Origin: Fluviicola sp.
Lineage (GTDB): Bacteria > Bacteroidota > Bacteroidia > Flavobacteriales_D > Crocinitomicaceae
Assembly: GCA_039810825.1 (NCBI GenBank)
Contig: JBDHXR010000001.1
Span: forward strand, 10,486-74,485
Length of the DNA: 64,000 bases
Reading direction: 5' to 3'
Numbering within the stretch: the stretch's first letter is position 1; every line of letters starts with the position of its first letter. Below, piece by piece: positions 1 to 64,000 of the stretch. A program made the translations under genes and the position numbers. The notes below the pieces were generated by a model that saw only the letters and a list, made by a program, of their open reading frames with translations, did no database searches and was not told where the DNA came from.

Positions 1-5
1 TCTAA

Positions 6-380
6 ATGGCTGCACCAAAAATAAAATCTAATCCAACGAAAACGGTATTAACTATCGTTGTTGGCTTTTTATTTATTTATTTGATAACACACCAAAAATG
101 GAGCTTAACCATTGCCTTTTTTATTGGTTTAATCGGTATTGCCTCTGACCTTTTAGCCAAACAAATTGAATGGGTTTGGATGAAATTGGCCTTGGTACTC
201 AGCTATATTGTTCCAAACATCGTTCTTACATTAATTTTCTACTTATTCCTTTACCCAATTGCTGTATTGAACAAAATCTTTGGAAAGAAGGATCCAATGA
301 ACTTAAAGAATACCAAGTCTACACTATTTAAGACAAATCCTAAGGTATTTGACAAGGCGTACTTTGAGAAACACTGGTAG
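6..380 (+). CDS. SxtJ-family small membrane protein
   Basis: 124 aa with hydrophobic helices; WMKLALVLSYIVPNIVLTLIFYLFLYPIAVL..GKKDPM and C-terminal FEKHW resemble the SxtJ family, usually found next to carbamoyltransferases. Confidence 0.6.
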   Translation: MAAPKIKSNPTKTVLTIVVGFLFIYLITHQKWSLTIAFFIGLIGIASDLLAKQIEWVWMKLALVLSYIVPNIVLTLIFYLFLYPIAVLNKIFGKKDPMNLKNTKSTLFKTNPKVFDKAYFEKHW

Positions 381-409
381 GAATATCATGCTCTTTCAAA
401 CTGTTCTTC

Positions 410-1160
410 TCATTTATGAAAAACCACCTCTACACGCATGTTTTTTTCCTTGTTTTCTGGAATAGATTCTGAAACAAGTGGTTTGCTATTGCTGAATCCT
501 TTGCATTGAATTCTATTTGATTTGATACCATTTGAAACCAAATATGTTTTTACTTTATTTGCTCTATCCAATGACAATTGATATGCAGGAGTACAACAAA
601 CATGTCCATTTAGTTGAATATTTATTAATGAATCTTGTTGAAGAATTAGAAGTAATTTGGCTAAATTTTCTGAAGAATTTGGGGTAATATTTGTTGTTTT
701 TGATTCAAAATTGATTTCTAGGTTTATCGGGGTATTGTATTCAAATTTATTTTCTATTTGATAGATAATCACATCGCACCTTCTGAATAAACTGTCTTGT
801 CTTATTGATGGTGAAACTCGATACTCATTCATGTTTTCACTTTCAACAGCAAAAGAGTTTAAGTTGTTAGATTCAATGATTTCTTTAATTGCATTTATGC
901 GGTTATTAGCTAATTTTTTTGTTGTATGTTAGATTGCCAATTGTATCTGTATAGGCAATAATTTTGATTTTTCCGGAACTTGCTTTTATGCGGTTAAATC
1001 TTGCAATCAATCGTTGAGGACTTATCACTTCAGCGCTACCAAATTTAAAAAACATGGATATTGAGTCCATACGTTTTGTAATGATAAATTCCTGAGAGAA
1101 AGAGCATGAAACATGCATACAGAATACGGATACAAATACAAACAACTTCTTTAGTTCCAT
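410..1160 (-). pseudogene. Frameshifted protein with two OmpA-like (peptidoglycan-binding) domains, split into ORFs 906-1160 and 410-832
   Basis: Removing one base from the T7 run at 914-920 fuses the two ORFs (..YNKKLANNRINAIKEIIESNNLNSFAVESENMNEY..) into a 249-aa protein with a signal peptide and two OmpA_C motifs (AYTDTIG..N..LA..R; NGHVCC..LSLDRA..V; NMRVEV). Confidence 0.8.
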
Positions 1161-1195
1161 ATTGATAATTTAAATGGTTATAATATAGAAATCCT

Positions 1196-2797
1196 TTAAA
1201 TCTTAAACTTCACACCAAATCGTAGATATAGATTGGGAGAAAATGACGTGCGTAAATAATTAGCAGCAGCACCTACTTGCACAAATGCTCTGTCAAAACC
1301 AAAAGCAAACGGGTTGTTTTTGTATGCAAAGCCTACATACAACCCCTGGTTTACAAAGGGAATTCCTTTGTTTGGACTGTATGAGAGGTCTGTACCAACT
1401 GAAGCAGCAAATGTTCGGTGAAAGTCATGAATTACAGATCGGTTAGAATTGCCAATCATGGGGTTTTTGAAGGGCGAAAACGATAAAAATTGGTAATCAA
1501 ATTTTCCTTGTATCTGCAAACGCCCCTTCATATCTACTCCGGTGTTTACTCCGGCTTCCCAACTTGTACCAATGTATTGTGCAAAGGCAGCTAGGTAAAT
1601 GGCGTAATAATCCAAATTCCAATATCCGAGTTCTAGCCCATATTCCAATGCATAGATGCTTCCACGTGATTCGGGGCGACAAAAATGAGGTCCCATTTCT
1701 TCTAGTGGATAATCAATACGCTGTGCAGTATCTGTAGATGTAAGGCAAATTTCATGGTGTGTAAAGATATTCCACGTGGAATCTTGGATAGTTTTTTTGG
1801 ATACTGTAGCAAAAGAAAAAGGTCTATTTCTTAACCCAAATTTTGATTTCCAGCGCACCTCATGGTCGTAATTGTTGTCAAAGTAATAGGTTTTATCGGG
1901 ATTTACATAATCCGTTGGTGCAATGAGTAGGTATTCGCCCTCTATTCTTTTTTGTTGAATCTGCAGGTTTTGCATTAAGAATGCGTCTGGCAACAATTCA
2001 GATGACATTTTGAGATTGTGCCCCATGTCGTTGCTACACACCAAGCATTCATCATACGCTTTTGGGATTGTTTTCTTGGTTAATACTCCGTAAGCGGCAA
2101 AGTCAACTTCTTTTATTCGTGTGCGATACCTTTCATGCTTCCACCAGCTATTGCCACTGTATTCCAATTTCCATTTTAGTTTTTTGGCATACAATGAGTT
2201 TCTTGTTAAGGAATAATAGGTTATATCTTTGTTGAAGAGATGGGGCTCCATTTCCAAGATTACAAAATTAGTTTTCCCATCATCAACTCGAATAATATTT
2301 GCATAGCGCATCACAGAATCGGAAAGTACAAAACAGGTTTTGGTATCGCCAAAATATTCCAATGACTCAATGGTATCTTCTAAAGAGCGTCCGGCAATAA
2401 AAATATGTACTTCTACCCTTCGGTGATTTTCATTTGGATTGCGTTGTGCATTCTCTTCTCCTCTGGCAAAAGAGGATATTGGAATCTTTTTTCGGGTTAA
2501 TTGCGTTAAATACTTTTTTACTTTGAACGATCTTCTTTTGGAAAGATTCATGTTCCGAAGTTTTTTGCCAGTAGAATCGGCATAACCAATCACCTGAAAA
2601 CTATCAATTTTTGCCAAATTAAAGGAAAAGACATATTTGCGCAATTTCACTTTATTTGCATCGGTTAACTTGTGGTCACCGCTTGGGTAATAAATGGAGT
2701 AAAGATCTTGTGCATAACTGTTTGCACCAATAGAAATACAACATAGTGCAGCAAATAGCTGTAAACGGAGTAGTTTGGGCAAAAATAGTTGTTTCAC
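1196..2797 (-). CDS. OmpA-like domain protein with uncharacterised middle and beta-strand-rich C-terminus
   Basis: Signal peptide; IGYADSTG..NMNLSKRRS..V..RGEE..NENHRRVEV is an OmpA_C motif; ends in YLRFGVKFKI, like an outer-membrane barrel terminus. Confidence 0.7.
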   Translation of the reverse strand: MKQLFLPKLLRLQLFAALCCISIGANSYAQDLYSIYYPSGDHKLTDANKVKLRKYVFSFNLAKIDSFQVIGYADSTGKKLRNMNLSKRRSFKVKKYLTQLTRKKIPISSFARGEENAQRNPNENHRRVEVHIFIAGRSLEDTIESLEYFGDTKTCFVLSDSVMRYANIIRVDDGKTNFVILEMEPHLFNKDITYYSLTRNSLYAKKLKWKLEYSGNSWWKHERYRTRIKEVDFAAYGVLTKKTIPKAYDECLVCSNDMGHNLKMSSELLPDAFLMQNLQIQQKRIEGEYLLIAPTDYVNPDKTYYFDNNYDHEVRWKSKFGLRNRPFSFATVSKKTIQDSTWNIFTHHEICLTSTDTAQRIDYPLEEMGPHFCRPESRGSIYALEYGLELGYWNLDYYAIYLAAFAQYIGTSWEAGVNTGVDMKGRLQIQGKFDYQFLSFSPFKNPMIGNSNRSVIHDFHRTFAASVGTDLSYSPNKGIPFVNQGLYVGFAYKNNPFAFGFDRAFVQVGAAANYLRTSFSPNLYLRFGVKFKI

Positions 2798-2813
2798 ATC
2801 ACGAAAATAAGAT

Positions 2814-3509
2814 TTATTCGTGAACTATCAATTTAAAACCTTTTCCGTGTATGTTTAATATTTCAATACGTTCGTCGTCTTTCAGTAATTTTCTAAGTTT
2901 GGCAATGTACACATCCATTGATCTGCCATTGAAATAATTGTCGTCTCCCCAAATAGCACGTAAGGCTGCTTGGCGATCTAAAACATCGATTCTGTTTTTG
3001 CACAATAAATGTAGCAATTGCCCTTCTTTGGTTGTCAATTTTACTTCTTCATTTTTCAGGTATAAAATTCGCGTAAGCGGATCGTATTGCAACGTACCTA
3101 TTTCAAAACGTTCGTTGTCTTCTTCTGAACCTGCGCCAGATGTTCTTCGCATGATAGCCTCAATTCGAGCCAACAATTCCTCCATGGCAAAAGGCTTTGT
3201 CATGTAATCATCTGCACCAACGCCAAATCCTTCCAACTTATCTTCTTTCATAGATTTTGCTGTTAAGAAAAGGATAGGGATTGTTGGATCTGTTAAACGA
3301 ATTTCTTTTGCCAGTGCAAAACCATCCATTTCCGGCATCATTACATCGAATATACAAAAATCAAAACTGTTTTCTGTAAATTTTTCGTATGCATGCCTAC
3401 CGTTTCTTGCTAATTGTACTGTATAGCCTTTGGCTTTTAAAAATGTTTGAAGCAATTGACCTAAGTTCTCATCGTCTTCTGCCAATAAGATTGATTTTTG
3501 TTTTGTCAT
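2814..3509 (-). CDS. rprY: OmpR-family response regulator, RprY type
   Basis: LLAEDDENLG receiver, FDVMMP, FLTAK, DDYMTKPF; winged helix IWGDDNYFNGRSMDVYIAKLRK..IHGKGFKL closely matches Bacteroidota RprY. Confidence 0.85.
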   Translation of the reverse strand: MTKQKSILLAEDDENLGQLLQTFLKAKGYTVQLARNGRHAYEKFTENSFDFCIFDVMMPEMDGFALAKEIRLTDPTIPILFLTAKSMKEDKLEGFGVGADDYMTKPFAMEELLARIEAIMRRTSGAGSEEDNERFEIGTLQYDPLTRILYLKNEEVKLTTKEGQLLHLLCKNRIDVLDRQAALRAIWGDDNYFNGRSMDVYIAKLRKLLKDDERIEILNIHGKGFKLIVHE

Positions 3510-5128
3510 TTGTCTGTTTTTATTATGATTCTAAATTCTGATCCTTCATTGTATTGACTCGTTACTTTTATGTTCCATTTGAAAATATCGGCGATAGCCT
3601 TCACGTAACTTAATCCTAAACCAAACCCTTTTACATTGTGAACGTTTCCAGTTGGAACACGGTACAATTTATCAAATATTTTTGAAATGTGCTCTTTTTT
3701 AATACCAATACCTTTATCTGTTACAGATAATTCCATGCGATCATCGTACACTTCTAAACTTACAGTAACTTCAATTTCTGATTTGCTGTATTTGATAGCG
3801 TTGTCTATCAGGTTGTTTACCATGTTTGTAAAGTGTAGTCTATCGGTGTTTAGATACACTTCTTCATTTGGTAAGCGCAAGATTAGTTTGCCATTTTGAT
3901 TAGCAATTCGGAAAGAAGCAGATTCTGCAACACCACGGATAATTTCTAGAACAGGAATTTTTTCAAGTTTTAACTTCAATTCCCCTCTGTCCAACACAGC
4001 GCTTTGCAAAATGGATTCTACCAACACGCTCAATCGCTTGTTTTCATCACGTATCATGCGTACAAATGGAGCAGATGTTTCTGTATTCCCACCCATCATA
4101 TCGGGGTCGCTCATGGCTTCGCAGGCCAATGAAATGGTTGATATCGGGGTTTTAAATTCATGCGTCATGTTTGATATGAAGTCGTTTTTGATGGTGTTTA
4201 ATTTATCTTGAGACAAGATGGTTTTTAACATGAAGGTAAGTGCAATTAATATTAAAACGGCCAATGTTAAGCTGATTATCAGCAAACTACCCATTGATTT
4301 TACTACATAAAACTGACTCTTTGGGAAGAACACATGTAAAAACAATTTATCATCCAGTATCTTATTTGGAAATAGAAGCACCATTTGAGAGCTAGATGTA
4401 TCCACATGTGCATTGTAACACGAAGGAGTTTTGGTAAACTTGATAGCTTGGTTGTACTCATCAGTAATTACAAACTGATAATCATCGGGCAATTTATCCG
4501 AAAGTAGTTCTTTGTGAATAAGTGAATCCAGTAAATTAACATCCACTCGTTCACTTGGAAGCATATACAAATTATCTCTAAAGGTTTGCACCATTACTTC
4601 GTTGATGTATTTTGCTTTTTTGATAATTCGGTTTGTTACACGTTGGTCAAGGTGGTATGCAGCTTTTACTGAATCTTCATGAAACAAACTTTTGGTATCG
4701 CCGTCTAATAAATCGCGAATATGGCGCACATCACGAGCCAAAACTTCTTGTTTTGAGTATAATCCGGTTATGGAGTCGTAACTTTTTCCGGTAACAATGA
4801 GGTATTTTTCAATGACACCTCTGGTATTCAAAATCGTGTCTTTTATTTCAATAGATTCTTGAACTTCGAACAAATTTTGGAATTCTTCTTTTAGCACATC
4901 TTTGTATTGATCTGCTACATCTTTGTCCATTAATTTACGGTATTTTCTTACATCTTCAATTTTTTCATATCGAATTGCAATACGCTCAAGCACTGTGTTT
5001 ACTTTGCTTTTAAAGTCGTCAGATTTACGGTCGTAAAGTTGAAGAGTTTGGAAAATTTGAATCAACAACAAGGCAAAGATGGCTATCCATACCAAGGTAA
5101 TTACCAAATTGATTCGAATTTTTAACAT
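3506..5128 (-). CDS. rprX: Sensor histidine kinase, RprX type
   Basis: Two TM helices, H-box FISNMTHEFKTP, N-box NLIDNAIKYS, DKGIGI, GFGLGL; overlaps the response regulator by 4 bp. Confidence 0.8.
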   Translation of the reverse strand: MLKIRINLVITLVWIAIFALLLIQIFQTLQLYDRKSDDFKSKVNTVLERIAIRYEKIEDVRKYRKLMDKDVADQYKDVLKEEFQNLFEVQESIEIKDTILNTRGVIEKYLIVTGKSYDSITGLYSKQEVLARDVRHIRDLLDGDTKSLFHEDSVKAAYHLDQRVTNRIIKKAKYINEVMVQTFRDNLYMLPSERVDVNLLDSLIHKELLSDKLPDDYQFVITDEYNQAIKFTKTPSCYNAHVDTSSSQMVLLFPNKILDDKLFLHVFFPKSQFYVVKSMGSLLIISLTLAVLILIALTFMLKTILSQDKLNTIKNDFISNMTHEFKTPISTISLACEAMSDPDMMGGNTETSAPFVRMIRDENKRLSVLVESILQSAVLDRGELKLKLEKIPVLEIIRGVAESASFRIANQNGKLILRLPNEEVYLNTDRLHFTNMVNNLIDNAIKYSKSEIEVTVSLEVYDDRMELSVTDKGIGIKKEHISKIFDKLYRVPTGNVHNVKGFGLGLSYVKAIADIFKWNIKVTSQYNEGSEFRIIIKTDK

Positions 5129-5205
5129 AACAAGCGAATATAGGATTATTTAACAGGCTCTTATGTTTGATTAACGTTTTTTATGAGAACATTTCGTTTC
5201 AGGCT

Positions 5206-6543
5206 TTAATGTTTCCCTCTGCGTGTTTTTGGCTTGCCATATTTCTCGTGCATTGCCTTTTTATGGTCGTACCGTTTGTTGACTTTCTTGTTTTTCTCTT
5301 TCTTTTCATGAAAAGCAGGACCAGGCGCGTCTATTGAGTTGCTACGTTTTTTTTGTTTAACTAGGGTCTCGCGCATTTTAAGTGAAGGTTTTTCAAAATC
5401 CATCATTTCAGTAGAGATTTCAATTTCTTCAGGCAGTTTATTGAAGGGGATGTTTGATTTCATGGCATCTTTAAAAGACTTAAACAGTTCTTTTTCATTT
5501 TCCTTCACAAATGCTATTGCCACACCAGTTTTTTCTTGCCTACCTGTTCGTCCTATTCTATGAATGTAGGTGTCGCAATCTTCTGGTAAATCAAAGTGAA
5601 TAACGTGTGATACATCAGGAACATCAATTCCACGAGCTATTAAATCTGTGGCAATCAACACATCTATGGCACCATCACGAAATTCTCTAACTGCACGGAA
5701 ACGGTAATTTTGAGATTTATTGGAATGAATAACTTCTGATTTATCAGGAAATTCAGCGTTTACAGACTCAAATAGGTGATCGGCAATTTCTTTTGATGAA
5801 GTAAATACCAAAGTCTTTGAAAAATCTTTTTGCACGAGCAATTGAAACAATAGATTTACTTTCGACTTAAAATTGGGTATTTCAAAAGCCTGTTGGTTTA
5901 TTTTTTCTAACGGAGTTCCTGCTCCTGCAGCTTCAACGGTGAAATAATCGCCAATATATGTTTGGATAAAGCGTTCGACCTCTTCTGAAAGTGTTGCAGA
6001 AAAAAATAAATTTTGCCGTTTTTGTGGCAACATGTCTAGAATAGCAGTTAGCTGTGAGCGAAAGCCTAAGTTCAGTGTCTCATCTACTTCGTCAATAACT
6101 AATTTTTTTATTTGTTTTAATTGCAATGAACCACTTGCTGCCAAGTCAAAAATTCTTCCCGGAGTTCCAACCAATACATCCAATCCTTTTAAAACTTCTT
6201 CAGCTTGCGTATTTATGTTTGCGCCTCCAAATACTCCAACCGCTACACAATTGAGATAAGTGGTTACTTTTTCAATTTCTCGAACTACCTGCTCAACCAA
6301 TTCACGGGTAGGCACAATAACCAATATTTGCGGATGAGGTTCTTTTGAAAAACGCCACATAGAAAGAAGAGGCAGGATATACGCCATTGTTTTTCCTGTT
6401 CCTGTTTGCGCCAAACCCAATACATCTTTTCCGGACATGATGATTGAAAAGGCATCACGTTGAATTGTAGTTGGCGTTGTATAGCCAATTTCATCCAAGG
6501 CTTTTATGAGTTGTTTGTTGATATTTAATTCCTTGAACGTCAT
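5206..6543 (-). CDS. DEAD-box RNA helicase
   Basis: AQTGTGKT, PTREL, DEVD, SAT and HRIGRTGR motifs; basic tail; start set at MTFKEL (6543), downstream of a TATTTTTG promoter element at 6557-6564. Confidence 0.92.
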   Translation of the reverse strand: MTFKELNINKQLIKALDEIGYTTPTTIQRDAFSIIMSGKDVLGLAQTGTGKTMAYILPLLSMWRFSKEPHPQILVIVPTRELVEQVVREIEKVTTYLNCVAVGVFGGANINTQAEEVLKGLDVLVGTPGRIFDLAASGSLQLKQIKKLVIDEVDETLNLGFRSQLTAILDMLPQKRQNLFFSATLSEEVERFIQTYIGDYFTVEAAGAGTPLEKINQQAFEIPNFKSKVNLLFQLLVQKDFSKTLVFTSSKEIADHLFESVNAEFPDKSEVIHSNKSQNYRFRAVREFRDGAIDVLIATDLIARGIDVPDVSHVIHFDLPEDCDTYIHRIGRTGRQEKTGVAIAFVKENEKELFKSFKDAMKSNIPFNKLPEEIEISTEMMDFEKPSLKMRETLVKQKKRSNSIDAPGPAFHEKKEKNKKVNKRYDHKKAMHEKYGKPKTRRGKH

Positions 6544-6655
6544 TGTACTTTTTTTGCAAAAATACGAAATCAATTAAAACACATCAATTGTTAAAATTTT
6601 TGATAATCTACAAACAAACGTGTACTTTTGCACGACTGATCTTATTATTTTACCC

Positions 6656-8884
6656 ATGAAAAATTTTACCCTGCTCTTCGGGTTGTTTCTAACAACACAA
6701 ATTTACTCGCAAATTCAACAATTTGATTCACCAAGTTCTGGTTCTACCTTTACCAAAAATAGAGGCTATACTGCAGAACAAGGAAGAAAATACAACATGG
6801 AAAATTTTTATTCCCATCCGGATTTTGGGAAATTAACCTTTGCAGCTCCTTATGGTAAAAATGTTGTAGAAGACATTAGCAAGCGTACAAGCAATTCAAG
6901 ATATTACATTGATTTAGATGACCCAACATTTTTTTATATTGAGCAATCAGCTGGTGCAATCAATACCTATGTTGATGGGTATTGGCGAGCAATAGATGCT
7001 ACTCTACATCAAGAGAATTCTACTCGATATAAATCGGGCGTTCAACCTTGTCCAACAATTCTGGATGTTGCTGCTAAGAAAACGCAAATTCAATTAGGTG
7101 AAAACACATTTGGATTCAACAATTTTTTACTTAAAATAGTGGACAACAACAATCAAACAACCCTTGCACAGGCAAATTGGAGTCAAATTACTGTAACCAA
7201 TAACGGTGCTTACATTACCGAAGTTTTCCCGGGGATAGATATGCGTTTGGTTTATAAACAAGGAGCAGTAAAGTCTGAGTTTATCATCAAACAAAATTTG
7301 AATGTGAAGAAGTTAATATTTGTTGATCAATTGGACGTTCCTGCGTATTTGAATGGTTATATTTCTGTAGATGAAAACACAGGCTTGCAATATGTTCTTT
7401 TTAATAACATAAATAATGGTGAAATAGAAATAAAGATTGATCCAGCTAGATGCCGCGATGCTTCTGATTCTAAAAAAAGTTGGCTAAATCCTTATGAATG
7501 GAGTAACAACTGCTTGTCAATCATCTGTGATTCAACTATATTGAATGATCCATTAAAAATATACCCAATAATTGTTGACCCATTGGTAACAGTGGTTGGT
7601 CCGATTGCTTCTCCAGCTAATTTAATGGGTTCATTACCAGCACCAGCAGCTTGTTCGCATACAATCAATGTAACTTACCCTGGAGGAACAACACCATGGG
7701 ATGTGTCTGCTTATTGGGACGTTACATCAGATTTCTGTTATGACGACTTAGTTGATTATGGTTTTTTTCTCGATTGTTATATGTCTGAAGCTCAGGTATG
7801 GATAACATCAAGTTGTGGAGGTCCTTCTCCGGTTGGAGCCCCTGGAATTATTTGGACATGTATTGGGTGCAACACTCCCGGATTTTGGACACCAACCTTG
7901 CCATTTGGTTCAAGTGGAACACAAAGCTTGGCTCAATGTTATGCTCCATCGTGCTCAAGTCAGAACATGAGTTTTACTATTAACTTCAACAGATCATATT
8001 GTGGTAATTTCTATGGATACGATATGTGTCCTTGGGCAACAAGCTATTGCAACTATATGAATAATTGGTCTGTTACTCTGCAGGGTAGAAATGCTGAAAC
8101 ACTATCAAATACAGCAACGGGGAATGGTTCACAAACAATTGCTGCGCCTACTTGTGCTTCTGGAACACAACTGTTAAACCCAACACCACAATATGGTGTG
8201 CCGGGTTATACGTATGTGTGGAGTACTGGAGCAACCACGCCAACCATTACAGTTCCCAATGCAATAGGAACTTACACATGTCAAGTAACAGATGCATGTG
8301 GCACAGTAAGAACTGCAACTTTTACAATAACTTGCCCGCTTGGCATTGCTCTGAATGATTTTGAAGCGGTGTTGAAGGAAACAAACGTTGAGTTGACATG
8401 GAATACAAAATCTGATGCTGCATTAATACAGTTTGATGTGCTACGTGCAGGATCTGATTTGCAATTTCAAAAGATTGGCTCAGTTGTGGCAAATGCAGCC
8501 GACACAGATGCATATCGATATGTAGATACAAAACCTTTAGCAGGCATTAATTATTACCAACTTGCTATGTTGAATAAAAACAATGAAGTTGAATTGTCTG
8601 AAATTCGTTCGGTTTTGACAAAAGATAACCCATTGAGAGGATTAACGGTAGTGCCAAATCCAAACAAAGGGTCGTTTACCTTAGATTTATTGATTCTGCA
8701 AGAAGATACGTATGTTGTTGAGGTCATTGCAACAGATGGTAGAATATTTTATCAAGAAGAAATGCTGTTGAAGAAAGGAAAACAAATACTGCCAATTACA
8801 GCACCTAGTTTAGAAAAAGGAACGTATATAGCACGGATTAGATGTGGAAACAATGTGTTTCAAGAGAAATTTGTGGTAGATTAA
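6656..8884 (+). CDS. T9SS type A cargo protein with Cys/Trp-rich central domain
   Basis: Signal peptide MKNFTLLFGLF..; C-terminal VVPNPNKGSF...KGTYIARI..EKFVVD sorting domain preceded by an Ig-like ELTWNT domain; ORF track start 6620 overlaps a TACTTTTG promoter element at 6623-6630. Confidence 0.8.
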   Translation: MKNFTLLFGLFLTTQIYSQIQQFDSPSSGSTFTKNRGYTAEQGRKYNMENFYSHPDFGKLTFAAPYGKNVVEDISKRTSNSRYYIDLDDPTFFYIEQSAGAINTYVDGYWRAIDATLHQENSTRYKSGVQPCPTILDVAAKKTQIQLGENTFGFNNFLLKIVDNNNQTTLAQANWSQITVTNNGAYITEVFPGIDMRLVYKQGAVKSEFIIKQNLNVKKLIFVDQLDVPAYLNGYISVDENTGLQYVLFNNINNGEIEIKIDPARCRDASDSKKSWLNPYEWSNNCLSIICDSTILNDPLKIYPIIVDPLVTVVGPIASPANLMGSLPAPAACSHTINVTYPGGTTPWDVSAYWDVTSDFCYDDLVDYGFFLDCYMSEAQVWITSSCGGPSPVGAPGIIWTCIGCNTPGFWTPTLPFGSSGTQSLAQCYAPSCSSQNMSFTINFNRSYCGNFYGYDMCPWATSYCNYMNNWSVTLQGRNAETLSNTATGNGSQTIAAPTCASGTQLLNPTPQYGVPGYTYVWSTGATTPTITVPNAIGTYTCQVTDACGTVRTATFTITCPLGIALNDFEAVLKETNVELTWNTKSDAALIQFDVLRAGSDLQFQKIGSVVANAADTDAYRYVDTKPLAGINYYQLAMLNKNNEVELSEIRSVLTKDNPLRGLTVVPNPNKGSFTLDLLILQEDTYVVEVIATDGRIFYQEEMLLKKGKQILPITAPSLEKGTYIARIRCGNNVFQEKFVVD

Positions 8885-8913
8885 TTGGTAAAATAATCTA
8901 AAGAAAATTGTAC

Positions 8914-10263
8914 TTAGTGCAAAAAGATTAATCCGATTGAAAAATAAATAAACAATCCGATAATATCATTGGAAGTGGTTACGAAAGGCCCGGTTGCTAA
9001 TGCCGGGTCTATTTTGTATTTGTGTAAGATCAACGGTGCTAAGGTTCCTAATATTGCGGCAGTAATTGTTGCAGTAAATAAACTTAGACTTACCACCAAG
9101 GCTAGACGCACTTCATTGAAAAAATTAGCGATGATGAAAATGATAATCGAGCAAAGTAACCCGTTTAACATGCTAATCAACAACTCTTTTGACAAGCGGG
9201 AAAGCACAGACCCAAATTGTTCATTGCCACGCGCCAAAGATTGCACAACAATGGCTGAAGATTGTACACCGACATTTCCTCCCATTGCCGTGATTAGTGG
9301 TATAAAGAAAGCCAATGAAGGGAGGTGTGAAATGTTTGTTTCAAACTTAGAAATAACATGTGCACTCATGGTACCACCTAACATTCCTATCAGCAGCCAA
9401 GGCAAGCGTGCTCGTGAAATTCTAAATACACTCGACGTAGATTCTACTTTTTCAGAGATCCCCGATGCCATTTGAAAATCTTTATCTGCCTCTTCTTTGA
9501 TGATATCTACAACGTCATCAATCGTAATTCGCCCTACCAATTCGCCCTTCAAATCAACAACAGGAATGGCTACCATGTCGTATTTATCCATGATTTTTGC
9601 AACTTTTTCTGAAGAGTCGCTTGTTTTTACATAAATCAAGTTTTTCTCTTTGAACAAATCGCGAATAGGAGTTTTTAGGCTGGCAAACAACAATTTTTTT
9701 AAGGATAATACTCCAACTAATTTGTTCAATTCATCCACCACGTAGATGGTGTAAACTTGTTCTACATCTTCAGCTTGACGGCGCAATTCAACCAATGCAC
9801 GTTTTACTGGCCAATCGATGCGGGCTTGGATAAACTCTTTTTGCATCAATCCACCCGCTGTATCTTCGTCATAGTTTAATAGGTCAACAATGTCATCAGC
9901 GGCTTCATCGTCTTCCATGTGTGAGATTACCTCATGAATTTTTTCTTCAGGCAATTCACCAAGTATGTCTGCAGCATCATCCGAGTCTAGGTTTTCTAAC
10001 TGCTCTGCCAATGCCTTGGAAGATAAAGAAGCCAAGAAGCGATCGCGCACTTCTTCTTCCAACTCCATCAATACACCTGCTTGCAGCTCTTCATCCAGTT
10101 GATAATACAAATATTTAGCATGTTCCATGGAAAGTTGGTCCATGATTTCTGCAATATCAGCAAAGTGAAGCTCGGTAATGTTGTGAATTATCCACGCACG
10201 GTCTTCCGACTGAATGGCTAGCCGGATTTCTTCTAAAAACTCTTTGGTTAATTCAAAGCGCAT
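8914..10263 (-). CDS. mgtE: Magnesium transporter MgtE
   Basis: MgtE N-domain, YDEDTAGGLM, CBS pair, RARLPWLL, AMGGNVGVQS, DPALATGPFVTTSND. Confidence 0.95.
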   Translation of the reverse strand: MRFELTKEFLEEIRLAIQSEDRAWIIHNITELHFADIAEIMDQLSMEHAKYLYYQLDEELQAGVLMELEEEVRDRFLASLSSKALAEQLENLDSDDAADILGELPEEKIHEVISHMEDDEAADDIVDLLNYDEDTAGGLMQKEFIQARIDWPVKRALVELRRQAEDVEQVYTIYVVDELNKLVGVLSLKKLLFASLKTPIRDLFKEKNLIYVKTSDSSEKVAKIMDKYDMVAIPVVDLKGELVGRITIDDVVDIIKEEADKDFQMASGISEKVESTSSVFRISRARLPWLLIGMLGGTMSAHVISKFETNISHLPSLAFFIPLITAMGGNVGVQSSAIVVQSLARGNEQFGSVLSRLSKELLISMLNGLLCSIIIFIIANFFNEVRLALVVSLSLFTATITAAILGTLAPLILHKYKIDPALATGPFVTTSNDIIGLFIYFSIGLIFLH

Positions 10264-10453
10264 TGTACGTGAATTTTTTGCAAAAGTACTTCATTCAGTT
10301 GCAAGTAACAACCAAACTTTATTCATTACGAGAAAAATAACAAAAAGTTTCCTAGATTTCTAGCAATATCAGACTTCAATCAATACCTTTGCTTTGTCTT
10401 TTTCAATAAAGAACTCCCCCAGTTTCTGAGAAATGACGATACCGTAAATAAAA

Positions 10454-10924
10454 ATGAGCTTTTATCAAGTTTTAGTATTTATTCATATTGTTTCTGCAAT
10501 TGTGGGAATGGGACCCGGTTTTGTAATGATTTTTGTTGTGAAGAAAGCCAATACCTTAAATGAACTTCGTCAATCGTATTTTATTCGTCACCGAATACAT
10601 CAATTTGTTATGATAGGCGGCTCAACTCTTTTGATAAGTGGCATATTAATGGGGGTAATAAATCCATTTCTTTTCAAGGCAGATTGGTATATAGCTAGTT
10701 TAGCTTTGTTTCTATTTGCTTTAGCTTATGGACCAATTGTTCTTTCTCCAAAATCAAAGCCAATCAAAGCATTACTAAAAGACACGACAAGTAATGAAAT
10801 TCCTGAACATTATTACTCACTTTCAAAAAAACTATTCTTTTACGAACGAATTGAAAAAGTATTTTTTATTCTAATCATGGTTTTGATGGTGTTAAAACCT
10901 TATTCGTTATTTCCGGAATTCTGA
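10454..10924 (+). CDS. DUF2269-like membrane protein
   Basis: FIHIVSAIVGMGP, four hydrophobic helices, C-terminal LMVLKP; own TACCTTTG element at 10384-10391. Confidence 0.65.
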   Translation: MSFYQVLVFIHIVSAIVGMGPGFVMIFVVKKANTLNELRQSYFIRHRIHQFVMIGGSTLLISGILMGVINPFLFKADWYIASLALFLFALAYGPIVLSPKSKPIKALLKDTTSNEIPEHYYSLSKKLFFYERIEKVFFILIMVLMVLKPYSLFPEF

Positions 10925-12456
10925 ATAAATAGTCCCATAAAAAATGCTGTAAAAGTAGCTCCAACTTGTGTGTGCAATGTGTCTTCAACGCAAAATGACA
11001 ACAGCGATATGACAATAAATGACAACCACACAAAAGATTGTTTTTTGAGAGCAAATTTAAGTTGGTAATACCAAATTAGCAGGAAGGATATAAAACACAC
11101 AATTCCTCCGATAATCCAAAAAGTAATGTACTGATTGTGTGTAATGTGCCTATTTTCTATGAAAAGCTTTGATTTTTGTTGTTCATAAGCATACTTAAAT
11201 GCTGTGTCAATATCGCCTACACCAACTCCTAACATCCAATTTGATTTTAAGATATGTAACCCGACTTTTAAAAATTCAACACGTTCTAAGAATGATTTTC
11301 CATTTGGATTCTCCATGTATTTCAATTGAAATTTGAGCTGATACAAGAAGGATTTCAATCCACCATCTTCCATTTCAATAGAAGTCATTCCATTTTCCAT
11401 GTTTTGGATGTCTTTTTTTGTAAGTTTTTGAAAATCTGCCGCGTCTTTTTTCAACCCTTTAGATGTCATGTAACGAATAACAATCGTTTGAATTGGACTT
11501 CCTTTTAAATCTGTACTATCGTATGGAATTTTGGAAACTTTATTCCATTCACTTCTCAATTCACTATCCGCTAAAAATGCATAAACAGGATAGCCGTTTT
11601 CCCAAGATACTTTATCAAACTGAGCAAAATAGTAGGAATTTCCTAAGGCTGTTGTTGTTTGTCTTAAGTTATCTGTCAATTTGATTTTAGGAGGAATTGG
11701 TTTTAAATGAATTATGAAATAGCCAACAACAAATGATAAACCAATCAGTAAAAGTGAAAAAATAGTTATTTTCAACACTTTACTACGTATTCTTTGTAGG
11801 ATAAATACAAAAGCCAATAGAGTTATTCCTGCTAACGTAAGGTATCCGGTACCGATTTGAGCCAAATTGGTATAAAAAATAAACCAAATAATAAGTGGAA
11901 ATGACAGAAACTGTGCAGGTAATTTTTTTATCCACCATCCTATGCATAAAGCCAAAGCCATAATCACCAACATAGAAAACCTGATGTGAGAAATAAATAA
12001 AGACAAACTACGAATGTCGTCGTATTTTTTTGCTCCCCACCAATGAAAATAAGCACATACATTAATTAGGCTGGTAACAAATACACTAATAATAAATGAT
12101 AAAAGTATGATGTAGTAATATTTTTTATTGCTTAATGGGATCGCTGTGATAGCCAATGGGATAGTAAAAAATGGTATGATTATTCGTATGTTGTTCATTC
12201 CTTTTCCATAATCTGATGTCCACAACAAGGAAACAAGAATGATAAAAAAACTTGCAAGTAAGTAGATTAAAGACTTAGATGAAGTCCATCTAATCCATAC
12301 ATTTTTCCAATCCCAGCACAAAATAACATTTAATCCAAGAAGCATTAAGCCCAATGAAAGGGGTATTTTACTTAATGGCAAACCAACTGCAAGTGTAAGT
12401 ATACCAATAAATTGAATAATAGAATGAATAGGTTTTCCTGTAAGTTTATCCAACAT
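10900..12456 (-). CDS. O-antigen ligase (Wzy_C/WaaL) family membrane protein
   Basis: Many TM helices, SHIRFS, large periplasmic loop, LGVGVGD and HNQYIT motifs. Confidence 0.75.
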   Translation of the reverse strand: MLDKLTGKPIHSIIQFIGILTLAVGLPLSKIPLSLGLMLLGLNVILCWDWKNVWIRWTSSKSLIYLLASFFIILVSLLWTSDYGKGMNNIRIIIPFFTIPLAITAIPLSNKKYYYIILLSFIISVFVTSLINVCAYFHWWGAKKYDDIRSLSLFISHIRFSMLVIMALALCIGWWIKKLPAQFLSFPLIIWFIFYTNLAQIGTGYLTLAGITLLAFVFILQRIRSKVLKITIFSLLLIGLSFVVGYFIIHLKPIPPKIKLTDNLRQTTTALGNSYYFAQFDKVSWENGYPVYAFLADSELRSEWNKVSKIPYDSTDLKGSPIQTIVIRYMTSKGLKKDAADFQKLTKKDIQNMENGMTSIEMEDGGLKSFLYQLKFQLKYMENPNGKSFLERVEFLKVGLHILKSNWMLGVGVGDIDTAFKYAYEQQKSKLFIENRHITHNQYITFWIIGGIVCFISFLLIWYYQLKFALKKQSFVWLSFIVISLLSFCVEDTLHTQVGATFTAFFMGLFIQNSGNNE

Positions 12457-12481
12457 AACCAGTGCTTACATCTTCAAACGA

Positions 12482-14146
12482 TTATTTCTTAAGAATAGTA
12501 TTTAATTGAGAAGTATTTGACAGCAATTCTATTGCTTTTTGTAAATCTTTATCGTTTGCAAAAGCTTGTTCTACTCTTCCTCTTTGATAATAATACCGAG
12601 AAACAATTTCATTTGATAACAATTCATTGATTTCGGGCTCAAATTTATCCAGATCGCGCTCTTTAGAAGGAGTAACTTTTGAAAGCAATTTTTCATAATC
12701 TGATTTAATATCTTCAAAATATCCTTCATCTTCTGCCACTTTTTTCATTTTTAGCAACTGCTCTTCTGAAGCTGTTTCATACGTAAATTCTGTTTTCAGA
12801 GCGAATGCTTCAAAAGCTTTGTATTCTTCATCTGTAAGCATAAATGTTCTTGCTTCACCAATTGTTGGATGCGTTTTCTGATATTCGTTTGCGTAGTTAA
12901 AAATCACATTGTTGGTAACTAGCATGAGTAACAATCGAGATAGTTTTCGGTCTTCTACTACTACATCTGGTTCAATGCCTCGTCCATCGATAACTTTTCT
13001 TCCATTGGCAGTGGTAAATGTTTTTAGCAATGAGTCTGCTACTATATGAGGTTTACCTCCATTTTCATTGTCATAATATTCCAATCGTTGTACACATCTA
13101 CCCGATGGGGTGTAATATTTTGCAATGGTTAATTTGATTTTTGATCCATATTTTAGGTCAAAAGTTCGTTGTACTAACCCTTTTCCAAACGATGTGGAGC
13201 CAATAATTACAGCTCTATCAAGATCTTGTAAGCTGCCAGCAACAATTTCAGATGCAGAAGCAGAGCCGCCATCTATTAAAACGGCAAGAGGAATTTCTGT
13301 ATCTACTGGGTCTGTTAGCGTTTTATATGTTCTATTTTCTTCCGCAATTCTACCTTTTGTGGTTACAACTGTTTGACCTTTCTTAACAAACATATTTACA
13401 ATTTTAACCGCTTCAATCAGAAGTCCGCCCCCATTTCCTCTTAAGTCAAGTATCAACGAAGTAATTCCTTGTTCTTTTAGTTTTTGATATGCAGCCATAA
13501 CCTCGGACGAGGATGTTTGGGTAAATGCAGTTAGTCTGATATATCCTGTTTTATTCGAAACAATTCCAAAATAGGGTACATCTTGCAATTTGATTTCATC
13601 ACGCGTTATTTTAATGGTTTGTTCCACTCCATTTCGTTCTACTTTTAACTCAATGGTAGATCCTTTTGGTCCGCGCAATGATTCAGAAACCTCATCACTT
13701 TGCTTGCCTTTCATAGGTTTCCCTTCAATCGAAATAATTTTATCGCCTGCTTTTGCTCCAGCCATTTGAGCAGGTTTTCCTTCATAAGGTTCTGCAATGT
13801 ATGTGAATTCGCCAATTTTACGAATCAAAGCTCCAATTCCACCGTATTGTCCGGTAGTCATCATTCGATAATCTTCCATGTTTGATTCGTGGTAATAGAC
13901 GGTGTAAGGGTCTAATTCCTTTAGCATGGCGTCAATGGCAGTTTTACTCATTTCACCGGGCTTAATTTCGTCAACATAATTGGTTTCCAATTGTTGAAAA
14001 ATCATGTCCATTAATTCGAGCGATTTGATTTCTTCAAACCCTTTAGATTGAGAAAACGATACAGAATGAATTCCGAATAATAAAAAGAAACAAGCAACAG
14101 ATTTGAGTATAAGTTGCTTAGTTGAAAGTGATGTTACTAATTTCAT
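12482..14146 (-). CDS. S41 family C-terminal processing peptidase
   Basis: LDPYTVY, PDZ domain, ILDLRGNGGG, SASASEIVAG catalytic motif, SFGKGLVQ; start set at MKLVTS (14146). Confidence 0.9.
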   Translation of the reverse strand: MKLVTSLSTKQLILKSVACFFLLFGIHSVSFSQSKGFEEIKSLELMDMIFQQLETNYVDEIKPGEMSKTAIDAMLKELDPYTVYYHESNMEDYRMMTTGQYGGIGALIRKIGEFTYIAEPYEGKPAQMAGAKAGDKIISIEGKPMKGKQSDEVSESLRGPKGSTIELKVERNGVEQTIKITRDEIKLQDVPYFGIVSNKTGYIRLTAFTQTSSSEVMAAYQKLKEQGITSLILDLRGNGGGLLIEAVKIVNMFVKKGQTVVTTKGRIAEENRTYKTLTDPVDTEIPLAVLIDGGSASASEIVAGSLQDLDRAVIIGSTSFGKGLVQRTFDLKYGSKIKLTIAKYYTPSGRCVQRLEYYDNENGGKPHIVADSLLKTFTTANGRKVIDGRGIEPDVVVEDRKLSRLLLMLVTNNVIFNYANEYQKTHPTIGEARTFMLTDEEYKAFEAFALKTEFTYETASEEQLLKMKKVAEDEGYFEDIKSDYEKLLSKVTPSKERDLDKFEPEINELLSNEIVSRYYYQRGRVEQAFANDKDLQKAIELLSNTSQLNTILKK

Positions 14147-14236
14147 ATAATAATGCTCCTTGATTAGGAATTGTAAAAATAACGAAAACAGATGTGAAAA
14201 CTGCAATTTTTCAAAAACGTTTAAATTTTCAAAAAA

Positions 14237-14620
14237 TTATCCTTCCACCAGTGAAGCTTCTATTTTTTTGAATGCTTTGGTTATGTGTTTTTCAATTTCG
14301 ATGTACGAGAATTTTTCGGAGTGTGTGTAGATAATACAAAGGTTAATACGTATTCCTTTATTCGTAAGGAAGTTTTCAAATTCTTGTTTGTTTTTTCGAA
14401 TAGACTCTTTGAGTAAACGTTTTATTGCATTACGGTCATGTGCTTTTTTCCAAATGCGTTTAGGAACAGAAATGACAATTTGAAAGGGAACAGAATGCTC
14501 TTTTTTTTCGATTGTTCTGTAGATTGTAAAAGGAAAAGAACGCGTTTGTAATCCTTGACTAAATAGCAGTTGAATTTTTTTTCTACTGCATAACTTATAT
14601 TCTTTTCCAAATTTTTCCAC
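14237..14620 (-). CDS. rnpA: Ribonuclease P protein component
   Basis: VISVPKRIWKKAHDRNAIKRLLKE (RNR-type motif); GTG start. Confidence 0.9.
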   Translation of the reverse strand: MEKFGKEYKLCSRKKIQLLFSQGLQTRSFPFTIYRTIEKKEHSVPFQIVISVPKRIWKKAHDRNAIKRLLKESIRKNKQEFENFLTNKGIRINLCIIYTHSEKFSYIEIEKHITKAFKKIEASLVEG

Positions 14621-14633
14621 GAATAATGATCCG

Positions 14634-16097
14634 TTATTTTATTGTCCAAGAAACGCCATCCTTGCCATCTTTAACAACAATGCCCGCTTCACTTAATTTG
14701 TCACGAATTTTATCTGAAGTTGTCCAATCTTTATTTTCACGAGCTTGTTTTCTCATTTCCAAGACCAATTCCATAGCAGCACTCATGGCTTCATTGGAGT
14801 TCGACTTTACGATTGATAAACCAAGAACATCACTAGTAAAAGAATTAAATTCACTTTTTAGTTCAACTAAATCTACTTTTGAAATAGTTTCTTTTCCGTC
14901 TCCAATTAAATTGATATATTTTACCGCTTCAAATATATTGGCAATCAATATTGGAGCATTGAAGTCATCATTTATTGCCTCATAAAACGAAGCTATAAGT
15001 TTTTGAATATCAAATGAGGTAGTTTTTGCTGGTGCTATTCCTTCTAATAAACTGTAAGCATCTGACAAACGAGCAAACCCTTTCTCTGCCGCGTCTAATG
15101 AGTCAGATGACAGATCCAATGTGCTGCGATAGTGAGCTTGCATCATACAAAAACGGATTACTTGAGGCGAATAAGACTTTTCAAACACACTGGTTGTTCC
15201 TTCAACTAATTCTTTCGGCAAAAAGTAATTCCCGAAGGATTTTGACATTTTTTGGCCATTTACGTTCAACATGTTTGCGTGTAGCCAATAGGTAGCTGGA
15301 GAGACACCAAAAGATCCACAACTTTGAGCAATTTCGTCTTCGTGGTGCGGAAACTTTAAGTCCATGCCACCACCGTGAATATCAAATTTTTCACCTAAAT
15401 ATTTAGTGCTCATTGCTGTGCATTCTATGTGCCATCCAGGATTTCCATTTCCCCATGGAGAGCGCCAAATTTGCATATCATCTGGACCTGCTTTTTTCCA
15501 CAACGCAAAATCTGCAAAAAACTTTTTTTCATCTTGCGCATTAAGCGCACGTGTTTCCTCAACAAGTTCGTCAATTTTTCTTCCACTTAGAATACCATAA
15601 TTATATTGTTTGCTATATGCTTGAACATCAAAGTATACAGATCCGTTAACGATGTACCCAAAGCCATTGTCGATAATTTGTTCAATAATTTCAATCTGTT
15701 CTTGAATGTGAGCTGTTGCTGTTGGCTCAATTGTAGGTGGAAGAAGGTTGTAAATACGCTGTAATTCTTGAAATTTCACATTGTATTTGTAAACAATTTC
15801 TAATGATTGAACTTGCTCCAATTTTGCAACTTTACCAATAGAGTCAACTTCTTCTCCGGCAGAATTTGTAATATGTCCGGCATCGGTAATGTTTCGAACA
15901 TATTTTACTTGAAAGCCAAGTTTGAGAAGACAACGGTAAATAAAATCAAAATTTATGAAGGTTCGCATATTGCCCATGTGTGGCTCACTATATAAAGTGG
16001 GGCCACATACATACATGCCCACTTTACCCGGAATTAAGGGCATAAACTTTTCCTTTTTTCCGCTTAAACTGTTGTAAACTGTCAGTGAATTATTCAA
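14634..16097 (-). CDS. cysS: Cysteine--tRNA ligase
   Basis: MYVCGPT, HMGN (HIGH), PGWHIEC, HGGGMDLKFPHHE, KMSKS. Confidence 0.97.
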   Translation of the reverse strand: MNNSLTVYNSLSGKKEKFMPLIPGKVGMYVCGPTLYSEPHMGNMRTFINFDFIYRCLLKLGFQVKYVRNITDAGHITNSAGEEVDSIGKVAKLEQVQSLEIVYKYNVKFQELQRIYNLLPPTIEPTATAHIQEQIEIIEQIIDNGFGYIVNGSVYFDVQAYSKQYNYGILSGRKIDELVEETRALNAQDEKKFFADFALWKKAGPDDMQIWRSPWGNGNPGWHIECTAMSTKYLGEKFDIHGGGMDLKFPHHEDEIAQSCGSFGVSPATYWLHANMLNVNGQKMSKSFGNYFLPKELVEGTTSVFEKSYSPQVIRFCMMQAHYRSTLDLSSDSLDAAEKGFARLSDAYSLLEGIAPAKTTSFDIQKLIASFYEAINDDFNAPILIANIFEAVKYINLIGDGKETISKVDLVELKSEFNSFTSDVLGLSIVKSNSNEAMSAAMELVLEMRKQARENKDWTTSDKIRDKLSEAGIVVKDGKDGVSWTIK

Positions 16098-16241
16098 AAT
16101 TTTCTTTTTCTAAGTTGAGTACGAAGATAGCTAGAAATTTAGTGTATTGTGATGTTAGAAAATAGAAACTTTACCATCTATCAGAAAATCATTTAAAAAT
16201 TAAGGATGAATGATTACTTTTGAATGCATTAAATCCAAACA

Positions 16242-17786
16242 ATGGGAAGTAAAAAGGAACAACTTGTTTCAAAACGAAATGAAGCATTACTAGGCGGTGG
16301 TCAAGCACGAATAGATAAACAACACAAACAAGGCAAATTAACAGCGCGTGAGCGTATTACTTTATTGCTAGATGAAGGTTCTTTTCAAGAGATAGGAATG
16401 TTTGTGGAACATCGGGCTACTTCTTTTGGTTTAGACAAAATGAAAACTCCAGGAGATGGTGTGGTGACAGGCTTTGGAACCATCCATGGAAGAATTGTAT
16501 ATGTTTTTTCACAAGATTTCACTGTGTTCGGAGGGTCTTTATCAGAAACTCATGCGCAGAAAATCTGTAAAGTTCTGGATTTGGCTATGAAAAATGGGGC
16601 TCCAGTAATTGGCTTAAACGATTCTGGTGGTGCTCGAATCCAAGAAGGTGTTGTTTCATTAGCTGGGTATGCAGATATTTTTTTTAGAAATACACGAGCA
16701 TCAGGAGCAATCCCTCAAATATCAGTAATTATGGGGCCTTGTGCAGGTGGAGCAGTTTATTCTCCTGCTCTTACAGATTTTATTTTTATGGTTGAAGATA
16801 CATCCTATATGTTTGTAACTGGACCTAACGTAGTAAAAACGGTTACGCATGAAGAGGTAAGTTCTGAAGATTTAGGAGGGGCAAAAGCGCATGCTGAAAA
16901 GTCTGGAGTTACTCACTTTACAGCTTCAAATGATGTTGAATGCTTACGTAAAGTACGTGACTTGCTTACGTATATGCCACAAAATGCATTGGAATTAGCT
17001 CCTGAGTATGAAGTCAGTACTTTTTCGAAAGAAAAAAACAGCCGTATTGGCCAAATTGTACCAGAAAATGCAAACATGCCTTACGATATTCGCGAAGTTA
17101 TTGATTGCATTATTGATGATGACTCGTTTAGAGAAGTTCAGCCAGATTTTGCTACAAGTATTGTTGTTGGATTTGCAAGGTTAGACGGTCGCTCAATAGG
17201 AATTGTAGCCAATCAACCGGCTTCTATGGCCGGGGTGTTAGATATCGATTCATCTCGAAAAAGTGCACGTTTTGTACGTTTTTGTGACTCGTTCAACATC
17301 CCATTATTGGTTTTAGAAGATGTACCCGGATTTTTACCTGGAACCGATCAAGAATGGCGTGGTATTATTACACATGGAGCGAAGCTTTTATACGCCTTTT
17401 CAGAAGCCACAGTTCCAAGAATTACTGTAATTACTCGAAAAGCTTATGGAGGTGCATTTGATGTAATGAACTCAAAAAATATCGGAGCAGATTTAAACTA
17501 TGCATGGCCAAGCGCAGAAATTGCAGTAATGGGAGCAAAAGGAGCAGCGGAAATTATTTTCAAATCTGAAATTGCTTCTGCTCAAAATCCAGAAGACAAA
17601 TGGAAAGAAAAAGAAGCAGAATATGCTGATCTTTTTGCCAATCCATACCGTGCTGCTGAACGTGGATTTGTTGATGCAGTGATATTGCCAGAGGAGACAC
17701 GCAATACATTAATTGCTGCGTTTAAATCACTGGAGAAAAAATCTGAAACTTTGCCTAAGAAAAAACACGGTAACATTCCGCTGTAA
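16242..17786 (+). CDS. pccB: Acyl-CoA (propionyl/methylmalonyl-CoA) carboxylase carboxyltransferase beta subunit
   Basis: [52 protein letters not shown]. Confidence 0.88.
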
Positions 17787-17854
17787 GTTTATGTCTTAAA
17801 TCATGAAATTATAGTCAAGTTCGAGTGTATTCTTGTATGATAAAATCAGGGGAA

Positions 17855-18370
17855 ATGGAAAAAAAATTATACAATTATTTCACTAGGGATCATCGAGAAA
17901 TTGAGTTTATTTTAGAAAAGGCGATTAGCAATCCATTAATTATTGACGCAAGTTTATACAATGAGTTTCGTGTAAGAATCTTGACCCATATAAAAATGGA
18001 GGAAAAGATATTGTTTCTCTATGCTCAAAAAGCCAATAACAATATACCTCTTCCATTACAAGCCCAATTACGGTTAGATCATGGTGCCATTACTTCTTTG
18101 GTTGCAACACCGCCAACCCCTGAAATAGTTAAAGTTTTGAAATACATTTTAGATGTTCATGATGAATTGGAGGAAAAATCAGGAGGCATGTATGATGCAT
18201 GTGAATCTATTACGCAAGACCAAACAGAGAAAATTCTCGAAGAGTTGATGCAAACAACTCCTGTTCCTGTTCATCAGCCCAATCCTTTGCCAGTAGTATT
18301 CGAAGCGGCAAAAAGAGCGTTGTTACGTGCAGGGTATGATTTTGATTTGTTAGTTGAAAAATTGAAATAA
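17855..18370 (+). CDS. Hemerythrin-like (HHE) domain protein
   Basis: DHREI, HIKMEE, DHGAI and HDELEE metal-ligand pattern; alternative GTG start at 17825. Confidence 0.7.
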   Translation: MEKKLYNYFTRDHREIEFILEKAISNPLIIDASLYNEFRVRILTHIKMEEKILFLYAQKANNNIPLPLQAQLRLDHGAITSLVATPPTPEIVKVLKYILDVHDELEEKSGGMYDACESITQDQTEKILEELMQTTPVPVHQPNPLPVVFEAAKRALLRAGYDFDLLVEKLK

Positions 18371-18400
18371 AAAAAGTGCCAGATATTTCTACCTGACACT
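18369..18400 (-). terminator. Probable intrinsic terminator of the giant T9SS gene
   Basis: AGTG-C-CAG / CTG-A-CACT stem (G.U pair on the minus strand) followed by a U tract on the minus strand. Confidence 0.5.
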
Positions 18401-18419
18401 CTTTATAGAACTACAATTA

Positions 18420-21400
18420 CTACCTATTAATTACTAATTTGCGTTGTGAAGCAATTTCCTGACTTATTATTTCAACAAAATAGACACCGTCAGCTAAAAG
18501 TGAAACATTTACGTTCACTTGGTTGCTATCTATTTTAGAATCATAAACCAAATTGCCAGACACGTCTAATATACGTAAATCTGAATCAAAAGGCGCATTG
18601 CTAATAGTTACAGAATTTGTTGCAGGATTTGGATAAAGAAGCCAATCATTTAAGTTTGCTTCATCAATCCCTAAACCTGTTACTGAGAAGCAAGCAGATG
18701 TATCAACACATCCATCAAATATTACAGTAACTGCATAATTTGCATTGGTATTGGCTGTAAATGTTTGGAATGTTTCACCTACAATTGGAGCAAAAGCATT
18801 GTCACAATTTAGCCATTGATAATCAGCACTGTTTTGAACTGCATTCAATACTGAGCCTACTTGATTTACTGAAACATCAGGTGCTGGTTTAACAACAACA
18901 TTGTAACTGCTTGTAGCCGAACAAACTCCAGAATTTACAGTCAAGTTATATACTCCTGCATTGATTATTCCTGAGGCAGGAATTACAGGATTTTGATCTG
19001 TACTTGTAAACCCATTTGGACCAGTCCATTGATAAGAACTCATAGCGTTTGGAAACCCATTTAATTGAATGTCTGATTTCTCGCATATTGGAGAGTTGCC
19101 AGAAATTACAGCTGTGATTCCAGGAGTTACACTTATCGTAATTTGATTACTTGCAGAACAACCTGCTGCATTATAAGCAGTTACAGTATAAACACCTTGA
19201 TTTGCCATTGTAACAGCACTAAGTGTTGGATTTTGCAAAGTGCTTACAAATGCACTCGGTCCGCTCCATTCATAACTGGCTGCTCCTGATGGATTAGCAA
19301 ACAAATTTAGTACACTACCTTCACATAAATTGTTGGCATTAGCAGTTGCATTGACAACAGGTAAAGATGAAATAGTAACAGTTACACTTGCAGAAGCACT
19401 ACAAATCCCGTCATTTACTGTAACAGTATATACACCTTGGTTAGACCCAGTTACGTTTGAAATTTGAGGGTTTTGAGCAGAAATTGAATATCCGCCAGGA
19501 CCAATCCAATCATAAGTTGCCATTCCATTTGGTAATGAACTTAAAATTAAGGTTTCATTTTCACACAAACTTGGGCTATTCACTGAGGCAAAAACTGCCG
19601 GTAATGGACTTACTGATATCATTACATTCGTTGATGCACTGCATCCATCTACATTAGTAGTTGTAACAGTGTATTGACCAGCATTTGCCATAGTAATATT
19701 GCTAATACTAGGATTTTGGTCTGTACTAGTGTATGAATTTGGACCAACCCAACTGAACGAGGTACCATTATTCGTAGTTGTTGTAAAAGCCAAGGTGCTT
19801 CCTTCACAAAGTGTTGAACTTGTTGTGCTAATTGCAACAGAAGGGCTTGGTTTTACCGCAATTGAAATAGAATCAAGCGAACTACAGATTCCATCTGTCA
19901 AGCTAACAAAATACTTACCTTGATTTAAGGATGTCACATTTGTGATGATAGGATTCTGCGAAGTGCTATTAAATCCATTTGGTCCTGACCAAGTGTAAGA
20001 TACCATATTGGATGGCAATCCTGTTAAACTCAGTGCTTGTCCTTCACAGATATTGATGCTGTTTGCTTGAGCATCAGCAGTAATTGAAGGATGCACGGTT
20101 AACACAATAGAATCCTTAGCAGTACAGCCTGTAGCATTTACAACTGTGACTATGTATTTTCCGCTGTTTGTTCCATTTACGTTAGAAATAGTTGGGTTTT
20201 GATTTGAACTGCTGTAGCCACTAGGTCCAGACCAAGTATAACTTGTTCCGCCACTCGGAGTAGCAAATAAATTCAATACACCTCCTTCACAAATATCAGT
20301 AGCATTTGCATTTGCCACAATAGTAGGTGAAGCATTCACAGCAATAACTATAGAATTTGAAGAGCTACAAACACCATCGCTAATTGTAAGAGAATAAGTG
20401 CCTTGATTTACTCCTGTTACGTTTGTAATGCTTGGGTTTTGTAATGAACTATTGAACCCGTTTGGACCAGACCATGTATAACTGCTCATTCCATTAGGAA
20501 GTGCTGTAAGTTGTAAAGTTTCTCCTGAACAGAGATTTATACTACTTGCTGAAGCAAAAGCAGTTGGTGATGGCAATACCGTAATGCTAACAGAACTACT
20601 TACTGTACAACCAGCAGAATTGGTAGCTACTACCGTATATGTTCCCGTATGTATTCCTAATACTGAAACAATACTTGGATTTTGTACTGTACTGGTGAAT
20701 CCATTCGGACCTGTCCAACTGAATGCACTTGCACCATTTGCTGCTGCAGTCAATCCTAAAGTGTTACCTGCACAAAGGTTACTAGCATTTGAACTTGCTG
20801 TAACAGAAAGTGAGCCTGCCACTTGTATTACCAAAGATGTGGTAGAACTACATGAACCATTGCTTACAGTTAAATAATAAGTACCTTGATTCGAACCATT
20901 AACTCCTGTTATAACTGGATTCTGATCTGTACTTGCAAATCCATTTGGACCTGTCCATGAATATGACATACCATTTGGTAGAGCTGAAAAACTTAAGTTT
21001 TCACCAACACAAAGGCTTGTTTTATTTGCTGTCGCAAAAGCAGTAGGAGCAGGGTTTACTGTAACAGATACATAAGCTGTATTCGAACAACCTGATGGGT
21101 AGTTAGCTGTTACTGTATAAGTACCAGTATGAATTCCGCTCACACTATTAATTGTTGGATTTTGCTGAGCGCTGTAATAACCATTTGGCCCAGACCATGA
21201 ATAGGAACTTGCTCCTGCAGGGCTGGCAGTTAAGGTTAAATTATCACCGCCACATAGCACACTCGCACTTGCGCTTGCAGTTACAGTTGGTGCAGGGTTT
21301 ACAATTACATTCACAATTGCAGAGTCCACACATCCACCTAATCCGGTTACATATACTTTGTAAGAAGTTGACGTTGAAGGGTTCGCAATTGGATTTGATA

Positions 21401-23936
21401 TAGAAGCATCATTTAATCCTGTTGCTGGTACCCAATTGTATGAAACTCCACCATTTACAAACAGTTGACCGGTGCTACCTTGACAAATATTAACATTGCT
21501 GCTCACACTTGAAATAGGCTGAGGAAATATCGATACTGCAATACTTGCAGAGTTTTGACATCCATTAGCATCAGTTACAGTTACCGAATATGTTCCTTGA
21601 GCACTTACTGTAATTGAAGGCGTGTACTCATTGGTATTCCATGCGTAAGCATTTGCTGGTGAAACACATGTTAACTGCACGTTTCCACCTGAACAAAATG
21701 ATGTTGGTCCGTTTGCCGTGATTACTGGAGTTGCTGGTTTCGGATTAACAATTACTTGAACAGTGTCCGTTCCTAAACATAAGCCATTTGATACAGTGAC
21801 AACAAAAGTGCCAGATGAAGCTACTGTGATGCTTTGAGTTGTGGCTCCATTATTCCAATTATACGATACTGAACCACTTGCAGCAGTAAGAACTACGTTT
21901 CCTCCTTGACAAAAGGTGAGAGGTCCATTTGCTGTAATATTCGCATTGTAGTAACTTATTTTCACTTCTGTAAAAGCTGAAAAAGCTCCACACCCATTAT
22001 TATCTACGGCATAAACCCTGAAAAATCCACTTGTATCGGCAGAAAACGTTTGCCCTGTTCCTACGATTGCACCTCCTTTGAACCAAGTATAAGTTGAAAA
22101 GCCACTACCAGCTGTTAACGTTACTTGATCTCCAGGACAGATTTGTTGCATGGTATTTGGCGTAATGGATACAATAGGTTGCGAAACACATGGCTGAACT
22201 TTAAGAACAGTTTTAAAAGTTGGCCCCCAGATTCCATTTGCGTCACAAGCACGAATATTTAACACATGTAAACCTGTATCTGGAAGGAATGACCATGTTT
22301 TTTGTAAGTTTTCAATAGCATCGTCAAAATTTCCGTCAAATGCTAACATTGAAGTCCCCGAACCTTGACCAGGATCTACATCAAAATAAAACTCCGCTTG
22401 CTGCACTTTAATATTGCGTAATGCTAAAGGCGTTGTTAGATTAACAGTGGTTCGAAATACTGGACCCCAATTGTTTTGAATATCCTTTACACGAATATTT
22501 AACAAGTGAATTCCGAATGAAGGAAGAGATGATAAATTGGAAGTCAAAGCCTCAATGGCGTCGTTAAAGTTTCCATCAAATGCTAATACTGTAGTACCGT
22601 TTCCTTGCCCAGGGTCAGTATCCCAAAACAATTCAGCGCTAGAAATTTTAGGCAAGCGCACAACAAGTGGCGAAGTGATGTTAACAGTTGTTTTGAAAAC
22701 TGGTCCCCAGTTATTGGATTGGTCTTTCACCCGAATATTTAGGCTATGAACACCAATTGCCGGAAGAGATGATAAACTGGAAGTCAAAGCCTCAATGGCA
22801 TCGTTAAAGTTTCCATCAAATGCTAAAACTGTAGTACCGTTTCCTTGTCCAGGGTCAGTATCCCAAAACAATTCAGCACTAGAAATTTTTGGCAAGCGTA
22901 CAACAAGTGGAGAGGTAATGTTAACAGTTGTTTTGAAAACAGGTCCCCACGTATTTAATTGGTCTTTCACCCGAATATTTAGTGAGTGAACACCAACAGC
23001 AGGAAGGGTTGCAAGGTTTGAAGTCAAAGCCTCAATGGCGCTGTTGAAGTTTCCATCAAAAGCTAAAACTGTTGTTCCATTCCCTTGCCCAGGGTCAGTA
23101 TCCCAAAACAATTCAGCACTAGAAATTTTAGGCAAGCGCACAACAAGTGGCGAAGTGATGTTAACAGTTGTTTTGAAAACTGGTCCCCAGTTATTGGATT
23201 GGTCTTTCACCCGAATATTTAGGCTATGAACACCAACAGCAGGAAGCGTTGACAAATTGGAAGTCAAAGCCTCAATGGCATCGTTAAAGTTTCCATCAAA
23301 TGCTAAAACTGTAGTACCGTTTCCTTGTCCAGGGTCAGTATCCCAAAACAATTCAGCACTAGAAATTTTAGGTAAGCGCACAACAAGCTGTGAGGTGATG
23401 TTAACAGCTGTTTTGAAAACAGGCCCCCAATTATTTAATTGGTCTTTCACTCGAATATTTAATGAGTGAACACCAACAGCAGGAAGCGTTGACAAATTGG
23501 AAGTCAAAACTTCAATGGCATCGTTGAAGTTTCCATCAAAAGCCAACATCGAAGTACCATTTCCTAGACCTGGATCAGTGTCCCAAAACAGTTCAGCTTG
23601 TTGCACATTTACGGAACGAAAAATCAATGGAGAAGAAGCGTAGAAAATCGTTTTAAAAACAGGTCCCCAATTATTTAAATCGTCTTTTACACGAATATTG
23701 AAACTATGAATTCCAACAGAACCAACGCTGATTCCGTTTTTAAACAATGCTTCCACAGCATCATCTAAGCTTCCATCCGAAGCACTCACTGATATCCCCA
23801 TCCCAAGACCAGGATCAGTGTCGATGAAATACTCTGCTTGTTGAATTTTTCGTTGAGAGATAGCAAAAGAACTCATCAACAGAAAAAAACATACAAGCAA
23901 AGGGATTGGATTTAATAACCGTTGTTTCATATTCAA
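18420..23936 (-). CDS. 1838-aa T9SS type A cargo with 7 DTDPG repeats and about 14 Ig-like repeats (adhesin/scaffold-like)
   Basis: Signal peptide; seven 80-aa AE(L/Y/F)F(W/I)DTDPG repeats; four Ig-like units, then ten WxGP Ig-like units; C-terminal LYPNPAT..GVYFVEI..RKLVINR sorting domain. Confidence 0.9.
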   Translation of the reverse strand: MNMKQRLLNPIPLLVCFFLLMSSFAISQRKIQQAEYFIDTDPGLGMGISVSASDGSLDDAVEALFKNGISVGSVGIHSFNIRVKDDLNNWGPVFKTIFYASSPLIFRSVNVQQAELFWDTDPGLGNGTSMLAFDGNFNDAIEVLTSNLSTLPAVGVHSLNIRVKDQLNNWGPVFKTAVNITSQLVVRLPKISSAELFWDTDPGQGNGTTVLAFDGNFNDAIEALTSNLSTLPAVGVHSLNIRVKDQSNNWGPVFKTTVNITSPLVVRLPKISSAELFWDTDPGQGNGTTVLAFDGNFNSAIEALTSNLATLPAVGVHSLNIRVKDQLNTWGPVFKTTVNITSPLVVRLPKISSAELFWDTDPGQGNGTTVLAFDGNFNDAIEALTSSLSSLPAIGVHSLNIRVKDQSNNWGPVFKTTVNITSPLVVRLPKISSAELFWDTDPGQGNGTTVLAFDGNFNDAIEALTSNLSSLPSFGIHLLNIRVKDIQNNWGPVFRTTVNLTTPLALRNIKVQQAEFYFDVDPGQGSGTSMLAFDGNFDDAIENLQKTWSFLPDTGLHVLNIRACDANGIWGPTFKTVLKVQPCVSQPIVSITPNTMQQICPGDQVTLTAGSGFSTYTWFKGGAIVGTGQTFSADTSGFFRVYAVDNNGCGAFSAFTEVKISYYNANITANGPLTFCQGGNVVLTAASGSVSYNWNNGATTQSITVASSGTFVVTVSNGLCLGTDTVQVIVNPKPATPVITANGPTSFCSGGNVQLTCVSPANAYAWNTNEYTPSITVSAQGTYSVTVTDANGCQNSASIAVSIFPQPISSVSSNVNICQGSTGQLFVNGGVSYNWVPATGLNDASISNPIANPSTSTSYKVYVTGLGGCVDSAIVNVIVNPAPTVTASASASVLCGGDNLTLTASPAGASSYSWSGPNGYYSAQQNPTINSVSGIHTGTYTVTANYPSGCSNTAYVSVTVNPAPTAFATANKTSLCVGENLSFSALPNGMSYSWTGPNGFASTDQNPVITGVNGSNQGTYYLTVSNGSCSSTTSLVIQVAGSLSVTASSNASNLCAGNTLGLTAAANGASAFSWTGPNGFTSTVQNPSIVSVLGIHTGTYTVVATNSAGCTVSSSVSITVLPSPTAFASASSINLCSGETLQLTALPNGMSSYTWSGPNGFNSSLQNPSITNVTGVNQGTYSLTISDGVCSSSNSIVIAVNASPTIVANANATDICEGGVLNLFATPSGGTSYTWSGPSGYSSSNQNPTISNVNGTNSGKYIVTVVNATGCTAKDSIVLTVHPSITADAQANSINICEGQALSLTGLPSNMVSYTWSGPNGFNSTSQNPIITNVTSLNQGKYFVSLTDGICSSLDSISIAVKPSPSVAISTTSSTLCEGSTLAFTTTTNNGTSFSWVGPNSYTSTDQNPSISNITMANAGQYTVTTTNVDGCSASTNVMISVSPLPAVFASVNSPSLCENETLILSSLPNGMATYDWIGPGGYSISAQNPQISNVTGSNQGVYTVTVNDGICSASASVTVTISSLPVVNATANANNLCEGSVLNLFANPSGAASYEWSGPSAFVSTLQNPTLSAVTMANQGVYTVTAYNAAGCSASNQITISVTPGITAVISGNSPICEKSDIQLNGFPNAMSSYQWTGPNGFTSTDQNPVIPASGIINAGVYNLTVNSGVCSATSSYNVVVKPAPDVSVNQVGSVLNAVQNSADYQWLNCDNAFAPIVGETFQTFTANTNANYAVTVIFDGCVDTSACFSVTGLGIDEANLNDWLLYPNPATNSVTISNAPFDSDLRILDVSGNLVYDSKIDSNQVNVNVSLLADGVYFVEIISQEIASQRKLVINR
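18890..21290 (-). repeat. Ten diverged ~80-aa Ig-like coding repeats
   Basis: Recurring (L/I)CxGxxLxL..YxWxGPxG(F/Y)..QNPxI..G.Y..T...G.CS pattern. Confidence 0.85.
22176..23849 (-). repeat. Seven in-frame 240-bp tandem coding repeats
   Basis: TCCCAAAACA recurs at 22621, 22861, 23101, 23341 and 23581 (240-bp period); the outer two units are more diverged. Confidence 0.95.
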
Positions 23937-23972
23937 AAGATTTTAATTGTATAATCAAACTACTTTTGAATA

Positions 23973-25262
23973 TTAACGGTCAAATGAATTTGCTCTAATT
24001 TTCAATGTACCACTTTGAAGAATAGTTCGTGGAGCATTCACAAAATACACACGCGCTGAACCATTAATAGGGTAGAAATTATCCAACGTAAAGGATCCAC
24101 CATAACATCCTGCATCATTGATAGTCAAATCAATATCGTAGTAAGTGAAATCTGGATATCCGCCATTGATAGCGTCAGAACCTACGTTAGGCTTTCCAGT
24201 AGTTGTATTTACTGTAGTATTTGAGCTAAAAGTATTGGTTCCATCGTCTACGATATTATACAAAGTACTGCTGTTATTGATGAAATTATATGAGCAAGAA
24301 ATTACAGCGCTACCATAATAATTTCGAATAGCCTGATGTGTACCTCCTGAAGTTAATAACAAATTATTCAGAACGTCTATGCTGCAATTTGGCACACTGT
24401 TTACAAGAATCTCAACTGGGTAAAACGTAGATGAATAAGTTGTAGTAGAATACATCGTGTTATTTATTACCTTATTGGAAGCTATTGCAGAGTTTTTTGC
24501 GCCATTAATTGAAATTCCAGAATGTTGATAATTTGAATTATAATTTTGGAATCCATAGTTGTTACTGATGTTAAAAAATTGAGAACCGCTTGCCCAATAA
24601 ATAAAGTTTGCATAATAATATCCTGTCGCACTCATTTTATTGCCCACAATATTCAAGGTGTCATTTGTAGGTACTACATCTGAATACACATAAATCAAAG
24701 ATTTATAGTACGTACCAGCATTGTATGTAGAACCTACTGCTGTAGCATTAATGCTATTGCCAATAATATTTCCATAACGTATAGCTACATACCCATCACT
24801 AAGGATATTTGATGCCACATTTGAAGATAAATAATCTTTATTCAAATCGATGTAGCCATTCAAAAGTTCACAATTCATAATGTTTATTTCACAACGAGCA
24901 CCCACTGGGCTGTTTGCAGATGCAGAAATATATCCTGTAGTATTCTTCATGTGTAAAATAGAGATTTTACGGCTAATAGCGGGAGTAATTGAAATGTTCC
25001 CAGTCATCACCCACATAGTGCCCTCTACATTAGAGAGAAGTTGAATAGATTTAGTAATGGTTAAATTTTCAGCATAAGATGCACCACCAGATTTTGGTTG
25101 TATGAGAATACGGTCTCCATCACTTGCTGCATTAATAGCTGCAGTAATTGTAGGATAACAACCTCCTGATCCTGATTCATTTACACATAAGTCAGCAGCG
25201 TTAAGATTTGCCACCAAAAAGAAGCTAGAAGCTAGCCCTAAAAGTACTTTTCTTGTTTTCAT
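23973..25262 (-). CDS. Secreted Asn-rich protein, probable right-handed beta-helix
   Basis: Signal peptide; TITAAINAASDGDRILI..YAENLTI pectin-lyase-like cap; repeated NN/GN ladders; DAGCYGG; 36 bp upstream of the giant gene. Confidence 0.65.
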   Translation of the reverse strand: MKTRKVLLGLASSFFLVANLNAADLCVNESGSGGCYPTITAAINAASDGDRILIQPKSGGASYAENLTITKSIQLLSNVEGTMWVMTGNISITPAISRKISILHMKNTTGYISASANSPVGARCEINIMNCELLNGYIDLNKDYLSSNVASNILSDGYVAIRYGNIIGNSINATAVGSTYNAGTYYKSLIYVYSDVVPTNDTLNIVGNKMSATGYYYANFIYWASGSQFFNISNNYGFQNYNSNYQHSGISINGAKNSAIASNKVINNTMYSTTTYSSTFYPVEILVNSVPNCSIDVLNNLLLTSGGTHQAIRNYYGSAVISCSYNFINNSSTLYNIVDDGTNTFSSNTTVNTTTGKPNVGSDAINGGYPDFTYYDIDLTINDAGCYGGSFTLDNFYPINGSARVYFVNAPRTILQSGTLKIRANSFDR

Positions 25263-25476
25263 AGTTATAAAAATTAATTAACGAAATTATGAGATACTAA
25301 GACATTAAGGAATAGGTATTTATACCTAGTCATTAATCTCCATATCACAGACAAAAGAAAACAGATTACAATGAATCTGAAATACGGCATACTACGTATT
25401 CTGCAAATGTTAGATTGTAATGTCTTTATCATTTAATTCTTACCTCGATTATAAAGTTTGATTACGGTTCTTTTTC

Positions 25477-25484
25477 TACTTTTG
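25477..25484 (+). promoter_or_regulatory. Bacteroidota -7 promoter element of metG
   Basis: TACTTTTG matches TAnnTTTG; TTTG at 25457-25460; ATG follows after 4 nt. Confidence 0.65.
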
Positions 25485-25488
25485 TACC

Positions 25489-27546
25489 ATGGAAAAATCT
25501 AAATACACCGTAACTGCGGCGTTGCCTTATGCCAATGGTCCATTGCACTTAGGTCACGTTGCTGGAGTTTATTTACCAGCAGACATCTTTGTAAGGTTTT
25601 TAAGAGCAAACAACCATGATGTTGCCTTTATTTGTGGTTCTGATGAACATGGTGCGGCAATCACTTTACGCGCTAAAAAAGAGGGAATTACTCCGCAAGA
25701 AATTGTAGATAAATACCATAAGATAATAGGCGATTCATTTAAGAAATTTGATATTTCATTCGATATTTTTCACCGGACATCTGAAAAAATTCATATCGAA
25801 ACGGCTCAAGATTTTTTCAAAGTATTAGAGAAAAACGGAAAATTTATTGAAGAAACAACCGAGCAATATTATGACGAAGAATTTCAACAGTTTTTGGCAG
25901 ACAGATACATTACCGGAGATTGCCCGAATTGTGGAAATAGTGGAGCATACGGAGATCAATGTGAAAAATGCGGCTCTGCGCTTTCGCCAACGGAATTAAA
26001 GAATCCAATTTCCACTTTAAGCAGTAAAACTCCTGTATTAAAAAGTACATCACATTGGTTTTTACCAATGGACAAGCATGAAGAATGGCTACGTCCATGG
26101 ATTAAAGAAGGAATTTTGGATGGAATCAAGCAACACGATCCTAAATTTTGGAGAAATCAAGTAATTGGTCAGTGCTTGAGTTGGATTGATGGAGGATTAA
26201 GACCACGTGCCATGACGCGCGATTTGGATTGGGGCGTTCCTGTTCCTTTGCCTAATGCAGAAGGTAAAGTTTTATATGTTTGGCTTGACGCACCTATTGG
26301 CTATATCTCGGCAACTAAACAATGGGCTATTGACAATGGCAAAGACTGGAAAGATTATTGGTGCAACAACGAAAGAAAATTGGTCCATTTTATTGGAAAA
26401 GACAACATTGTTTTTCATGCAATTATTTTTCCAATATTGCTAAAAGATCACGGGGGTTTTATTTTACCCGATAATGTTCCGGCTTATGAGTTTTTAAACC
26501 TAGAAGGAGATAAATTTTCAACTTCCAGAAATTGGGCAGTTTGGTTGCATGAGTACTTGGAGAAATATCCAGATAAAATTGATGAATTAAAATATACATT
26601 AACAGCAATAGCTCCGGAAACCAAAGATGCTGAATTCACTTGGAAGGAATACCAATCTCGAGTAAACAACGAACTGGCAGATATCTTAGGAAATTTTGTA
26701 AACAGAGCTTTGGTGCTTTCTCAAAAATACTACACCGGCAAGGTTCCTGCAAGTGGGAGTTTTACTGAGGAAGATCAATATGTATTGAATGAAATGAAGG
26801 CTATTCCATCTCGTATTGCCACTTTAATCTATCAATACAAGCTACGTGATGCACAAACTGAAGCGATGCTTTTAGCAAGAGTTGGCAATAAATATCTTGC
26901 TGATAATGAACCGTGGAAATTAGTAAAGACAGACCCAAAACGTGTAGAAACAATTATGCACGTTGCGTTGCAAATAACGGCAAATTTAGGCTTGGTATTA
27001 GATCCCTTTCTACCTGAAACTGCAAAAAAAATTCGCGGATTTATGAATATTGAAAATAAACCGTGGTCGGCGTGTGGTGATTTACTGTTAAAAGAAGGAC
27101 ATACTATCAATGAGCCTGTTATATTGTTTCAAAAGATTGACGATGACTTTGTGAACAGAGAAGTTGAGTTATTGCATGCGTCACAACCTGTTAATGTATC
27201 TAATTTCAAAGCTCAGAAAGAGGAAACATCATTTGATGATTTCTCAAAAATGGATATACGCTTGGGGACAATTCTTGAAGCTATTCGGGTTCCAAAGGCA
27301 GATAAACTATTGCAGCTTACTGTTGATACAGGAATTGATACTCGTACAATTGTTTCAGGGATCGCAGAGCATTACCAACCCGAAGAAATTGTAGGTAAAA
27401 CAGTGGCTGTATTGATGAATTTAGCTCCAAGAAAAATAAGAGGAGTAGAGTCTCAAGGGATGATATTAATGGCAGAGGATGCAGAAGGAAAACTAAGTTT
27501 TATGGTGCCTGAAAAAACATTTAGCGCGGGCGGAGAAATCAGATAG
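25489..27546 (+). CDS. metG: Methionine--tRNA ligase
   Basis: ALPYANGPLHLGH, CPNC..CEKC zinc knuckle, YVWLDAPIGY, KFSTS, C-terminal tRNA-binding domain. Confidence 0.97.
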   Translation: MEKSKYTVTAALPYANGPLHLGHVAGVYLPADIFVRFLRANNHDVAFICGSDEHGAAITLRAKKEGITPQEIVDKYHKIIGDSFKKFDISFDIFHRTSEKIHIETAQDFFKVLEKNGKFIEETTEQYYDEEFQQFLADRYITGDCPNCGNSGAYGDQCEKCGSALSPTELKNPISTLSSKTPVLKSTSHWFLPMDKHEEWLRPWIKEGILDGIKQHDPKFWRNQVIGQCLSWIDGGLRPRAMTRDLDWGVPVPLPNAEGKVLYVWLDAPIGYISATKQWAIDNGKDWKDYWCNNERKLVHFIGKDNIVFHAIIFPILLKDHGGFILPDNVPAYEFLNLEGDKFSTSRNWAVWLHEYLEKYPDKIDELKYTLTAIAPETKDAEFTWKEYQSRVNNELADILGNFVNRALVLSQKYYTGKVPASGSFTEEDQYVLNEMKAIPSRIATLIYQYKLRDAQTEAMLLARVGNKYLADNEPWKLVKTDPKRVETIMHVALQITANLGLVLDPFLPETAKKIRGFMNIENKPWSACGDLLLKEGHTINEPVILFQKIDDDFVNREVELLHASQPVNVSNFKAQKEETSFDDFSKMDIRLGTILEAIRVPKADKLLQLTVDTGIDTRTIVSGIAEHYQPEEIVGKTVAVLMNLAPRKIRGVESQGMILMAEDAEGKLSFMVPEKTFSAGGEIR

Positions 27547-27593
27547 TTTGAATTCTATTTTACAGTTAAATAGTTGTGAAATAAATTCTAACC

Positions 27594-27624
27594 TTTGAAA
27601 TTCAGTATTGATACAGTATTTTTG
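27594..27624 (+). promoter_or_regulatory. Bacteroidota housekeeping promoter (-33/-7) of the ClC gene
   Basis: TTTG (27594-27597), 19-bp spacer, TATTTTTG (27617-27624) matches the consensus. Confidence 0.7.
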
Positions 27625-27645
27625 TGAAAAATTCACAGAAAATTC

Positions 27646-28923
27646 ATGCAAGAGAGGAAAAAAATAATTGTCTACAATGAAGCAAAATTGATAATTATTT
27701 CCTCGTTTATTTCTTTATTCTGTTGTGTTCTTGCATATTCTTTAAAGCTAATTACAGAGTATGCTCAACATCATTTCAGAGAAATAGCAAGCAGTAATAT
27801 TACCTGGTTTTTGCTGTTTCCAACGATTGGAATTACCATTATTTATTTTTTTCGCAAACACCTGTTTCACAATAGAAAAAATAAAGGAATTGCAGAAATT
27901 TACAAAACATTAGACTTAAGGAAAGATCATTTGCCTTTGTTCAAAGTTCCTTCTCACTACATCAATGGGTTTTTCACAGTCATCTTTGGTGGTTCAACAG
28001 GAATTGAAGTTTCAACAGTTGTAGCAACTGCAACACTTGGCAATGAAGCTTACAAAGTTGATTTTTCTGCTAAAATGTATAAACGTGAACTGATAAGCGC
28101 AGCAGTGGTTGCAGGAGTTGCAGTTTTGTTTCAAAGCCCTATCGCAGGGTTTTTATTTGCCGTGGAAGCAATTGCTCGAAAATTCAATAAATATCTAGTT
28201 TTAAGTTGTGGCGCTTCTGCATTAGTAGCTTGGGGATTTATTTCTATTTTTAAAAGTGAATCTATCTTCCCGTTTCATGTACAAACATGGTCTTGGCAAG
28301 CGTTGCCATTTTTTGTTATGTTAAGTCTTTTTGGTTCTCTGCTTTCCATATATTTTACCTTACTCGTCATTAAAATCAAAGAGTTTTCACTAAAAATTAG
28401 AGGACCTTACCTTCGATTGCTTATTGGAACGATACTCATTGGAATTTCTTTATATTGCTTTCCTTTTTTATATGGCGACAGCTATCATGGCACGAATGGT
28501 TTGTTGCAAAAAATTGCCGACAACAGCACTGTTTCTATTTCATTGCTTACTATTTTAGTGTTCTCAAAACCCTTGGTTGCGGCGTTAACATTGGGAGCAG
28601 GAGGTGATGGAGGCGTATTTGCACCTAGTATTGTAGCTGGAGCCGTACTTGGAATTCTGTTTGCACAACTTTCAAACCATTATTTTGGCACATCGCTTAT
28701 TCCTGTTAACTTTGCGCTAGCTGGTGCTGCTGCCACGTTATCTCCATCAATATCTGCACCGTTCACAACCTTTATTTTGGTTTGTAATTTAGTTCCAAAC
28801 GGATTTGTATTGTTCTTTCCAATTTTGTTAAGCAGTTTTATTGGGCAGAAATTTGCACGTTTTTTATTGCCTTACAATGTTTATTCCTATACAGGTCGTG
28901 CCAATGGAAAGCCTCAAGATTAA
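27646..28923 (+). CDS. ClC-family chloride channel/transporter without CBS domains
   Basis: GGSTGIE, AGVAVLFQSPIAG, LGAGGDGGVFAPS; many TM helices. Confidence 0.85.
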   Translation: MQERKKIIVYNEAKLIIISSFISLFCCVLAYSLKLITEYAQHHFREIASSNITWFLLFPTIGITIIYFFRKHLFHNRKNKGIAEIYKTLDLRKDHLPLFKVPSHYINGFFTVIFGGSTGIEVSTVVATATLGNEAYKVDFSAKMYKRELISAAVVAGVAVLFQSPIAGFLFAVEAIARKFNKYLVLSCGASALVAWGFISIFKSESIFPFHVQTWSWQALPFFVMLSLFGSLLSIYFTLLVIKIKEFSLKIRGPYLRLLIGTILIGISLYCFPFLYGDSYHGTNGLLQKIADNSTVSISLLTILVFSKPLVAALTLGAGGDGGVFAPSIVAGAVLGILFAQLSNHYFGTSLIPVNFALAGAAATLSPSISAPFTTFILVCNLVPNGFVLFFPILLSSFIGQKFARFLLPYNVYSYTGRANGKPQD

Positions 28924-28985
28924 TTGTAGATTCCAAAGAGTTAATCGATTTTTATCCTAGCTTTGCAAAACTTAAATCGAATGCT

Positions 28986-30143
28986 TTGAACAATTTTTGT
29001 ATCCTTATTCCAACGTATAACAATGAAAAAACACTATTACGTGTGTTGGAAGAAGTACAGTTGCACGAACCTTCAATACCAGTGATTGTTGTAAACGATG
29101 GGTCCACAGATTCAACAGCAAATTTACTAGCGAAGGTATCGGATAAGGTGTTAATTCTTAGCAACTCAGTAAATAAAGGGAAAGGGTATTCTTTGCGAAA
29201 AGGCTTTTCTCAAGCAATACAATTAGGCTATACTCACGTCATTACGATGGATTCAGATGGGCAACACTTTGCAGAAGATATAGCCAAGCTAAAAATTATG
29301 TCTCAGCAAAACCCGGATGCAGTAATCATGGGGTCAAGAAACATGGAACAAAACGATGTGCCAGGTAAAAGCTCATTTGGTAATAAGTTTTCAAATTTTT
29401 GGTTCAAGGTAGAAACTGCTATTTCCTTGCCAGACACTCAAACAGGTTTTCGAATTTATCCGCTTCAAACAGTAAGGAAATTGTGGTTAATTACTAGGCG
29501 TTTTGAGCTGGAAATTGAAGTTATCGTAAAATTAGCATGGAGATTTGTTCCTTTCATAGCTGTTCCTATTCAAGTAAAATATGACCCTACTGAACGCGTT
29601 TCTCACTTTAGACCTTTCCAAGACTTTACAAGAATCAGTATACTAAACACCTTTTTGGTATTGATTGCTTTAGTGTGGTATTACCCTCGTAAACTGTTTC
29701 GCTTGCCACTTTGGGAAATTATTAAGCATGAAACTGTAAAACCGCAAGAAAGTAATTTGAGAAAATCCATTTCATTGGCATTTGGTGTGTTTATGGGAAT
29801 TGTCCCTCTTTGGGGCTTTCAGCTGCTTATAGGAATTCCGTTAGCTATTTTATTTCGATTGAATAAAGTATTGTTTATTGCTGCAGCAAATATTTCGATT
29901 CCGCCAATGATTCCTTTTATTCTTGCTGGAAGCTATATGTGCGGACAATTCTTTTTGCAAGGGAACATCGATGTAGATAAATTAACGAACTTGACTTTGG
30001 AATCCATTCAACGAAATCTGTATTTCTATTTAGTTGGAGCCGTTATTTTCGCAATCATTTCTGCAATAATTACCTTTGTGATAAGTTTTGGGCTATTCAA
30101 AATATTTCGAAAAGCTAATACTGAACACACGTTGAATAATTAG
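28986..30143 (+). CDS. GT2 glycosyltransferase fused to a DUF2062 membrane domain
   Basis: ILIPTYNN, VVNDGSTD, NKGKG, TMDSDGQH, DTQTGFRIYP; C-terminal SLAFGVFMGIVPLWG..NISIPPMIP. Confidence 0.85.
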   Translation: MNNFCILIPTYNNEKTLLRVLEEVQLHEPSIPVIVVNDGSTDSTANLLAKVSDKVLILSNSVNKGKGYSLRKGFSQAIQLGYTHVITMDSDGQHFAEDIAKLKIMSQQNPDAVIMGSRNMEQNDVPGKSSFGNKFSNFWFKVETAISLPDTQTGFRIYPLQTVRKLWLITRRFELEIEVIVKLAWRFVPFIAVPIQVKYDPTERVSHFRPFQDFTRISILNTFLVLIALVWYYPRKLFRLPLWEIIKHETVKPQESNLRKSISLAFGVFMGIVPLWGFQLLIGIPLAILFRLNKVLFIAAANISIPPMIPFILAGSYMCGQFFLQGNIDVDKLTNLTLESIQRNLYFYLVGAVIFAIISAIITFVISFGLFKIFRKANTEHTLNN

Positions 30144-31840
30144 TTTGGATTGAATTGTTGGTTTCCTCCAATGCTTTTTTGTTGACCATTTTCAAAATCA
30201 ATTTCTTTTACAACTTTACCACGCTTGTCATAAAGTTTCATTTTTCCATTTTTTAAACCATCAACATAATTTATTTCAGAAACAATATTTCCACGTCTAT
30301 CATTTTCAATGGATTTCCCATTCAATTTCCCTAATTTGTATGACGTAACATTGCTAGGTATTTTTCCTCCAGGCCAGTATGTGTACCATACACCATCTTT
30401 CTCTCCATTTTTGTATGATCCTTCTTCAATTTTCTTGTAATCTTTTTGAGAGTATGAAACAGAAGGTCCGTTTTTTACACTTTCTTGTGTTTTAAAGTCT
30501 TTAAGCGGACCATAATCGATGTGCTTCGTTTGCTTTGTGATTACTTTGTAGGTAAACATATCTTGTTCTTTGCCATTGTCAAAATAGGTAGTCCAAGCTT
30601 TTATTTTGTTTCCATTTTTGTAATAACCGCTCAGCTTTAAATTTCCGGTTGGAAAGTATGAAACCCATTCTCCATTGAGCTTGCCGGCTTTAAATGTTGC
30701 TATGTTTTTTTCTTTCCCATTCTCCCAATAGTTTACCCATGTGCCTTCTTCTTTCCCGTTTTTATAGAGTCCAGACATCAGCAATGTGCCATCTTCATAC
30801 CACGTTTCCCATTTTCCATGCTTTTCATCGTGAGCAAATGGACCGGTTTTAAACTTGCTTCCATCTTTGTAAAAGTAATTCCACGTTCCAGTTTTCAAGC
30901 CTTTATCAAACTCGGCAGTATAGCTTAGTTCGCCTGTTGGATAATAAAAAGACCATTTTCCATGTTGTTTTCCGTTTGCAAAGGTTCCTTCTTGGTCTTT
31001 TGTGCCTTTATTTGTGTACCAAATCCACTTGCCTGTTTTTTCGCCATCTAAGTACTGTCCTTCTACGTTTAATTGTTTGTTATCATAATAATAGGAATAT
31101 GTACCATTCAATTTGCCATCTTTATAGTTGCTTACTTTTTCGAGTGGGCCTGTATAATAATAATATGACCAAGTACTGTCTTTTATTCCGTTTATAAATG
31201 ACCCGGTTAGTAGGGTATGGCCATATATGGATTTTTCTTCAAAGGAACCATTTTTTAATCCGTTTTTATACCGATACTGTTCTTTCAGCGCTCCGGTATT
31301 GTAGTAAACAGTAAGTTGACCGGTTCCATCTTTTAGTGTTTGTGTATGTGCTTCATCATCTAACCAAAATGCGTTAACAAAAACAGTTGAGTCAAGAATT
31401 TCCTCTGTTTTCATTTTTTGCCCGGATAAATAATATGTTTCCCATATTCCAAAAGGTTTCCCTAGTTTAAACATGCCTTCTAGTTGAATGTTGCCAAATT
31501 CATTCCATTCTCTAAAAACACTGTCTTGCTTATTGAGTTTGAAATACCCTTCTGATCGCATTTTTCGATTAGAAAAATAAACCAAAACACGACCGTTTAA
31601 TTTTCCTCGATAATAATTTCGTTCTTCAACTTCGACTCCGTTTTTATCGTAATACAACCACTTTCCATGTTGCTCATTTGTCTCACCCAATACATCCTTG
31701 TAATAGGAACCTGTAGATTCCAATCTGGTTTTCTGAAAATCGTAGTAATTTGAAACTTTTTGGGTAAGATTTTCCTTACGAATAGTTTGAGAAAAGCTCA
31801 ATGAAGAGAAAAAGAGAATGCAAAAAACGAGTAATTTCAT
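30140..31840 (-). CDS. Secreted MORN-variant repeat protein
   Basis: Signal peptide; many G.W..YY..G....EG.Y..G.K.G repeats. Confidence 0.85.
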   Translation of the reverse strand: MKLLVFCILFFSSLSFSQTIRKENLTQKVSNYYDFQKTRLESTGSYYKDVLGETNEQHGKWLYYDKNGVEVEERNYYRGKLNGRVLVYFSNRKMRSEGYFKLNKQDSVFREWNEFGNIQLEGMFKLGKPFGIWETYYLSGQKMKTEEILDSTVFVNAFWLDDEAHTQTLKDGTGQLTVYYNTGALKEQYRYKNGLKNGSFEEKSIYGHTLLTGSFINGIKDSTWSYYYYTGPLEKVSNYKDGKLNGTYSYYYDNKQLNVEGQYLDGEKTGKWIWYTNKGTKDQEGTFANGKQHGKWSFYYPTGELSYTAEFDKGLKTGTWNYFYKDGSKFKTGPFAHDEKHGKWETWYEDGTLLMSGLYKNGKEEGTWVNYWENGKEKNIATFKAGKLNGEWVSYFPTGNLKLSGYYKNGNKIKAWTTYFDNGKEQDMFTYKVITKQTKHIDYGPLKDFKTQESVKNGPSVSYSQKDYKKIEEGSYKNGEKDGVWYTYWPGGKIPSNVTSYKLGKLNGKSIENDRRGNIVSEINYVDGLKNGKMKLYDKRGKVVKEIDFENGQQKSIGGNQQFNPN

Positions 31841-31887
31841 GGGTTTGTTCTTTATTAGATAACGTTAATATGTGTATCTGTTACGGA

Positions 31888-32538
31888 TTATTTATGAAGA
31901 AATCCTTTTAAAGCGAGGTAAATACCAGTTCCGATAATCACAATTCCAACAAAACGATTCATTCCAACCAATACTTTATCAGTAATAAATGGGCGTAGCT
32001 TTTTAGCACCAATAATTTTCAGTAAATCCAGAGAAAAAAATGTAATCAGGATAAAAAAGATATACCAATAGGTAGAGTCGTCTATTGAATTTCCAGAAGA
32101 TTTTTTCCCATCCACACCAAAGGCTATTACTGTAAGCCAATAGAAAATGACAGCCGGATTGGCAAAATTTAATATGAAACCTTTTACTCCCGTTAGGATC
32201 AAATCTTTTGGCGTACTGTTTAATTCCTTATTTGTTTCTTCGCTGTTTTCTTTTGGTTTTTTAACCAAGGTGAAAATTCCGAAAATGAGCAATACAAATC
32301 CTCCTACAATCGAGATTATATGTGCGTTTTCTCCAGACGTTAATTTTGTAACTTGAGAATAAAAAAGAAGCGCAAAAACAATGTAAACAATATCTGAAAG
32401 AAATACACCGATATCTAAAGCAATTGCGGCTCGAATACCTTTCCGAATGCTGGTTTCAAGCAATAAGAAAAAGACAGGACCAATCATTACGCTCAATACG
32501 AATCCTGTAATTACGCCTTTTACAATAATATCTATCAA
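31888..32538 (-). CDS. LysE/RhtB family exporter
   Basis: IGPVFFLLLE..G, GFILNFANPAVIFYW; about six TM helices. Confidence 0.85.
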   Translation of the reverse strand: MIDIIVKGVITGFVLSVMIGPVFFLLLETSIRKGIRAAIALDIGVFLSDIVYIVFALLFYSQVTKLTSGENAHIISIVGGFVLLIFGIFTLVKKPKENSEETNKELNSTPKDLILTGVKGFILNFANPAVIFYWLTVIAFGVDGKKSSGNSIDDSTYWYIFFILITFFSLDLLKIIGAKKLRPFITDKVLVGMNRFVGIVIIGTGIYLALKGFLHK

Positions 32539-32760
32539 ACAATCAGGTTTTTCAGTTTTTACAAATATAATGATTCGTGGTTCACATCAAAATAAAAATT
32601 TAATTTGACTAAGGTTCTAAGCAAAATAATTCAGCCATGAAAAAAAATGGACATCAAATAAAAAAATATAAGTTATTCTATGATAACTCACAATAAAGTC
32701 ATTACATTTGCAGGTCTTTGAATTGTTCGTTCAAACAAAGCAGTCATAAAAACAAAAAAT

Positions 32761-33120
32761 ATGAAAACGGCCGTTGCCAACAAGAAGTTAGAAGAAATTA
32801 TTTCCAATGTCGATAAAAAAGGAATCGATTACAAAGGTATAGTTGATGATCTGAAAGAATTGCGCGAGCAAGCTTTGAAAGAACAAGATCCATTGGTTGT
32901 AAAAGTTTTGCGATTGACTTATGAGTTTTTACAAGAAAGAAAAGCGTACGACGTACAGGCACAATTTGACGAAGATGAAGAAGGAAATGAATATCCTCTT
33001 GAAGTTGAAGACAAAGAAAATCTGTTGTATTTGTTGAATTTGCTGAAGAATGCGGATCACAAAATTAACCGTGAAGAGATAAAAGATTTTAGAACTGCAT
33101 TGAAACAAGAATTATACTAA
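32761..33120 (+). CDS. Hypothetical acidic alpha-helical protein
   Basis: 119-aa ORF with an A-rich initiation region, TACATTTG element at 32703-32710 and a terminator directly downstream. Confidence 0.75.
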   Translation: MKTAVANKKLEEIISNVDKKGIDYKGIVDDLKELREQALKEQDPLVVKVLRLTYEFLQERKAYDVQAQFDEDEEGNEYPLEVEDKENLLYLLNLLKNADHKINREEIKDFRTALKQELY

Positions 33121-33139
33121 GATTGAATTCTTTATATTG

Positions 33140-33168
33140 AAGCCACCTTATTGGTGGCTTTTTTGTTT
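33140..33168 (+). terminator. Intrinsic terminator
   Basis: AAGCCACC-TTATT-GGTGGCTT followed by TTTTG. Confidence 0.85.
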
Positions 33169-33211
33169 CCTTTACATCTAATTTTATTTTCTTATTTCAT
33201 ATATTTGTGAG

Positions 33212-33592
33212 GTGAGACGAATTGTCGGAGTTATATTGCTTTTTGTTTTTTTGATGGGGCACACCTCATTCGGGCAATTCATGCGCATTCCTACGCTTAT
33301 TCATCATTATTTTGAACATGTAGAATGGGATAATTCAAGCCTTTCAACATTTCTTTCAGAGCATTATTCATTGCATATAAACCATCCTGATGATAAGCAT
33401 CACGATCATGAAAATCTGCCTTTTAAAACGATTCATGCAGGCGTACATACCGTTGTAATAACTCCACAACCACAATTTTGTCTATTACAAAATGTGTTTT
33501 TCCCTACTAAAACAATTAGTTTAATTTCAAATCAACTTAATTATTCGAACCAATACTTAAATAGTATTTGGCAACCTCCTCGCTTTAGCTAA
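33212..33592 (+). CDS. His-rich exported leader protein upstream of the metal efflux pump
   Basis: Hydrophobic N-terminus, 12 His (HHYFEH, HINHPDDKHHDH), C-terminal SIWQPPRFS; TATATTTG at 33200-33207. Confidence 0.75.
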   Translation: MRRIVGVILLFVFLMGHTSFGQFMRIPTLIHHYFEHVEWDNSSLSTFLSEHYSLHINHPDDKHHDHENLPFKTIHAGVHTVVITPQPQFCLLQNVFFPTKTISLISNQLNYSNQYLNSIWQPPRFS

Positions 33593-33665
33593 TCATTTCT
33601 TTAGAAAGTATTCATGTGTGTTTAAAAAAACACTGTGAGAAGTTTAATGATTAGTTAAGTTTATT

Positions 33666-36600
33666 ATGCTCAATAATATTATTGCGTTCTCTATCAAGAA
33701 CAAACTTATTGTCGGCCTTTTTGTATTGGCCCTTATTGTCTTTGGAATTTTTGAATTAAAAAAATTGCCAATTGATGCTGTACCTGATATTACAAATAAT
33801 CAAGTGCAAGTAATTACAAATGCTCCAGCTCTTGGGGCAACTGATGTTGAGAGATTAATCACCTTTCCCATTGAACAAGTGAGTAACAACCTTCCGGGGT
33901 TGATTGAAATTAGAAGCTTTTCACGTTTCGGTCTGTCTGTTGTTACAATAATATTTGATGACAAAACAGATATTTATTGGGCACGGCAACAAGTAGCTGA
34001 GCGCTTGCAACAGGTAATGGATCAAATTCCTAAAGGAATTGAAAAACCAACCCTTGCCCCAGTAACAACAGGACTAGGTGAGATTTATCAATATACAGTT
34101 CGAACAAAGAAAGGATACGAAGATAAATACAACGCGATGGAGTTGCGCACAATTCAAGATTGGATTGTAAGACGGCAATTGCTTGGAGTTAAAGGCGTGG
34201 CTGAAGTAAGCAGTTTCGGAGGACTGTTGAAGCAGTATGAAGTAGCAGTTGAAATAGAAAAGTTAGTTGCGAACAACGTTACCATAGAAGAAGTTTACAA
34301 TGCACTTGAAAGTAACAACGAGAATACGGGAGGTTCTTACATTGAAAAAGGCCCAACCATTCTATACATTCGAAGCGAAGGATTAGCTTCAAGTATTGAA
34401 GATATTCAAAATACGGTTATTAAAAAATTACCCAATGGAGTGCCAATACTTATTCGAGATATCGGTGAAGTGAAATTCGGGAATGCTCCGCGAAATGGAG
34501 CTTTGACATACAATGGGAAACAACAGGTTTCTGGAGCAGTTGTTATGATGCTAAAAGGCGCAAACAGCAATGAAGTGATTAATAGCATAAAAGAACGTAT
34601 TGCACAAATCGAGAAAACTTTGCCAGAGGGCGTTGTTATTGATCCTTATTTAGACAGATCAAAAATGGTGAATAATGCTATTAGCACTGTTACTAAAAAC
34701 TTATTGGAAGGCGCGTTAATTGTGATTTTTGTGCTTGTTCTATTTATTGGGAATATTCGAGCCGGTTTGTTGGTGGCTTCTGTGATTCCTCTTTCAATGC
34801 TTTTTGCAATCATCATGATGAACTTATTCGGAGTAAGTGGAAATTTGATGAGTCTTGGTGCTTTAGACTTTGGGTTGATTGTTGACGGTTCTGTTATTGT
34901 AGTTGAAGCTGTATTGCACAAAATGAGCAGTAGCAACCGTTTAAATCATAGTATCCAATTTTCTCAACTTGAGATGGATCTGCAAGTACAAAGTTCAGCC
35001 TCTAAAATGATGAACAGCGCTGTTTTCGGGCAGGTAATAATATTGGTAGTTTACCTTCCAATTTTCTCGTTCCAAGGAATTGAAGGAAAAATGTTTATTC
35101 CAATGGCTCAAACAGTTGCATTTGCTTTGTTAGGAGCATTTATTCTTTCCTTGACATACATTCCTATGATGAGTACGTTGATATTGAGTAAAACAAAGAA
35201 AACGAAGCAATCTTTTTCTGATAAGATGATGTCTTTTATTGAAGCGAAGTATCAAAAAGGACTTGTTTTTACAATTCGTTATCAAAAATCCATTTTGCTG
35301 TCAATTTTTGCTTTGTTTCTCTTTGCGCTGTTTACTGCTACCAAATTGGGTGGAGAATTTATTCCTGAACTTCCTGAAGGGGATTTTGCAGTAGAAACCA
35401 GAGTGTTGCCGGGGAGCAACCTGAATACTTCTATTGAAGCAGCATCAAAAGCTTCAAAAATTATTCTTGAAAAGTTTCCAGAAGTAGAACAAGTTGTTGC
35501 TAAAACGGGAAACAGTGAGGTTCCGGTTGACCCTATGCCGGTTGATTTGACCGATATGATAGTGATTTTGAAAAAGCGAAATGAATGGACTTCAGCATCT
35601 ACTTATGAAGAACTTGAAAAGAAAATGGCAAAAGAATTAGAAGCAGTACCGGGTGTGACTTTTGGTTTTCAATTCCCTGTTGCTATGCGCTTTAATGAAC
35701 TTATTTCTGGAGCAAGGCAAGATGTAGTTTGTAAAATTTTTGGAGAAAATCTGGATACACTTGCATATTACGCACATAAAATCGGGAAAATTGTCAATAA
35801 AGTTGATGGAAGTGAAGCCTTGTATGTAGAGAAGGTAACTGGTCTCCCTCAAATAGTAGTTTCATACAATAGAGCTGTTATCGCACAATATGGCTTGTCT
35901 ATTCGTGAAATAAACAGTGTATTGAACAGCGCTTTTGCTGGCGGATATGCCGGTGAAGTTTTTGAAGGGGAAAAACGTTTTGATTTGGTTGTAAGACTAA
36001 GTGGAAACAAGCGGAAAAACCTTGAGGATGTTCAGAAACTACTGATTAACACACCTTCTGGCGCACAAATCCCATTAAACTCTTTAGCAAAAGTTGAAAT
36101 AATTGAAGGTCCAAACCAAATTCAGCGAGAAAACTCACAACGCAGAATAACTGTGGGGTTTAATGTGCGAGATAGAGATGTTCAGAGTACTGTGCATGAT
36201 TTGCAACAAAAAATTGAAAATGAAATTAAATTGCCTGCTGGCTACTTTATTTCCTATGGAGGCGCTTTTGAAAATTTGGTTGATGCAAAAGAACGGTTAT
36301 ACATTGTAGTGCCAATAGCGTTAAGCTTAATTTTTATTTTACTGTTTTTTGCTTTTGGTTCAGTTAAACAAAGTTTATTGATATATACTTCTATTCCATT
36401 ATCTGCAATTGGAGGAATCTTCGCATTGTATGTAAGAGATATTTCGTTTAGTGTAAGTGCAGGAATTGGTTTTATTGCCTTATTTGGAGTTGTAGTATTA
36501 AACGGAATAGTTTTGGTGGCCGAGTTTAACCGTTTACGAAAAGAAGGGATGAACAATTTACTTAAAGTAGTAATTGTTGGGACTACAACACGTTTACGCC

Positions 36601-38009
36601 CTGTTCTGATGACTGCTTTTGTTGCTTCTCTCGGATTTTTACCAATGGCACTGAGCCATGGTGAAGGGGCAGAGGTGCAAAGACCATTGGCAAGTGTAGT
36701 TATTGGCGGGTTATTGGGAGCAACTTTTCTGACACTTTTTATATTGCCAATGTTATACATGTTTGCTTATAGAAAGCATAAAATTGACACTAAAATTTTG
36801 ACACTTCTTATTGTAGGTTTACTGTTTTCAACTCCTAATACCTTTGCCCAGTCAACTATTTCTTTGCCACAAGCTATTGATACAGCCTTGGCAAATAATT
36901 TATCTGTGAAGAATGAACGATTGACAAGTGAATACAAACAAAAGTTGATAAAATCAGGTATTGATGTCCCAAATACAACTGTTTTTGGTGAATATGGACA
37001 AATAAACAGCTATTATTCAGATACGCGTTTAGTGTTTTCCCAGACAATCAATTTCCCTACGGTTTATGCACGGCAAAAATCTGTTTTCAATGAAGAGTGG
37101 AAAAGCAGTGTTTTGAATATAGGTGTAAAAGAAGCGCAATTAAAAATGCTTGTGTCTCAATTGTATGTTGAACTTATATTTCTTCAGCAGAAAAAAGAAT
37201 TATTACTTGCAAATGATAGTATTTATTCAATTTTTTTGATTCGTGCAAACCAACGATATCAGAGCGGTGAAAACAATGCACTTGAAAAAGCAACAGCTGA
37301 AAATATGCGTAACCAAATTGCAATACAACTTAAGCAAATTCTTCAAGACATTGAGCTATTGCAGTTGCAATTTCAACTTGTATTAAACACGTCAGTTTCT
37401 TTTCAGCCTGATGTTCATACCAATTTTTTCAATTCAGTTCATATAATGGATAGTTCTTCTTTATTGGCACACCCAATTCTTGAATTTTACAAACAACAAG
37501 AACAATCAGCACAGGCTGTTTTGAAATTGGAACGTTCTAGATTGCTGCCAGATTTAGTGTTTGGATACAACATTATGGGAATGAAAGGTACTGGTTCAGA
37601 CAACAATGTTTACAATAGAGATCTACGCTTTCAGTCAGTGCAAGTCGGTCTCGGAATACCAATTTTTAATAGCGGAATTAAAGCTCGAATTAATGCAGCA
37701 AAAACAGCTAAGTTAATAGCCTTAAACTCAATGGAACAAGAACAAAAAAAGTTCATGTCAGCATACACATCTGCATCAATGAAGTATCAGTCTAATCAAG
37801 ATATTGTTAATCTTTTCGAATCATCTGCTCTGAAAAATGCAATGCTCATAGCTAACTCAGCTTACAATCAATTTGAAAAAGGAGAAATTAATTACTTGGA
37901 ATTGACTCTGTTGATGAACCAATCTATTCAGATAAAGAGCGATTATATACAAGCATTGAAAGCTCGAAATTTAGCTGCTATTGAACTAAATTATTATTTA
38001 AATAAATAA
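33666..38009 (+). CDS. czcA: CusA/CzcA heavy-metal RND pump fused to a TolC-like outer-membrane factor
   Basis: LPIDAVPDITNNQVQ, GALDFGLIVDG, RLRPVLMT, GAEVQRPLA; extra ~400-aa C-terminal OEP-like domain. Confidence 0.88.
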   Translation: MLNNIIAFSIKNKLIVGLFVLALIVFGIFELKKLPIDAVPDITNNQVQVITNAPALGATDVERLITFPIEQVSNNLPGLIEIRSFSRFGLSVVTIIFDDKTDIYWARQQVAERLQQVMDQIPKGIEKPTLAPVTTGLGEIYQYTVRTKKGYEDKYNAMELRTIQDWIVRRQLLGVKGVAEVSSFGGLLKQYEVAVEIEKLVANNVTIEEVYNALESNNENTGGSYIEKGPTILYIRSEGLASSIEDIQNTVIKKLPNGVPILIRDIGEVKFGNAPRNGALTYNGKQQVSGAVVMMLKGANSNEVINSIKERIAQIEKTLPEGVVIDPYLDRSKMVNNAISTVTKNLLEGALIVIFVLVLFIGNIRAGLLVASVIPLSMLFAIIMMNLFGVSGNLMSLGALDFGLIVDGSVIVVEAVLHKMSSSNRLNHSIQFSQLEMDLQVQSSASKMMNSAVFGQVIILVVYLPIFSFQGIEGKMFIPMAQTVAFALLGAFILSLTYIPMMSTLILSKTKKTKQSFSDKMMSFIEAKYQKGLVFTIRYQKSILLSIFALFLFALFTATKLGGEFIPELPEGDFAVETRVLPGSNLNTSIEAASKASKIILEKFPEVEQVVAKTGNSEVPVDPMPVDLTDMIVILKKRNEWTSASTYEELEKKMAKELEAVPGVTFGFQFPVAMRFNELISGARQDVVCKIFGENLDTLAYYAHKIGKIVNKVDGSEALYVEKVTGLPQIVVSYNRAVIAQYGLSIREINSVLNSAFAGGYAGEVFEGEKRFDLVVRLSGNKRKNLEDVQKLLINTPSGAQIPLNSLAKVEIIEGPNQIQRENSQRRITVGFNVRDRDVQSTVHDLQQKIENEIKLPAGYFISYGGAFENLVDAKERLYIVVPIALSLIFILLFFAFGSVKQSLLIYTSIPLSAIGGIFALYVRDISFSVSAGIGFIALFGVVVLNGIVLVAEFNRLRKEGMNNLLKVVIVGTTTRLRPVLMTAFVASLGFLPMALSHGEGAEVQRPLASVVIGGLLGATFLTLFILPMLYMFAYRKHKIDTKILTLLIVGLLFSTPNTFAQSTISLPQAIDTALANNLSVKNERLTSEYKQKLIKSGIDVPNTTVFGEYGQINSYYSDTRLVFSQTINFPTVYARQKSVFNEEWKSSVLNIGVKEAQLKMLVSQLYVELIFLQQKKELLLANDSIYSIFLIRANQRYQSGENNALEKATAENMRNQIAIQLKQILQDIELLQLQFQLVLNTSVSFQPDVHTNFFNSVHIMDSSSLLAHPILEFYKQQEQSAQAVLKLERSRLLPDLVFGYNIMGMKGTGSDNNVYNRDLRFQSVQVGLGIPIFNSGIKARINAAKTAKLIALNSMEQEQKKFMSAYTSASMKYQSNQDIVNLFESSALKNAMLIANSAYNQFEKGEINYLELTLLMNQSIQIKSDYIQALKARNLAAIELNYYLNK

Positions 38010-38021
38010 CAAAACACTAAA

Positions 38022-39146
38022 ATGAAGAAGTCTCTTTTTATGCTAATGTCCACAACAGTTTTGTTTGCTTGTGGAAGTAGCAACAACGAATCACAATCTC
38101 CTCAACAAAAGGAGAATGTATTAACACTTACAGAAGTGCAATACAATAATGCAGCTATTGAAACTACACGAATAGTGAATCAAGCAATGGCAACTCAAAT
38201 TAAGTTGAATGGAAGGGTTGAAGTTCCTCCTCAAAACAGAATTTCAGTTAGTTTCCCATTAGGAGGATATTTGAAATCAACAAAACTTTTGGAAGGAATG
38301 CCGGTAAAAAAAGGCCAAATTTTGGCTGTTTTAGAAGATATGCAGTTTATTCAGCTGCAGGAGGATTTCCTAACAGCCAAAGCACAATTGTCTTTGACAG
38401 AAAGTGAATTCAAGCGTCAGAAGGAACTAAATCAGACAAAAGCTACCAGTGATAAACTATTCGAGCAAGCACGGGCAAACTTTCAAACTAAATTAGTTGC
38501 AATAAAATCGTTGGAAGAAAAATTAAAACTTATTGGTGTAAATCCCGAAAAACTTAACGATAACACGATTTCTAAAAGTATCAATGTGTATGCACCAATT
38601 TCTGGCTATGTTTCTGTTGTTAATGTAAATGTTGGGAAATATGTTCTTCCGAGCGAAGTGATGTTCGAATTGATTGACCCAAGCTTGATATATCTATCAC
38701 TCACAGCTTTTGAAAAAGACATCAATGCACTTGCAGTTGGTCAAAAGCTAAGCGCATATTCCAATACAAATCCGGAGTTAAAATTTCCATGCACGATTAC
38801 TTTTGTTAAAAAAGACCTTCAAAATCAAAGTTCGGCTTCAGTTATCTGTAGTTTTGATAGATTTGACAAGACTTTGGTGCCTGGATTGTTTATGAATGCA
38901 GAGGTTGAACTGACTAATCAAGCAAGAAATGCCTTACCAAATGATGCAATAGTTCGATTTGAAAACAAGCAATATGTTTTTGTTGTTAAATCAAAACGCA
39001 CATTTGAAATGAATGAAGTAAAAGTTGGCACTTCTGAAAATGGCTATACTGAAGTGGTAAATTCAAACAATTTTGAAAACGAACTTTTTGTCGCCAAAGG
39101 AGCATATACACTACTGATGGCGTTGAAAAATGAAGGTGAAGAATAA
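38022..39146 (+). CDS. RND periplasmic adaptor lipoprotein, CzcB-like
   Basis: Lipobox LFACG; GMPVKKGQ.L lipoyl-like halves, coiled coil, PGLFMNA. Confidence 0.88.
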   Translation: MKKSLFMLMSTTVLFACGSSNNESQSPQQKENVLTLTEVQYNNAAIETTRIVNQAMATQIKLNGRVEVPPQNRISVSFPLGGYLKSTKLLEGMPVKKGQILAVLEDMQFIQLQEDFLTAKAQLSLTESEFKRQKELNQTKATSDKLFEQARANFQTKLVAIKSLEEKLKLIGVNPEKLNDNTISKSINVYAPISGYVSVVNVNVGKYVLPSEVMFELIDPSLIYLSLTAFEKDINALAVGQKLSAYSNTNPELKFPCTITFVKKDLQNQSSASVICSFDRFDKTLVPGLFMNAEVELTNQARNALPNDAIVRFENKQYVFVVKSKRTFEMNEVKVGTSENGYTEVVNSNNFENELFVAKGAYTLLMALKNEGEE

Positions 39147-39170
39147 TCGAATTTAAGATTAAAAGATTTT

Positions 39171-39500
39171 TTACAAAAACCCCAATTCTAATTTTGCTTC
39201 TTCACTCATCATGTCTTTATCCCAGGGTGGGTCAAATACCACGTTGACTTTTGATGCAGCAACTCCTGCAATATTGCCAACTTGTGTTTCTACATCTTTG
39301 GGTAAAGATTCTGCAACTGGGCAGTTTGGTGAAGTTAAGGTCATGTCAATTGAAACTTCAAAGTCTTCAGTAATTCGGACTTCATATATTAATCCCAATT
39401 CATAAATATCAACTGGTATTTCAGGGTCATAAATTGTTTTTAAAACACTTACAACGTTGTTTTCAAGTTTGTGAATTTGCTCTTCTATTTGTGTGCTCAT
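39171..39500 (-). CDS. sufT: DUF59/MIP18 Fe-S assembly protein (SufT-like)
   Basis: DPEIPVDIYELGLIY, MTLTSPNCP, VFDPPW. Confidence 0.85.
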   Translation of the reverse strand: MSTQIEEQIHKLENNVVSVLKTIYDPEIPVDIYELGLIYEVRITEDFEVSIDMTLTSPNCPVAESLPKDVETQVGNIAGVAASKVNVVFDPPWDKDMMSEEAKLELGFL

Positions 39501-39501
39501 T

Positions 39502-39918
39502 TTATTTTTTTAATGCGGCCAATGCCAAAAGTTTAATGTTTTTTACCATGCTTGCCAACCCATTGGAACGAGTAGGAGAAAGGTGTTCTTGCAAGCCTAT
39601 TTCTTGAATGAAAAAAGGTTCGTTTTTCAATATTTCATCTGCTGTTTCGTTGTTGTAAACGCGAATTAACAAGCCAATGATTCCTTTTGTAATAATTGCA
39701 TCAGAATCAGCTGTAAATTGTACTTTTCCATCTACTATATTTGCATCTAGCCAAACTTGACTTTGACACCCTTCGATAAGCCGATCCTTGGTTTTTAATT
39801 CGCATGAAATTATTGGAAGCTCCTTGCCAAGTTCAATGATGTACTCGTATTTTTCCATCCAATCATTGTAGATAGAAAATTCATCAATTATCTCTTGTTG
39901 TTTTTCTTGTATTGTCAT
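39502..39918 (-). CDS. sufE: Sulfur acceptor SufE
   Basis: KYEYIIELGK, IEGCQSQVW, DSDAIITKG, LSPTRSNG. Confidence 0.92.
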   Translation of the reverse strand: MTIQEKQQEIIDEFSIYNDWMEKYEYIIELGKELPIISCELKTKDRLIEGCQSQVWLDANIVDGKVQFTADSDAIITKGIIGLLIRVYNNETADEILKNEPFFIQEIGLQEHLSPTRSNGLASMVKNIKLLALAALKK

Positions 39919-39922
39919 TTTA

Positions 39923-41155
39923 TTAGGATAGCATTGAAATGCTTTTTTCTACTGCTTCAACAAATTTGTCAACTTCTTCTCTTGTATTGTAAAAGGCAAA
40001 TGATGCCCGCACAGTGCCTGGAATTTGATAAAAATCCATCAAGGGTTGTGTGCAATGGTGACCTGTTCTTACTGCAATCCCTTGTTTATCCAGCAATGTG
40101 CCCAAATCAAACGGATGAATGTTGTGTGCATGAAACGAAACTACAGAAGCTTTGTTTTTCGCCGTACCAATAATCGAAATATTTTCAAAAGTACTTAATA
40201 AATCCTGCGCATAATCAGTAAGTTCATGTTCATACGCTTCAATATCTTTCATGTCGAATTGACTTACATATTCCAATGCTTTTCCTAAACAAATTGCTCC
40301 TGAAATATGTGGAGTGCCAGCTTCAAATTTAAAAGGCAACTCATTGAAGGTTGTTTTTTTGAAGGTGACTTTTTCAATCATGTCTCCGCCTCCTTGATAG
40401 GGCGGCATTGCTTCTAACAAGGCTTCTTTACCGTACAGTATCCCAATTCCCGTTGGTCCGAATACTTTGTGACCAGAGAAGGCAAAAAAATCACAATTTA
40501 ATACTTGAACATCCACCTTTAAATGCTGAATACTTTGCGCTCCATCAATCATAACTTTTGCCCCTACAGCATGTGCCAACGTTATGATTTCTTCTATAGG
40601 ATTTATTGTGCCCAAGGTGTTTGAAACATGTGTAACTGAAACCAATTTCGTTTTTGATGATAACAAGTTTTTATATGCATCAAGATCAAGTTCACCCCTT
40701 TTGTTGATAGGTATCACTTTCAATTCCAATCCTTTTCTTTCTGCTAACATTTGCCATGGAACGATGTTTGAATGATGCTCCATAGTTGATATGATAATTT
40801 CATCACCTTTTTGCAACAGTTCTCCAAAAGAAAATGCTACCAAGTTTATACTATCTGTGGTTCCTTTTGTGAAAATAATTTCTTCTTTCTTTTCTGCATT
40901 GATGAACTCACGAACTTCTTCACGTGCATATTCGTAGTCATTGGTTGCTTGCTGACTTAAAAAGTGAACACCTCTGTGAATGTTTGCATTGCTCTTTGCA
41001 TAATAGGTATTGATTGCATCAATTACCATTTGAGGTTTTTGTGAGGTAGCTCCGTTGTCAAAATAAATCAAATTTTTATTATAGACTTGTTGGTGCAATG
41101 AAGGAAAATCTTGTCTTATTTCTCTGACGCTAAATTTTCTAAAAGAAGGTTCCAT
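39923..41155 (-). CDS. sufS: Cysteine desulfurase SufS
   Basis: YFDNGATSQKP, NIHRGVH, EHHSNIVPW, FSGHKVFGPTG (PLP lysine), VRTGHHC. Confidence 0.95.
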   Translation of the reverse strand: MEPSFRKFSVREIRQDFPSLHQQVYNKNLIYFDNGATSQKPQMVIDAINTYYAKSNANIHRGVHFLSQQATNDYEYAREEVREFINAEKKEEIIFTKGTTDSINLVAFSFGELLQKGDEIIISTMEHHSNIVPWQMLAERKGLELKVIPINKRGELDLDAYKNLLSSKTKLVSVTHVSNTLGTINPIEEIITLAHAVGAKVMIDGAQSIQHLKVDVQVLNCDFFAFSGHKVFGPTGIGILYGKEALLEAMPPYQGGGDMIEKVTFKKTTFNELPFKFEAGTPHISGAICLGKALEYVSQFDMKDIEAYEHELTDYAQDLLSTFENISIIGTAKNKASVVSFHAHNIHPFDLGTLLDKQGIAVRTGHHCTQPLMDFYQIPGTVRASFAFYNTREEVDKFVEAVEKSISMLS

Positions 41156-41220
41156 TTCACAAAATTACAAAATGCTATTTATATTATTTCTAAATAGTAC
41201 TAAAATCTTGTGATATTAAC

Positions 41221-41255
41221 AAAAAAAACCCCCAATTATTTTTTGTAATTGGGGG
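41221..41255 (-). terminator. Strong intrinsic terminator
   Basis: 10-bp stem CCCCCAATTA (41229-41238) / TAATTGGGGG (41246-41255), followed by 8 U on the minus strand. Confidence 0.9.
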
Positions 41256-41478
41256 AGTTGCTACCACACGTACTTTTTTCTATCAGTCTGTACATGTTTT
41301 TTACCTAACTGAAACCTAAACTAACTTAAACTGTTACCTAACTAATAGTGTTATGTGACTGATAGAGTATTTGCTACGGTGAATGAGGAATATGGAAAGA
41401 CCCAAAATCCAGATTCTACACATTCACCAAGCACAATTTTTTTCCATGTTTTATGAAACGTTTTTCATTCATGGATGT
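41221..41478 (-). ncRNA. Candidate structured sigma54-dependent small RNA with AGUUAG repeats
   Basis: Four adjacent stems: 41443-41475, 41372-41433, 41280-41288 paired with 41357-41365, and the terminator; three CTAACT copies inside the third loop; no ORF longer than 18 aa found on the minus strand; promoter-like motif just upstream. Confidence 0.6.
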
Positions 41479-41486
41479 GTTTTCAT

Positions 41487-41505
41487 CTATAAACAATGTG
41501 CCAAA
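41487..41505 (-). promoter_or_regulatory. Putative sigma54 (-24/-12) promoter
   Basis: Minus strand TTTGGCAC-ATTGT-TTATAG; -24 box perfect, -12 box is TTAT instead of TTGC. Confidence 0.5.
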
Positions 41506-41567
41506 AGTTGTTTTTACATTAAATGCCTGAAATACAAGGGGGTTGATTTAGATAGTCAGTGATGATT

Positions 41568-41602
41568 TTTTCAAAATGAAAATAATTTTTTCAAAATGAA
41601 AA
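41568..41602. promoter_or_regulatory. Two tandem palindromes TTTTCA-N3-TGAAAA (putative enhancer sites)
   Basis: Identical 15-mers at 41568-41582 and 41588-41602, 20-bp period, immediately after the activator's stop codon. Confidence 0.65.
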
Positions 41603-41603
41603 A

Positions 41604-42956
41604 TTAATCCAATTCTTTCAACATTCTGTAGATGGTAGTTTGCCCAATATCAAGCTTATCGGCTACCAATTTTATGTTATCGTCGTATTTTTCTAAGAAG
41701 AGTTGAACGATTTTCAGATTGTAGGCACGTAAGCTCATTTCCTCAGTTAGTATTGAGGCAAGCATATTTGACGAACCCAATACAATGTCTTCATCTTGAA
41801 TTACATCATCGCTTGAGAGTACTACAGCAAGTTCAATAACCGATTTAAGTTCGCGGACATTGCCCGGCCAATGGTAAGCCATTAATTTGTTTTGAGCGGA
41901 TGCACTTATTTTCTTTTGTGTTATTCCATTTTCATTACAATAGCGTTCACTAAATACAGTACTTAACAAAAGGATGTCCCGATCACGCTCTCTAAGCGGT
42001 GGAAGTTCAATAGGAAGACCAAATAAGCGAAAGTATAAATCTTCCCTAAATTTTCCTGCCTTTACTTCTTGCAATAAATTTCGATGGGTCGCAACGATGA
42101 TTCGGCAATTGAATTTGTACACAATGTTGCTGCCAATTCTAGATGCTTCTCGTTCTTGAATTGCACGGAGTAATTTTGCTTGAAGATGGATATCCAATTC
42201 TGCAATTTCATCTAAAAATAATGTGCCACCATTGGCTTCTTCAAACTTGCCCTTTCTAAGTTGATTTGCTCCAGTAAACGCCCCTTTTTCATGGCCAAAC
42301 AATTCGCTTTCAAACAATTCGTTTGGTATAGCAGCAACATTTACGGCTACAAATGGTTTATCTTTGAAAGTTGAATTGTAATGAATTGCTTTGGCAACAA
42401 CCTCTTTACCGGTGCCTGTTTCACCATAAATTGTTACCGTTATATTGTTGGTAATAGCTTTTTGTAATATTTTGTACACATGTTCCATCTTAGAGCTTTT
42501 CCCAATGATGGTAGAATTGAAGTTGAATTTTGTGCGTACTTCTTGCTCTAACTTTTCAATTTTTTCAATCAATTGAAATTGCTTACCTGCATTTGCAATG
42601 GTATTTAACAAGCGGTTTCTGATATCATTCCCCTTAACGATGTAATCGTATGCTCCAAGTTTTAATAAAGTAACGGCTGTTTCAATATCTTCTTGCTCAG
42701 AAATGATGATGATGATGGTATTTGGGTGATTTTGCTTGATTTTCTGAAGCAATTCTTCCCCTTCAATACCAGGTAACCGATAATCCATGGTTATGGCAAA
42801 AGGAGAGTCTTCTTTAATTGAGCTAAGCATACTTTCACCATCAGAAAATGATTCAACATCATAATCCGGATTTAGAGACAGCAAGTGGACCAATAGCTTT
42901 CTATACCACTCATTGTCTTCAACAACTACAATTTTATTTCCTTTATTTTGTGTCAT
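41604..42956 (-). CDS. NtrC-family sigma54-dependent response regulator (REC-AAA+-HTH)
   Basis: VVEDN receiver, MDYRLP, GETGTGKE, ELFGHEKGAFTGA, LFLDEI, WPGNVREL, Fis-type HTH; start set at MTQNK (42956). Confidence 0.95.
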   Translation of the reverse strand: MTQNKGNKIVVVEDNEWYRKLLVHLLSLNPDYDVESFSDGESMLSSIKEDSPFAITMDYRLPGIEGEELLQKIKQNHPNTIIIIISEQEDIETAVTLLKLGAYDYIVKGNDIRNRLLNTIANAGKQFQLIEKIEKLEQEVRTKFNFNSTIIGKSSKMEHVYKILQKAITNNITVTIYGETGTGKEVVAKAIHYNSTFKDKPFVAVNVAAIPNELFESELFGHEKGAFTGANQLRKGKFEEANGGTLFLDEIAELDIHLQAKLLRAIQEREASRIGSNIVYKFNCRIIVATHRNLLQEVKAGKFREDLYFRLFGLPIELPPLRERDRDILLLSTVFSERYCNENGITQKKISASAQNKLMAYHWPGNVRELKSVIELAVVLSSDDVIQDEDIVLGSSNMLASILTEEMSLRAYNLKIVQLFLEKYDDNIKLVADKLDIGQTTIYRMLKELD

Positions 42957-43302
42957 TTGATATGTAATTTTGTACTTGCACAAGGCAATTATCTATGTGT
43001 GGTATGAGCTCAGTATATTTTGATTTTCGTTCATATCCTTGTGTTGTTTCTGGCATATTTTCTATTTCTTTAATAGCTTTATAAGCATTGTTTCCACCAA
43101 TCTGCATAATTGCTGGAGCTATTTGGTGGGCAATACTTTGTATTTGTTTCCAATCATCTTTTGCTTCTGCTTCTTTGAGTTGAGTCAGTGCATCTTGTGT
43201 TGTGGAGATAAATGTTTCAAGCAGTTCCATCAGAAAATCCTTATCGTTTCCAATGAGTTGAAGCAGATTGATTAAGTCAATTTTATCAAGAGAGTTTTGC
43301 AT
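42943..43302 (-). CDS. Stand-alone Hpt phosphotransfer protein
   Basis: IDLINL..GNDKDFLMELLETF, DWKQIQSIAHQI helical bundle with conserved His; lies between the kinase and the regulator. Confidence 0.82.
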   Translation of the reverse strand: MQNSLDKIDLINLLQLIGNDKDFLMELLETFISTTQDALTQLKEAEAKDDWKQIQSIAHQIAPAIMQIGGNNAYKAIKEIENMPETTQGYERKSKYTELIPHIDNCLVQVQNYISNDTK

Positions 43303-43303
43303 C

Positions 43304-45385
43304 TTACATTCCTATATTTTCAATTTTTTCTTTCAGAATTTGGGGTTGTATAGGTTTAAGCAACACATCTGTCCAACCACGTGAAATCATTTCTTGATAA
43401 ACTTGTTCATCTCCTGCAGCAGTTAACCCAATAATGGGTTGCGCTTTCAATTTATCCAATTGTTTTAGTTTCTCAATAAATTCTTCGCCATTCATTTCTG
43501 GCATTTGAACATCCAATAGTATCAAATCTACTGAATTGATGTTTAATAATGCTAACGCTTCAATACCGTTTGATGCTTCGTGAATTTTCACATTTACTTT
43601 TTTAAACATTCCCTTCAAAAGCATTCTATTAAACGGTTCATCATCTACAATAAGGATAGATTTTTCGGATAATATTGAGAAATCAACACTTGATGTGGTT
43701 TTGGATTCAGACTTATCGGTTGATTTTTTCATAGGAATGGTAATTTCAAAGCATGTTCCTACGCCAAGTTCACTTTGTACAGTTATTTGTCCACCCATTT
43801 TTTGGACGATTTTTTGTGTGATGCTTAACCCTAAACCTGTGCCGCCATATTTTCGTGAAGTTGACGTTTCTGCTTGTTCAAACGGCTCAAATATATGCGC
43901 TAGTTGTTGCTTTGTCATGCCTATTCCTTTATCCTTCACTAGAATAGTACAAATTCCCGCATTTTCTCCATTGAGCTCATACTTTAACCCAACTTCGATG
44001 CAGCTTTCTTTTGTGAATTTATTGGCATTCCCAATTAAGTTTATTAGAATTTGTTTAAACCTCAGTTCGTCGCCAATAAGTGTTGGGAACATTTTAGGTT
44101 CACAATCTACAAGAATTGTATTTTTTTGTTCTTCTGTAGCAAGCGAAAATTGCTGAACAACTAAATTTACAGCTTTAAAAGGATTAAACGGGCTTTCTTC
44201 CAATTTGATGTTGTTTTCTTCTAATTTTGATAAGTCAAGAATGTCATTAACAATTAGCAGTAAGTGTTTTGCCGAGTCATTGATAATAGATGCTTTTTTG
44301 CTAGTTTCAAGCGATAGTTTTTCATGTGTTAATTGTTCAGAAAAGCCAGATATTGCGTTGAGTGGTGTGCGTATTTCATGACTCATTGTGGCTAAGAAAC
44401 GAGATTTTGCTTCTGTAAGTGCATCGCTTTTTTCTTTAGCAAGTTTCAATGAGTAGTTGCTTTCTTTGGCTCGTCTAAAAAGGTAAACGATGAGTATTAC
44501 AATGAATCCAATCAACACTGCAGAAATGGCACTAAAAGTAAGTGTGATGGTGTTTGTTTTCGCGGCAATGGTCTTGGCTTTTTGAGTTTTGTTCACGAGT
44601 TGGGTTCTATCTAAGCTTGCAATTTGCTGAAAAAGAGAATCTATTTCTTTGCTTAGTTGAACGTTACTTTGTTCTATAATTAGTTTTGATTTATTGATAT
44701 TGCTTTCTTTTTCTACTGCTTGTGTTTTAACAAGACCAATTTTTTTCTTTAAATCTTTGGTGTTTTGAGTTGCTATTCTTTCTGTTGCTATTTGCTCGCT
44801 CTTACTCTTCAGTTGGATATCTTCGTTTTCTTTTTTTCGATCTTTTCTTGATTTTCGGGAAGGTTTATCGGCATCTACTGAGTTGTTTTGATTAGCAGCA
44901 GCTTTTCTGATTTCCAACTCAAGCTGAGTGCGTTGGTCGTTTTTTATTACTTCTTTCTCAACCAATTGCATGGTTTCATTAACGCGAGTTTCATTTCGCA
45001 TTAGCATCAATTTAAATTGGTTGTCAAATTTTTTTGAGCTTAGGTCTCTGATTTCCGAAATGGTCTGCTGATAATCATTGTTCTTTTTTTGATAATTTTT
45101 CAAGTAACCAATTTGCCGCAATGTTTTGGATTGTAATATTTCGAAATCCAGCATCGCTTCGTTGTGATTTTGATAGATGTATGTATAGATCAAATTTTCA
45201 GACTTCAATAAGTTTAAATTTATTTCTTGAATCAAAACTTGACTGTTTTTTTCTTCTTCTGTAGGCAATGGAGTGTTGGCTACTTGATCTAACCGTGTAA
45301 ATACAGCGTATCCTGTGGTGCAAACTACAATTAAGAGCAACGCAATCACGCCAAACAATATGCGCTCAAATATTTTTTTTTTCAT
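43304..45385 (-). CDS. Hybrid sensor histidine kinase (two TM helices, HisKA, HATPase, REC)
   Basis: FLATMSHEIRTPLN, NLIGNANKFT, DKGIGM, GGTGLGL, IVDDEPFN..LLDVQMP; start set at MKKKIF (45385). Confidence 0.93.
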   Translation of the reverse strand: MKKKIFERILFGVIALLLIVVCTTGYAVFTRLDQVANTPLPTEEEKNSQVLIQEINLNLLKSENLIYTYIYQNHNEAMLDFEILQSKTLRQIGYLKNYQKKNNDYQQTISEIRDLSSKKFDNQFKLMLMRNETRVNETMQLVEKEVIKNDQRTQLELEIRKAAANQNNSVDADKPSRKSRKDRKKENEDIQLKSKSEQIATERIATQNTKDLKKKIGLVKTQAVEKESNINKSKLIIEQSNVQLSKEIDSLFQQIASLDRTQLVNKTQKAKTIAAKTNTITLTFSAISAVLIGFIVILIVYLFRRAKESNYSLKLAKEKSDALTEAKSRFLATMSHEIRTPLNAISGFSEQLTHEKLSLETSKKASIINDSAKHLLLIVNDILDLSKLEENNIKLEESPFNPFKAVNLVVQQFSLATEEQKNTILVDCEPKMFPTLIGDELRFKQILINLIGNANKFTKESCIEVGLKYELNGENAGICTILVKDKGIGMTKQQLAHIFEPFEQAETSTSRKYGGTGLGLSITQKIVQKMGGQITVQSELGVGTCFEITIPMKKSTDKSESKTTSSVDFSILSEKSILIVDDEPFNRMLLKGMFKKVNVKIHEASNGIEALALLNINSVDLILLDVQMPEMNGEEFIEKLKQLDKLKAQPIIGLTAAGDEQVYQEMISRGWTDVLLKPIQPQILKEKIENIGM

Positions 45386-45617
45386 TTTGGCAACAGTTTT
45401 CAAATTGAAAATTAATCTTTTATTCCTTTGTTTCTATTAAAATTGAAAATATTTTTTTTTAGACATTTACTCTGGCTTTACTTTAGAAAGGTGCAATCTG
45501 AAATTTTTAAGAAAAAAACTACTGTATTTCAATTCGTTTTTCATGAAAAAAAATTAACTTTCCCCCTTTTTATTATTACGACATAATATTTTTTTAATAT
45601 CACTAGCAAAAGGAAAT

Positions 45618-47168
45618 ATGAAAGTAGGTATTCCGGTTGAAATTTCGAAAAATGAATTGCGTGTTGCTGCCACACCAAAAACGGTGCAACGACTTCAAAA
45701 ACAAGGGTTTCAAGTTTTTATTCAAGATGGTGCTGGCAATAAAGCCAATTATTCTAACGAAGCATTTAAAGAAGCAGGCGCTACCATTGTATCTTCGGCA
45801 AATGAAATCTATGGCCAGTCTGATATCGTTTTAAAAGTGCTTCAGCCGACTGCTGAAGAGGTAGAAATGATGCGTGAAGGCTTGGTACTATTGAGTTATT
45901 TATGGCCTGCCCAAAATCAAGAGTTGCTTCAAAAATTGGCAAATCAAAAGGTAAATGCTATTGCAATGGATGCGATTCCGCGTATTTCACGTGCTCAAAA
46001 GATGGATGTGCTTTCATCAATGGCAAACATTGCTGGCTATCGTTCTGTGGTTGAAGGGGCTTACCATTTTGGAAGATTTTTAAATGGTCAAATTACAGCA
46101 GCAGGAAAAGTAGAGCCTGCAAAAGTGCTTGTGATTGGTGCAGGGGTAGCAGGATTAGCTGCAATTGGCGCTGCAAATTCATTGGGTGCTATTGTACGCG
46201 CTTTTGACACACGTAAAGAAGTAGCCGAGCAAATTGAGTCTATGGGAGCGAAGTTTCTAACTGTAGAAATTGATGAGGATGGTGCAACTTCTTCAGGGTA
46301 TTCAAAGGAAATGAGTAAGGAATTTATTGAAGCTGAAATGCAATTGTTCTTAGAACAAGCAAAAGATGTGGATATCATCATCACCACTGCGAAAATTCCT
46401 GGTCGCGAAGCGCCTAAGTTAATATTGGATTACCACGTAGAGGCTATGAAACCAGGGTCTGTAATTGTTGACTTGGCTGCTGATTCTGGTGGTAACTGTA
46501 CGCAAACCAAAGATGGTGAAGTAATTGTAACTAAAAACGGAGTAAAGATTGTTGGTAAATTGGATCAGTTGCCAACTCAAGCTTCTCAACTATACGGAAA
46601 CAACTTATGTCACTTGTTAGATGACATGGGAAAGGCAGAAAACTTCAAAATTGATATGGAGGATGCAGTAGTTTCTAGAGCTATGGTTACCCATGATGGG
46701 AAAATAAATTGGCCACCTGAACCTTTGCCGGTTAGCCCACAAAAACCAAAAGCAGAGGTTGTGCAAATTTCTGCCGAGGAGCAGCGTGCTATTGATGCCA
46801 AAAAGGTAAAAAACAAAACCATTTCTTTGCTGATTCAGTTGGGAGTAGTAGGTGCGCTGTTATTTCTTATGGGGCAATTTGCTCCGAGTGAGTTTATGCA
46901 ACACTTTACTGTATTTGTATTGGCTGTGTTTGTTGGATGGCAAGTGATTTGGAATGTGAGTCACTCACTTCACACTCCGTTAATGGCAGTTACCAATGCG
47001 ATTAGTGGAATTATTGTAGTTGGAGGATTGTTGCAGGTCTTAAAGCCAACAAGTGATTGGACAGACCCTCTAACAATAGTTGCTTTTATTGCAATATTAG
47101 TGGCTTCAATTAATATCGTTGGTGGGTTCTTTGTAACGCATCGCATGTTGAAAATGTTTAAAAAGTAA
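45618..47168 (+). CDS. pntA: NAD(P) transhydrogenase alpha subunit
   Basis: [41 protein letters not shown]. Confidence 0.96.
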
Positions 47169-47179
47169 GTTCGAGATAT

Positions 47180-48583
47180 ATGAGTATAGGAATTCAAACA
47201 GCAGCGTATTTATTTGCAAGTATCTTGTTTATTTTAAGTTTGGGAGGGTTGTCTTCTCAAGAATCTGCAAAAAGAGGGGTTCTTTTTGGAATCGTAGGAA
47301 TGATTATTGCTGTATTAGCAACAATATTTGGTGTGTCTGATGGCTCAAGCGGTTATGTTTACATCATCATAGCAATTGCAGTAGCTTCTCTGATTGGAAT
47401 CATGGTAGCCCGAAAGGTAGAAATGACATCAATGCCTCAATTGGTAGCAATCCTTCATAGTTTCGTGGGGTTAGCTGCTGTTTTAGTAGGTTACGGTTCG
47501 TACATTGATCCTCACAGTCATGAGTTGGTAGGTGCTACTAAAACTATCCATTTGGTAGAGGTTTTTGCAGGAGTGTTTATTGGTGCAGTTACTTTTACTG
47601 GGTCAATTATTGCTTGGGGCAAATTAGATGGAAAAGTAAGAAGCAAACCTTTTCTGTATCCGGGTAGACATCTTGTAAATATTACATTGCTTGTCATTTC
47701 AATTGTATTGGGAGTATTTTTTGCTAAAGCATCTGGTACAGACGGACTGATTTACCTGTATATCATGACTGCTATTGCGTCGTTTATTGGGGTGATGTTG
47801 GTTATGGCTATTGGTGGTGCAGACATGCCTGTTGTAGTATCTATGTTAAACTCGTATTCTGGTTGGGCAGCAGCAGCAGCAGGTTTTATGTTGAGTAATG
47901 ATTTGTTGATTGTTACAGGTGCACTAGTTGGTAGTTCGGGGGCAATCCTTTCCATCATCATGTGTGAGGCAATGAATCGCTCATTTATCTCTGTAATTTT
48001 TGGTGGTTTTGGGAATGCACCTGCAAGCAGTGGAGAAGCACAAGCAATTGAAGGTGAAATCACTTCAATCTCACATGAAGAAACTGCTGAATTGCTTACA
48101 GAAGCTAAATCAATTGTGATTGTGCCTGGATATGGAATGGCAGTTGCGAAAGCACAATATCCTATTCATGAAATGGTTGAAATTCTTCGTAAACAAGGAA
48201 AAGAAGTTCGTTTTGCTATTCACCCTGTTGCTGGTCGTTTACCTGGTCACATGAACGTGTTACTAGCTGAAGCCAATGTTCCTTACGACATTGTATTGGA
48301 AATGGACGAAATTAACGACGACATGCCGGATACGGATGTAGTGATGGTAATTGGCGCTAATGATGTGGTAAATCCCGGAGCTTTGGATGATCCTTCTAGT
48401 CCTATTTATGGAATGCCTGTAATCAAAGCTTGGGAAGCAGCAAAAGTAATCGTAATGAAGCGTTCAATGTCTGTTGGGTATGCAGGAGTAGAAAATCCAC
48501 TTTTCTACAAAAACAACACCGATATGCTTTATGGCGATGCGAAAGAAAGTGTGAACAAAATTGTTTCAAGCTTAAAAGATTAA
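47180..48583 (+). CDS. pntB: NAD(P) transhydrogenase beta subunit
   Basis: [52 protein letters not shown]. Confidence 0.96.
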
Positions 48584-48599
48584 TAGAGATGTATTGATG

Positions 48600-48631
48600 A
48601 AAGTGGCTGTTTCTGATAGCCACTTTTTTTT
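48600..48631 (+). terminator. Intrinsic terminator of pntAB
   Basis: AAAGTGGCT..AGCCACTTT stem followed by a T tract. Confidence 0.85.
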
Positions 48632-48676
48632 GTAATTAGCCCCACAGTTTAACTGTTGTATTAAACCTGCAAATAG

Positions 48677-49903
48677 ATGAACGAGCCAAAAAAACGTGTT
48701 TTATATATTTCGTATGACGGAATGACAGATCCATTGGGTCAGTCACAAATATTACCATACATCATTGGCTTGTCAGACTCCTATTCTTTTCAGCTTATAA
48801 GTTTTGAGAAACACGATCGACTTTTAAAGCATAAAGAAACGATTGAAGCAATATGTGAATCAAATAATATTGAATGGCATCCCTTAATATATACCAAAAA
48901 CCCACCTGTTCTTTCAACACTCATCGATGTAATAAAATTATTTAAGCATACCAAAAAGCTCTATAAAGCAAACAAGTTTTCAATTGTTCATTGCCGCAGT
49001 TACATTAGTGCGCTTGTTGGGTTGGCCTATAAGAAAAAGAACAAAGCACAATTTATTTTTGATATGCGTGGGTTTTGGGCAGACGAGCGTGTAGATGGCA
49101 AATTGTGGAACTTAAAAAATCCGATATATTACTGGATTTTCAAATTTTTTAAAAGAAAAGAAGTAGATTTTCTTATACATGCAGATGCAGTGGTTGCGCT
49201 AACTCAAAAAGCAAAAGATGAAATGCTTACATGGGGAATCAAAGCGTTGCAAGCCAATAAAATTACGGTAATCCCCTGTGTTACTGATTTCTCACTGTTT
49301 GACAGTGTAACAGAAGAAAAAAGAAGACTTGCAAAATTGAAATTTAACTTACGTGAAAATCAATTTGTATTGCTTTATTTAGGTTCAATTGGCACATGGT
49401 ATCTGTTAGATGAAATGCTACATTTCTTTTCCTGCTTAAAGCAGATTAATCCGGATTCCAAGTTTCTTTTCTTAACAAATCATAGCGAAAATGACATTAA
49501 GCAACGGGCAGTAAAATACAATCTTGGTAAAGAAGATATATTGGTTCACTTCGCAAACAGGAATGAAATCACACACTATGCGCATGCTGCAGACTATGGA
49601 GTGTTTTTTATTAAGCCATCGTATTCAAAAATTGCCAGTTCTCCAACTAAAATGGGTGAAATGCTTGCAATGGGGATTCCGTTAATTTGTAACAGTGGTG
49701 TGGGGAATGTGGAAGAAATTGTGAAAGAAACAAATTGTGGATTTTGTGTTGCCGGATTTTCAGTAACCGACTACAATCAGGTTATTCAAAGCATGTATGA
49801 AAATAAGTTGGACCCAGCCTCTATTCGTTCAAAAGCAGCCGAATTTTTAGAACTAAGCAAAGGAATTTTTCTTTATAAGAAAATTTATGCACTTCTAGGC
49901 TGA
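48677..49903 (+). CDS. GT4-family glycosyltransferase
   Basis: VHCRSY, FDMRGFW, IPCVTD, YLGSIG, SSPTKMGEMLAMGIPLI. Confidence 0.88.
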   Translation: MNEPKKRVLYISYDGMTDPLGQSQILPYIIGLSDSYSFQLISFEKHDRLLKHKETIEAICESNNIEWHPLIYTKNPPVLSTLIDVIKLFKHTKKLYKANKFSIVHCRSYISALVGLAYKKKNKAQFIFDMRGFWADERVDGKLWNLKNPIYYWIFKFFKRKEVDFLIHADAVVALTQKAKDEMLTWGIKALQANKITVIPCVTDFSLFDSVTEEKRRLAKLKFNLRENQFVLLYLGSIGTWYLLDEMLHFFSCLKQINPDSKFLFLTNHSENDIKQRAVKYNLGKEDILVHFANRNEITHYAHAADYGVFFIKPSYSKIASSPTKMGEMLAMGIPLICNSGVGNVEEIVKETNCGFCVAGFSVTDYNQVIQSMYENKLDPASIRSKAAEFLELSKGIFLYKKIYALLG

Positions 49904-50023
49904 TTTTTTTCCCAAAAATAAAATCTACCCATTGATTTTCACGAACTTATGAATTAGCATAAAAAAACGGTAAACGAAGCACTAATTAAGTAGAATTCGG
50001 TAATTTCGTACTGAGTTTTGATT

Positions 50024-51364
50024 ATGAAGAGAATATTACTTTTGGGTGCGGGTCTTTCAGCAACTTCGTTGATAGATTATTTATTAGAGCATGCTAACCA
50101 ATACAATTGGCAAGTAAGAGTGGTTGACCAATCATTAGATTTAGTTCAAAAAAAAATAAACAAGCACCCGAGTGGAGTTGCGCTTTCTTTTAATGCTTTG
50201 GATAGAAATGAGCGTTTAGAAGAAATAAAGCAAGCTGATATTGTTATATCCATGTTGCCAGCCCGTTTTCATATTGAAATTGCCAAAGATTGTTTGGAGT
50301 TTAGAAAACACTTGGTTACCCCTTCATACGTTTCTAAAGAAATGCATGAAATGCAAGATGAGGTGATGAATGCCGGATTAATTTTCTTGAATGAAGTTGG
50401 AGTTGACCCTGGCATTGACCACATGAGTGCGATGCATATCATTGACCGTATTCATAATAATGGGGGCAAAGTAACTTCGTTTAAATCATATTGCGGCGGA
50501 TTGGTCGCTCCAGAAAGTGATAATAACCCTTGGAATTATAAATTTACGTGGAATCCTAGAAACGTTGTGCTAGCCGGTCAAGGCGGTATGGCACAATATA
50601 TTGATAGAGGACAGTATAAATACATTTCACCCAATCGTGTTTTTACTCAGTTAGACCATATTTCTATCCCTGGATATGGAGATTTTGAAGGCTATGCAAA
50701 CCGAGATTCGCTATCATACAGACCAATTTACGGACTTGAAGAAATACCAACCATGTATCGAGGAACGTTGAGAAGACCGGGTTTTTCTCAGGCCTGGAAC
50801 GTATTTGTGCAATTGGGAATGGCAGACGATGTAGGTATTTTGGAAAACTCACAAGAATTAACGCCCAGAACTTTTGTAAACGCATTTTTGCCTTTCAATG
50901 AATCATTATCGGTCGAAGAGAAATGGACACAAATCTGCAATGAATTTGGGGTTGATTCAATTGAGAAGTACAAATGGTTAGGATTATTTTCAGACGATGA
51001 AAAAATAGGTATTTCAAATGCTACACCAGCCATGATTTTAGAGCGTATTCTAATAAAGAAATTGGTGATAGAACCGGGAGATAAAGACATGCTGGTGATG
51101 GTGCATCAATTTGAATTTGAAACTGAAGAAAAGCGTCAAATGCGTTTAGAATCTTCGATGGTGAATATTGGAGATGGCCAAGCACACACTGCAATGTCAA
51201 AAACTGTAGGTCTGCCAATGGCAATTTGTGTAAAATTGATATTAAATGGATCAATTTCAAGACGAGGCGTGGTTGTTCCTGTATATAAAGATATTTATGA
51301 GCCTGTTCTGAATGAATTGGAAGGTCTCGGAATTTCTTTCAACGAAATAGAATTTGCACATTAA
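50024..51364 (+). CDS. Saccharopine dehydrogenase family protein
   Basis: LGAGLS Rossmann motif, EVGVDPGIDHM, SYCGGL, YKFTWNP, TAMSKTVG. Confidence 0.9.
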   Translation: MKRILLLGAGLSATSLIDYLLEHANQYNWQVRVVDQSLDLVQKKINKHPSGVALSFNALDRNERLEEIKQADIVISMLPARFHIEIAKDCLEFRKHLVTPSYVSKEMHEMQDEVMNAGLIFLNEVGVDPGIDHMSAMHIIDRIHNNGGKVTSFKSYCGGLVAPESDNNPWNYKFTWNPRNVVLAGQGGMAQYIDRGQYKYISPNRVFTQLDHISIPGYGDFEGYANRDSLSYRPIYGLEEIPTMYRGTLRRPGFSQAWNVFVQLGMADDVGILENSQELTPRTFVNAFLPFNESLSVEEKWTQICNEFGVDSIEKYKWLGLFSDDEKIGISNATPAMILERILIKKLVIEPGDKDMLVMVHQFEFETEEKRQMRLESSMVNIGDGQAHTAMSKTVGLPMAICVKLILNGSISRRGVVVPVYKDIYEPVLNELEGLGISFNEIEFAH

Positions 51365-51371
51365 GGACATA

Positions 51372-51569
51372 ATGGGTTTAATCAATTCATTTTTAAAAAA
51401 CAATAAAGTTCTTGGTGTTATATTAGGTTTAATTCTATTTAATATTTATAACATAATAACATGTTATATGCCTGATATTATGTCTGTTGTGTTTGATTTA
51501 ATTTTAAATATTTTTTTAGTTTATTTTCTAGTCCCAAAATGGCGTAATAAAAAACAGCATTCAAGCTAA
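51372..51569 (+). CDS. Small AT-rich putative membrane protein (65 aa)
   Basis: Two hydrophobic segments with a basic C-tail; AAGGA upstream; about 22% GC by hand count, so it could be a chance ORF. Confidence 0.35.
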   Translation: MGLINSFLKNNKVLGVILGLILFNIYNIITCYMPDIMSVVFDLILNIFLVYFLVPKWRNKKQHSS

Positions 51570-51636
51570 TATTATGTTTTTTAAATACTCATAATATCAA
51601 ATAAGTGCTAGCCACAAATAATCCGCACACTTCTAC

Positions 51637-52248
51637 CTATATCCCCAATTCATTTCTAGAATAAAGCCTATAACCGAGTACCCCAGTTATAGTACCAAAC
51701 AGCAATACAGCATCAGGGATTTTTACAAAAAACGAGAGCATAAGCACTGAACTAAAAATAGGAACTGTTATCATTGCTTGTTGCTTTGTCTTTGACGTGA
51801 ATGCGAATGCAGGAATTTTTTTATACAACTCTATTCGTAAAAACTTTTGTTTATACTCCATAATGCCCGAAAAAATTAGGAGCGGAGGTAAAATCAGACC
51901 TTGAGGAATACCCATATCGCTATAACTAAGAAATGACCAAATGCGTTCCAGCCAAGAAAATTGATCATGAATATTAAACATGAGCAAGTAAACAAGTGCT
52001 ATGCTGATTAAAATTCCTGCTATACCAAAGTAGAGTTGGAAATATGTTTTATTCGTGTCTTCCTTTTTTAAAACTTGAATTGAAATACACTTCTTTACTT
52101 TCACTGCACTTAGTGTCCAGTGTAAAACCCAATCTATTAAGTAGAAAAGAAAGATAAAACTTGCATCCCAATTCCAATAAAAATAACCCAATATCGGGAT
52201 AAGTCCTTCAATTAGTATTTGGGCAATTAGAATTTTTTTTGCGGTCAA
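51637..52248 (-). CDS. Membrane protein, DUF6498-like
   Basis: LIPILGYFYWNWD..IFLFY N-terminus; several TM helices. Confidence 0.55.
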   Translation of the reverse strand: MTAKKILIAQILIEGLIPILGYFYWNWDASFIFLFYLIDWVLHWTLSAVKVKKCISIQVLKKEDTNKTYFQLYFGIAGILISIALVYLLMFNIHDQFSWLERIWSFLSYSDMGIPQGLILPPLLIFSGIMEYKQKFLRIELYKKIPAFAFTSKTKQQAMITVPIFSSVLMLSFFVKIPDAVLLFGTITGVLGYRLYSRNELGI

Positions 52249-52249
52249 A

Positions 52250-53245
52250 CTATTTAGATAAACGTGTTATTGCTTCGATTGACAATTCAAAGTCAGGATT
52301 GTATTTGATAGCTTTTTGATAGTATTTGATAGCTTGATATTTATCTCCCTTCTTTTCTGAACAATAGCCAAGGTTGTGCCAAGCTTCTACATACCGAGGT
52401 TCTTTTATCAACGTTTCATTAAAGAAATACATGGCACTATCAATATCATTTTCTTGGTTTTGTTTGATGCAGCCCAATTGAAATAAAGAAGTTGCAAAGT
52501 CAGGGTCTTTTTTGAGCATAGCACGGTATGTTTCTTTTGCTTTTTCTACATCATTAAACTCTTGATATGCAAAGGCTAAATTGTATAGCGCATCCATGTT
52601 GTTGGGTCTAATTTGAGTTGCTGTTGTAAAATATTGAATAGCAAGCGGATTGTTTTCTTCTTGATACAACACCCCTAGTTGCAAGTATGCTTCAAAAAAT
52701 TCTGGATCTTGATCAATTGCTGTTTGATACGAAGATTTTGCTAAGTCTCCTTTTCCCAAACTACGATACAAAGTTCCCTTTAATGTATAAGCATCTCTAT
52801 AATGTTTGTCTATTCTCAAAGCTTCATTGGCATGATAAAACGCTTTATCGTAATCTCCTTGTTGTGAATAGGTTGATGCTAATGCCACGAGTGCTTGCAA
52901 GTTTTTGGGTTGTTTTTTAAGAATGTATTTAAAATGTTTTTGCGCCGTAGCTACATCAGAAACTGTTCTTGTAGCTCTATTGTTTAATGCATTTGCATAT
53001 AAGAATCGGGCGTCTAAATTCTTGGGTTGCAAGCGGTATGCTTTTGCTCCATCTTGCAAAGCTTTATCAAAATCGTAGCGTTTAAGCATCAGATTACCGT
53101 GTTGTATTAACACTGGAACGCTGTCTGGAAATTTTTTAAAGAGCTGGTCTACTGTTAACTCTTTTTGAGTTTTATTAGTGGTATTTTGTCCGCACGATGT
53201 AAGCAAAACAGTAACCAAAATAATTAGATAAATACGCATTTTCAA
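52250..53245 (-). CDS. TPR-repeat lipoprotein
   Basis: Lipobox LTSCG; consecutive 34-aa TPR units (e.g. AYLQLGVLY, ALYNLAFAY, AWHNLGYC). Confidence 0.88.
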   Translation of the reverse strand: MKMRIYLIILVTVLLTSCGQNTTNKTQKELTVDQLFKKFPDSVPVLIQHGNLMLKRYDFDKALQDGAKAYRLQPKNLDARFLYANALNNRATRTVSDVATAQKHFKYILKKQPKNLQALVALASTYSQQGDYDKAFYHANEALRIDKHYRDAYTLKGTLYRSLGKGDLAKSSYQTAIDQDPEFFEAYLQLGVLYQEENNPLAIQYFTTATQIRPNNMDALYNLAFAYQEFNDVEKAKETYRAMLKKDPDFATSLFQLGCIKQNQENDIDSAMYFFNETLIKEPRYVEAWHNLGYCSEKKGDKYQAIKYYQKAIKYNPDFELSIEAITRLSK

Positions 53246-53333
53246 TAATTATATGGTGCAAAAATAAGGAAATTAATCACTTTAATAGTGTATAACGGTT
53301 ATTGTGTAAGTTGGGTTGGGAAAGATTAACTGT

Positions 53334-53360
53334 AAAAAAAAACTGCCTTTTTGAGGCAGT
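53334..53360 (-). terminator. Intrinsic terminator of sucAB
   Basis: ACTGCCT / AGGCAGT stem (53342-53360) with an A8 run, which is the U tract on the minus strand. Confidence 0.8.
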
Positions 53361-53381
53361 CTTTAATTGAGTATGATTTAT

Positions 53382-54644
53382 TTATAAGCCTAAAAGAACA
53401 GCTTGAGGGTCTTTGCCTCCAAAGATGATTCTTTCAGGGTTCTCAATCATTTCTTTTACTTTCACTAAGAATCCCACAGATTCTTTTCCATCAATGATTC
53501 TGTGATCGTAAGAAAGTGCCAAATACATCATTGGGCGAATTTCAACTTTTCCATCAATAGCAACCGGTCTTTCAACTATGTTGTGCATTCCTAAAATTGC
53601 TGATTGAGGTGGATTGATGATTGGTGTAGACATCATAGAGCCAAATACACCTCCGTTTGTGATTGTGAATGTTCCGCCTGTCATGTCTTCAGGGGTAATT
53701 TTGCCATCACGTGCTTTGATTGCTAAACGTTTAATTTCTTTTTCAATTTCTGCTAAACTCATTTGCTCTGCATTGCGAACTACCGGAACCATGAGTCCTT
53801 TTGGAGAAGAAACGGCAATACCGATATCTGCATAGTCGTGGAAAACGATTTCATTTCCGTCTATTTGTCCGTTTACGGCAGGAAATAAATTCAATGCTTC
53901 GGTAACGGCCTTTGTAAAGAACGACATGAAACCTAAGTTTACCTCGTGATGCTTTGCAAATTGGTCTTTGTATTTAGAACGCAAGTCCATTATTGGCTTC
54001 ATATCCACTTCGTTAAACGTCGTCAACATGGCAGTGTCGTTTTTCACTGATACCAATCGTTCAGCAATTTTACGACGCAACATGGACATTTTTTCACGGG
54101 TTTGATTTCTTGTACCGCCCCATCCTTGAGCTGCACTTGAAGAAATTCCTGCTGCCATTGCTGCAACAACATCTTGTTTTGTGATTCTTCCTTCTTTCCC
54201 TGTACCAGCAATATTTGCCCCAGCAATACCATTTTCAGACATTATTTTTGCTGCTGCAGGAGAAGGAGTACCTTTTGCATAACTATCGGATACCGGTCCG
54301 GGATTTGGTGTTTCTGCTTTTTTAGGTTCCTCAACTTTTTTCTCTTCTACAATTGGAGCTTCTTTTTTCTCAGCAACCACAGGTGTTGAACCAGCGGGTC
54401 TTGGTGCAGCTGTGTCAATCAAGCAAACAACTTGACCAACTTTAACTACATCGCCTTCGCCTGCTTTTAGTGTAATTATACCTGCTTGTTCTGCGGGCAA
54501 TTCCAATGTTGCTTTATCCGAATCAACTTCAGCAATAGCTTGGTCCTTTTCTACATAATCTCCATCGGAAACCAACCACGTTGCAATTTCAACTTCAGAA
54601 ATTGATTCTCCAGGACTAGGTACTTTCATTTCAAGGATTGACAT
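53382..54644 (-). CDS. sucB: 2-oxoglutarate dehydrogenase E2 (dihydrolipoamide succinyltransferase)
   Basis: Lipoyl domain VDSDKAT, peripheral subunit-binding domain, [20 protein letters not shown]. Confidence 0.96.
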
Positions 54645-54670
54645 AATCAAACTTTTTTATGTGTTGTATT

Positions 54671-57397
54671 TTATTTTTTTGTTTTAGTAGATGCATATGC
54701 AAATACATCATCGAACAAACGCTTTAAGCGTTTTTCATGTAACTTCTTTGAACCTTCAGCTGCGGCACCGGCTGCAGGTCTGCAAATTCCTTTAAATCCA
54801 AGATGACTTAGATTCATTGCAATAAATGACCAAGCACCCATGTTTGCAGGTTCTTCTTGAACCCAAAGTGTATTTTTAGCTTTGTATTTTGCAAGCACAT
54901 CGGTGATTTGCTTTTCTGGTATTGGGTACAATTGCTCAATACGTACGAATGCCATATTTGTAGCTCCCATTTCTTCAGCTTTTGCTGATAATTCGTAATA
55001 TATTTTACCAGAACAGAAAATTACTGTATCTACATTTCCTGCTTTTGCTTTCGGGTCATCAATAACTTCTTGAAATGAACCTTTTGCTAATTCAGCCATG
55101 GATGAAGTAGCATCAGGATGACGCAAAATTTGTTTCGGAGAAAATACGATAAGTGGCTTTCTAAACGGACGATTTATTTGTCGTCTTAACAAATGAAAAT
55201 GATTTGCCGGAGTAGAAGTGTTTACTATTTGAATGTTGTTATCTGCACATTGTTGCAAGAAACGCTCCATTCTTCCGCTAGAATGTTCTGCACCTTGACC
55301 TTCGTAACCATGTGGCAGCAACATAACTAGTCCACTTTGTGTTGACCACTTGTCTTCACCTGGAATGATAAATTGGTCAACCATGATTTGCGCTCCGTTG
55401 TAGAAATCGCCAAATTGTGCTTCCCAAATGGTTAATGTTTGTGGAGTTGCTAATGAATAACCGTATTCAAATCCTAAGACACCGTATTCAGAAAGCAGTG
55501 AGTTGTATATAGAAATCTTTGCTTGTTTAGCGTTTAATTCATTCAATGTAATCACTCGTTCTTCTGTATCTTCAGTTATTACAACTGCATGGCGGTGAGA
55601 AAAGGTTCCGCGTTCTACATCTTGTCCTGAAAAACGAATTGGATGACCCTCATCTAACAACGTAGCATATGCTAATATTTCTGCTGCACCCCAATCAAGT
55701 CTATTTGTTTTGTATGACTCTAATCGGTCATCAAATATTTTTTGAATTTTTCTAAAATATTTTTTTCCTTCAGGCAAGGTGGCAACTTTTTTACTCAACT
55801 CATCCAGCTTTGCAGATTTTACACCTGTTTCTGGGCTCTTTTCAAAATCTTTTGCTGTACCATGTCTAAATCCTTTCCATGCATCACTTAAGAAATCCCA
55901 AACTATTGCTTTTTCATCTTTTTGTGATACAGCAAATTCTTTTTCTAAGAAATCTAAATAGGCATCTTCCAATTTTTTTGCTTCATCTGTGGAGATAGCA
56001 CCTTCTGCAAGCAATTGTTTCAGGTAAATATCTTTCGGATTTGGATGTTTAGCGATTAAATTATAAAGATTTGGTTGTGTAAATTTTGGTTCATCACCTT
56101 CGTTGTGCCCATATTTTCTGTAGCAAAGCAAGTCAATGTAAACATCTGTATGAAATTTTTGACGGTATTCCATAGCAATATCCATAGCTTGAATCACGGC
56201 TTCTATGTCGTCTCCATTTACATGAAATACTGGAGAAAGTGTGATTTTTGCTACATCTGTACAATAAGTAGAAGAACGAGCATCTAAGTAGTTTGTCGTA
56301 AATCCTACTTGATTGTTTACCACAATGTGCACTGTACCTCCAACTCTGTATCCTTTAAGCATGGACATTTGCACAGTTTCATACACAATTCCTTGTCCTG
56401 CAATTGCTGCGTCACCGTGAATGATAATTGGACAAACTTGATTTTCATTTTGGTACTCTTGATCCAGTTTTGCACGCGCAATACCATGTACAACCGGCGC
56501 AACCGCTTCAAGGTGAGAAGGGTTTGCGGCTAGAGTAAGATGTGCTGTTTTTCCTTCTTTAGTTTTGATGTGGTTGGTGTATCCAAGGTGATATTTAACG
56601 TCGCCATCAAAGCCCTCTAATGCATCAAATTCTTTTCCTTCAAACTCACAGAATATATTTTGTGGTTTTTTCTCGAATATGTTTGCAAGCGTATTTAATC
56701 GACCTCGGTGTGCCATTCCCATCACGAAATATTCTACACCCAATTCAGCACCTTTTTGAACCAACTTGTCTAAAGCAGGAATCAATGCTTCACCACCTTC
56801 AATTGAAAATCGTTTTTGACCAACAAATTTTTTCCCCAAAAATGCCTCAAAGTTTGAAGCTTGTTGCAGCTTGTTGAAAATCTGTTTTTTATCCTCCTTC
56901 GAAAAGGTAATTCTATTTTTTAGTTCGATACGATTGTTCAGCCATTCAATAACCTGAGGTTCACGGGCATACGTGTATTGAAAACCAATAGATTGACAAT
57001 AAGTTTGTTCTAAACAGTTGAGTATTTCTCGTAATGAAGCAGCACCAATCCCAAGCAAATCTCCAGCTTGATACACGGAGTCTAAATCTGCATCACTTAA
57101 ACCAAAATTAGCAATATCCAATGATGGTTCATAGGTTCTACGATCACGTACCGGATTTGTTTTAGTAAACAAATGTCCACGACTTCTATAGCCATGTATT
57201 AATTTTAGAACCTTGTATTCTTTCTGGAAATTTTCCGGAATTTCACCATTATCCTCATAATTGGTGCGTGCAAATTCAAAGCCTTCAAAAAACTTTTGCC
57301 ATCCGATATCTACACTTTGAGGGTCTTTTAAATAAGACTGATACAAATATTCAATTGCGTTTACATCCGCATTTCCGACATAAGTCACTTTATCCAT
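54671..57397 (-). CDS. sucA: 2-oxoglutarate dehydrogenase E1
   Basis: GQKRFSIEG, GMAHRGRLN, HGDAA, RFSGQDVERGTFSHRH, WEAQFGDF, GAEHSS. Confidence 0.96.
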   Translation of the reverse strand: MDKVTYVGNADVNAIEYLYQSYLKDPQSVDIGWQKFFEGFEFARTNYEDNGEIPENFQKEYKVLKLIHGYRSRGHLFTKTNPVRDRRTYEPSLDIANFGLSDADLDSVYQAGDLLGIGAASLREILNCLEQTYCQSIGFQYTYAREPQVIEWLNNRIELKNRITFSKEDKKQIFNKLQQASNFEAFLGKKFVGQKRFSIEGGEALIPALDKLVQKGAELGVEYFVMGMAHRGRLNTLANIFEKKPQNIFCEFEGKEFDALEGFDGDVKYHLGYTNHIKTKEGKTAHLTLAANPSHLEAVAPVVHGIARAKLDQEYQNENQVCPIIIHGDAAIAGQGIVYETVQMSMLKGYRVGGTVHIVVNNQVGFTTNYLDARSSTYCTDVAKITLSPVFHVNGDDIEAVIQAMDIAMEYRQKFHTDVYIDLLCYRKYGHNEGDEPKFTQPNLYNLIAKHPNPKDIYLKQLLAEGAISTDEAKKLEDAYLDFLEKEFAVSQKDEKAIVWDFLSDAWKGFRHGTAKDFEKSPETGVKSAKLDELSKKVATLPEGKKYFRKIQKIFDDRLESYKTNRLDWGAAEILAYATLLDEGHPIRFSGQDVERGTFSHRHAVVITEDTEERVITLNELNAKQAKISIYNSLLSEYGVLGFEYGYSLATPQTLTIWEAQFGDFYNGAQIMVDQFIIPGEDKWSTQSGLVMLLPHGYEGQGAEHSSGRMERFLQQCADNNIQIVNTSTPANHFHLLRRQINRPFRKPLIVFSPKQILRHPDATSSMAELAKGSFQEVIDDPKAKAGNVDTVIFCSGKIYYELSAKAEEMGATNMAFVRIEQLYPIPEKQITDVLAKYKAKNTLWVQEEPANMGAWSFIAMNLSHLGFKGICRPAAGAAAEGSKKLHEKRLKRLFDDVFAYASTKTKK

Positions 57398-57425
57398 GAT
57401 TCAATCACTCTATAATATAGTGTGC

Positions 57426-57433
57426 CAAAGGTA
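57426..57433 (-). promoter_or_regulatory. -7 promoter element of sucAB
   Basis: Minus strand TACCTTTG, 28 bp before the ATG. Confidence 0.6.
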
Positions 57434-57532
57434 TAAACTTTTATACATAGTGCACCCATGAATTTTAATTAATTGTATGTTTTATGATGAATACTGTTAA
57501 GTTGTAAAGTTTCTTAACATTATTGCCCTATT

Positions 57533-57871
57533 TTATTTGTATTGCAACTTAAAATATACCTTACTCAATTCTCTATAAAGTATAGTTTCAGCTAAATTGA
57601 AATAATACCCTTCATCGTTTTGATTGTGAATTCCTTCAGGAAGATCAATAAGGTATAGAAGATGATTGATTTCAGTTGTATCTAATGTGGTTAAATAGTT
57701 TTCAAGCTTTATTAGCCAATCCAAGTGATTGTTAGTGTCTAATAGAATTTCTGGCAGTGCTGCTCGTTGCAAATCTTTGTTAAGTTGTTCAAGAAGCAAC
57801 TCGATCATTTTTCTAGAACTGATTCGCAACTGAATTCTATCAATTAATTGCGGTAAATTGGTTGTTGTCAT
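57533..57871 (-). CDS. Hypothetical protein
   Basis: 112-aa ORF with LLYLIDLPE..LAETILYRELSKVYFK, resembling small conserved Bacteroidota proteins. Confidence 0.65.
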   Translation of the reverse strand: MTTTNLPQLIDRIQLRISSRKMIELLLEQLNKDLQRAALPEILLDTNNHLDWLIKLENYLTTLDTTEINHLLYLIDLPEGIHNQNDEGYYFNLAETILYRELSKVYFKLQYK

Positions 57872-58042
57872 CTTTACTTGGTTTATTGTTTAGTTCTGTT
57901 ATTCTAATTGACTTGTTTTATTAAAATGTTCTCATTCTATAAATATAGACTTTATCGAGTATTCGTGTTCAATTTTTTAGGTGAAATATCTTTGAATAAA
58001 CTTCTGGTTTTTTCAATACGATAAACATGTTAATTTTGTACC

Positions 58043-58669
58043 ATGAACAAGGACATTGATGCAATCATTTTTGATTTAGGAGGCGTATTGATAAATATTG
58101 ATTATCAGTTAACAGAAGATGCTTTTGTAGCTTTGGGGTTGAGTAATTTTTCTGAAGTGTATTCTCAGATGCAGCAATCAGATTTGTTTGACCGTTATGA
58201 AAAAGGGAAAATAAGTTCTTTTCACTTTATCAATCAATTGCTCGATAAATTACCTAAAGGCACAAGTGCAAATCAAGTAGTACATGCATGGAATAAGATG
58301 TTGCTGGATTTTCCTGCTTCTCGACTTGAAAAGCTCAACGATTTAAAAAAGCATTATCGGTTGTTTTTATTGAGCAATACCAATGAAATTCATATTGATG
58401 CATTTCGGCGTATTTTCTCAGCTGCTTTTGGCGATGCTAAAATTGAAGATTTTTTTGAGCAAGTTTATTTTTCTTCAGAAATAGGGATGAGAAAACCAGA
58501 TGCTGAAGTGTTTGAATTTGTTTGCAATAAAAACGGTTTAAACCCAGCTAAAACTATGTTTATTGACGACAGCCCGCAACATGTTGAAGGAGCGAAATCT
58601 ATTGGAATTGAAGCTGTATTATTGGGTAAAAATCAAGAAGTTTTTTCCTTACCCTTTTTCTTGGCATAA
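58043..58669 (+). CDS. HAD-family phosphatase (YihX-like)
   Basis: IIFDLGGVL, LLSNTN, GMRKP, FIDDS..VEGA. Confidence 0.9.
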   Translation: MNKDIDAIIFDLGGVLINIDYQLTEDAFVALGLSNFSEVYSQMQQSDLFDRYEKGKISSFHFINQLLDKLPKGTSANQVVHAWNKMLLDFPASRLEKLNDLKKHYRLFLLSNTNEIHIDAFRRIFSAAFGDAKIEDFFEQVYFSSEIGMRKPDAEVFEFVCNKNGLNPAKTMFIDDSPQHVEGAKSIGIEAVLLGKNQEVFSLPFFLA

Positions 58670-59050
58670 TTCAACCAAAACACCGTTTGCAGATTTTGGG
58701 TGCATGAATGCAATCAATTTATTGTCTGCGCCATCTTTAGGTTGTTCATGCAACATGGTAAATCCTTTGGTTTTATATAAATCAATCTCTTTTTGTATAT
58801 CTGTAACGTCAAAAGCAATATGGTGAATGCCCTGTCCTTTTTTCTCGATAAATTTTGCAATGGGACTATCGGGATTTTTAGCTTCCAACAATTCTATTTT
58901 TGATTCGCCGACTTTGAAAAATGCTGTTCTAACGCCCTCACTTTCTACCGTTTCTGTTTTGTAACACTCCGTTTGCAACAATTCTGTATATGTACGAATA
59001 GCATCATCTAAATTTGAAACAGCTATTCCAATATGTTCAATTTTATTCAT
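58649..59050 (-). CDS. mce: Methylmalonyl-CoA epimerase
   Basis: IEHIGIAV, KIELLE, GIHHIAF, FMHPKSANGVLVELCQ. Confidence 0.93.
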   Translation of the reverse strand: MNKIEHIGIAVSNLDDAIRTYTELLQTECYKTETVESEGVRTAFFKVGESKIELLEAKNPDSPIAKFIEKKGQGIHHIAFDVTDIQKEIDLYKTKGFTMLHEQPKDGADNKLIAFMHPKSANGVLVELCQEKG

Positions 59051-59076
59051 TCGAAAGTTTTTGTCAAATATATAAT

Positions 59077-59106
59077 AAAAAACCCCGATGCAAGATCGAG
59101 GTTTTT
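59077..59106 (-). terminator. Intrinsic terminator
   Basis: AAAAACC-C-CGAT / ATCG-A-GGTTTTT stem (G.U pair on the minus strand) 20 bp after the stop of 59127-59936. Confidence 0.7.
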
Positions 59107-59126
59107 AAATAATATCGAGTATAGAG

Positions 59127-59936
59127 TTATCCTTTAAAGAATTTCTCTGTTTTGTTGTCAAAATTGATGTAATATGCTCCCTTTAATAAGTTAGAGCAAG
59201 GAACAGTTGAACCAATTCCTTTTTTCACGATGTTTCCGTATGCATCGAAAATTTCATAGCGTGTTTCAATTGGTTTTCCTGCTGCAGAGAAAGAGATTAT
59301 GTCTTTCACCTTAACAGGAGTTTTTGAAACTGTTGGTATCGCTGACATAAATTTCACATCTTTTGAACTGTTTTTAGCTCCTGAATGGTCAACTTGAACA
59401 ACACGAATTGTGTTTTCGCCAGAATGTGGAGTTACTAAAAATTCATAAGAATTAGTTCCTGGCGTTCCTTTTCCTTGAACTTCACCTACCTTCACCCATT
59501 TGTTCCAGCGGTATTGTTCAATCATAAAAGGTAGCTTTCCTTGTTCGTTTGTTGTTTTCCAAGTAAGCATTCCGTTGTTAGTGATTTGTATATCTACAGT
59601 ATTAAAAGTACTTTTTGGTAAAAGAACCTCAGGATTCAAAATTTTTGGCTTGCACCCATCGTTGTGTTCAATAACAATAAATACTGCTTCGCCCATTTCT
59701 ATATTAAATAGAGAGAAATCGATTTCAAAGGCAGAAAGTTGTGTTCCACCAGGTAGCACATCACCGTTTACAGTAACCTTTGTTGCGCAAAATCCAAATC
59801 CATCCGCGTCTTCTGGATTTTGAACGTATAGGTTTTTACCTTGATAACTTCCCTCTATAGAAAGAGAAGTTCCATAGCTGGAATAGCTTATGAAAAACAG
59901 CGTATAGCAAAGTAAGATTAGTTTAAAATGTTTCAT
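59127..59936 (-). CDS. Secreted hypothetical protein with Ig-like beta domains
   Basis: Signal peptide; YQGKNLYVQNP, LTWKTT..EQYRWNKWVKVG; no recognisable catalytic motif. Confidence 0.7.
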   Translation of the reverse strand: MKHFKLILLCYTLFFISYSSYGTSLSIEGSYQGKNLYVQNPEDADGFGFCATKVTVNGDVLPGGTQLSAFEIDFSLFNIEMGEAVFIVIEHNDGCKPKILNPEVLLPKSTFNTVDIQITNNGMLTWKTTNEQGKLPFMIEQYRWNKWVKVGEVQGKGTPGTNSYEFLVTPHSGENTIRVVQVDHSGAKNSSKDVKFMSAIPTVSKTPVKVKDIISFSAAGKPIETRYEIFDAYGNIVKKGIGSTVPCSNLLKGAYYINFDNKTEKFFKG

Positions 59937-60166
59937 ATCTTTTAGAAAACTACACTAAAAAGTATTGCAATAATAATAGCAAATTTTTAATTACGCAATC
60001 TTTTTTAAATTTTTTTTTATTTTTTTTCATTTTCGTATTCTTTTTTTTGTGTTTTATCCGTTCATTTTTACGATTTGTCGACAATGTTGAAAAAACTTAT
60101 TTTATAAAAACATGCACTCATTGTTTATTTTTATTTATTTTAGTATTGAAATTTCAATTGTAAACA

Positions 60167-61927
60167 ATGAACCTTTATTCTACAAATTCTACAAAGTGCT
60201 TGCTAGTTGTTGCTTTATCTTTGATAATTATCTCATGCTCTAATAATAGAAAGCAATCAGATAATGCAGGAGGAAGCTTTCACATGGCTATAGATAATGA
60301 ACCAACAAATTTGGTAGCTAGAAAAGTTGCTGATTTTTATTCATTTTCATTGTTGTCGCATGTAATGGAAGGCTTGGTTAGTGTTAACTCGGAAGATTTG
60401 TCGCTTCAGCCGCAACTGGCAAAAAGTTGGCAAATTAATGAAAACGGAACTGTTTTTACTTTTCAAATTCGAAATGATGTTTATTTTCATGAACATGCTG
60501 CGTTCTCATCAGATGAAGATAGATTGATGACCATTGAAGATGTGCTGTATTCATTTGAAAAAGCATGCAAGCCAGATCAAGAGGGTGAGGCTACAGAAGC
60601 ATATTTAACGTTGTTGTCTGGTCAGGTTAAAGGTGCAGATGATTTTTTTCAAGGGAAAACAAAGACGATTGAAGGTGTCCGAATCAATAAAGCAAAAAAT
60701 GAATTTGTAATCGAGTTGATGAATTCGGATCAAAGCTATATTAATAAATTGTCTAATTTGACTGCAAGTATTGTTTCAAAAAAGGTTGAAGAATATAAAG
60801 GTGGAGAGTTTGATGTTGTTGGAACGGGTCCTTTTTATTTTTCTAAAGAAGCGAATACAAAGCAAGACGAATATGTGTTGTTGAAAAATCAAGATTATTA
60901 CATGCTTGATGATAAGGGTTGCGCCTTGCCTTATTTAGATTCATTGATTTTACATGTTCAACCAAAAAAGCTAGAACAATTGGATATGTTTGAACAAGGT
61001 AAATTAGCAATTATTAGTGGATTGCCCACTTCAAGAATTACATCCATGTTAGAAGATCACATCAAAGATTTTAATACACAACCACCTTTGTTTATTTTAT
61101 ATAACAATCCATTGCTTACAACGGAGTATTATTTTTTCAACATGACCGAAAAAAGGTTTCAAGATGTTCGTGTTCGTAAGGCATTTAATTATGCCATTGA
61201 TAGAAAACGTTTGGCAGACAATGTGCTTCGAAATCAATACTACGAATACGGAATATATGGAATTACTCCACCTGTTGGATCTGCTTTTAAAGGCTATGGA
61301 TTTAGCGAGATAAAAAAAGAGGGATATGATTTTAACCCGGCTCTTGCAAAAAAATTATTGGCAGAAGCAGGCTATCCGGGAGGCAAGGGCTTTGGCTCTG
61401 TAAATTTACGTTTTGACATCAAAGACATTAACTCTGCAGTTGCAGAAGAAATAGCAAGCCAGTTGAATGAAACGCTTGGTATTAACGTAAACTTGGATGG
61501 CTCAACGTTTGAGCAGCGAAACTCGGATGAAAAGAAAGCGAATGGTGATATTTTCAGAACTGCGTGGATTGCAGATTATGTTAGCCCCGAAACGTTCCTG
61601 ATGAATTTTTACGGTAAATTGGTGCCAAACGATATCAATGAAGAGTCAGTTATCAATCATGCTCGCTATGTAAACCCTAAGTTTGATGAATATTTTGATA
61701 AAGCTCGTCAATCAGACAGAAAGAAAAGATATGATTATTTTACACAAGCTGAGGTAGAATTGATGAAAAATCCTCCAATCATACCTCTTTGGTACGCAAA
61801 TAATTTCACAATTACCTACTCGAAATATCGAAACTTGAAAAATAATCCGTTGCAGATTTTGGATTTAAGAAAAGTATATATCAAAGAGTGGACAAAAGAG
61901 GAATTTATTAAAAATTCTAAAAAGTAA
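60167..61927 (+). CDS. ABC transporter substrate-binding lipoprotein, family 5
   Basis: Lipobox IISCS; EGLV..PQLAKSW..FTFQIR..FHE, VGTGPF, DVRVRKAFNYAIDR, WIADY..PETF. Confidence 0.88.
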   Translation: MNLYSTNSTKCLLVVALSLIIISCSNNRKQSDNAGGSFHMAIDNEPTNLVARKVADFYSFSLLSHVMEGLVSVNSEDLSLQPQLAKSWQINENGTVFTFQIRNDVYFHEHAAFSSDEDRLMTIEDVLYSFEKACKPDQEGEATEAYLTLLSGQVKGADDFFQGKTKTIEGVRINKAKNEFVIELMNSDQSYINKLSNLTASIVSKKVEEYKGGEFDVVGTGPFYFSKEANTKQDEYVLLKNQDYYMLDDKGCALPYLDSLILHVQPKKLEQLDMFEQGKLAIISGLPTSRITSMLEDHIKDFNTQPPLFILYNNPLLTTEYYFFNMTEKRFQDVRVRKAFNYAIDRKRLADNVLRNQYYEYGIYGITPPVGSAFKGYGFSEIKKEGYDFNPALAKKLLAEAGYPGGKGFGSVNLRFDIKDINSAVAEEIASQLNETLGINVNLDGSTFEQRNSDEKKANGDIFRTAWIADYVSPETFLMNFYGKLVPNDINEESVINHARYVNPKFDEYFDKARQSDRKKRYDYFTQAEVELMKNPPIIPLWYANNFTITYSKYRNLKNNPLQILDLRKVYIKEWTKEEFIKNSKK

Positions 61928-61960
61928 TTTTATTTTTACGCCAACTAAGACTCAATTATT

Positions 61961-64000
61961 ATGAAAACCATACTTAGTATTGGCATAACTTTTCTTGCCT
62001 TTTTTTCATTTGCTCAGCCTAGTCAAACAGTGCGTGGAACTGTTTATGATTCCGAAACAAATTTTCCTGTTTTCCCGGCTGAGGTAAGTATCAAATTAAA
62101 AGATACTATACTCAAAACGTCAACAAGCACAGAGGGTATTTTTATGCTATTAAACGTACCTGTTGGAAAGCATAAGTTGGAGATTAAATCTCCAGATTTT
62201 GAATATTATTCAATGTCTGTTGATGTAAATTCAGGGAAACAAACGGTGTTGGAAATAAAAATGGTGGAATTGATTACGCAAGTTGATGAAGTAATTATTA
62301 CTGCCCAAAAACCAGGCGAGGTAAAAAACGAAATGGCTACAGTTTCTGCTCAACAGTTTAGTGTGGAAGAAACAGAACGTTATGCAGGTTCACGAGGCGA
62401 TCCTGCGCGTATGGCAAGTAACTTTGCTGGTGTGCAAGGAGCAGATGATTCAAGAAACGACATTATTGTAAGAGGAAATTCTCCGTTGGGCATTGTATAT
62501 AAAGTAGAAGGAATCGATATTCCAAATCCGTCACATTTTGCAACTTCCGGAAGTACCGGAGGCCCCGTTTCTATTATCAACAACAAATCGCTATCAAATT
62601 CAGATTTTTTTATGTCGGCTTTTCCTGCAGAATATGGAAACTCCATTTCAGGAATTTTTGATTTAAAATTGAGAAACGGAAACAACAACCAACATGAATT
62701 TACTGGTCAATTTGGTTTCTTGGGTACTGAAGTGATGGCTGAAGGTCCACTCAGTAAAAAAACCAGTGCCAGTTACCTTTTTATGGGACGATACTCAACA
62801 TTGAGTTTGTTTCAATTCATGGGAATTAAAATAGGTACAGATGCTGTGCCGGCGTATGGAGATGGAGCATTTAAGTTTAATTTCCCGCTTAAGAAAGGTG
62901 GACAAATTTCTCTTTGGGGAATGGGAGGTAAGAGTGAAATCAAAATCATGATATCCGACCAAAAAGAACTGTCAAAGGAATTGTATGGTGAAGGAGATAG
63001 AGATCAATACTTTGGGACAGCCATGGTAGTTGGAGGGTTAACGTATAAAAAACCGATTTCAGAAAACACCTTCATTACTTCAACGTTTGCTACAAGTTTT
63101 GAAAACCAGCATTCGCACCACAATTTACTTATCCGATCTTTGGATACAACGTATCAAGATGGAAATGAAAAAGTTACAATCAATGTAGATAGCATCTACC
63201 CAATTATGGGGTATCGATTTAATACGATGAAGTATTCCGGAATGTTTGCACTAACGCACAAACTGAATAAAAAACATATTATTAAAGTAGGAATGAACGC
63301 TGATTTCTTCACGTTTAATATGTTGGATTCAGTGCTTAGTTTTTCGAGCAATCAATTTGTAAACCGATGGAATTATTCAGGGCAAGGAGGGTTGTTGATT
63401 CAGCCATTTTTTCAATGGAAATACAGAATTACAGAGAAAATGGACTTTACAGCTGGGTTACATGCACAATATTATTCGTTTAGCAATTCATTAAGTGCAG
63501 CAGAACCTAGATTGGGATGGAAATGGCAATTAAAAGGCAATCAAAAATTGTCTGCCGGTGCAGGCTTGCACAGTCAAACCCAGCCTTTGTATAATTACAC
63601 TTTTCACTTAACAGACCCAAGTGGCGGAGCAATTTACCACAACAAACACATGGGCTTCACACGGTCTGTTCATACAGCTTTGGGCTACGAAAAAAACTTC
63701 AACAAAGGCTACCAAATTCGTACAGAAGTGTATTACCAGTATTTGTTTGATGTTCCTGTTTCGATTCATCCTTCTGCATTTTCCATGATCAATCAAGGTA
63801 GTGGCTTTGCCCGATTTTTTCCTGATACCTTGGTTAATAAAGGCACAGGTGAGAATTATGGATTTGAGTTAACTTTTCAGAAATATTTTAGTCAAAGCTT
63901 TTACATACTTGCAACGGCTTCAATATACAACAGCACTTACAAAGGCAGTGATGGTGTAAAAAGAAATACAAGTTACAACGGCATGTACACCGCAAATTTA
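61961..64000 (+). CDS. TonB-dependent receptor with N-terminal carboxypeptidase-regulatory-like domain (partial, runs off window)
   Basis: Not in the ORF track; translated by hand from ATG 61961: MKTILSIG..SQTVRGTVYD..VPVGKH..; plug ERYAGSRGDPARMASNFAGV..RNDIIVRGNSP..EGIDIPNPSHF..FPAEYGN. Confidence 0.88.
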   Translation, partial: MKTILSIGITFLAFFSFAQPSQTVRGTVYDSETNFPVFPAEVSIKLKDTILKTSTSTEGIFMLLNVPVGKHKLEIKSPDFEYYSMSVDVNSGKQTVLEIKMVELITQVDEVIITAQKPGEVKNEMATVSAQQFSVEETERYAGSRGDPARMASNFAGVQGADDSRNDIIVRGNSPLGIVYKVEGIDIPNPSHFATSGSTGGPVSIINNKSLSNSDFFMSAFPAEYGNSISGIFDLKLRNGNNNQHEFTGQFGFLGTEVMAEGPLSKKTSASYLFMGRYSTLSLFQFMGIKIGTDAVPAYGDGAFKFNFPLKKGGQISLWGMGGKSEIKIMISDQKELSKELYGEGDRDQYFGTAMVVGGLTYKKPISENTFITSTFATSFENQHSHHNLLIRSLDTTYQDGNEKVTINVDSIYPIMGYRFNTMKYSGMFALTHKLNKKHIIKVGMNADFFTFNMLDSVLSFSSNQFVNRWNYSGQGGLLIQPFFQWKYRITEKMDFTAGLHAQYYSFSNSLSAAEPRLGWKWQLKGNQKLSAGAGLHSQTQPLYNYTFHLTDPSGGAIYHNKHMGFTRSVHTALGYEKNFNKGYQIRTEVYYQYLFDVPVSIHPSAFSMINQGSGFARFFPDTLVNKGTGENYGFELTFQKYFSQSFYILATASIYNSTYKGSDGVKRNTSYNGMYTANL

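Follow-up and report, generated by a model that had tools for sequence, protein, structure and literature searches.

The best-matched precedent for the gene described here is CutF of Rhodobacter capsulatus, a member of the cutFOG operon, from which a rule-based 'CutF-like' class takes its name (Ozturk et al., mBio 2023; PMC9973294; bioRxiv 10.1101/2025.02.05.636593). A 45-aa distance in CutF has been argued to bring its metal-binding site to the SecY opening that faces the periplasm, and the class already contains many Bacteroidota members and ACR_tran (CzcA/CusA) neighbours (PMC9973294). CruR (Bp2923) of Bordetella pertussis, a DUF2946 protein, is also an upstream open reading frame with a metal motif and a C-terminal Pro-Pro arrest motif, and its next gene is controlled post-transcriptionally by a transition metal (Roy et al., mBio 2022; PMC9426467). 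CutF and CruR are both small exported proteins whose effect on the following gene is exerted in cis. SecM, ApdA and ApdP are exported leaders with a C-terminal arrest sequence a few codons before the stop, and an RNA structure hides the downstream start until the ribosome pauses; they monitor Sec/YidC activity, regulate secretion genes and have no metal-ligand domain (PMC7897499, PMC10951233, PMC10987492, PMC12992588). CzcI of Cupriavidus metallidurans, encoded before czcCBA, is a small exported protein that precedes a czc RND operon and is suspected of a regulatory role (PMC9973294). Gene regulation in Bacteroidota, which proceeds without Shine-Dalgarno pairing and in which initiation is sensitive to structure at the start codon (PMC6847099), and the control of heavy-metal efflux are both poorly known.

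We analysed a window of 64,000 nucleotides from Fluviicola sp. (contig JBDHXR010000001.1). Here a short leader gene precedes czcA, and an original prediction, made from the DNA letters, had proposed that it is a metal-sensing, ribosome-stalling attenuator of the pump. All of the sequence features listed in that prediction were located where it had placed them. The features of the locus are as follows.

33139-33161, + strand: intrinsic terminator of the upstream gene, a 9-bp stem with 5 G-C pairs followed by the T-run TTTGTTTCCT
33200-33207, + strand: Bacteroidota sigmaA -7 box TATATTTG, separated from the leader start codon by 4 nt
33212-33592, + strand: leader gene encoding the 126-aa protein P0001, with 58 homologues and no Pfam or NCBIfam family
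33212-33274, + strand: signal-peptide-like N terminus, residues 1-21, with RR, a 12-residue hydrophobic core and SFG-Q
33305-33367, + strand: candidate metal site, H32-x-x-E35-H36 and H51-Y52, family-invariant and on two predicted helices
33383-33427, + strand: His/Asp run H58-PDDKHHDHE67 and the invariant L69-P70-F71-K72, from the alignment
33428-33541, + strand: spacer, residues 73-110, sequence-variable, of constant length and predicted to be disordered
33542-33589, + strand: conserved C-terminal block YSNQYLNSIWQPPRFS, a putative ribosome-pausing motif with Pro-Pro codons at 33575-33580
33584-33597, + strand: 5' arm of the helix, covering the last two sense codons and the TAA (33590-33592)
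33611-33639, + strand: inner hairpin, from folding; sequence not conserved
33646-33659, + strand: 3' arm of the helix, occupying -20 to -7 of the czcA translation initiation region
33666-38009, + strand: czcA-type RND heavy-metal pump with an OEP/TolC-like domain, 1447 aa (TIGR00914, 1150.7 bits; PF00873; PF02321)
38022-39146, + strand: 374-aa periplasmic adaptor of the CzcB type, encoded by the final gene of the operon (TIGR01730, TIGR00999, PF16576)

The leader reading frame opens with a GTG at 33212, and re-reading of the sequence bore out the predicted product: 126 aa with 12 His, Pro-Pro codons in the predicted place and a W-Q-P-P-R-F-S end (IWQPPRFS in full). Its 58 homologues are ~127 aa in length (mostly ~125-130 aa in the family) with 33-62% identity, and there is one further, 98%-identical entry. 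Including distant relatives, which were found with an HMM built from the alignment of close homologues, the family is represented in 52 of 401 Bacteroidota genomes sampled (13%), spread over 36 of 180 genera, and its members nearly always immediately precede czcA; a scan of metagenome contigs yielded at least three further loci. Neither Pfam nor NCBIfam gave a match for the leader or any of the 59 members, and the DUF2946 Pfam model matched neither P0001 at E <= 0.1 nor the 59 members at E <= 10. Judged by this sequence conservation, the leader is a real, conserved protein-coding gene of an unnamed Bacteroidota family.

In the window, czcA lies 73 nt downstream of the leader. Where the gene after the leader was readable, in 28 close relatives, in the window and in 25 distant relatives, it is czcA, at a distance of 43-368 nt that narrows to 43-151 nt for 50 of 53 czcA-linked loci; L039 and L046 are exceptions. 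The upstream neighbours differ between loci, so the leader heads the operon, and no regulator gene stands beside it in the window. The preceding gene (32761-33120) has its own predicted terminator, which marks the 5' boundary of a leader-czcA-czcB transcription unit. Bacteroidota -7 boxes occupy -12 to -5 from the transcription start, with 4-5 nt between box and start (PMC9723704, PMC6847099). A strict TAnnTTTG is found exactly at -12 to -5 from the leader start codon in 22 of 53 family loci, and a relaxed box at -11 to -13 from the start in 35 of 53. Transcription probably begins at the G of the GTG at 33212, giving a leaderless mRNA with the arrangement TAnnTTTG-N4-start codon.

Three regions can be distinguished in the protein. 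The first resembles a signal peptide: an RR or KK n-region is followed by a 12-residue hydrophobic core that ends (A/S)FG-Q in the subfamily of the window leader, and distant relatives are without a canonical -3/-1 cleavage site. From the N-terminal K/R and the 12 hydrophobic residues ending SFG-Q we infer export of the leader, with cleavage between G and Q. An AF2 model of medium confidence (overall pLDDT 68) has helix 2-15 in this segment and helices 26-40 and 44-51 in the second region, where they carry HxxEH and H51-Y52. Across 51 loci, conservation is 100% at H32, H36, H51 and Y52 and 88% at E35. The original prediction pointed to 12 His, but the histidines that are invariant throughout the family are H32, H36 and H51 (HxxEH...H), and the total of 12 is not a property of the family. 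The DDKHHDHE run is restricted to the subfamily of the window leader, and in distant relatives an acidic D.D...D replaces it. The mature part of the leader bears a His ligand motif, made up of H32/H36/H51 and the His/Asp run 58-67, with a putative role in metal binding. In the third region, the spacer, residues 75-104 have pLDDT < 50, and the distance from the HHDH core to the first Pro is 56-57 aa in 51 of 55 homologues.

Beyond the spacer, [IV][WF]QPP[RK] is nearly invariant across ~50 loci. Its codons vary synonymously: Q is encoded by CAA 26 times and by CAG 22 times, both Pro positions use all four codons, and the R position is CGN, AGA or AAR. Conservation of WQPP and a fixed distance to the stop, two checks proposed with the original prediction, were both found: I119, Q121, P122, P123 and R124 are 80-100% conserved in 51 loci, and Pro-Pro (P122-P123 of 126 in the window leader) is followed by three residues in 51 of the 55 closest homologues and by two in the other 4. 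EF-P normally resolves di-proline pauses. The core W-Q-P-P, [WF]QPP family-wide, does not match the RAPP-type definition [R/Q/H]-[A/G]-P-[P/G] (PMC10987492, PMC12992588), and W or Q directly before a PPP stretch favours stalling in E. coli (PMC4176338). QPP is thus only a putative arrest motif, distinct from the RAPP class.

The stop codon that follows this motif is part of an RNA helix. As predicted, TTAGCTAATCATT (33585-33597) can pair with AATGATTAGTTAA (33646-33658) with one G.U, the leader stop lies inside the 5' arm, and 33658 is 7 nt before the czcA ATG (33666). One extra U.G pair extends the helix to 14 bp (33584-33597 / 33646-33659), so that its 3' arm ends 6 nt before the ATG. The inner hairpin, predicted at 33612-33638, was recovered at 33611-33639. 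The segment 33560-33690 has a minimum free energy of -27.3 kcal/mol (z = -2.68), a value at least matched by 2 of 200 shuffled sequences; this single-sequence score alone is suggestive, and the comparative data are decisive.

The helix is present in 50 of 53 loci, with arms of widely different sequence. It contains the whole stop codon in 44 of these 50 loci. Pairing is preserved across different stop codons, with TAA opposite TTA in 32 loci, TAG opposite CTA in 7 and TGA opposite TCA in 1, in per-position tables that lean towards structure because the arms were scored on best-fitting stems. Permutation and displaced-window controls, which are free of that bias, gave -11.0 kcal/mol for cognate arms, whereas non-cognate arms reached -6.3 and displaced windows -4.5 to -8.7, and 0 of 20000 partner permutations matched the cognate pairing. 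The covariation sought as a check on the stem is therefore present, and includes covariation of the stop codon with its partner triplet in the opposite arm. RNAalifold, run on a plain MAFFT alignment of 28 spacers, returned no structure, because too many gaps arose from the variable middle of the spacers and the arms of divergent loci were broken up; we turned instead to tests that need no alignment, comparing cognate arms with non-cognate ones, with displaced windows and with shuffled sequences. Pairing begins 0-10 nt beyond the second Pro codon in 48 of the 50 loci. In 49 of 50 loci the 3' arm ends somewhere from 16 nt before the ATG to 6 nt beyond its first base, and in the remaining one it ends 27 nt before the czcA ATG; in several loci the helix includes the ATG itself. 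Comparative analysis thus identifies a conserved, covarying helix in which the leader stop and flanking nucleotides pair with a 10-15-nt stretch that lies just before the czcA start codon or includes it.

Conservation is confined to this closing helix. There is one inner hairpin in the window and two in most relatives, varying in number, length and sequence, and for this reason we rejected a riboswitch or aptamer. A search of Rfam 15, including metal riboswitches, over 33100-33800 at E <= 10 gave no credible match: of the nine matches listed, all fell far short of their gathering thresholds, and any with E < 1 overlapped the terminator of the upstream gene. An intrinsic terminator was also rejected, as across the family the helix is followed by A-rich tails and not by a U-run. 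With no U-run after the helix, the term attenuator in the original prediction is the wrong one: control is likely to act on translation initiation.

We masked a ribosome footprint in silico and read out the unpaired probability of the czcA start region. The family mean rose from 0.38-0.39 to 0.51-0.52 with the ribosome on Pro-Pro and to 0.56-0.57 with the ribosome at the leader stop; a ribosome masked 10 codons earlier had no effect. The start in the window opened modestly for a ribosome on Pro-Pro, from 0.26 to 0.35, and reached 0.51 with the ribosome at the stop codon. The proposal that a ribosome paused at QPP would cover the 5' arm and free the czcA start was thus only partly upheld: with Pro-Pro in the P and A sites the ribosome gets only to the lower half of the helix, and a modest opening of the start is modelled. 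When the upstream leader RNA of the window was left free, the masked ribosome gave no opening, because the 3' arm can re-pair with ~33534-33549. Displaced-window controls showed that this alternative pairing is not conserved, and we treat the predicted re-pairing as a caveat for the window locus, not a feature of the family.

On this model, termination at the leader stop would suffice to open the helix, and coupling would not strictly require a pause. This bears on the strongest alternative, which we consider rather unlikely: constitutive translational coupling with a working periplasmic protein, in which the leader would be a stable, CzcI/CusF-like metal-binding accessory or pump regulator, IWQPPR a structural or interaction motif, and the helix a means of fixing stoichiometry via termination, with no sensing. 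That the helix opens more for a ribosome at the stop than for one on Pro-Pro fits such coupling. So does the high conservation of the N-domain with its HxxEH...H pattern; a conserved domain of 50 aa could mean that the mature leader has a job of its own, small periplasmic metal-binding proteins are common in metal-resistance operons, and CzcI has been classed as CutF-like without a Pro motif (PMC9973294). However, the C-terminal half of the leader is predicted to be disordered and is variable in sequence, yet constant in length, and across 55 homologues it ends in an invariant motif fixed 2-3 codons from the stop, right before the helix. CutF, which has the same build, is broken down once exported and works exclusively in cis (PMC9973294).

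The reading that we favour, with moderate confidence, places leader, czcA(-OEP) and czcB in a single operon under the cis control of leader translation, with the leader acting as a CutF-like nascent-chain sensor. With the helix closed, czcA would be poorly initiated. The N-terminal hydrophobic segment would direct the nascent chain co-translationally to the Sec translocon. Once the ribosome reached IWQPP(R/K), 2-3 codons before the stop, ~55 residues would span the exit tunnel and the translocon, and the conserved N-domain (HxxEH...H, His/Asp run and LPFK) would be just out on the periplasmic side. Binding of a divalent metal to this domain, for which Zn, Cd or Co are candidates because the pump is of the CzcA type, may change the pulling force on the nascent chain and so lengthen the pause at Pro-Pro or the following codons. 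The helicase and footprint of the paused ribosome would keep the 5' arm single-stranded, so that neither the 3' arm nor the czcA start would be sequestered and pump synthesis could proceed. In the absence of metal, the leader would be completed and released quickly, and the helix would re-form. Drawing on analogy, we infer that this is the CutF mechanism moved to a non-homologous Bacteroidota family and an RND pump.

A wider joint reading can be offered only tentatively. The leader would be the first translational-arrest metal sensor of Bacteroidota, mechanistically distinct in combining a leaderless mRNA, an HxxEH...H site timed by a ~56-residue ruler of tunnel plus translocon, and a new arrest motif, neither RAPP nor PPP, that melts a stop-codon helix. 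70S ribosomes would translate the leaderless leader straight from the transcription start, the nascent chain would read periplasmic Zn/Cd/Co while threaded through SecYEG, and the pause at IWQPP[R/K] would unmask the pump start and perhaps hand the same ribosome over. It might then be the main regulator-free switch of CzcA-type pumps in about one in eight Bacteroidota genomes.

CruR-like transcriptional control, in which pausing of the ribosome on the Pro motif, or its release from there, would decide whether Rho (or RNA polymerase pausing) ends transcription in the 60-150-nt spacer, seems improbable to us. CruR, with its RAPP motif, does use Rho-dependent termination and has a 162-nt spacer (PMC9426467), and spacers in the present family are mostly 60-150 nt with inner hairpins. 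The helix would then be part of a termination decision, not a mask of the czcA start region; however, the conserved element is the pairing between stop codon and czcA start, with the ATG included in several loci, whereas the inner spacer is not conserved, and the A-rich tails without a U-run described above also argue against termination. Least probable, and in our view very much so, is that the Pro motif is conserved by coincidence and that the helix is an element of mRNA stability or processing or juxtaposes stop and start for ribosome hand-over: it does place stop codon and ATG only a few nucleotides apart in space, and the CutF authors cannot tell a paused from a second ribosome as the downstream initiator, but RNase III requires helices longer than the 7-18 bp seen here, and the occurrence of motif, fixed distance and helix together in ~50 diverse loci points to one integrated device.

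Should the favoured reading be true, a widespread unnamed family, present in 13% of the sampled genomes, would be a built-in metal switch for RND pumps that requires no protein in trans, and the CutF/CruR principle would extend to a new phylum and to ligands, an arrest motif and an RNA geometry that are all new to it. The predicted leaderless leader and the family-wide HxxEH...H invariants are new here. For annotation, our results define a protein family and an RNA element that Pfam, NCBIfam and Rfam do not contain, and the motif could serve as a new tool in studies of force or arrest.

The leader is set apart from CzcI, with which it shares small size, predicted export and position, by its C-terminal Pro motif, which CzcI lacks, and by a stop-codon helix, which is not described for CzcI; the two belong to different phyla and have no detectable homology. 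SecM, ApdA and ApdP have the core motif [RQH][AG]P[PG] or RAGP, compared with WQPP here, and whereas Sec/YidC monitors (SecM, MifM, VemP) have a localisation factor downstream, the gene downstream of this leader encodes a CzcA-family RND pump. CruR differs in its CXXC and RAPP motifs, its Rho-dependent termination and its protein family; furthermore, in CruR the metal relieves arrest, an importer is turned off and a signal peptide is not needed, unlike in the model proposed here. By analogy, the design of the leader matches that of the experimentally studied CutF system. Both lie directly upstream of a metal-homeostasis gene on the same strand, and in both an RNA stem masks the downstream initiation region, with action in cis (proposed for the leader). 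At 126 aa the leader is below the CutF-like size limit of < 150 aa; by sequence it has the C-terminal Pro motif and His ligand motif of the class, and its helix is within reach of a ribosome at the Pro motif, as the CutF mechanism requires of the stem. The two proteins nevertheless have no detectable sequence homology (the DUF2946 model matches 0 of 59 members). The ligands are CxxxC in CutF and His/Glu/Asp (HxxEH...H, a candidate site) in the leader, and the Pro motifs are PPP and IWQPP(R/K), respectively. In CutF the stem forms a local stem-loop that covers a Shine-Dalgarno sequence, an element not used by Bacteroidota, whereas the leader helix holds its own stop codon and closes a multi-hairpin spacer of 60-150 nt, in a transcript predicted to be leaderless, unlike that of CutF. 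The CutF target is a Tat-exported oxidase and that of the leader is an inner-membrane RND pump fused to an outer-membrane channel; His-only CutF-like clusters described previously adjoin HupE/UreJ, not RND pumps (PMC9973294).

The leader, directly upstream of czcA, is a real and widespread gene of an unnamed family. The ORF that the original prediction described, with its 12 histidines, WQPPRFS end and Pro–Pro codons, is present in the sequence as claimed, and the features of the region are as follows.

32761–33120, + strand: upstream ORF, acidic 119-aa protein of unknown family (weak PGA_cap match alone)
33139–33161, + strand: intrinsic terminator of the upstream gene
33200–33207, + strand: predicted sigmaA -7 box TAnnTTTG, TATATTTG, ending exactly 4 nt before the leader GTG
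33212–33592, + strand: leader ORF, GTG at 33212 to TAA at 33590–33592, 126 aa, 12 His, C-terminus IWQPPRFS
33575–33580, + strand: Pro–Pro codons of the leader
33585–33597 and 33646–33658, + strand: helix of 13 bp with one G.U, 5' arm TTAGCTAATCATT, 3' arm AATGATTAGTTAA
33611–33639, + strand: inner hairpin, from the fold
33666–38009, + strand: czcA, from ATG, CzcA-family RND pump fused to an OEP/TolC-like domain, 1447 aa (TIGR00914 1150 bits, PF00873, PF02321)
38022–39146, + strand: CzcB-type adaptor

The leader protein has no Pfam or NCBIfam match. Its 58 homologues are around 127 aa in length at 33–62% identity, one further entry is 98% identical, and at a cutoff as loose as E ≤ 10 no Pfam model, DUF2946 included, matches any of the 59 family members. 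A family profile search found one copy in the window's own genome. Of 401 genomes sampled from the phylum, 52 hold relatives; these genomes belong to 36 of 180 genera and to more than one class. In some members the leader is interrupted by in-frame stop codons (locus L018, 994–1380; locus L058; and the matches in genomes G091 and G155), with the C-terminal motif and helix still recognizable; these may be pseudogenised, or may reflect sequencing errors.

We read 30 loci of close relatives, on genome and metagenome contigs, and 29 of more distant ones. The leader is tightly linked to czcA (MLNKII.FS.KNKL...), which lies downstream wherever downstream DNA is readable, except at loci L039 and L046; the spacer measures 73 nt in the window and 43–368 nt overall, all but 3 of the 53 czcA-linked loci having 43–151 nt. 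In the two exceptions, the leader relative ends in IFHPPR[IV], the next gene encodes a 171-aa membrane protein (MNSVQ.HLALTHVPVIL...) rather than czcA, and a clear closing helix was not found. The CzcA–OEP fusion, a single ORF of ~1450 aa, is the rule in related loci. Different loci have unrelated genes upstream of the leader; the operon therefore begins with the leader. The upstream gene in the window is on the same strand and is ended by a clean intrinsic terminator, and no regulator gene is present among the window neighbours (LysE, a MORN-repeat protein and SufE/SufS/FeS-assembly).

In Flavobacterium, the -7 box covers positions -12 to -5 relative to the transcription start, with 4–5 nt separating the two, and leaderless mRNAs are rare in that genus, at ~5% (PMC9723704; PMC6847099). 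By this spacing rule, the predicted transcription start is the first base of the leader start codon; the leader mRNA in the window is thus predicted to be leaderless with a GUG start, a layout that goes beyond the original prediction. The box occupies the identical place in 22 of 53 loci under a strict pattern, and 35 of 53 carry it at -11 to -13 under a relaxed one. Start codons over the 53 loci are GTG (27), ATG (12), TTG (9) and CTG (5).

Codon usage and spacing indicate that selection acts on the C-terminal motif as a peptide, at a fixed position. Of 59 sequences, 40 end in IWQPPRFS and almost all of the remainder in conservative variants of it; over 51 loci, a set that takes in distant relatives, I119, Q121, P122, P123 and R124 are invariant or nearly so. 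Codons are free: the Gln codon is CAA in 26 cases and CAG in 22, all four codons are used at both Pro positions, the Arg position is CGN, AGA or AAR (Lys), and the final Ser draws on both the AGY and TCN families. Three residues follow Pro–Pro in 51 homologues and two in 4. Both the WQPP conservation and the fixed distance to the stop codon, which the original prediction proposed to check, are thus present in the family of this putative stalling motif. Upstream, the stretch from LPFK72 to the C-terminal block (~40 aa) is poorly conserved and predicted to be disordered (pLDDT < 50, residues 75–104). Despite this variable sequence, the spacer is of constant length: in 51 of 55 homologues the HHDH core and the first Pro are 56–57 aa apart, approximately the length of exit tunnel plus translocon; the authors of the CutF study argue likewise for the 45-aa distance in CutF (PMC9973294). 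A ribosome pause at QPP is likely.

The stem claimed before the czcA ATG lies where it was placed, extends to 14 bp with one more U.G pair (33584–33597 with 33646–33659), and encloses a hairpin originally put at 33612–33638. The fold of 33560–33690 (-27.3 kcal/mol, z = -2.68) is suggestive only when taken alone. The same closing stem appears in the MFE folds of every close locus, where the final sense codons of the leader and its stop codon make up the 5' arm, and the czcA ATG begins a few nt past the 3' arm. Across the family, arm sequences are wholly different and the layout is retained, as in these arm pairs.

GTTCTTAGTT with AACTAAGAAC
CGCTTTAGCTAA with TTAATTAAAGCG
TTTCAATTAATCATT with AATGATTAATTGAAA
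GTTTCAGCT with AGCTGAAAC
ATTTAATGAAACA with TGTTTCATTAAAT
CTGTTGATTG with TGATCAACAG
CATAGCCTAAATT with AATTTAAGTTATG (ATG inside the arm)

The helix joining the leader stop codon to the czcA start region shows covariation, as anticipated. It was found in 50 of 53 loci, covering the whole stop codon in 44 of the 50, and the stop codon changes together with its partner triplet (TAA–TTA in 32 loci, TAG–CTA in 7 and TGA–TCA in 1). In an alignment-free control, cognate arm duplexes average -11.0 kcal/mol compared with -6.3 for non-cognate ones, -4.5 to -8.7 for windows displaced by 30–80 nt and -5.75 for shuffled 3' segments. None of 20000 partner permutations reached the cognate mean; permutation-type tests are inflated by the relatedness of the loci, yet divergent arms rank first. 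Bacteroidota start regions normally exclude upstream AUGs. Just before the czcA ATG, the 3' arm contains a mini-ORF of three codons (ATG ATT AGT TAA, 33648–33659); it is retained in the close subfamily (ATG ATT AAC TAA) and absent from distant relatives, and hence may be a by-product of complementarity.

In 48 of 50 loci, pairing begins 0–10 nt past the second Pro codon, so that a ribosome with Pro–Pro in its P/A sites would invade the lower helix, the part paired with the nucleotides nearest the czcA ATG. For 52 loci we computed partition-function folds in which 27 nt were masked as a ribosome footprint, and took the mean unpaired probability of czcA -18 to +3. With full RNA, this was 0.39 without a ribosome, 0.38 with one 10 codons before Pro–Pro, 0.51 with the first Pro codon in the P site and 0.57 at the stop codon; with upstream RNA left out, the corresponding values were 0.38 (no ribosome), 0.52 (first Pro) and 0.56 (stop), and 0.26, 0.35 and 0.51 in the window. 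In these folds, a ribosome on Pro–Pro opens the czcA start region on average over the loci, but in the window with full leader RNA free net opening is nil because the freed 3' arm can re-pair with ~33534–33549. This segment (AACTTAATTATTCG) is complementary to the 3' arm side (33646–33661) at 13 of 14 positions, and the modelled alternative helix could keep the czcA start masked while the 5' arm is occupied; displaced-window controls indicate that the pairing is not conserved in relatives. From the masked-fold values, a pause exactly on Pro–Pro would be less effective than one 1–2 codons further on, or than termination. Leader translation very likely opens the helix. The main rival to a metal-sensing pause is constitutive coupling, in which the leader would be a functional periplasmic protein. 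A riboswitch or an intrinsic terminator is unlikely, because only the closing helix is conserved, inner hairpins vary, the leader–czcA region has no Rfam match and no U-run follows the helix.

For metal sensing, H32-x-x-E35-H36 and H51-Y52 (33305–33367) are family-wide invariants on two predicted helices, and H32-x-x-E35-H36 plus H51 looks like a metal site; the first of these motifs is spaced like the 'inverted zincin' HxxEH zinc motif. Other (near-)invariant positions over the 51 loci are P27, F47 and L69-P70-F71-K72. The DDKHHDHE run is restricted to the window's subfamily, distant members having an acidic D.D...D stretch instead, and is less likely to be the conserved site. By analogy only, it is plausible that metal on the putatively exported N-domain modulates the pause.

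The closest known system is CutF of Rhodobacter capsulatus, a small Sec/SRP-exported protein that carries both a C-terminal Pro motif and a CxxxC site for copper. Copper prolongs a pause in its translation, which melts the stem-loop covering the cutO ribosome-binding site; CutF works in cis alone, and once exported it is degraded (PMC9973294; bioRxiv 10.1101/2025.02.05.636593). The rule-based 'CutF-like' class holds 5334 proteins, many from Bacteroidota and many adjoining ACR_tran genes, with His-only clusters adjoining HupE/UreJ (PMC9973294); the leader family fits the rules of this class, its signal peptide and its metal binding being putative. CruR of Bordetella (DUF2946, CXXC, RAPP) acts via Rho, unlike CutF. 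The HMM rules out DUF2946 membership for the leader family (0/59), and the WQPP core lies outside the RAPP-type pattern [RQH][AG]P[PG]. PPP stretches stall Escherichia coli ribosomes more readily when Q or W immediately precedes them (PMC4176338), which by analogy weakly supports a pause at QPP. The leader differs from CutF in its candidate His/Glu/Asp ligands in place of CxxxC, in its C-terminal motif with a WQPP core, and in a long-range helix that includes its own stop codon instead of a stem-loop over a ribosome-binding site. Its host phylum lacks Shine–Dalgarno pairing, initiation being tuned by structure and upstream adenines (PMC6847099); its start is predicted to be leaderless; and its target is an RND pump fused to its outer-membrane channel.

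Follow-up and report, generated by a model that had tools for sequence, protein, structure and literature searches.

A sigma-54-type locus in Fluviicola that probably links a phosphorelay to an abundant UUAGGU-repeat RNA, a candidate regulator in Bacteroidota

The two-component systems GacS/GacA and BarA/UvrY drive RNAs (RsmY/Z and CsrB) that titrate a global RNA-binding protein through repeated short motifs; these RNAs have sigma-70 promoters and present GGA in hairpin loops to CsrA or RsmA. In Pseudomonas, the sigma-54/NtrC-dependent sRNA NrsZ, which contains repeated modules, is encoded directly after ntrC, and in Enterobacteria an envelope two-component system induces cpxP, an exported-protein mRNA with a regulatory RNA, CpxQ, at its 3' end. 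The gene for CrcZ, a Pseudomonas RNA of ~400 nt, adjoins an NtrC-family activator gene and has an RpoN-dependent promoter, and several short single-stranded motif copies in this RNA sequester an RNA-binding protein (PMC4063720). In Vibrio, the hybrid kinases LuxQ and LuxN act through the Hpt protein LuxU and the sigma-54 activator LuxO on the Qrr sRNAs, which occur as sibling copies (PMC8043402, PMC11407668). Bacteroidota are without Hfq, ProQ and CsrA, and single-RRM proteins are their global RNA binders. RbpB of B. thetaiotaomicron binds three copies of GUAGGAUA in vitro with a KD of 5.1 uM (bioRxiv 10.1101/2021.04.27.441718); the rbpB mRNA bears an RbpB site, and the RbpB-associated sRNAs of Bacteroides characterised so far all pair near start codons and are not sponges (PMC11697453). 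In the literature searched, no protein-titrating RNA, no sigma-54-dependent sRNA and no sponge for RbpB were described for Bacteroidota, and nothing relevant was found on DUF4382, UUAGGU or sigma-54 sRNAs of Flavobacteriia.

The locus described here lies in a window of 64,000 nucleotides (the whole stretch of DNA analysed) from a wastewater Fluviicola. A circuit leading from a signalling relay to an RNA is well supported, and the relay most likely turns on an abundant RNA of about 255 nt that is non-coding and bears repeated UUAGGU motifs (Table 1). The three-gene phosphorelay proposed in the sequence-only reading was borne out by Pfam domains and by the GAFTGA loop of the activator (residue 225). 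Sequence and hydropathy place a periplasmic region of ~255 aa, which matches no family, between TM1 and TM2 of the kinase, followed by HisKA, HATPase_c and receiver, and an Hpt call was obtained for the corresponding gene in relatives' loci as well. The activator, whose 450-aa form agrees with database proteins, combines an N-terminal receiver domain (PF00072, E = 1e-22) with an AAA+ sigma-54 interaction domain (PF00158, E = 1e-67); its C-terminus gave no HTH_8 match in Pfam at E <= 0.001. By eye, the tail ...KLVADKLDIGQTTIYRMLKELD is HTH-like (Fis-type). A tblastn search with the RpoN C-terminus located rpoN in the genome (C22, 46% identity, E = 4e-31).

Table 1. Positions of the relay genes, regulatory sites and RNA elements in the window
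Feature	Position	Strand	Remarks
Hybrid sensor histidine kinase	43304..45385	-	Pfam HisKA + HATPase_c + receiver
Hpt phosphotransfer protein, 119 aa	42943..43302	-	Pfam PF01627, E = 6.8e-6
NtrC-family response regulator / sigma-54 activator	41604..42956	-	Pfam receiver + Sigma54_activat + AAA lid
Second dyad pair, operon head	45377..45411	.	perfect TTTTCAAATTGAAAA 45397-45411 + imperfect copy 45377-45391
Putative enhancer (UAS), two identical 15-bp dyads TTTTCATTTTGAAAA	41568..41602	.	20-bp period
Sigma-54-type promoter TGGCAC-N5-TTAT	41489..41503	-	GG at 41502-41501; predicted start near 41477
Non-coding RNA, ~255 nt	41221..41477	-	ends inferred from promoter and terminator
Hairpin H1	41444..41474	-	variable; missing in relative L132, covarying in L133
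Long hairpin H2	41373..41432	-	conserved G-rich apical loop GGAUUUUGGGUCUUU; GUGGGUUUGAA in other Fluviicola
Helix P1	41280..41365	-	CUAUCAGUC 41365-41357 pairs with GACUGAUAG 41288-41280; encloses repeat block
UUAGGU repeat block	41303..41341	-	UUAGGU 41341-41336, UUAAGU 41329-41324, UUAGGU 41319-41314, UUAGGU 41308-41303
Invariant single-stranded tail AAGUACGUGUGGUAGCAAC	41257..41275	-	directly precedes terminator
Intrinsic terminator	41221..41255	-	10-bp stem (41255-41229), 5 G-C pairs, then U8

The wiring is identical to that of the LuxQ/LuxN-LuxU-LuxO-Qrr relay, and the kinase core and the activator give good scores with the LuxQ and LuxO models, yet both stay under the NCBIfam equivalog cut-offs (293 against 1200 bits and 347 against 800 bits, respectively). 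Qrr sRNAs are ~100 nt long, Hfq-dependent and have one conserved pairing seed, whereas here the RNA has 255-460 nt and repeated UUAGGU; with no Rfam match to Qrr at E <= 10, the RNA is not a Qrr ortholog. CbrA/CbrB-CrcZ shares the activator-adjacent sRNA gene, the sigma-54-type promoter and the repeated short motif, but CbrA is no hybrid kinase with a separate Hpt, the system belongs to another phylum, and the CrcZ motifs are A-rich (AANAANAA) and bind Hfq/Crc, in contrast to UUAGGU in a genome where tblastn found no Hfq. Neither sequence nor Rfam similarity places the RNA in the CrcZ family. NrsZ also resembles it in its repeats and its position right after the activator gene, but differs in phylum, motif and sensor and shows no homology. 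The RsmY/Z and CsrB RNAs resemble it as two-component outputs with repeated motifs, but here the motif lies in a helix-enclosed region, and a CsrB/RsmZ-type decoy finds neither an Rfam match nor, by tblastn, a CsrA.

The tandem palindromes noticed straight after the activator stop proved to be two identical dyads with a period of 20 bp (41588-41602 and 41568-41582), the first beginning 2 nt past the stop codon. Perfect TTTTCA-N3-TGAAAA sites number seven in the 2.78-Mb genome, against about one expected from base composition, and three of the seven sit at the relay operon. The dyad pattern was present in 26/201 genomes of the family and its reversed-pattern control in none. At the operon head, the imperfect copy lies 20 bp from the perfect one and overlaps the kinase ATG. 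The relatives G017, G009, G003 and G010 likewise have a dyad pair at a distance of 3.8-4.0 kb from the pair next to the RNA, the length of the operon. The pair at the kinase start is a probable autoregulatory site of the operon. As for the -24/-12-like motif read about 80 bp beyond the palindromes, the TGGCAC box and the distance were confirmed (83 bp separate the GG from the midpoint of the two dyads), and box and spacing fit the sigma-54 rule, but the -12 element is TTAT instead of the canonical GC (TTGC). Across Fluviicola the promoter is near-invariant (TTTGGCAC[G/A]TT[C/G]TTTAT), and in the orthologous RNAs of genus g21 it reads TGGCA[CT]-N5-TTGA. Gene-proximal TGGCAC-N5-TTGA sites occur both in the Fluviicola genome studied and in g21, suggesting a locally relaxed -12 element.

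Metatranscriptomes contained stand-alone RNA contigs of 189-209 nt, 100% identical to the window, over 41251-41467 in six runs (X25, X26, X27, X29, X28 and X34) from at least five studies. A transcript had been predicted to start near 41477, and a discrete one exists; the 5' boundaries of these assembled contigs, which carry neither strand information nor exact ends, fall at 41445-41467, just downstream of that position. The RNA had 5-25 times the depth of the flanking genes (13.9 against 0 in X25; 71.6 against 2.8-9.3 in X27) and was one of the most abundant transcripts of this region in situ; the versions of relatives were likewise expressed. In the six runs no RNA signal was obtained from the dyad and promoter region (41474-41600), and none between the terminator and sufS, where a coverage gap at 41146-41227 is consistent with sufS having its own start, as the separate element assigned earlier to the suf genes (41160-41167) implied. 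Run X1 was DNA-like, and in run X31 low-depth contigs crossed the RNA borders, one of them spanning 41407-41557.

The stretch had been described as ~255 nt of structure without a convincing ORF and with a strong terminator, and this description was upheld. It folds (260 nt) with -65 kcal/mol (z = -3.6), and 0/200 shuffles fold equally well. The sole ORF on the RNA strand is an 18-codon frame; a small-ORF reading was rejected, as neither this frame nor the MKKNI... frame of relatives is conserved. H1 and H2 covary, with compensatory changes among relatives in the H2 stem, and the terminator stem, which a U run follows, has double changes at five pairs. In P1, 99% of cells are paired, with an A-U to G-C exchange and G-U/A-U changes. 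For P1 and the terminator together, 98.5% are paired and double changes occur at 6 pairs; 0/500 shuffles matched the cells paired, the double-change cells, the pair types or the covariation score, and 2/500 reached the observed count of pairs with a double change. The canonical Fluviicola form has five repeat copies. Predicted ensembles make the repeats only moderately accessible (unpaired probability 0.25-0.6), and accessibility from MFE or ensemble is not decisive. Rfam gave no match for the window at E <= 10 or for relatives at E <= 1, apart from NsiR1, the sole match on the RNA, which covers the terminator alone and was discarded. Two further short UUAGGU RNA candidates in the genome found no confirmation in RNA contigs. 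Genome-wide, TAGGT clusters were not commoner than those of a reversed-motif control (4 against 25), and the search for three TTAGGT copies was noisy, with many heptamer microsatellites and matches to the reversed-pattern control.

The architecture recurs. In 12/15 sampled Fluviicola genomes, the homologous locus has the dyad pair, the TGGCAC box, the repeat-rich RNA and the terminator behind the activator gene, while the downstream genes vary; the other three lack all of these elements, and two of them (G007 and G244) lack an activator ortholog as well. A covariance model matches 11/15 of the sampled genus members, the twelfth (G010) being a variant form recognised by eye; a first model had missed the divergent forms of G009, G010 and g21, which were recovered by dyad and motif patterns. 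Searching for related loci with the activator returned distant paralogs only, because the peptide patterns were too specific, and a search across genomes was used instead. Across species with activators 69-83% identical, the 3' module is nearly invariant; it is ~99% identical to that of relative L132, whereas conservation is far lower in the spacer 5' of the promoter (columns 70-130 of alignment A4). In g21, RNAs of ~115 nt retain dyads, promoter, three UUAGGU copies and terminator although they are unlinked to the activator ortholog (56-61% identical), and two genomes carry them as tandem duplicates.

A trans-acting regulatory function of this RNA is likely. CsrA, Hfq and ProQ were not found in the genome by tblastn, and two RRM protein genes were. 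In 8/8 other Fluviicola genomes, UUAGGUAA precedes the AUG of RRM paralog 2 by 5-10 nt, often with one or two more copies upstream, and it was also found at the RRM gene leader in G024, G007 and g21; as background, 1.2% of start codons have TAGGT in the 30 nt upstream. In the genome studied, the motif at this ribosome-binding site is degenerate (UUUAGAUG). The UAGG core of UUAGGU recurs in the RbpB motif of the same phylum, and the leaders recall the rbp mRNAs of Bacteroides, which bear their own binding sites. GibS and FopS differ in that they act by base-pairing and are not sigma-54 dependent, and the RNA has no sequence similarity to Bacteroides sRNAs (matches to BTnc231 were far below threshold). 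The UUAGGU motifs may be docking sites for small RRM-type RNA-binding proteins. A decoy function is plausible, motivated by the UAGG-type repeats, the RRM proteins and the failure to find CsrA, Hfq or ProQ, and binding or titration of RRM proteins is our tentative assignment of the mode of action.

The same circuit could instead produce a base-pairing sRNA that uses the UUAGGU block, the tail AAGUACGUGUGGUAGC and/or the G-rich H2 loop, perhaps with an RRM protein as helper, as is the case for GibS and FopS of Bacteroides. The tail is single-stranded beside the terminator, and it and the H2 loop are invariant; base-pairing is also the mode of all characterised RbpB-associated sRNAs of Bacteroides (PMC11697453), and the sibling copies in g21 recall the Qrr sRNAs. 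However, when 2361 start regions were crudely scanned for duplexes with the three candidate seeds, the energies did not improve on those of shuffled seeds, the single outlier being a long AU/GU-rich duplex, and three to five near-identical 6-nt motif copies kept across genera with varying spacers are more typical of protein sites. We consider base-pairing rather unlikely. One candidate target, a 20/21-nt match at C17:25567, was dismissed because it is same-sense and lies inside a dehydrogenase gene.

The claim that this promoter has no protein-coding target is correct for the genome studied and fails for relatives. The same dyads recur ahead of sigma-54-type promoters of DUF4382 lipoprotein genes, both in other genera and at further sites in Fluviicola, and in relatives they also precede sigma-54-like promoters of outer-membrane-like protein genes. 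By their sequences, two Fluviicola species (G003 and G004) would transcribe from the same promoter a DUF4382 lipoprotein mRNA that ends in the repeat module, the stop codon lying inside the module in G003; the RNA therefore looks like a freed leader and 3'UTR. This layout is that of CpxQ, except that most species here no longer have the coding part and that a separate primary 5' end is predicted for the RNA. The genome studied has no DUF4382 gene, and no coding sequence is left in the RNA of the window. The intact promoter might yield a functionless relic, a leader and 3'UTR left behind when DUF4382 was lost or relocated. That is very improbable in view of the near invariance of the 3' module beside a diverging spacer, the compensatory changes that preserve stem pairing, the short free-standing and sometimes duplicated version in g21 and the abundance of the transcript in situ.

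Dependence of the transcript on the activator and RpoN is very likely, as indicated by the promoter type, the co-occurrence and co-loss of the elements and the dyads retained by the unlinked g21 RNA. The non-canonical -12 box and the X31 contig across the RNA border would suit a transcript arising from a sigma-70-type promoter that escaped recognition or by read-through of the activator gene, the dyads being only an operator for the operon or a neighbour. We regard this as very improbable: coverage is absent from the activator gene to ~41467 in the six RNA runs, relatives have a terminator between dyads and promoter, the TGGCAC box is invariant, the g21 -12 element TTGA is a form seen upstream of genes here, and the dyads accompany the RNA even without linkage to the activator. 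That the RNA is a cis-acting leader or attenuator of the suf genes, as its position upstream of sufS on the same strand might suggest, is already contradicted by the strong terminator and coverage gap in between and by a downstream gene that is different in every relative examined.

The explanation that we favour as a whole, with some reserve, is a relay that controls a sigma-54 RNA descended from an old envelope operon, with repeats acting through RRM proteins. The membrane hybrid kinase, the Hpt protein and the NtrC-type sigma-54 activator would form a complete phosphorelay; the phosphorylated activator would bind the two dyads 3' of its own gene and switch on sigma-54 RNA polymerase at TGGCAC-N5-TTAT, giving a terminated, abundant ~255-nt non-coding RNA, and the dyad pair at the operon head, where the kinase gene starts, would probably provide feedback on the operon. 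The ancestor would have been a sigma-54-dependent operon for an outer-membrane-like protein and a DUF4382 lipoprotein, genes since lost here, of which the leader and 3' end were freed as the RNA. Its active part would be the P1-enclosed UUAGGU block with the invariant tail, the repeats most likely binding small single-RRM proteins of Bacteroidota and leading to their titration or recruitment. A wider conjecture, which we hold to be doubtful, is that a Csr/Rsm-like post-transcriptional system of Crocinitomicaceae, and perhaps of Bacteroidota more widely, uses UUAGGU as its recognition word: single-RRM proteins would bind it at their own ribosome-binding sites and in arrays directly behind the stop codons of many genes, and multi-UUAGGU sponge RNAs would set the free pool, one of them induced by a sigma-54 phosphorelay, derived from a lipoprotein 3'UTR and outliving its coding sequence.

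The locus looks like a plain example of an mRNA whose 3' end has turned into a free-standing, probably regulatory RNA. It provides an expressed RNA with a defined candidate signalling input and a short repeated motif resembling the only one published so far for a Bacteroidota RRM protein in vitro, together with natural variants that have three to five repeats, are with or without coding sequence and are encoded by single or duplicated genes; the RNA can be used directly as bait for its partner protein. Post-transcriptional control in Bacteroidota is only now being mapped, and since the UUAGGU motifs may dock RRM proteins, the locus is a candidate, accessible to testing, for a layer of regulation so far missing from the picture of this phylum.

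A 2.78 Mb draft genome of 35% GC hosts the window, and matches to named database proteins assign it to Fluviicola (Crocinitomicaceae, Flavobacteriales). The same sequence occurs in metagenomic DNA of wastewater, sludge and soil; rpoN is present in this genome. A hybrid histidine kinase, an Hpt protein and a sigma-54 activator are encoded side by side, and the ~255-aa periplasmic part of the kinase, between its transmembrane (TM) segments, has no family match. None of the three relay proteins reaches an NCBIfam equivalog cut-off, so their likeness to LuxQ/LuxO is one of architecture only. The longest activator ORF (41604-42983) begins at a TTG; the ATG at which database proteins (450 aa) begin lies nine codons further in, at 42956, overlaps the Hpt stop region and is the likely start.

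Features of the relay locus and the elements around it
Feature	Position	Strand	Description
Hybrid histidine kinase	43304-45385	-	Pfam: HisKA, HATPase_c, receiver; two TM segments
Hpt protein	42943-43302	-	Pfam
Sigma-54 activator	41604-42956	-	Pfam: receiver/AAA+ with GAFTGA
Two identical dyads	41588-41602 and 41568-41582		TTTTCATTTTGAAAA; first one 2 nt past activator stop codon
TGGCAC-N5-TTAT	41503-41489		3' of dyads
Strong terminator	41255-41221
Third perfect dyad at operon	45397-45411		Its imperfect partner overlaps kinase ATG

The ~255 nt between promoter and terminator, the candidate non-coding RNA (hereafter the RNA), fold far more stably than shuffles (z = -3.6) and show neither an Rfam family match nor a conserved ORF. 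The sequence-only reading had described the relay genes, the dyads (paired 15-bp palindromes, putative activator sites), the TGGCAC box, the structured RNA and the terminator, all of which were confirmed by Pfam, sequence and folding. Perfect TTTTCA-N3-TGAAAA dyads are scarce, with seven sites genome-wide, three of them at the relay operon. A fourth dyad pair of this genome (C61:14723-14757; L116 824-858) consists of TTTTCAAAATGAAAA, 5 nt and TCTTCATTTTGAAAA; it lies just 3' of a gene for an exported beta-barrel-like protein of 236 aa, a TetR-family gene follows after ~500 nt of non-coding DNA, and no TGGCAC box was seen nearby.

The RNA sequence is present in many metatranscriptomes. In six RNA runs, drawn from five or more studies, it is present as stand-alone contigs of 189-209 nt (strandless, 100% identical, 41251/41262 to 41445/41467), with no other contigs over the region and no coverage of the dyads and promoter (41474-41600) or of the gap from terminator to sufS (41146-41227). 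Sequencing depth was 13.9 for the RNA versus 0 for the flanking genes in run X25, and 71.6 versus 2.8-9.3 in X27; X31 has low-depth contigs crossing the RNA borders, and X1 is a DNA-like run. The 3' boundary of the RNA contigs is the foot of the terminator hairpin, and the 5' boundary lies 10-30 nt inside 41477, where the GG at 41502-41501 would place the start; such slightly short ends are expected of short-word assemblies. The transcript expected to start near 41477 was thus found, as discrete contigs with a 5' boundary at 41445-41467. Versions from other Fluviicola species appear as RNA contigs of 258-363 nt in rhizosphere and other samples. Coverage of sufS in RNA contigs starts at ~41136-41145, right behind a TAATTTTG box that precedes the ATG by 5 nt (window 41146-41170), which implies an sufS mRNA that is leaderless or has a very short leader.

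The arrangement is conserved in Fluviicola and goes together with the activator. Ten other Fluviicola genomes share the order activator stop, dyad pair, terminator, TTTGGCACGTTCTTTATAATAG, structured RNA of 410-430 nt and terminator, and the genes 3' of the RNA vary among them. G009 and G010 carry a variant RNA of ~455 nt, and the short window-type RNA occurs in two closer relatives (activators 83% and 80% identical), one of which has other downstream genes. Recurrence of dyads, TGGCAC promoter, RNA and terminator behind the activator, on which the proposed circuit depended, is therefore seen in relatives despite changed downstream genes. Matches to a covariance model built on the 3' module occur in 11 of the 15 genus members sampled, and 286 other Flavobacteriales genomes gave no convincing one; recognition of the G010 variant by eye raises the count to 12 of 15. 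Dyads and RNA occur together in 12 of the 15 and are both absent in the remaining three, two of which (G007 and G244) also lack an activator ortholog, the best match being 41% identical. Across the family, the dyad-pair pattern was detected in 26 of 201 genomes (8 of 29 genera), and its reversed control in none of the 201. In relatives another dyad pair lies 3.8-4.0 kb off, one operon length, at the kinase end.

In other genera, the dyads also stand behind an activator ortholog (55-62% identical), and after them come a TGGCAC promoter and two genes, encoding an outer-membrane-like protein and a DUF4382 lipoprotein. G004 has kept both genes and, behind them, a short 3'UTR with repeats. In G003 there are the long leader and one DUF4382 gene; the repeat module overlaps the last codons of this gene, and the UAG of the first motif is its stop codon. 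In other Fluviicola species, DUF4382 genes occur at separate sites, where each is provided with dyads and a TGGCA box, and the window genome lacks such a gene altogether. On the simplest reading of these sequences, the RNA would be the leader and 3'UTR of an envelope operon whose coding part was lost or relocated, an order of events that we infer. The claim of a promoter without a protein-coding target thus holds for the window genome but not for those relatives in which dyads and TGGCAC promoter precede DUF4382 or outer-membrane-like genes. Upstream of a gene for a 204-aa exported non-DUF4382 protein (L129; G003:C4, ~1184-1250) there are three dyads in a row, and this gene may be a further regulon member.

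Hairpins H1 and H2 and a GC-rich middle hairpin keep their pairing despite sequence change, which argues against a functionless relic. The 3' module is ~99% identical between the window and relative L132, with a much less conserved spacer upstream of the promoter; in canonical Fluviicola the repeat block and tail GAAGUACGUGUGGUAGCUAC are invariant and the leaders variable. P1, the helix enclosing the repeat block, and the terminator are 98.5% paired with double changes at six pairs, in an alignment that was fitted to the model and hence favours structure. Of 500 shuffles, none came up to the alignment in cells paired, in cells with double changes, in pair types or in covariation score; two equalled its number of pairs with a double change, and slid controls collapsed.

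A second genus, g21, has RNAs of ~115 nt that adjoin an unrelated gene; dyads and TGGCA[CT]-N5-TTGA accompany them, and a hairpin, then UUAGGUAAGGUUAGGUAAUUAGGU and a terminator follow. The whole unit of dyads, sigma-54 promoter, UUAGGU sRNA and terminator is tandemly duplicated ~300 bp apart at L102 (G204) and L103 (G393). In g21 the activator ortholog (56-61% identical) has its gene at another locus, which has no dyads close by. That the unlinked RNAs keep the dyads points to the RNA as a probable member of the relay activator's regulon. In the window genome, TGGCAC-N5-TTGA/TTTA occurs 25-50 nt before ATG codons at C15:11157(-), C23:12059(+), C101:2114(+), C9:33844(-) and C28:19787(-); these candidate sigma-54 promoters suggest that this organism tolerates TTGA in place of the -12 GC. 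Since the g21 -12 element has the same form, a relaxed -12 element seems usual in Crocinitomicaceae.

The functional word of the RNA is plausibly UUAGGU, with four copies in the window, five in canonical Fluviicola and three in g21, and with spacers unlike from genus to genus. Searches of the window genome with tblastn found no CsrA, Hfq or ProQ and two single-RRM RNA-binding proteins (paralogs 1 and 2). In eight of eight further Fluviicola genomes, UUAGGUAA stands 5-10 nt before the AUG of the paralog-2 gene, and one or two additional copies ~40-50 nt upstream are frequent. The motif is also found there in G024, G007 and g21; genome-wide, TAGGT lies within 30 nt upstream of 1.2% of start codons. 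In the window genome the paralog-2 site is degenerate, and paralog 1 has UUAGGUAA at -23. Previously, RbpB of B. thetaiotaomicron was shown to bind three copies of GUAGGAUA with a KD of 5.1 uM and not to bind a C/U-rich control (bioRxiv 10.1101/2021.04.27.441718), and rbp mRNAs are RbpB ligands themselves (PMC11697453). Together, the repeats, the two RRM proteins, the motif in their gene leaders and the RbpB data make RRM-protein binding the best-motivated candidate mode of action. The RNA may titrate an RRM protein or use it for base pairing; base pairing found no support in a crude target scan, and the repeats are predicted to be only moderately accessible.

Similar motifs occur in other settings. 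Outside the window, C44:13403-13420(-) (L114) and C186:2139-2156(-) (L115) are short sRNA-like genes with GAUUUAGGUGGUUAGGUUAGGUUGAUU followed by a terminator hairpin, for which RNA contigs gave no confirmation; in other genera, elements of nearly the same sequence (L108-L110, L112) have a TAnnTTTG-type promoter in front, not a sigma-54 promoter. Other Crocinitomicaceae genera contain UUAGGU-type heptamer arrays (L072-L101), such as (TTAGGTA)n and (TTAGGTG)n, of up to ~20 copies. These start -11 to +35 nt from a same-strand stop codon in 10 of 21 arrays and are equally close to the stop codon of a convergent gene in only two of 21. Some supply the stop codon through the UAG of the motif, and the arrays may serve as sites for proteins in 3'UTRs or as traps that offer a stop in every frame.

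Of the known systems, CbrAB-CrcZ and LuxO-Qrr come closest; the RNA belongs to neither the CrcZ nor the Qrr family. Expression, conservation and co-occurrence strongly support the proposed circuit, in which the kinase would act through Hpt and the sigma-54 activator on the RNA, and a role of this RNA as a decoy is plausible, with an RRM protein now named as its candidate partner.

Follow-up and report, generated by a model that had tools for sequence, protein, structure and literature searches.

A putative RRM-protein decoy RNA encoded beside a sigma-54 activator gene in Fluviicola

The locus lies within a window of 64,000 nucleotides, the whole stretch of Fluviicola sp. DNA that was analysed, and its genes are read from the minus strand. 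A hybrid histidine kinase gene (43304..45403) encodes a transmembrane segment, a periplasmic region of about 250 residues, a second transmembrane segment and HisKA, HATPase and REC domains (domains assigned by Pfam; hydropathy indicated two transmembrane segments). Its best partial matches in NCBIfam were LuxQ, BarA and TorS, all below cut-off. The kinase gene is followed by a gene for a 119-residue Hpt phosphotransfer protein (42943..43302; Pfam Hpt, E = 6.8e-6), whose conserved histidine sits in the context SIAHQIAP, and by the gene for an NtrC-family sigma-54 activator (41604..42983) with REC, GAFTGA-containing AAA+ and C-terminal HTH domains (Pfam Sigma54_activat, E = 1.1e-67, and Response_reg). 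The activator probably starts at the methionine at residue 10, and it reached no equivalog cut-off when compared with NCBIfam. Three other Fluviicola genomes have kinase orthologues (43-47% identity) at this position, the Hpt gene is kept in relatives, and orthologues of the activator (68-78% identity) precede an RNA gene in every locus examined. The order kinase-Hpt-activator-RNA is conserved in four genomes.

The RNA gene itself is a structured non-coding gene of approximately 255 nt that occupies the minus strand between about 41477 and 41221, and it is both real and expressed. The strand was assigned because of a U8 terminator, the orientation of the promoter and the G-U pairs found in covarying helices; the start near 41477 was inferred from promoter geometry, and the end is that of the U-tail at 41221. 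A previous sequence-only reading of the region had described three stems, a terminator and a set of repeats, all of which were located where it had placed them. Stem 1 (41443..41475) folds as a 5' hairpin, CCAUG-AUGAAA...UUUCAU-CAUGG, with arms that read TCCATG (41443-48) and CATGGA (41470-75) on the plus strand and enclose the inner pair ATGAAA/TTTCAT. Stem 2 (41372..41433) folds as a long hairpin with an apical UGGGUYU element and the paired segments GGTGAATG (41378-85) and CATTCACC (41421-28). Stem 3 (41279..41366) is a perfect 10-bp inverted repeat (arms 41279-88 and 41357-66) closing a 68-nt loop that presents the repeats. The intrinsic terminator (41221..41255) has a stem of 10 bp (41229-55), five of them G-C, which carries a loop of 7 nt and is followed by the U8 tail. 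The fold energy of the minus strand was modestly better than that of shuffled sequences (z = -2.5; 0 of 100 shuffles as good).

A candidate alternative or pseudoknot helix on the same strand (41261..41297) would pair ACAUGUAC (41290-97) with GUACGUGU (41266-73), and could be extended by pairing of the stem 3 5' arm CUAUC (plus-strand 41284-41288) with GGUAG (41261-65). This helix is favoured by RNAalifold and has a counterpart in one related genome, G003 (ACACGUG/CACGUGU, with one compensatory change of A-U to G-C), and no clear counterpart in type-B RNAs. The possibility of a small protein-coding gene was rejected on reading the sequences: the sole short open reading frame (17 residues) is not conserved in relatives. 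The RNA matches no Rfam family. A search of the whole window against Rfam 15 returned no family at or above the gathering threshold, and at E <= 10 there were only chance hits to the terminator, the best being NsiR1 (24.7 versus 39 bits, terminator only).

Fluviicola is a freshwater and sludge genus, and the RNA is restricted to it: a model search of 265 genomes from 28 sister genera gave zero matches, while about 20 of 36 Fluviicola species have the RNA, the dyads described below and the operon. In relatives the RNA measures 415-460 nt, as against approximately 255 nt here. Compensatory changes were found in stem 2, stem 3 and the terminator of homologues. For stem 2 these affected 8 of 21 pairs in a 15-sequence alignment, and its UGGGUYU apex is conserved in all lineages. 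The terminator showed them at 8 of 10 pairs across relatives. In the stem 3 helix, 97.6% of cells pair and three pairs carry double changes; the outermost pair is U-A in the present RNA, A-U in the main group of relatives, C-G in locus L024 and G-U in L020. On inspection by eye, stem 1 has the same layout and different letters in type-A relatives (UCACUU-UUGAAA...UUUCAA-AGUGA). In an alignment fitted to the RNA model, pairing holds for 98.3% of cells and double changes occur at 11 of 17 pairs, a level reached by 0 of 500 shuffles, but the fitting and the presence of two spurious rows inflate these counts.

Expression was evident in metatranscriptomes. Six runs each yielded a separate contig of 151-209 nt that covered the sRNA stretch only, at 100% identity. 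The five longest span 41251/41262 to 41459/41467 and that from run X38 spans 41292-41442; the contigs come without strand information, and they fall short of the predicted start by 10-18 nt and of the U-tail by 30-40 nt. Positions 41474-41596 had no coverage in the contigs of the six runs, and the flanks were likewise uncovered. In run X28 the depth was 71.6 over the sRNA versus 9.3 over sufS, the downstream gene, and 2.8-6.4 over the activator gene. The sRNA is a stand-alone transcript with its own terminator and not merely the 3' UTR of the activator mRNA, an alternative that the sequence-only reading had itself raised and that fails on contigs stopping at 41459-41467. The description in that reading of a structured non-coding region of about 255 nt is backed by conservation, covariation and these discrete contigs.

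We nevertheless considered whether the RNA might be no independent gene. It could belong to the activator mRNA, as its 3' UTR or as a product of its processing, or it could serve the sufS operon downstream as a 5' leader or attenuator. The sRNA shares its strand with both neighbours, and low-depth contigs from run X32 (labelled 'metagenomic RNA-Seq') span both of its borders. Against this, the six RNA runs are uncovered between the activator gene and the sRNA and between the sRNA and sufS. A conserved promoter and upstream activator site (UAS) separate the activator gene from the sRNA, and in relatives a terminator hairpin stands between the activator gene and that promoter. Furthermore, the gene downstream of the RNA varies among loci and is different or convergent in relatives, and the sRNA is closed by a strong terminator. 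This explanation is thus largely refuted, and we consider it extremely improbable.

An unusual arrangement was seen in G003, in which a gene for a DUF4382 lipoprotein follows the same promoter and 5' domain, and the repeat domain forms the 3' UTR of that gene. The open reading frame (173 residues, E = 4e-36) lies between stem 2 and stem 3; its frame runs through the stem 3 5' arm and stops just past it. This would be expected if the RNA were a relic of untranslated regions, with the coding part lost outside G003 and fused UTRs of little function of their own left behind. However, the form without an open reading frame is found in all other loci and is under strong purifying selection with covarying helices, and the RNA is commoner than the neighbouring genes in sampled communities. 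An origin as a relic of little function is therefore very improbable.

The stretch between the activator gene and the sRNA contains the elements of a sigma-54-type promoter. Two identical dyads, TTTTCAAAATGAAAA (TTTTCA-N3-TGAAAA; 41568..41602), arranged with a 20-bp period, begin 2 nt past the activator stop codon and are the presumed activator UAS. This genome has a single such pair, and across the genus its distribution follows that of the RNA. In 26 of 26 loci the pair stands 64-65 nt before TGGCAC. The promoter, TGGCACATTGTTTAT (TGGCAC-N5-TTTAT; 41489..41503, minus strand), has a perfect -24 box, and the consensus TGGCA(C/T)(G/A)TT(C/G)TTTA(T/G/C) holds in all 26 loci. Its -12 box, TTTAT, is without the canonical GC (versus TTGC). 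Other TGGCAY-type sites in this genome, 29-42 nt (mostly 40) before start codons, are also without GC at -12. RpoN is encoded in the genome, such that a candidate UAS, a GAFTGA-bearing activator and rpoN are all present. A sigma-A promoter (TAnnTTTG) was rejected on reading the sequence: the nearest candidate shares bases with the -24 box, relatives do not conserve it, and the start would then lie about 28 nt upstream of the contigs.

From these elements, the sRNA is probably switched on by the sensor relay through sigma-54. The hybrid kinase would sense a signal in the periplasm and, through the Hpt protein, phosphorylate the NtrC-type activator, whose gene directly precedes that of the RNA. 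The activator would then bind the two TTTTCA-N3-TGAAAA dyads, and sigma-54 RNA polymerase would fire from the TGGCAC-N5-TTTAT promoter 64-65 nt downstream. A third TTTTCA-N3-TGAAAA dyad (45397..45411), a possible feedback site, is found 11 nt upstream of the kinase start codon; in F. taffensis (G035) and G003, too, the kinase gene is headed by a dyad.

The loop closed by stem 3 carries three UUAGGU motifs (41303..41341, minus strand; plus-strand ACCTAA at 41303, 41314 and 41336), and more UAG triplets lie in the gaps. Three of the 11 plus-strand copies of ACCTAA in the window thereby fall within 39 nt, and TTACCTAACT occurs exactly twice in the 64 kb, at 41301 and 41334, where shuffles lead to an expectation of 0.10. 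Across the whole 2.78-Mb genome, at least three copies of UUAGGU within 80 nt were found only at the sRNA locus and at two copies of another sRNA. Relatives contain 3-5 copies with varied spacing, and four divergent RNA types have no loop element in common other than UUAGGU. The sequence-only reading was right that the loop contains repeats but had taken the unit to be AGUUAG, whereas the conserved unit is UUAGGU, with UAGG as its core. Predicted unpaired probabilities of the motifs at 41303..41341 were 0.26-0.52, and motif accessibility in thermodynamic folds was moderate only (0.23-0.73).

Separately, we noticed a multicopy sRNA of approximately 70 nt with UUAGGU at an invariant 5' end. It has no Rfam match, and no RNA contigs were obtained over its two copies in the present genome.

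To our knowledge, Bacteroidota are without Hfq, ProQ and CsrA, and RRM-1 proteins are the leading candidates for organising their post-transcriptional control. The present genome encodes two RRM_1 proteins and no Hfq; CsrA (PF02599) gave no match in it at E <= 0.1 and was detected in control genomes. The motif recurs at the genes for these RRM proteins. The start codon of the type 2 rbp gene directly adjoins UUAGGUAA in 18 of 18 Fluviicola genomes, and there are often one or two more copies. In the genome studied here, AUUAGGUAAAA lies 13 nt before the AUG of the type-1 rbp, and the type-2 rbp has only UUAG before its AUG. Beyond the genus, TTAGGT was present within 60 nt upstream of rbp orthologues in 7 of 21 loci of other genera (0.37 expected; P = 5e-8). 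TTAGGTA(A) is not a general start-site motif, with only about 10% of its copies preceding an ATG open reading frame. We infer that the sites at rbp starts are regulatory, and UUAGGU at that position looks like an autoregulatory site. The copies in rbp leaders have the same sense as those in the sRNA; pairing between the two is therefore impossible, leaving competition as the only relationship.

Related observations come from Bacteroides. The in vitro KD of B. thetaiotaomicron RbpB for 3x GUAGGAUA is 5.1 uM (10.1101/2021.04.27.441718), and the protein also binds the single-stranded 5' part of FopS sRNAs (PMC11697453). Bacteroides rbp genes regulate themselves and one another negatively, partly via their 5' UTRs (PMC13370968). 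The literature examined on GibS, FopS and RbpB prints no sequence motif for comparison. An analogy with Musashi and hnRNP-A1, drawn by the sequence-only reading, stands as a resemblance and no further, the RRM here being generically similar to many RRMs; comparison with PDB sequences gave only this general similarity and no clue to specificity.

Taken together, the best explanation overall, one we hold at very nearly even chances, is that a sigma-54- and phosphorelay-controlled sRNA acts as a decoy for an RRM-1 protein. As a stand-alone, trans-acting RNA it would show 3-5 copies of UUAGGU in a loop closed by a covarying stem and followed by a terminator, and this array would serve as a multivalent decoy for the RNA-binding protein. 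Upon firing of the relay, the sRNA would compete with rbp mRNA and the multicopy ~70-nt sRNA for the RRM protein, and such competition would relieve rbp autorepression and re-set RRM-dependent regulation. The sponge function taken by itself is plausible, if putative and slightly short of evenly balanced, because UUAGGU is also found at rbp starts and on the multicopy sRNA, because the genome has two RRM proteins without Hfq or CsrA, and because of the binding described for RbpB. The features of a sponge are present, namely several copies of one short motif that vary in number and spacing, with the same motif at rbp starts. A contrary point is that RRM genes are present with or without the sRNA: both are found in nearly all of the 36 genomes of the genus, as two copies, and their number did not correlate with presence of the sRNA.

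The main rival is that the RNA acts by base pairing through a reiterated seed. Here annealing to ACCUAA-type sites in mRNAs would be through the UUAGGU copies, through the invariant loop at greater length or through the UGGGUYU apex; the RRM protein might be a chaperone, as RbpB is for GibS and FopS, and the 70-nt sRNAs would share both seed and targets. In the main group, about 16 species share one unchanged 60-nt loop, spacers included, whereas their stems and terminator have drifted, as would be anticipated of a long pairing surface; this invariance fits such a surface, or a need for exact spacing, as well as it fits a motif array. Additionally, 35 of 36 genomes keep the 24 nt at the 5' end of the multicopy sRNA without a single change, which is typical of a seed, and FopS and GibS share the layout and act by pairing. 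Conversely, no complementarity beyond chance was found in the genome, with 10-12-mers occurring at the expected rate. In a crude test, duplexes at about 2150 crudely called translation starts were not enriched (mean -10.3 versus -11.1 kcal/mol for coding controls). Only 5-6 nt are common between RNA types, the copy number varies, and pairing leaves the same-sense motif at rbp start codons unexplained. We regard a base-pairing function as unlikely, though by no means negligible.

The proposed decoy logic resembles that of CbrB-CrcZ-Hfq and GlrR-GlmY-RapZ. By its gene layout the RNA would fall into the functional class of sigma-54-dependent sRNAs whose genes adjoin that of the activator, a class that includes CrcZ, GlmY, Qrr and NrsZ. 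In the CbrA/CbrB system of Pseudomonas, to which CrcY and CrcX also belong, the crcZ gene lies immediately downstream of the gene for its NtrC-family activator, with a sigma-54 promoter and an intergenic upstream activator site, and the RNA of a few hundred nt titrates an RNA-binding protein through several copies of a short motif. The Fluviicola RNA is likewise an activator-adjacent sRNA of similar length with a predicted sigma-54 promoter and a motif array. It differs in having no sequence or structural homology to CrcZ (no Rfam match), in its motif (UUAGGU rather than the A-rich CA motif), in a candidate ligand that is an RRM-1 protein in a genome without Hfq, and in a relay of hybrid kinase and Hpt protein in the phylum Bacteroidota. 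Enterobacterial GlmY, encoded beside its two-component system GlrK/GlrR and dependent on sigma-54 and the activator, mimics GlmZ and sequesters RapZ. The Fluviicola RNA similarly repeats the motif of a multicopy sRNA family, as GlmY mimics another sRNA, but the two are not homologous, GlmY mimics one whole structure instead of presenting a motif array, the protein class differs, and mimicry in Fluviicola is putative.

The Qrr system of Vibrio (LuxQ/LuxU/LuxO) has the same components: hybrid kinase, Hpt protein, NtrC-type activator, sigma-54 and an sRNA beside the activator gene. Of the partial NCBIfam matches of the Fluviicola proteins, LuxQ and LuxO rank with the best, at scores far below equivalog cut-offs. 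Qrr RNAs, however, are about 100 nt, Hfq-dependent and base-pairing, whereas Fluviicola is without Hfq and its RNA gave no Rfam match to Qrr. CsrB, RsmY and RsmZ offer a multivalent, short purine-rich motif that also occurs at start codons, both in the mRNA for the protein itself and in those of its targets. In contrast, the Fluviicola genome is without CsrA, its motif is UAGG(U) and not GGA in hairpin loops, and transcription is predicted to depend on sigma-54 and an NtrC-type activator, not GacA/UvrY. Within the same phylum, an RRM-1 protein of B. thetaiotaomicron, RbpB, binds single-stranded parts of FopS and GibS (PMC11697453) and a UAGG-containing motif in vitro. The layout of FopS, a single-stranded 5' end followed by a terminator, is shared by the Fluviicola multicopy sRNA. 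The sRNA studied here is 4-6 times longer than FopS and GibS and highly structured, its predicted promoter is sigma-54-dependent and its motif is reiterated in a closed loop; FopS, moreover, pairs with susC mRNAs and has no described sponge role.

On a bolder reading, somewhat less likely than not, the RNA would be the first bacterial sRNA to work as an RRM-1 sponge, and the signal-controlled arm of a three-part UUAGGU network. Were this so, UUAGGU would be common to rbp mRNAs (for autoregulation), to constitutive multicopy sRNAs of ~70 nt and to a sigma-54-induced decoy, and Bacteroidota devoid of Hfq and CsrA would gain a global switch like Csr or Crc, built on a eukaryote-type domain with an hnRNP-A1-like preference for UAGG. 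The literature examined contained no defined in vivo motif, autoregulatory site or antagonist RNA for RRM-1 proteins of Bacteroidota, and the literature searched held no report of an sRNA driven by sigma-54 and an activator in this phylum. The locus offers a testable triad: UUAGGU, its position at rbp start codons, and a signal-inducible RNA with three to five copies. One cultivable carrier of the system is F. taffensis DSM 16823, whose RNA is of type A. Should the decoy model fail, the RNA would still be a new, expressed, genus-restricted sRNA family under predicted phosphorelay control.

Finally, the dyad pair is found elsewhere in metagenomes, where it also precedes canonical TGGCAC-N5-TTGGC promoters of kdpFA operons, in keeping with sigma-54 control of the sRNA. 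Some of these dyad-preceded kdp promoters lie directly after a paralogous activator gene.

The intergenic gap at 41156-41603 is flanked by two minus-strand genes. Folding of the minus strand recovered stem 1 (41443-48/41470-75) and stem 2 (41372-41433), and an inverted-repeat search returned stem 3 (41279-88/41357-66) as a perfect 10-bp inverted repeat around 68 nt. An intrinsic terminator with a 10-bp stem and U8 lies in minus-strand orientation, and the helices proposed by the sequence-only reading are thus all in place. The stability of the minus-strand fold was modestly above that of shuffles (z = -2.5); conservation and expression are stronger evidence than fold energy. The whole window gave zero Rfam matches at the gathering score and chance terminator matches only at relaxed thresholds. 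Upstream on the minus strand are genes for a hybrid histidine kinase (two transmembrane segments flanking a periplasmic region of ~250 aa, then HisKA, HATPase and REC domains), a 119-aa Hpt protein and a sigma-54 activator of REC-AAA+-HTH architecture with a GAFTGA motif; downstream of the RNA are sufS, sufE and an Fe-S assembly protein gene (PF01883). The order kinase-Hpt-activator-RNA is kept in F. taffensis and two further Fluviicola genomes, G009 and G003. The source genome has 35% G+C and 2.78 Mb, and the sequence is present in DNA runs from activated sludge and bioreactors.

Expression was assessed in sequencing runs. The RNA was recovered as a separate contig of 151-209 nt, at 100% identity, in six RNA runs (X26, X27, X28, X29, X30 and X38) from wastewater, sludge and soil. 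In X38 the contig covered 41292-41442; in the other five runs its ends lay at 41251/41262 and 41459/41467. All six had zero coverage of 41474-41596 and 41146-41227. Depth in X28 was 71.6 over the RNA, higher than over sufS (9.3) or the activator gene (2.8-6.4). One end of the contigs stops 10-18 nt before the predicted start is reached and the other at the base of the terminator hairpin, a truncation to be expected when a short RNA is assembled from k-mers. Low-depth contigs crossing both borders came from X32, a run labelled metagenomic RNA-Seq; X25 is effectively DNA. The earlier reading had counted against itself the case of the region appearing only as the 3' UTR of the activator mRNA, an outcome refuted by the discrete contigs and uncovered flanks. 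We regard a 3' UTR or leader as scarcely credible, and the RNA as very probably an independent sigma-54-dependent sRNA.

A common layout precedes the RNA in 26/26 loci: two TTTTCA-N3-TGAAAA dyads at 20-bp spacing and then, at a constant 64-65 nt from the dyads, the sigma-54-type element TGGCA(C/T)(G/A)TT(C/G)TTTA(T/G/C). In the source genome, which encodes rpoN, the dyads begin 2 nt past the activator stop codon and the pair occurs once; its species distribution is that of the RNA. The geometry of this promoter would place the transcription start near 41477. We give little weight to the missing GC in its -12 box because other TGGCAY-type sites of this genome, which lie upstream of start codons at a distance of 29-42 nt (mostly 40), read TTGAA, TTTGT or TTTTAA at -12; the -12 element of sigma-54 promoters may be relaxed in this lineage. 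Sites of the form TGGCA(C/T)-N5-TT with a non-TTGC -12 at a constant 40 nt before the start include C21:184, C28:4440 (-), C36:1268 and C101:2114.

The same dyad pair was found in metagenomic Bacteroidota 76-81 nt before the canonical TGGCAC-N5-TTGGC promoter of kdpFA operons, which marks the dyad as a true type of enhancer. Kdp in those Bacteroidota appears, from this arrangement, to be under sigma-54 control through the same type of enhancer, and some kdp loci carry a paralogous NtrC-type activator gene directly upstream. The kdpF-kdpA loci (L072, L077, L082-L084, L089, L092, L103 and others) belong to gut Bacteroidales and other Bacteroidota, with the promoter TGGCACA(A/G)CTTTGGC behind the dyad pair. 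A third dyad, TTTTCAAATTGAAAA, sits at 45397-45411, 11 nt ahead of the start codon of the kinase, and a degenerate version of it at ~45435-45449. Recurrence of the third dyad in two of the three relatives checked (F. taffensis and G003) suggests feedback, whereby the phosphorelay operon may be autoregulated. Two species possess a second dyad pair (L054, G024:C1:2012723; L059, G005:C1:369830) 14 nt ahead of TGGCACGCTCTCACC. A gene for a stand-alone receiver domain lies downstream of it and may be another target of the activator. In most relatives (L009-L023) the dyads and the sigma-54 promoter are separated by a hairpin resembling a terminator, AAACCGTTGAT..ATCAACGGTTTTTT, that is absent from the source genome; it would be the activator gene terminator, situated inside the sRNA control region.

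By BLAST, 16 of the 35 other Fluviicola genomes contain the 3' half of the region, always downstream of an orthologous activator (75-78% identity) and with a variable or convergent downstream gene. Of 36 Fluviicola genomes, 19 matched a covariance model built on the 3' domain; across 28 other genera of the family, the 265 genomes searched gave no match. One more Fluviicola genome, G010, has a divergent copy, and a metagenome scan added six loci. Four RNA types were distinguished: the short form found here (~255 nt, three repeats), a main group (~415 nt, an extra hairpin and five repeats), type B (~460 nt, four repeats, GGUUAGGUAUUAGGUUAGGUAUUAAGGUAU) and that of G003, in which a DUF4382 lipoprotein ORF separates the 5' and 3' domains. 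This 173-aa lipoprotein gene (L045/L238, G003:C6) has a frame that reads through the 5' arm of stem 3 to a stop codon just past it; the repeat domain of G003 is the gene's 3' UTR.

Compensatory changes in homologues, proposed earlier as a check on the structure, were present in stems 2 and 3 and the terminator. In an alignment of 25 distinct sequences, whose counts are inflated by the model fit and two spurious rows, 98.3% of cells were paired and changes on both sides affected 11 of 17 pairs, with shuffles and slid registers nowhere near; the terminator showed such changes in 8/10 pairs, a count inflated likewise. At the outermost position of stem 3, four lineages show U-A, A-U, C-G and G-U pairs. 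Stem 2 carries compensatory changes in 8/21 pairs and a conserved UGGGUYU element at its apex, and the minus strand alone accommodates many G-U pairs. Derivation of these loci from relic UTRs is very improbable. RNAalifold favours an alternative helix, ACAUGUAC/GUACGUGU plus CUAUC/GGUAG, kept in G003 through one compensatory change and without a clear counterpart in type B; this predicted helix would either compete with stem 3 or form a knot across it.

The three loop repeats described earlier are present as located, though the sole loop element common to the four RNA types is UUAGGU (core UAGG; 3-5 copies, variable spacers) rather than AGUUAG. Three of the window's 11 plus-strand copies of ACCTAA are packed within 39 nt at the RNA loop, and TTACCTAACT occurs twice in 64 kb versus 0.1 expected from shuffles. 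The source genome encodes two RRM_1 proteins (rbp genes at C20:~9200 (-) and C17:~2200 (+)); neither CsrA nor Hfq was found in it. UUAGGUA(A) abuts the AUG of the type-2 rbp gene in 18/18 Fluviicola genomes (5' regions L136-L175 and L206-L235), often with one or two more copies around a small hairpin; in the source genome the full motif instead lies 13 nt before the AUG of type-1 rbp. Within other genera of the family, TTAGGT occurs no more than 60 nt upstream in 7 of 21 orthologous loci versus 0.37 expected (binomial P = 5e-8, for phylogenetically non-independent loci of four genera, five by eye). The motif does not behave as a general start-site signal, and its placement at rbp starts makes it a candidate autoregulatory site.

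The rbp copies run in the same orientation as the repeats of the sRNA and therefore could not pair with them, only compete for a common partner. RbpB of B. thetaiotaomicron binds both a 3x GUAGGAUA probe (KD 5.1 uM; 10.1101/2021.04.27.441718) and the single-stranded 5' part of FopS sRNAs (PMC11697453), and the rbp genes of Bacteroides negatively regulate themselves and one another, partly via their 5' UTRs (PMC13370968). By analogy with these precedents, an RRM protein is the most economical candidate for the partner. On the best reading, the RNA would be a sigma-54/activator-induced decoy for such a protein, with a decoy logic analogous to that of CbrB-CrcZ-Hfq and GlrR-GlmY-RapZ; we advance the whole chain tentatively, at close to even chances. 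Its main rival, base pairing via the same motif or via the invariant loop, draws on the perfect conservation of long stretches; complementary sites, however, are not above chance and the rbp copies share the sense of the repeats, leaving it the less likely of the two readings. The RNA could also combine both roles. In the literature searched, neither a sigma-54-dependent sRNA of Bacteroidota nor a bacterial RRM-protein sponge was described. The architecture is of a known kind; the RNA family, motif, phylum and proposed protein class are new.

A motif-cluster search of the source genome revealed a 24-mer, UUUAGGUGGUUAGGUUAGGUUGAU, perfectly conserved at 1-6 copies in 35/36 Fluviicola genomes. 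Each copy is preceded at ~6 nt by a TAnnTTTG (Bacteroidota sigma-A) box and followed by a terminator hairpin that covaries and has a conserved ACGCCCGU at its apex, an arrangement that predicts a multicopy sRNA of ~70 nt with the invariant single-stranded 5' end AUUUAGGUGGUUAGGUUAGGUUGAUUAG. The layout of the predicted sRNA, which had no Rfam match, resembles that of FopS. Given the UUAGGU-motif cluster in this putative family, the sigma-54 RNA thus reiterates its motif. Copies lie at G000:C44:13398-13425 (-) and G000:C186:2134-2161 (-) in the source genome, with a partial copy at C112:421-435, and at L176-L205 in relatives. An abundant RNA contig (depth 19.5, eight differences) covers the intergenic stretch L134:1469-1689, equal to G000:C44:13868-14088, within which the Rfam DUF805b RNA motif is matched just below threshold (L192:1990-2025; 34.2 bits versus a gathering score of 35.6).
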